Source: a phage
Sequence record: PZ195127.1
Strand: one strand, 5' to 3'
Length of the DNA: 3,120 nucleotides
In this document: positions 1 through 3,120 of the stretch, one piece after another
How positions within the stretch are numbered: the stretch's first letter is position 1
How the letters are laid out: the number at the start of each line of letters is the position of its first letter
Notes under the pieces: generated by a model
The model's database searches: none
Told to the model about the DNA's origin: nothing
Seen by the model: only the letters and a program-made list of their open reading frames with translations
Translations under genes and position numbers: made by a program

Positions 1-6
1 ACCATG

Positions 7-26
7 CCGTCAGGTTTAGGTGACGG
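7..26 (+). other. Predicted 5'-UTR RNA hairpin (6-bp stem CCGUCA/UGACGG, 8-nt loop)
   Basis: Positions 7..12 (CCGTCA) are perfectly complementary to 21..26 (TGACGG), with loop GGTTTAGG at 13..20. Levivirus 5' leaders are highly structured and this structure gates maturation-gene translation. I judged the fold by eye, with no energy calculation. Confidence 0.35.
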
Positions 27-41
27 TATATTCCATATACC

Positions 42-46
42 GGAGG
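42..46 (+). promoter_or_regulatory. Shine-Dalgarno sequence (GGAGG) for the maturation gene
   Basis: GGAGG at 42..46, 4 nt upstream of ATG 51. The spacing is on the short side. MS2 has GGAGG upstream of its A-gene start as well. Confidence 0.6.
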
Positions 47-50
47 ATTT

Positions 51-1223
51 ATGTTTCCGAAGTCAAATATCGATAGAAATTACAAGGTTAAACTTATCTC
101 GTACGACAAGAAAGGGAATCTTGTTTCCGACGACTCATATGAGCAAGTCGAAAACTATCTCTTTCAAAATCGTTCGAGTACGTATAAACCTGGTTATATC
201 CGTCGCGACTTTCGAAGACCGACTAACTTCTGGAACGGCTATCGCTGTTTCAATCAGCCAGTTGGTACCTTCATTCGGAAACTCTCTGATGGTGGGAGAC
301 AAGTTGCTGATTATGGTATCGTGAACCCTAATAAGTTCACTGCCAACAGCCAGCACTTGGGGGACAACATGGTAATTTACCCTGGTCCCTTTTCTATAAA
401 TATTGATCAGCGTGCTTCTGTCGAAGTCCTCAATAAGCTTTCACAATCAAACCTCAATATTGGGGTTGCGATTGCTGAAGCTAAGATGACTGCTTCATTA
501 CTCGCTAAACAATCTATAGCTCTCATCAGAGCCTACACTGCCGCAAGGCGCGGTAATTGGCGAGAGGTGTTTTCGCAACTCCTCATCTCCGAACACCGTT
601 TCAGAGCTCCTGCTAAGGATCTCGGAGGTCGATGGCTCGAACTGCAGTACGGTTGGTTACCCCTTATGAGCGATTTGAAAGCTGCATATGATTTGCTTAC
701 GCAAACCAAACTGCCTGCTTTCATGCCCTTGAGGGTTACCCGTACCGTTGGCGGAACGCACAATTACAAAGTGCGCAACGTCGAGTCTGCAGGGGATACT
801 TGGTCCTATAGCGATCGTTTGTCGGTGAATTACCGAATATGGTACTTCATTTCCGATCCACGCCTCGCATGGGCTAGTTCCCTCGGGCTTCTTAACCCTT
901 TGGAAATCTATTGGGAAAAGACGCCCTGGTCGTTCGTCGTTGACTGGTTCTTACCTGTCGGTAATCTTATAGAAGCCATGAGTAATCCTCTTGGCCTCGA
1001 CATTATTTCCGGCACGAAGACCTGGCAACTTGAATCAAAACTTAATGCGACGCTTCCGGCTTCGGGCTGGTCTGGAACTGCAAAGTTGTCTGCATACGCG
1101 AAAGCATATGACAGATCTACTTTCTATTCCTTTCCCACCCCTTTGCCGTATGTGAAGTCTCCACTTAGTGGACTTCACTTAGCGAATGCATTAGCCTTAA
1201 TCAACCAACGCCTGAAAAGGTAA
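51..1223 (+). CDS. mat: Maturation (A / assembly) protein, 390 aa; pilus-binding virion protein of an ssRNA phage
   Basis: ORF 51..1223 starts at ATG 51, the first start after an in-frame TGA at 21..23, with GGAGG at 42..46 upstream. The translation contains blocks I recognise from MS2 A protein, e.g. [18 protein letters not shown](Y/F)[33 protein letters not shown] and C-terminal YVKSP.S...ALALI.QRL. Size and first position in the genome fit levivirus A protein. Confidence 0.93.
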
Positions 1224-1227
1224 TTAC

Positions 1228-1231
1228 GGAG
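1228..1231 (+). promoter_or_regulatory. Shine-Dalgarno sequence (GGAG) for the coat gene in the 16-nt maturation-coat intergenic spacer
   Basis: The maturation stop TAA is at 1221..1223. The spacer 1224..1239 (TTACGGAGTTAGCCAT) contains GGAG 8 nt upstream of coat ATG 1240. Confidence 0.6.
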
Positions 1232-1239
1232 TTAGCCAT

Positions 1240-1632
1240 ATGGCAACTTTACGCAGTTTTGTACTCGTCGATAATGGCGGTACGGGGAATGTTACTGTCG
1301 TTCCTGTTAGCAATGCCAACGGCGTCGCTGAGTGGCTTTCTAATAACTCTCGCAGTCAGGCTTATCGCGTGACTGCCAGTTATCGTGCGTCAGGCGCGGA
1401 CAAGCGCAAATACACCATCAAACTTGAAGTGCCGAAGATCGTCACCCAGGTTGTGAATGGTGTTGAGCTGCCTGTTTCCGCATGGAAGGCTTACGCCTCT
1501 ATTGACCTGACCATCCCTATCTTTGCTGCAACCGACGATGTGACCGTTATTTCCAAGTCACTCGCTGGTCTGTTCAAAGTTGGGAACCCTATCGCTGAAG
1601 CTATCTCTTCTCAGAGCGGCTTCTACGCCTAA
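1240..1632 (+). CDS. cp: Coat (capsid) protein, 130 aa, GA/MS2-type levivirus coat
   Basis: ORF 1240..1632 translates to MATLRSFVLVDNGGTGNVTVVPVSNANGVAEWLSNNSRSQAYRVT...LTIPIFAATDD...GNPIAEAISSQSGFYA. This aligns along its length with MS2 coat (..FVLVDNGGTGDVTV...ANGVAEW.SSNSRSQAYKVT...LTIPIFATNSD...GNPIPSAIAANSGIY) and matches my recollection of phage GA coat almost exactly. GGAG at 1228..1231 lies 8 nt upstream of the ATG. Stop is TAA at 1630..1632. Confidence 0.97.
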   Translation: MATLRSFVLVDNGGTGNVTVVPVSNANGVAEWLSNNSRSQAYRVTASYRASGADKRKYTIKLEVPKIVTQVVNGVELPVSAWKAYASIDLTIPIFAATDDVTVISKSLAGLFKVGNPIAEAISSQSGFYA

Positions 1633-1823
1633 TGGGTCTGAAAGCAAAACATAAGGAAAACCTATGTTCCGATTCACAGAGATCGAAAAGACTCTATGTA
1701 TGGATCGCACTCGCGATTGTGCTGTCCGATTTCACGTCTATCTTCAGTCATTGGATTTGGGGTCTTCTGATCCTCATTCTCCAGACTTTGATGGACTTGC
1801 CTACCTTCGTGATGAATGTTTAA
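1632..1823 (+). CDS. lys: Lysis protein L (single-gene lysis protein), 63 aa, overlapping coat stop and replicase 5' end in a different frame
   Basis: The ATG at 1632..1634 overlaps the coat TAA (1630..1632) as TAATG. The product MGLKAKHKENLCSDSQRSKRLYVWIALAIVLSDFTSIFSHWIWGLLILILQTLMDLPTFVMNV has a basic N-terminus and a hydrophobic membrane-spanning C-terminal half. It resembles MS2 L in the segment LY V(W/L)I.LAI(V/F)LS(D/K)FT, including the conserved Leu-Ser dipeptide. Position (coat/replicase junction, alternate frame) is canonical for levivirus L. Confidence 0.85.
   Translation: MGLKAKHKENLCSDSQRSKRLYVWIALAIVLSDFTSIFSHWIWGLLILILQTLMDLPTFVMNV
1649..1667 (+). promoter_or_regulatory. Translational operator hairpin (coat-protein binding site / replicase translation repressor and packaging signal) containing the replicase AUG
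   Basis: ACAUAAGGAAAACCUAUGU folds as a 5-bp lower stem (A1649-U1667, C1650-G1666, A1651-U1665, U1652-A1664, A1653-U1663), a bulged A1654, a 2-bp upper stem (G1655-C1662, G1656-C1661) and a 4-nt loop AAAA (1657..1660). This has the same architecture as the MS2 operator ACAUGAGGAUUACCCAUGU (bulged A, 4-nt loop, replicase AUG in the 3' arm). The Shine-Dalgarno-like AAGGA at 1653..1657 and the replicase ATG at 1664..1666 are sequestered in the stem. Confidence 0.8.
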
Positions 1824-3120
1824 CTAAACATCCCTCACTCGGAGACAGTAATTCGGACGCACGCCGTAAGGAATTGGCATATGCCAAACTTATGGATAGT
1901 GATCAAAGATGCAAAATCCAAAACAGTAACGGATACGACTACTCTCATATCGAGAGTGGCGTACTGAGCGGTATACTCAAGACTGCTCAGGCCCTTGTGG
2001 CGAACTTGCTTACGGGTTTTGAATCTCACTTCCTGAACGATTGTTCATTCTCCAATGGAGCCTCACAAGGGTTCAAGTTGCGGGATGCAGCGCCGTTTAA
2101 GAAGATCGCTGGGCAAGCAACCGTTACAGCTCCTGCTTATGACATCGCCGTGGTCGCCGTTAAAACGTGCGCACCGTGGTATGCTTATATGCAGGAAACG
2201 TATGGCGACGAGACCAAATGGTTTCGTCGGGTATACGGCAACGGTTTGTTTTCTGTTCCGAAGAACAATAAAATAGATCGGGCTGCCTGTAAGGAGCCTG
2301 ATATGAATATGTACCTTCAGAAAGGGGCGGGATCTTTTATAAGAAAACGCCTTCGCTCTGTCGGTATAGATCTTAACGATCAAACGCGCAATCAGGAATT
2401 AGCCCGACTCGGCAGCATTGATGGTTCGCTCGCTACTATTGATCTTAGTAGCGCTAGCGATTCCATCTCTGACCGCCTCGTCTGGGATTTACTTCCACCG
2501 CACGTTTATTCATACCTCGCTCGTATTCGTTCGTCGTTCACTATGATCGACGGGCGGTTACACAAGTGGGGTCTATTTTCTACCATGGGTAACGGCTTTA
2601 CGTTCGAACTCGAGTCCATGATCTTTTGGGCTCTGAGCAAGAGTGTAATGCTGTCCATGGGTGTTACTGGCTCATTAGGCATCTACGGTGACGATATAAT
2701 CGTTCCTGTTGAGTGTGCCCCAACTCTCCTTAGGGTACTATCCGCTGTAAACTTTCTTCCAAATCGGAAGAAGACGTTTATAACGGGTTACTTTCGTGAA
2801 AGTTGCGGTGCTCACTTCTTTAAAGGTGCCGACATGAAACCTTTTTACTGCAAGCGGCCAATGGAAACCCTTCCCGATGTCATGTTGCTTTGCAACAGGA
2901 TAAGGGGTTGGCAGACCGTTGGTGGAATATCAGATCCGCGGCTCTTTCCGATTTGGAAGGAGTTTGCTGATATGATTCCGCCGAAGTTTAAGGGTGGATG
3001 TAACCTGGATCGCGACACTTACCTCGTTTCACCGGATAAACCTGGTGTCACATTGGTTCGTATCGCTAAGGTACGCTCTGGTTTTAACCATGCGTTCCCA
3101 TACGGCCATGAAAATGGCCG
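1664..3120 (+). CDS. rep: Replicase beta-subunit (RNA-dependent RNA polymerase), 3'-partial: about 485 codons present, no stop within window
   Basis: Hand translation from ATG 1664 is open to the window end (last complete codon ends 3118). The product MFRFTEIEKTLCMDRTRDCAV...SSDPHSPDF...YLRDECLTKHPSLG...VPKNNKIDRAACKEPDMNMYLQKGAGSFIRKRL.SVGIDLNDQ...DGSLATIDLSSASDSISDRLVW..LPP..YSYL.RIRS...FSTMGNGFTFELESMIFWA...GIYGDDII...RKTF..G.FRESCGAHF..G.D.KPFY aligns block-for-block with MS2 replicase. The catalytic GDD is at 2687..2695 (YGDD 2684..2695). Not in the ORF track, presumably because it has no in-window stop. Confidence 0.95.
   Translation, partial: MFRFTEIEKTLCMDRTRDCAVRFHVYLQSLDLGSSDPHSPDFDGLAYLRDECLTKHPSLGDSNSDARRKELAYAKLMDSDQRCKIQNSNGYDYSHIESGVLSGILKTAQALVANLLTGFESHFLNDCSFSNGASQGFKLRDAAPFKKIAGQATVTAPAYDIAVVAVKTCAPWYAYMQETYGDETKWFRRVYGNGLFSVPKNNKIDRAACKEPDMNMYLQKGAGSFIRKRLRSVGIDLNDQTRNQELARLGSIDGSLATIDLSSASDSISDRLVWDLLPPHVYSYLARIRSSFTMIDGRLHKWGLFSTMGNGFTFELESMIFWALSKSVMLSMGVTGSLGIYGDDIIVPVECAPTLLRVLSAVNFLPNRKKTFITGYFRESCGAHFFKGADMKPFYCKRPMETLPDVMLLCNRIRGWQTVGGISDPRLFPIWKEFADMIPPKFKGGCNLDRDTYLVSPDKPGVTLVRIAKVRSGFNHAFPYGHENG

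Follow-up and report, generated by a model that had tools for sequence, protein, structure and literature searches.

The question raised by this stretch of DNA (record PZ195127.1; 3,120 nt, referred to below as the window) was whether it represents a cellular locus or the copied genome of an RNA phage and, in the latter case, which phage it came from and how much of the genome is present. A preliminary description, made from the letters alone, had taken it for a GA/MS2-like ssRNA phage genome and not a cellular locus. This reading was borne out by the database comparisons: all 3120 bases were aligned by megablast to complete genomes of genogroup II F-specific RNA coliphages of the Fiersviridae (100% coverage, 96% identity, E=0), and no match was obtained in the E. 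coli genomes, plasmids, and species genomes searched. The window is almost certainly a copy, in DNA letters, of a positive-strand RNA genome corresponding to nt 87-3205 of phage GA, and its source is a genogroup II F-specific coliphage of Emesvirus japonicum, GA/DL10/DL20 subgroup. Judged by nucleotide and protein comparison, it covers approximately 90% of the genome, and the strain is an ordinary member of the GA/BZ13 group II of F-pilus-specific RNA coliphages. The system is a known, textbook one and not new, as had also been proposed; the strain belongs to E. japonicum and is 94.9-96.0% identical to DL20, GA, and DL10.

Placement of the strain within Emesvirus japonicum

Comparison with related phages by BLASTN and a check of the individual proteins had been suggested in the preliminary description. 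Full-length matches were obtained with GA, with the BZ13 strains DL10, DL20, and T72, and with KU1, and the maturation, coat, lysis, and replicase proteins all scored above the curated Pfam cut-offs (Phage_mat-A, Levi_coat, Phage_MS2_lysis, and RNA_replicase_B, respectively). The same proteins matched solved structures from GA, MS2, and Q-beta. Nucleotide identity was 96.0% to DL20, 95.0% to GA, and 94.9% to DL10, with 0-1 gap columns (indels of at most 1 nt), and approximately 85% to KU1 and T72 over the full length. A 3378-nt Logan contig with the same three called genes was 95.9% identical to the window. Replicase amino acid identity was 97-98.6% to GA, DL10, and DL20 and approximately 90% to KU1 and T72. 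The species-level threshold for RdRp identity is approximately 80% under the ICTV criteria for Leviviricetes; high identity to E. japonicum was found both across the genome and in the RdRp. The core gene set and order of the Fiersviridae (ssRNA phages, formerly Leviviridae, with a genome size criterion of about 3.4-4.3 kb) were likewise present, with maturation, coat, and RdRp genes on one strand and PF03863, PF01819, and PF03431 all above their cut-offs.

DL20 (FJ483839, Escherichia phage BZ13) has identical gene coordinates after a 78-nt offset, and its alignment with the window contains 126 substitutions and no indels over 3120 nt. Protein identities to DL20 were 98.5% (maturation), 98.5% (coat), 98.4% (lysis, a single amino acid difference), and 98.6% (replicase). 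Codon differences from DL20 numbered 44 synonymous and 6 non-synonymous in the maturation gene, 46 and 7 in the replicase gene, and 107 and 15 in the maturation, coat, and replicase genes together; differences from the relatives were overwhelmingly synonymous. Since synonymous differences far outnumber non-synonymous ones in these three genes, the genes are intact and under purifying selection. GA (X03869 / NC_001426), the genogroup II prototype, differs by 156 substitutions over 3119 aligned positions and by one 1-nt indel in the 5' leader; it has the same four genes at matching places, the same operator sequence, and a lysis-control hairpin at the same position.

The KU1/T72 subgroup belongs to the same species and has the same gene order and operator hairpin, and its maturation protein and replicase are approximately 90% identical to those of the window. 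It differs in carrying an 18-nt insert after the coat stop codon and a UUG-initiated, 64-aa lysis gene set apart from that stop codon, whereas the window has the GA-type UAAUG overlap of lysis start and coat stop, with neither the 18-nt spacer nor the UUG start. In the alignment of this region, GA, DL10, DL20, and the SRR30876066 contig accordingly fell together with the window. MS2 (Emesvirus zinderi, genogroup I) shares the genus and the architecture, but its nucleotide alignment to the window covered only a 400-nt replicase core (approximately 75%).

No record among those searched was identical to the window, which is therefore regarded as an uncatalogued strain-level variant of a known species. 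Exact look-ups of the maturation protein in a collection of 153 billion gene positions and of a 52-mer in IMG/VR were empty, so the exact strain is absent from both collections. By nucleotide identity, the strain nevertheless falls inside the normal 94-96% spread of its own subgroup.

Genes, junctions, and RNA signals

All genes and RNA signals described in this section lie on the plus strand. The order maturation-coat-lysis-replicase with tiny spacers, as originally read from the sequence, was confirmed, the spacers being 16 nt (maturation-coat) and 31 nt (coat-replicase). The extent of the missing ends required adjustment. The window starts 86 nt into the GA genome, a 5' loss larger than the "few tens" first estimated. 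The estimated 3' loss of roughly 150 nt of replicase plus the UTR was right in kind, but the figures become 142 nt of replicase coding sequence including the stop codon and a 119-nt UTR (261 nt in total). The characteristic Fiersviridae termini (5' GGG and 3' CCA) both lie outside the window.

Positions 1-50 form the 3' part of the 5' untranslated leader, and in GA homologous sequence runs 86 nt further upstream. The leader fold (-17.9 kcal/mol, z=-2.0) contains one hairpin in which 4-12 pair with 21-29 and another at about 25-41, followed by the maturation-gene Shine-Dalgarno sequence GGAGG (42-46). In a seven-strain alignment, the U11C substitution of the window converts a U.G to a C-G pair in the leader hairpin, and GA shows a compensatory A30-U36 to G-C change in the second hairpin. 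An extra U in the leader hairpin loop is common to the window and DL20.

The maturation (A) protein gene (51-1223) is complete and encodes 390 aa (PF03863, 213 bits, E=7.6e-63). Its product matched the MS2 maturation protein (5TC1_M, E=2.5e-76), and residues Y30, S43, and I75 were not seen in any compared relative. The coat gene (1240-1632; 130 aa, complete; PF01819, 132 bits) is preceded by a Shine-Dalgarno sequence GGAG (1228-1231, read from the sequence) located 8 nt before the AUG. The coat protein had been described as clearly homologous to that of MS2, and the match to MS2 coat (E=5e-49) agrees with this; the match to the GA capsid (1GAV) was stronger (E=1.2e-79). Its amino acid sequence is identical to that of DL10 coat, the two genes differing by 18 synonymous changes.

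A hairpin at 1597-1623 (-10.2 kcal/mol, z=-2.05) occupies the end of the coat gene, immediately upstream of the lysis start. Its counterpart in GA (nt 1683-1707) carries the X03869 annotation 'pot. stem loop structure; pot. function in lysis gene control'. The coat stop codon overlaps the lysis start codon in the sequence UAAUG (1630-1634, read from the sequence), a putative termination-reinitiation site that is identical in GA, DL10, DL20, and the SRR30876066 contig; for the GA junction, strict coupling has been demonstrated experimentally (PMC9955659). The lysis gene (1632-1823; PF11125, 29.3 bits against a cut-off of 25) encodes 63 aa with a basic N-terminus (net +4) and a hydrophobic C-terminal half. 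In MS2, the lysis gene starts inside the coat gene and not at its stop codon. The preliminary description had reported an overlapping lysis gene; the gene is present, but the coat overlap amounts to only 1 nt, and the main overlap (160 nt) is with the replicase gene, which is read in a different frame. A search of 1200-1700 for inverted repeats that could form an MS2 Min Jou-type long-range coat/replicase pairing yielded weak pairs only.

The replicase beta-subunit (RdRp) gene (1664-3120; PF03431, 716.6 bits) is cut by the window end after the first 485 of 532 codons plus 2 nt. The reported GDD motif was located at nt 2687-2695 within IYGDDIIV (aa 339-346), as is characteristic of the catalytic RdRp of the family. 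The protein matched Q-beta replicase (3MMP_G, E=1.2e-64), and residues V164, R357, I373, and I422 were not seen in any compared relative.

The replicase AUG (1664-1666) is held in a translational operator hairpin (1648-1668; -4.9 kcal/mol, z=-2.97) in which A1654 is bulged and 1657-1660 form an AAAA loop. The hairpin sequence was invariant in all seven strains compared, and in GA the site is annotated as 'pot. binding site coat protein' (X03869). The geometry is that of the MS2 operator (7 bp, bulged A, 4-nt loop), whereas the MS2 loop is AUUA and one stem pair is G-C in MS2 and A-U in the window, a compensatory change relative to the MS2 consensus. In an Rfam scan (E<=1), the sole match was the MS2 operator RF02359 (18.1 bits, E=0.45, model positions 16-36), and no other curated RNA family was found in the window. 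The score lies below the gathering score of 40, as expected since the 21-nt match covers only positions 16-36 of a 36-position model. By analogy, the hairpin would work like the MS2 operator although it does not score as a member of the model built on MS2.

Alternative origins of the window

Two tests of origin had been named at the outset, namely a lack of Fiersviridae matches and the presence of flanking cellular genes, and neither situation was encountered. That the window is an endogenous viral element, integrated as DNA into a cellular genome or a plasmid, is so improbable as to be negligible: no match to the window was obtained by megablast against 5,426 E. coli genomes (20,395 records) or against 72,556 plasmids, and a 30-mer invariant in seven compared strains was absent from 185,579 GTDB species genomes. 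All genes are intact with a signature of purifying selection, and every related contig found was of phage-genome size (1.2-4.5 kb) and free of cellular flanks. The window might also derive from reference phage GA itself, through a laboratory cDNA clone or a spike-in added as process control, and not from an environmental strain, since water virology commonly uses GA as a genogroup II reference strain (PMC6963950) and the window begins and ends inside the genome, like an amplicon or clone insert. This origin is nevertheless very unlikely, given that the window differs from GA at 156 of the aligned positions cited above, resembles the Logan contig and DL20, an environmental isolate, more closely than GA, contains no vector sequence, and has no counterpart in the plasmid collection.

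An inter-species recombinant or chimeric source, with the window starting at the breakpoint, was considered because of the DL20 record, whose first 78 nt are of MS2 type and lie outside the window. These nucleotides (1-78) match the MS2-like strain DL52 at 100% identity and MS2 at 97%, while GA, KU1, DL10, and the SRR30876066 contig have a different, mutually homologous leader; base 1 of the window falls exactly at the switch of DL20 to GA-like sequence, and recombination has been reported in the genus Emesvirus (PMC3499819). However, no breakpoint was detected within the window when 300-nt sliding identity to eight relatives was calculated: identity to DL20 was 93-99.7%, and the order of relatives was the same throughout (DL20 ~ SRR contig > GA ~ DL10 >> KU1/T72). 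The junction ACCAUG is common to the MS2-type leader of DL20 and to the GA-type leaders and is situated close to the first base of several records (that of T72 lies 3 nt further on), so the window start may have been set by primers or assembly ends. The leader in the DL20 record may itself be a laboratory artefact. A chimeric source of this kind is thus improbable, and slightly more doubtful still is its specific form, a natural inter-species recombinant lineage in which an MS2-type (genogroup I) leader is joined to a genogroup II body at ACCAUG. Such a lineage, if real, would explain why the window starts exactly at the junction. The preferred reading remains an ordinary E. japonicum strain of the GA/DL10/DL20 subgroup.

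Predicted infection cycle and reading of other signals

For an E. japonicum strain of this subgroup, the infection cycle can be carried over from GA, MS2, and Q-beta, with agreement for the present strain at the level of sequence. The genome would double as mRNA, with ribosomes entering mainly at the coat gene. Ribosomes ending at the coat UAA are predicted to restart on the overlapping AUG, giving a little of the 63-aa, membrane-active lysis protein. Late in infection, a coat-protein dimer would bind the hairpin containing the replicase start codon, which would shut off replicase synthesis and nucleate packaging; the operator-binding step draws on general knowledge together with the annotation of GenBank record X03869, a literature search for GA coat-operator binding having returned no directly relevant open-access paper. 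The replicase beta subunit, a YGDD polymerase, would act with host translation factors, and the maturation protein, at one copy per virion, would bind both the RNA and the F pilus.

Other signals in the window should consequently be read as features of a positive-strand RNA phage (RNA hairpins, translational coupling, and overlapping frames), and minus-strand ORFs, promoters, and terminators are irrelevant. A 106-codon plus-strand ORF overlapping the maturation gene (4-324) was considered as an extra gene and rejected. Among the relatives compared, only DL20 and the SRR30876066 contig share the open frame with the window, owing to a 1-nt insertion in the leader, and the AUG of the ORF sits within a hairpin stem. 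In its frame, all codon differences were non-synonymous (15/15 against DL20 and 13/13 against the SRR contig), whereas the maturation frame gave synonymous to non-synonymous ratios of 12:3 and 9:5 in the same comparisons. On the untranslated minus strand, comparably long stretches (101 and 111 codons) are free of stops. Alternative-frame plus-strand ORFs at 991-1155, 2055-2276, and 2418-2546 were also discarded, each having stops or loss of the start codon in at least one close relative.

No open mechanistic question is affected by the sequence. It represents a further strain of a species that serves as an indicator of human faecal pollution and, at approximately 4% divergence from the nearest records and with a handful of private substitutions, may be of minor use for primer and probe design and for strain typing.

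Assignment to a known coliphage species

The window was compared with 50,697 phage records using megablast, and it aligned in its entirety to genogroup II F-specific RNA coliphages. Identity was 96.0% to BZ13 strain DL20 (record nt 79-3198 aligned), 95.0% to the prototype GA (record nt 87-3205 aligned), 94.9% to BZ13 strain DL10, and about 85% to KU1 and T72, whereas MS2-type phages could be aligned only across a 400-nt replicase core, at about 75%. All matched records are classified in Fiersviridae, Emesvirus, and those of genogroup II are Emesvirus japonicum. Multiple alignment of the window with the GA subgroup required 0-1 gap columns, and the divergence of the window from the known strains of this subgroup was about equal to that among the strains themselves (94.2-94.6% identity). 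A 3378-nt Logan contig, SRR30876066_388, which carries the same genes, was 95.9% identical to the window. Exact look-up in the collections searched returned no identical copy of the maturation protein and no copy of a 52-mer from the window, so the strain itself is absent from those collections. The window is a strain-level variant of an already known species, which was sequenced in 1986 and serves as a routine faecal-source indicator (PMC3499819, PMC6963950); the finding is correct and ordinary.

The preliminary description had dismissed a cellular locus, and the searches bore this out. Megablast returned no match to the window among 5,426 complete E. coli genomes, plasmids included, or in a set of 72,556 plasmids, and a 30-mer probe, which spans the operator and is invariant among the seven strains compared, was absent from 185,579 species-representative genomes. 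The same 30-mer was present in two metagenome contigs, each 1.9-2.0 kb long and with 87% identity to the window, and the maturation-protein homologues (E<=1e-20) among the matches listed were all located on contigs of at most 4.5 kb (534 of 534). Codon differences between the window and DL20 were mostly synonymous (synonymous to non-synonymous 44:6 in the maturation gene, 17:2 in the coat gene, and 46:7 in the replicase gene), and the 18 nucleotides at which the coat gene differs from that of DL10 leave the protein unaltered. Such comparisons mark the window as a functional genome, subject to purifying selection, rather than a decayed copy. No recombination breakpoint within the window was visible by sliding-window identity.

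The window falls short of the 3466-nt GA genome by 86 nt on the 5' side and 261 nt on the 3' side, the latter comprising 142 nt of the replicase CDS, including the stop codon, and a 119-nt UTR. The preliminary description was accurate on the 3' deficit (roughly 150 nt of replicase and the UTR) and too low on the 5' one (a few tens of nt).

Gene content and RNA elements

Four plus-strand genes were found in the order already proposed (maturation, coat, overlapping lysis, replicase), with Pfam families in agreement. The maturation gene (51-1223) encodes 390 aa (Phage_mat-A, 213 bits), the coat gene (1240-1632) 130 aa (Levi_coat, 132 bits), and the lysis ORF (1632-1823) 63 aa with a basic N-terminus and a hydrophobic C-terminal half (Phage_MS2_lysis, 29.3 bits against a cut-off of 25), and the replicase ORF extends from 1664 past the window end (485 codons; RNA_replicase_B, 717 bits), with its GDD motif at nt 2687-2695 in the context IYGDDIIV. 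The maturation-coat and coat-replicase spacers measure 16 nt and 31 nt, respectively. Among solved structures, the coat protein matched the GA capsid 1GAV (E=1e-79) and MS2 coat (E=5e-49), the maturation protein matched that of MS2 (E=2.5e-76), and the replicase matched that of Q-beta (E=1e-64).

At the coat/lysis junction, UAAUG (1630-1634, plus strand), the lysis AUG has one base in common with the coat stop codon. This junction is common to the window, GA, DL10, DL20, and the SRR30876066 contig, whereas in KU1 and T72 its place is taken by an 18-nt insert and a UUG start codon; the window therefore belongs to the GA subgroup. A plus-strand hairpin at 1597-1623 (-10.2 kcal/mol) coincides in position with the annotated potential lysis-control stem-loop of GA. 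Experiments on GA demonstrated that its lysis gene lacks a Shine-Dalgarno sequence and that the only ribosomes to translate it are those that have ended coat translation at UAAUG (PMC9955659).

The operator hairpin (1648-1668, plus strand), which holds the replicase AUG (1664-1666), a bulged A at 1654, and an AAAA loop, occupies the annotated potential coat-protein binding site of GA and was unchanged in all seven aligned strains. Its predicted fold has an energy of -4.9 kcal/mol (z=-3.0), and the sole Rfam match in the window was to the MS2 operator model (18.1 bits, under the gathering score of 40), from whose consensus it differs by a compensatory G-C to A-U change.

The whole mechanism that we infer for this strain is transferred by homology from GA, MS2, and Q-beta. 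The phage RNA would serve as messenger, ribosomes would enter mainly at the coat gene, and termination-reinitiation at UAAUG would yield the lysis protein. Binding of coat dimers to the operator hairpin would repress replicase translation and begin encapsidation, the RNA would be copied by the YGDD replicase subunit with host factors, and the virion would attach to the F pilus via the maturation protein.

Leader, upstream reading frame, and lineage variation

Nucleotides 1-78 of the DL20 record (FJ483839) constitute an MS2-type leader, which is 100% identical to that of MS2-like DL52 (JQ966307) and 97% identical to that of MS2, unlike the mutually homologous genogroup II leaders of GA, KU1, DL10, and the SRR30876066 contig. 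Position 1 of the window is the exact point where DL20 turns GA-like. Either natural recombination or a chimera formed in the laboratory or during assembly accounts for the DL20 record. A chimeric leader in the source genome of the window, although improbable, is the only mildly novel reading remaining.

Two plus-strand hairpins with overlapping arms (4-12/21-29 and about 25-41) lie directly upstream of the maturation-gene Shine-Dalgarno sequence. U11C, which is private to the window, converts a U.G pair to C-G, and the second hairpin of GA carries a compensatory A-U to G-C change. These patterns hint at conserved, possibly alternative structures controlling maturation-gene translation; in MS2, such control is exerted by leader structures.

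A 106-codon AUG ORF (4-324, plus strand) runs in another frame across the beginning of the maturation gene. The window, DL20, and the SRR30876066 contig are the only sequences in which it is open, because they carry an additional U near position 31 (a 1-nt leader insertion), and in GA, DL10, KU1, and T72 the upstream AUG lies in a different frame with 4-8 stops. Considered as a gene, this ORF very likely does not encode a conserved expressed protein, since all strain differences are non-synonymous in its frame.

Four contigs from IMG/VR and metagenomes (L007, L013, L031, and L032; 1.4-2.0 kb), which are 87-88% identical to the window, were nearer to the KU1/T72 subgroup across most of their length. 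Identity of L013 to the window was 97-98% over 1650-1950 and fell to 77-84% beyond 2100, a shift that could reflect a mosaic or a divergent lineage. Residues private to the window strain were Y30, S43, and I75 of the maturation protein (15 cluster members checked) and V164, R357, I373, and I422 of the replicase (five strains checked).

Follow-up and report, generated by a model that had tools for sequence, protein, structure and literature searches.

Gene content and relatives of the window

The window, meaning the whole stretch of 3,120 nucleotides of the phage record PZ195127.1 that was analyzed, carries genes for the maturation protein, the coat protein, a lysis protein (L) and the replicase beta-subunit, together with two hairpins that lie one on either side of the coat-lysis junction (Table 1). 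The maturation gene, through its Pfam match, provides the genome context that marks the window as belonging to a levivirus, and the coat gene occupies the same annotated place in the GA, DL20 and DL10 records.

Table 1. Annotated features of the window, in order of position, with the evidence on which each annotation is based
Feature	Position	Strand	Content	Evidence
Maturation (A) protein gene	51..1223	+	390 aa; GGAGGA Shine-Dalgarno	ORF; Pfam Phage_mat-A, 213 bits
Coat gene	1240..1632	+	130 aa; GGAG Shine-Dalgarno upstream	ORF; Pfam Levi_coat, 132 bits
3' coat hairpin, putative lysis control	1597..1623	+		Folding; GA record annotation
UAAUG junction	1630..1634	+	Coat UAA and L AUG share A1632	
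Lysis gene L	1632..1823	+	63 aa plus stop (TAA 1821..1823)	ORF; Pfam; PHROG; relatives
Replicase operator hairpin	1648..1668	+		Folding; GA record annotation of equivalent site
Replicase beta-subunit gene	1664..3120	+	Cut by window end	Pfam RNA_replicase_B, 716.6 bits; relatives' annotation
LS motif codons (Leu31-Ser32)	1722..1727	+		L translation and alignment

When the window was compared with the phage collection by megablast, the closest match was BZ13 strain DL20 (96.0% identity, 100% of the window), followed by GA (X03869 / NC_001426; 95.0% nucleotide identity over the full window) and BZ13 strain DL10 (94.9% over the full window). KU1 and T72 also aligned over the full window, at about 85% identity, and the match to MS2-type genomes was limited to a conserved replicase segment. 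The GA, DL20, DL10, KU1 and T72 records all belong to Emesvirus japonicum, the species of the group II F-specific leviviruses. The window shares with the type members of this species both genome-wide identity and the maturation-coat-(lysis)-replicase gene order, and by these matches it is identified as the greater part of a group II levivirus genome of the GA/BZ13 type (Emesvirus japonicum). No entry identical to the maturation protein was found in the large gene-position index, and the strain appears to be absent as such from the collections searched. With a best genome match of 96% (DL20) and a maturation protein without an exact match, the window is a strain-level variant, itself new, of a species that is already known.

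The L reading frame and its product

Positions 1621..1640 of the window read ttctacgccTAATGggtctg, and the RNA around this site consists of UUCUACGCC followed by UAAUG and GGUCUG. The coat TAA (1630..1632) and the L ATG (1632..1634) have the nucleotide A1632 in common, and the replicase ATG (1664..1666) lies inside L, giving an overlap between L and replicase of 160 nt (1664..1823). Three different frames are used by the coat (frame 1), L (frame 0) and replicase (frame 2) genes, and L spans the coat-replicase junction in a frame of its own, as is typical of L-type genes. Upstream of the coat-lysis junction the L frame is closed by a TGA at 1596, and no start codon lies between this stop and 1632. 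An earlier reading made without database searches (the sequence-only reading) had already proposed the one-base overlap of the coat stop and the L start, as well as the course of the L frame across the operator hairpin and into replicase for 160 nt; a script check confirmed the former and the coordinates bear out the latter.

Neither the frequency of TAATG nor the length of the ORF is significant evidence for L when taken alone. About 3.4 copies of TAATG would be expected in the window and four are there, and the other frames contain several spurious ORFs of 54-106 aa. Conservation was assessed by aligning the window with five complete relatives (GA, DL20, DL10, KU1 and T72), and among the non-canonical plus-strand ORFs of 50 aa or longer 1632..1823 alone was open throughout this set. 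The L frame is also open in seven metagenomic or IMG/VR loci. Closure of this frame in homologous phages, which the sequence-only reading had named as an observation that would count against the gene, was not encountered, as the frame is open at the same location in every homologue examined. The UAAUG junction itself is identical in GA, DL20, DL10 and one IMG/VR locus (L007).

Control ORFs similar in length to L are interrupted by stops in the relatives. The ORFs at 4..324, 991..1155 and 2055..2276 were rejected as conserved genes on the same grounds, namely stops or lost start codons in the relatives. ORF 4..324 (plus strand, 106 aa), which shares its sequence with the beginning of the maturation gene but uses a different frame, is open in the window and DL20 only and has 4-8 stops in GA, DL10, KU1 and T72, a distribution that identifies it as a chance ORF. 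ORF 2055..2276 (plus strand, 73 aa) lies in an alternative frame inside replicase and coincides with an island of low variation; its ATG is replaced by ACG in GA and DL20, a stop occurs at codon 31 in KU1 and T72, and it is probably not a gene.

The operator hairpin at the start of replicase (-4.9 kcal/mol, z = -3.38 on folding) holds the replicase Shine-Dalgarno (SD) sequence and AUG, and falls inside codons 6-13 of L. Its AAAA loop is of the GA type and one A is bulged (ACAUA-A-GG AAAA CC UAUGU), and the hairpin corresponds to a potential coat-protein binding stem-loop in the GA record (GA 1733..1753, equivalent to 1648..1668 of the window). The Rfam MS2 operator model matches 1647..1667 at 18.1 bits, under its gathering score of 40. 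This sub-threshold match was not accepted as support, the hairpin being based on folding and the GA annotation, and the difference between the two scores indicates that the Rfam family misses group II operators at its threshold.

The third codon positions of replicase are far less variable within the L overlap than in the remaining replicase (7.5% vs 45%; Fisher p = 1.5e-8). A sliding analysis of six group II genomes found equally low synonymous variation outside the overlap, at 1240..1389 (the first 150 nt of coat), 1844..1933 and 2024..2143, where 3-10% of third positions vary compared to 40-75% elsewhere. No conserved overlapping ORF was found in any of these islands. Since similar suppression exists outside the overlap, the signal is not creditable to L coding alone, and synonymous-site suppression was rejected as proof of dual coding and counted as no more than supportive. 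The pattern suggests that the islands reflect RNA-structure or regulatory constraints, or else a recently shared central segment of the genome. Three substitutions near the L C-terminus (Q51R, M61T and N62S) alter the amino acid in L but not the one in replicase, and their pattern fits with a variable L tail.

The product of L matches the Pfam family PF11125 (Phage_MS2_lysis) at 29.3 bits (E = 8.9e-7; gathering score 25) and the PHROG family phrog_8450 with E = 1.2e-32. Its identity to the L proteins annotated in GA, DL20, DL10, KU1 and T72 is 97-98%. The alignment with GA and MS2 L proposed by the sequence-only reading gave 97% identity to the former and 41% to the latter (BLASTP, over 51 aa, E = 6e-10). 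A core of LYVxIxLAIxLSxFT is invariant in the alignment from the group II L proteins through MS2 L, with the LS dipeptide located at residues 31-32.

L-like lysis proteins follow a common plan consisting of a basic N-terminus, a hydrophobic domain, an LS dipeptide at the C-terminal end of this domain, and a variable C-terminus (PMC10229422). All four parts are present in the L of the window. Residues 1-21 are net basic (six K/R vs two D/E), hydrophobic stretches are found at residues 21-31 before LS and 41-55 after it, and the natural amino-acid changes are mostly C-terminal (residues 49-62). A single-sequence AlphaFold model, which is a weak type of evidence, consists of one long helix with a pLDDT of about 89-95 for residues 21-60. 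The product had earlier been described as keeping the LS dipeptide and a hydrophobic C-terminal helix; the dipeptide and the helical C-terminal part are indeed present, but the hydrophobic region is not C-terminal only, as its two stretches flank LS.

On the strength of this homology, the product of 1632..1823 is assigned as a single-gene lysis protein of the MS2 L type. KU1 L, which is 97% identical to the L of the window, lyses E. coli when expressed from pBAD24, and mDAP incorporation continues during its action as it does with MS2 L (PMC10614894). By analogy with KU1 L, the L of the window would be expected to have the same lytic, type II activity.

Translation of L

The 25 nt before the AUG at 1632 read CUUCUCAGAGCGGCUUCUACGCCUA, and inspection of these 25 nt found no SD sequence in the form of GGAG, AGGA or GAGG. 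Each of the other three starts has an SD, namely GGAGGA for maturation, GGAG for coat and AGGA for replicase. The L AUG is essentially unpaired in the local centroid fold, and with the AUG accessible in this way and no SD present, the missing SD explains the lack of independent initiation better than masking of the start would. An overlapping UAAUG followed by an ORF without its own SD is the arrangement associated with SD-less coupling. The anatomy of the junction, the homology of the product, the absent SD and the conservation of the ORF in relatives are all observations made on the window itself.

Experimental evidence on how such a junction is read is available from GA. In PMC9955659 (PLoS One, 2023), where the EMBO J work of Inokuchi et al. 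(2000) is summarized, the GA lysis gene is presented as SD-less and read 'exclusively' by ribosomes that completed coat at UAAUG. According to the same source, deletion and substitution analysis of GA revealed no sequence permitting lysis-gene expression independent of coat translation, and downstream reading was abolished when the upstream start codon was destroyed. It was likewise abolished by the change of UAAUG to UAAua while the ribosome recycling factor (RRF) was active, about 25% of the upstream ribosomes read a downstream reporter in frame with the AUG, and free ribosomes were excluded from the downstream ORF (PMC9955659). Between 1618 and 1680 only two bases, 1629 and 1677, distinguish the window from GA. 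The former is the base directly 5' of UAAUG, where the last coat codon is GCC in the window and GCG in GA. The dependence of L on coat translation is something we infer from GA, the experiments on which can safely be expected to transfer to this 95-97% identical strain.

Our preferred reading, to which we give a probability of about 0.92, is that 1632..1823 is the lysis gene L and that it is translated by reinitiation of coat-terminating ribosomes at UAAUG. Ribosomes translating coat would terminate at UAA (1630..1632), and a fraction of them would re-engage the AUG (1632..1634) and read L in the new frame, crossing the replicase operator hairpin and the 160 nt that L shares with the start of replicase. 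As only a fraction of the coat ribosomes would reinitiate, the output of L would be a fixed, small share of the coat output, and this low, coat-linked output would delay lysis until coat, and hence virions, accumulate. The L protein, which has a basic N-terminus and, after it, a largely hydrophobic helix bearing LS, would then trigger autolysis with net peptidoglycan synthesis unblocked. It is debated whether the particle that reinitiates is a 70S ribosome, a 30S subunit or a ribosome that has been released and has bound again (PMC9955659, PMC12548453).

The sequence-only reading, which had correctly recognized a levivirus lysis gene from the raw letters, had also tied L to coat termination, and this part agrees with the published work on GA (PMC9955659). 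Its stronger statement, that the UAAUG arrangement is what such coupling requires, has to be given up as MS2, fr and KU1/T72 couple at other spacings, and a metagenomic relative has UAA-GUG in place of UAAUG. It had further called the coupling established for MS2, which is sound with regard to the mechanism; the analogy is unneeded given the direct evidence from GA, and for the -50 nt arrangement of MS2 a review describes RNA unfolding in addition to scanning (PMC12548453).

Coupling could alternatively be achieved by unfolding of the RNA, in which case coat ribosomes would melt local structure such as the hairpin at 1597..1623 and free 30S subunits would start at AUG 1632. This hairpin (GAAGCU..CUCU-UCUC-AGAG.GGCUUC; -10.2 kcal/mol, z = -2.08 on folding) does lie directly upstream of UAAUG, the GA record labels the equivalent stem-loop (GA 1683..1707, window 1598..1622) with 'pot. 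function in lysis gene control', and unfolding is described as the more likely mechanism for the -50 nt arrangement of MS2 (PMC12548453). However, free subunits would find no SD at L, AUG 1632 is unpaired in the centroid fold and leaves little to unmask, and at a spacing of -1 the terminating ribosome physically covers the L start. The lower stem of the hairpin is also broken in three of the relatives, by A1599>C in DL20 and by A1599>U and C1620>G in KU1/T72, with no compensation. The hairpin was on this account rejected as a conserved control element, and with its weak conservation a role in lysis control is putative and unproven. Taken together with the exclusion of free ribosomes from the downstream ORF in the GA experiments (PMC9955659), these points make unfolding an improbable main route, and it may possibly contribute to L coupling in a minor way.

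Less probable still is independent initiation, by which AUG 1632 would be a weak ordinary start for free ribosomes and the overlap would serve genome compaction only. AUG is a strong start codon and is largely unpaired locally, but L is without an SD, and the GA work described in PMC9955659 found no coat-independent sequence and lost downstream reading once the upstream start was removed.

A coat-L fusion produced by ribosomes that shift frame near the coat end deserves very little credence. In the L frame, 11 open codons (1599..1631) precede the AUG, and a shift within this stretch would enter L, but no slippery heptamer is evident there. Such a fusion would not need the AUG, whereas in GA the change of AUG to AUA abolished downstream reading with RRF active (PMC9955659), and the site accommodates an 18-nt insertion in KU1 and T72, where UUG is used. 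Lastly, the notion that the L ORF is not a gene at all, being a chance frame kept by the operator and other RNA structure constraint, could draw on the spurious ORFs of the window and on the low synonymous variation of nearby regions in which no overlapping ORF is conserved, but it is effectively refuted by the significant Pfam, PHROG and MS2 L homology, by the retention of the LS motif even in the distant relative described below (OGVK01001857.1) and by the published lysis assays of the near-identical KU1 L (PMC10614894).

Comparison with other junction geometries

Reinitiation at UAAUG, as preferred here for the window, is best compared with the group II relatives first. The GA record places coat at 1325..1717, the 'put. 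lysis protein' at 1717..1908 and replicase from 1749, with a one-base overlap and a 160-nt overprint. The window shares with GA the UAAUG overlap, a 63-aa L that is 97% identical, the operator and the 160-nt overprint, an SD-less L and the upstream hairpin; it differs from GA by about 5% nucleotide divergence, by two residues in L (Q16E and I49Y) and by the last coat codon, which is GCG in GA. DL20 and DL10 (FJ483839 and FJ483837, respectively) are the nearest genomes, and their coat, lysis and replicase genes are annotated identically to the GA layout. Their L proteins are 98% identical to that of the window with one change each (Q51R in DL20 and N62S in DL10).

KU1 and T72 (AF227250 and FJ483838, respectively) have an L that is 97% identical, in the same frame and with the same operator/replicase overlap. 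Unlike in the window, an 18-nt insertion splits UAAUG and L starts at a UUG located 18 nt past the coat stop. Their L is 64 aa long owing to a further 3-nt insertion, compared to 63 aa in the window. The 18-nt insertion with a UUG start was found in KU1, T72 and four metagenomic or IMG/VR contigs, the UUG context being GCAUUGGGUCAG. In KU1 (1707..1725 of the locus, L003), the insertion opens with seven nucleotides (GGCGUAG) complementary in inverted order to the bases at the end of coat (CUACGCC), and the two are predicted to pair perfectly over 7 bp in a hairpin whose loop is the coat UAA stop. Another KU1-type sequence with the 18-nt insertion (metagenome contig OGVH01001890.1, 350..420 of locus L012) reads CAGUAAUGGGUCAG and starts L at an AUG at +18. 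Both AUG and UUG occur naturally at the displaced (+18) L start.

A third geometry was observed in a more distant Emesvirus-like phage (metagenome contig OGVK01001857.1, 3570 nt; locus L014, 1385..1957), the nearest relative of which is the ssRNA phage AVE017 at 76%. Its L-like ORF encodes 60 aa with an FLSKYT motif and matches phrog_8450 with E = 4e-17. The start codon of this ORF is a GUG that adjoins the coat UAA and is in frame with coat (UAA-GUG), an arrangement in which readthrough of the stop codon would in principle yield a coat-L fusion.

Stop-to-start spacing, the start codon and the 1597..1623 hairpin might together act as an evolvable dial by which each strain sets its lysis timing, although we consider this doubtful. 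If it were so, the reinitiation rate of the GCC-UAAUG junction of the window would differ measurably from that of GA, and the known mechanism would at most be refined.

MS2 (V00642) resembles the window in having a homologous L with the LS motif, in the overlap of L with the coat-replicase junction, in a replicase frame that is +2 relative to L and in the coupling of L expression to coat termination. In contrast to the window, MS2 L consists of 75 aa and starts 50 nt inside coat (coat 1335..1727, L 1678..1905), a more upstream position that the sequence-only reading had stated correctly. About 17 extra N-terminal residues of MS2 L, encoded inside coat, are without a counterpart in the L of the window. 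For MS2, a 2025 review (PMC12548453) describes both unfolding and scanning, the lysis hairpin being presumably opened by the terminating ribosome, and it reports that constructs of fr couple at -38, -50, +23 and +35.

The UAAUG layout of the coat-lysis junction is already known, having been annotated in GA in 1986 and experimentally dissected in that phage, and the GA junction has since become a model on which ribosome recycling and translational coupling without an SD are studied (PMC9955659). Our finding leaves this understanding unchanged, the window representing a strain-level variant of a known species and no new system. The junction is of the same type as the UAAUG and AUGA stop/start overlaps of bacterial operons, and it is unlike them in that the downstream ORF is without any SD and is overprinted on a third gene.

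Follow-up and report, generated by a model that had tools for sequence, protein, structure and literature searches.

In the RNA phages Q-beta and PP7, the operator is a hairpin at the replicase start which features one unpaired A and is bound by a dimer of the coat protein. The loop comprises 3 nt in Q-beta and 6 nt in PP7, and the stem lengths also differ from those of the hairpin presented here. The operator of MS2/R17 (ACAUGAGGAUUACCCAUGU; L006 1746-1764) shares with this hairpin five base pairs, an unpaired A at -10 (numbered from the replicase AUG, whose A is +1), two further base pairs and a 4-nt loop with A-7 and A-4, as well as the location of the AUG in the 3' arm. The same geometry is found in the operator of fr (ACAUGAGGAAUACCCAUGU). 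In MS2, a long-range interaction furthermore couples the translation of the replicase to that of the coat protein. For GA, the coat protein dimer reportedly binds an operator sequence identical to the one described below and represses replicase translation (Gott, Wilhelm and Uhlenbeck 1991, NAR 19:6499, as cited in PMC3561173). According to PMC3561173, hairpins at the replicase start bind coat protein and act as translational operators, GA being named among the phages concerned. The same paper describes the unpaired purine and the loop A that precedes the start codon by four bases as critical in MS2, PRR1, and GA, for the last with reference to Gott et al. In synthetic biology, the wild-type site of GA already serves together with its coat protein as a coat-binding part in bacteria, where it shows cross-talk to the MS2 coat, and the comparison of four wild-type sites characterized the PP7 coat as fully orthogonal to the group of MS2, Q-beta, and GA (bioRxiv 10.1101/168625).

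The hairpin in question lies in a stretch of phage DNA of 3,120 nt (record PZ195127.1), which was analyzed as a whole and is referred to as the window. Over its full length, the window is 96.0% identical to BZ13 strain DL20, 95.0% to GA, 94.9% to BZ13 DL10, and about 85% to KU1 and T72, all of them Emesvirus japonicum and thus classical group II RNA coliphages, whereas MS2-type phages match it across approximately 400 nt of the replicase alone, at 74-77%. Judged by these identities, the window is a group II levivirus of the species Emesvirus japonicum. The closest record is 96% identical, and the strain itself is absent from the phage collection searched. Compared with the group II genomes of 3458-3466 nt, the window is an internal piece, being about 80 nt short at the 5' end and about 260 nt short at the 3' end, where the missing portion includes the end of the replicase gene. 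Four Pfam families occur in the order expected of maturation, coat, lysis, and replicase genes:

51..1223, plus strand: maturation (A) protein gene, 390 codons (Pfam Phage_mat-A, 213.3 bits; annotated in GA and BZ13)
1240..1632, plus strand: coat protein gene, 130 codons, the expected binder of the hairpin (Pfam Levi_coat, 132.2 bits)
1632..1823, plus strand: lysis protein gene, 63 codons (open reading frame; Pfam Phage_MS2_lysis, 29.3 bits)
1664..3120, plus strand, running off the window end: replicase beta-subunit gene, 5' 485 codons (Pfam RNA_replicase_B, 716.6 bits; annotated in GA and BZ13)

The coat stop codon is located at 1630-1632, and the hairpin lies in the short interval between coat and replicase genes, enclosing the replicase start. 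The lysis gene overlaps the coat stop in the motif UAAUG and crosses the operator in another frame, a layout shared with GA and BZ13. This overlap of coat stop and lysis start (window 1630-1634) is also present in GA, DL10, and DL20. In KU1 and T72 (L004 1717-1737 and L005 1627-1647), the lysis gene starts 18 nt past the coat stop, and 21 nt are added to the distance between coat gene and operator, which constitutes an insertion in that subgroup. Besides, a stem-loop at 1598-1622, just before the coat stop, was seen in folds of 101 and 150 nt. It corresponds to GA 1683-1707, annotated in GA as a potential control structure of the lysis gene.

Read directly from its letters, the stretch 1649-1667 is ACAUAAGGAAAACCUAUGU. 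The features of this region are as follows:

1649..1667, plus strand: very probable replicase translational operator hairpin, GA type (sequence, fold, and identity to GA)
1648..1668, plus strand: extended hairpin with an extra A-U pair, 1648:1668 (MFE folds of 61 to 3120 nt; this extent is annotated in GA, X03869)
1653..1657, plus strand: likely Shine-Dalgarno site AAGGA of the replicase (read from the sequence)
1664..1666, plus strand: replicase start codon AUG (frame open to the window end; the GA replicase CDS starts at the homologous base)

The hairpin is formed by the pairs 1649:1667, 1650:1666, 1651:1665, 1652:1664, 1653:1663, 1655:1662, and 1656:1661, which correspond to -15:+4, -14:+3, -13:+2, -12:+1, -11:-1, -9:-2, and -8:-3 when numbered from the replicase AUG (1664 = +1). 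Five pairs are thus followed by one unpaired A at -10 (1654, alternatively 1653), two pairs, and the loop AAAA (A-7, A-6, A-5, and A-4; 1657-1660). At the level of the stem, these seven pairs broken by a single unpaired A and the 4-nt loop are what is expected of a GA-type operator. A1660 (-4), A1657 (-7), and A1654 (-10), the bases reported to be critical for coat binding, are all present. The replicase AUG is paired inside the 3' arm. The AAGGA motif, which is likely to serve as the ribosome binding site of the replicase, lies 6 nt upstream of the AUG and covers parts of the 5' arm, the unpaired A, the upper stem, and the first loop base.

The isolated 19-mer adopts the minimum-free-energy (MFE) fold (((((.((....))))))) at -3.3 kcal/mol (z = -2.32). 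Among 200 shuffles preserving the dinucleotides, 7 folded as well or better. The operator hairpin was present in the MFE structure of contexts of 61, 101, 150, 201, and 501 nt and of the whole 3120 nt, with pair probabilities of 0.92-0.99 for all pairs but that adjoining the unpaired A. As a local negative control, the overlapping stretches 1638-1658 and 1639-1657 were folded and remained without structure. The position of the bulge is degenerate because -11 and -10 are both A and U-1 pairs with either of them: A-11:U-1 and A-10:U-1 are equal in energy and have probabilities of 0.51 and 0.48, respectively (window 1653-1654). MS2, with its G at -11, is free of this ambiguity.

Compared with MS2, 15 of the 19 bases are identical. 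The differences concern the loop, which is AUUA in MS2 and AAAA in the window (-6 and -5 changed from U to A), and the pair -11:-1, which is G-C in MS2 and A-U in the window, at a cost of 2 kcal/mol (-3.3 vs. -5.3 kcal/mol). The A at -6 is common to fr and the GA type, whereas fr differs by a U at -5, by a G-C pair at -11:-1, and by Asn87 in its coat. The operator of GA shows no difference in the hairpin at all. Here, 28 nt are identical, comprising the 19-mer, four bases before and five after it. The 19-mer also sits at the same place on the replicase AUG and equally far from the coat stop, and it overlaps the lysis gene in the same way, while the surrounding genome differs by 5%. GA (1734-1752), DL20, DL10, KU1, and T72, which make up the five public group II genomes, all have the identical 19-mer, as do contigs of this species, four of them from IMG/VR and two from metagenomes. 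In the GenBank record of GA (X03869), positions 1733-1753 are annotated as 'pot. stem loop structure; pot. binding site coat protein'. As the gene starts are offset by 85, this annotation corresponds to window 1648-1668. On the basis of this identity, the hairpin is the GA operator already known from the literature, here carried by a strain of the same species that has diverged slightly.

These results bear out most of what an earlier note had proposed from the letters of the window. The note had described a hairpin of MS2 geometry with an AAAA loop and an A-U pair below the unpaired A, and its coordinates proved exact. The folding that it had named as a check returned the hairpin as part of the MFE structure in every context, so that no competing structure displaces it. 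Likewise, the suggested comparison with published operators revealed identity to GA and precisely the differences from MS2 which the note had listed, and its assignment to a GA-like group II phage is borne out by the nucleotide identity of 95-96% to GA and BZ13.

The Rfam model of the MS2 operator (RF02359) aligns to 1647-1667 with every pair intact, covering model positions 16-36 only, and scores 18.1 bits (E 0.45), below the gathering threshold of 40 bits. The GA reference itself obtains 18.1 bits (L001 1732-1752), in comparison to 61.3 bits for MS2 (L006 1729-1764) and 53.6 bits for fr. With 15 nt of 5' flank specific to MS2 built into it, RF02359 covers group I phages only. Since the GA reference is also below the threshold, the model was rejected as a test of membership; for group II it carries no information, and a score below the threshold has no bearing on function. 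Group II operators reach the curated threshold in no Rfam family.

Relatives were gathered by scanning with two queries, the coat protein itself and an alignment of five coat sequences. Every relative reaching far enough features a hairpin of the same geometry on the replicase AUG, at a distance of 14-61 nt from the coat gene. The operators are listed below with the identity of the respective coat to that of the window:

Group II genomes, 95-100%: CAUA-A-GG[AAAA]CC-UAUG
L124 (1799-1815), 73%: CAUA-A-GG[AAAA]CC-UAUG, exactly the GA-type 19-mer
L123 (2727-2743), 74%: CAUG-A-GG[AAUA]CC-CAUG, fr-type
L125 (2902-2921), 71%: one extra loop base, GUA[AAA]UAC or GU[AAAAU]AC
L126 (1260-1276), 63%: CAUG-A-GG[AAAA]CC-CAUG
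MS2, 61%: CAUG-A-GG[AUUA]CC-CAUG
fr, 61%: CAUG-A-GG[AAUA]CC-CAUG
L119 (1685-1701) and L128, 56-57%: CAUG-A-GU[AUAA]AC-CAUG, coat with I85 and D87

The uncultured Emesvirus-like relatives among them (L123, L124, L125, L126, and L119/L128) keep the unpaired A and A-4 and enclose the replicase AUG. Two further metagenome contigs were left out of the operator comparison, as their coat genes break off or shift frame (L129 1238-1531, L130 1012-1397) and L129 runs into unrelated sequence; both are probably assembly chimeras or errors. A scan of IMG/VR with a degenerate pattern (ACATNAGGANNACCNATGT) was tried as a survey and discarded. It yielded 109 loci, nearly all of them chance matches in large DNA-phage contigs, with leviviruses represented by a few short contigs only.

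The alignment used to assess covariation comprised nine operators, eight of them distinct, from phages with coats 56-100% identical. Standard pairs occupy 96.4% of its cells, compared with 16-54% after shifting the partner by 1-3 columns, and one cell counted as 'unpaired' is an artefact of the extra base of L125. Changes on both sides occurred in two of the seven pairs, namely from G-C to A-U at -11:-1 and from G-C to U-A at -8:-3, while A-10, A-7, and A-4 are invariant across all nine sequences. At least two pairs changed on both sides in 64 of 500 shuffles as well, the sample being small, with eight distinct sequences and two such pairs.

The geometry on its own is weak evidence for an operator. 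Its bare form (4-bp stem, unpaired A, 2 bp, and a loop of the type A..A) appeared somewhere in 38 of 300 shuffled windows (about 13%), and the complement of the hairpin also folds (-4.2 kcal/mol, z = -2.36). Both observations would suit a functionless hairpin arisen by chance or a functional element residing in the minus-strand complement. Nevertheless, either explanation is refuted for practical purposes by the exact conservation of the hairpin in group II genomes which are 85-96% identical overall, by the compensatory changes in distant relatives, and by the replicase AUG always being enclosed, and the invariant unpaired adenines are a feature of the plus strand. As the complement of any hairpin folds and nothing else spoke for it, the minus-strand reading was dismissed. 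In 200 shuffles, the GA 19-mer found zero matches within 3 mismatches. Further operator-like hairpins, which could represent packaging signals, were sought in the window and none above chance was obtained, leaving the operator hairpin as the sole one of this geometry. The hairpin is more than a product of chance because it is placed on the replicase AUG, identical to that of GA, and conserved in relatives.

The coat protein encoded upstream, the presumptive partner of the operator, is 100% identical to the capsid protein of BZ13 DL10 and matches the GA coat structures PDB 1GAV and 1UNA (E 1e-79). Its identity to the MS2 coat amounts to 61%, and it retains V29, T45, S47, R49, K57, T59, K61, E63, Y85, and T91, which are the RNA contacts in crystal structures of the MS2 coat-operator complex. 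The coat thereby has the RNA-contacting residues of MS2-type adenine pockets. It differs from MS2 by K43R, N55K, and N87S, which are of GA type, and by E89D. Several variations within this protein family were additionally observed. In the KU1 coat (L004), Phe replaces Tyr85, the residue stacking on loop base -5 in MS2. The coat in the GA record of 1986 (L001, X03869, 1325-1717) has Ala59 and Gly79, whereas Thr59 and Val79 are found in the coats of the window, DL10, DL20, KU1, and T72, and Ile59 in the metagenome contig L121. Thr59 is an RNA-contact residue in MS2; the Ala59 and Gly79 of the 1986 record may reflect an error in sequencing or a laboratory variant. Moreover, the GA-type coat naturally bears Lys55, the change engineered in the high-affinity MS2 variant N55K, while L123-L126 and L119 have Asn55. 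In the engineered MS2 coat, N55K strengthened binding approximately ten-fold, a result attributed to Lim, Spingola and Peabody 1994 (bioRxiv 10.1101/139600).

Upstream of the operator, the fold of the whole window contains a further helix, formed by the following strands:

1640..1645, plus strand: GAAAGC directly 5' of the operator, pairing with 1335-1340 in the whole-window MFE structure
1335..1340, plus strand: GCUUUC, the partner in the coat gene (coat nt 96-101; whole-window MFE structure)

Both strands co-vary at the same coat position in KU1 (GCUUUCU/AGAAAGC), in MS2 and fr (GAAUGG/CCAUUC), in L124 (AGUGGUU/AACCACU), and in L126 (GGAUUUC/GAAAUCC); a clear counterpart was not seen in L123, L119, or L125. 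By analogy, the pairing of 1335-1340 with 1640-1645 looks like the group II counterpart of the long-range interaction of MS2. As the whole-window fold puts the hairpin at the tip of this long-range helix with its co-varying strands, and as the ribosome binding site and the AUG lie inside the stem, it is conceivable that structure alone masks the replicase start without any protein, the hairpin acting together with the pairing to the coat gene. Still, a stem of -3.3 kcal/mol is unlikely to block ribosomes unaided. A purely structural role also leaves unexplained why A-10, A-7, and A-4 are invariant across phages whose coats are only 56-63% identical, and the residues by which the MS2 coat touches these adenines are retained in the coat of the window. 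Together with the published coat binding of GA (cited in PMC3561173), this renders masking by structure alone extremely improbable.

Coat protein specificity calls for separate consideration. The AAAA loop with the A-U pair at -11:-1 is the normal GA-type form and matches the Ser87 coat, residue 87 being the one which reads -5. The GA coat is said to accept A or U at -5 as well as an unpaired A at -10 or -11, and the MS2 coat reportedly prefers a pyrimidine at -5 by means of Asn87. The role of loop position -5 and coat residue 87 as a specificity pair is documented, and crystal structures include the MS2 coat with A at -5 (2C50) as well as an N87S coat in complex with RNAs of MS2 and Q-beta (2B2G, 1ZSE) (PMC10610835). 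The pairing of coat and operator as GA-type proposed in the earlier note is matched by the Ser which the window coat carries at MS2 position 87. Its statement that specificity depends on exactly the loop and the pair beneath the unpaired A holds in part. Loop position -5 is a known specificity position, whereas the A-U pair mainly makes the bulge ambiguous. No evidence was found that the identity of loop position -6 or of the -11:-1 pair sets specificity, nor was there any sign of a reading of the base pair.

The uncultured relatives illustrate this point. In L126, the AAAA loop goes with a G-C pair, and L123 and L124, with coats 94% identical and the same residues at the 14 tabulated MS2 contact positions, feature an fr-type and a GA-type operator, respectively. 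Compared across these sequences, the AAAA loop and the A-U pair prove to be separable and independent features in nature. An A at -5 occurs only with coats lacking Asn87, which have Ser (GA-type, L124, L125, and L126) or Asp (L119 and L128) instead, and coats with Ser87 go along with U or A at -5, as seen in L123 vs. L124. Across the approximately six lineages concerned, this pattern is consistent with a relaxed specificity of Ser87 coats. Tentatively, these phages might be regarded as a natural series of operator-coat co-evolution, in which residue 87 relaxes first and the operator drifts afterward, with L125 having moved further toward another loop size; we consider such a series possible but rather unlikely.

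Taken together, 1649-1667 is with high confidence the replicase translational operator of a group II RNA coliphage (GA/BZ13-type, Emesvirus japonicum). The sequence, the fold and its dominance in every context, the identity to GA, the compensatory conservation, and the contact residues of the coat were observed directly, and none of the data contradicts the explanation as an operator. Coat binding, repression, and the nucleation of assembly are what we infer from the literature on GA and MS2. The coat protein (gene at 1240-1632) would bind the hairpin as a dimer late in infection, recognizing the unpaired A (-10 or -11) together with the adenines of the loop, of which A-4 would be essential. 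Since the free hairpin is weak (-3.3 kcal/mol, compared with -5.3 kcal/mol in MS2), ribosomes should open it unless it is held shut. The bound dimer would stabilize it and, as the AAGGA site and the AUG lie within stem and loop, would keep ribosomes off, so that replicase synthesis is shut down as coat protein accumulates. The complex of coat and hairpin may also nucleate capsid assembly on the genomic RNA.

The latter function could in principle be the main one, the hairpin being a high-affinity start site of capsid assembly or packaging and the repression of the replicase a side effect. As the sole hairpin of operator geometry in the window, it would then be the single strongest coat site. 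Against this emphasis stands its location, which in each of the lineages examined is exactly that of the AUG and ribosome binding site of the replicase, although its distance from the coat gene ranges from 14 to 61 nt. Such a placement on the start codon would be unnecessary for a signal serving packaging alone, which argues that repression itself is selected. We therefore regard packaging as the principal role as very unlikely; besides, packaging and repression are not exclusive, the difference being one of emphasis rather than a true alternative to the translational operator.

For the window itself, the value of the operator lies in annotation, as the hairpin confirms the replicase start, the call of the coat gene, and the group II assignment. 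Coat protein and operator form a textbook example of how proteins recognize RNA and are widely employed for tethering, with the GA pair already characterized and in use. What is added here is solely the few natural variants of the operator that uncultured relatives provide. In these variants the AAAA loop and the A-U pair vary independently of each other, and their distribution is compatible with a tolerance of Ser87 coats for either base at -5.
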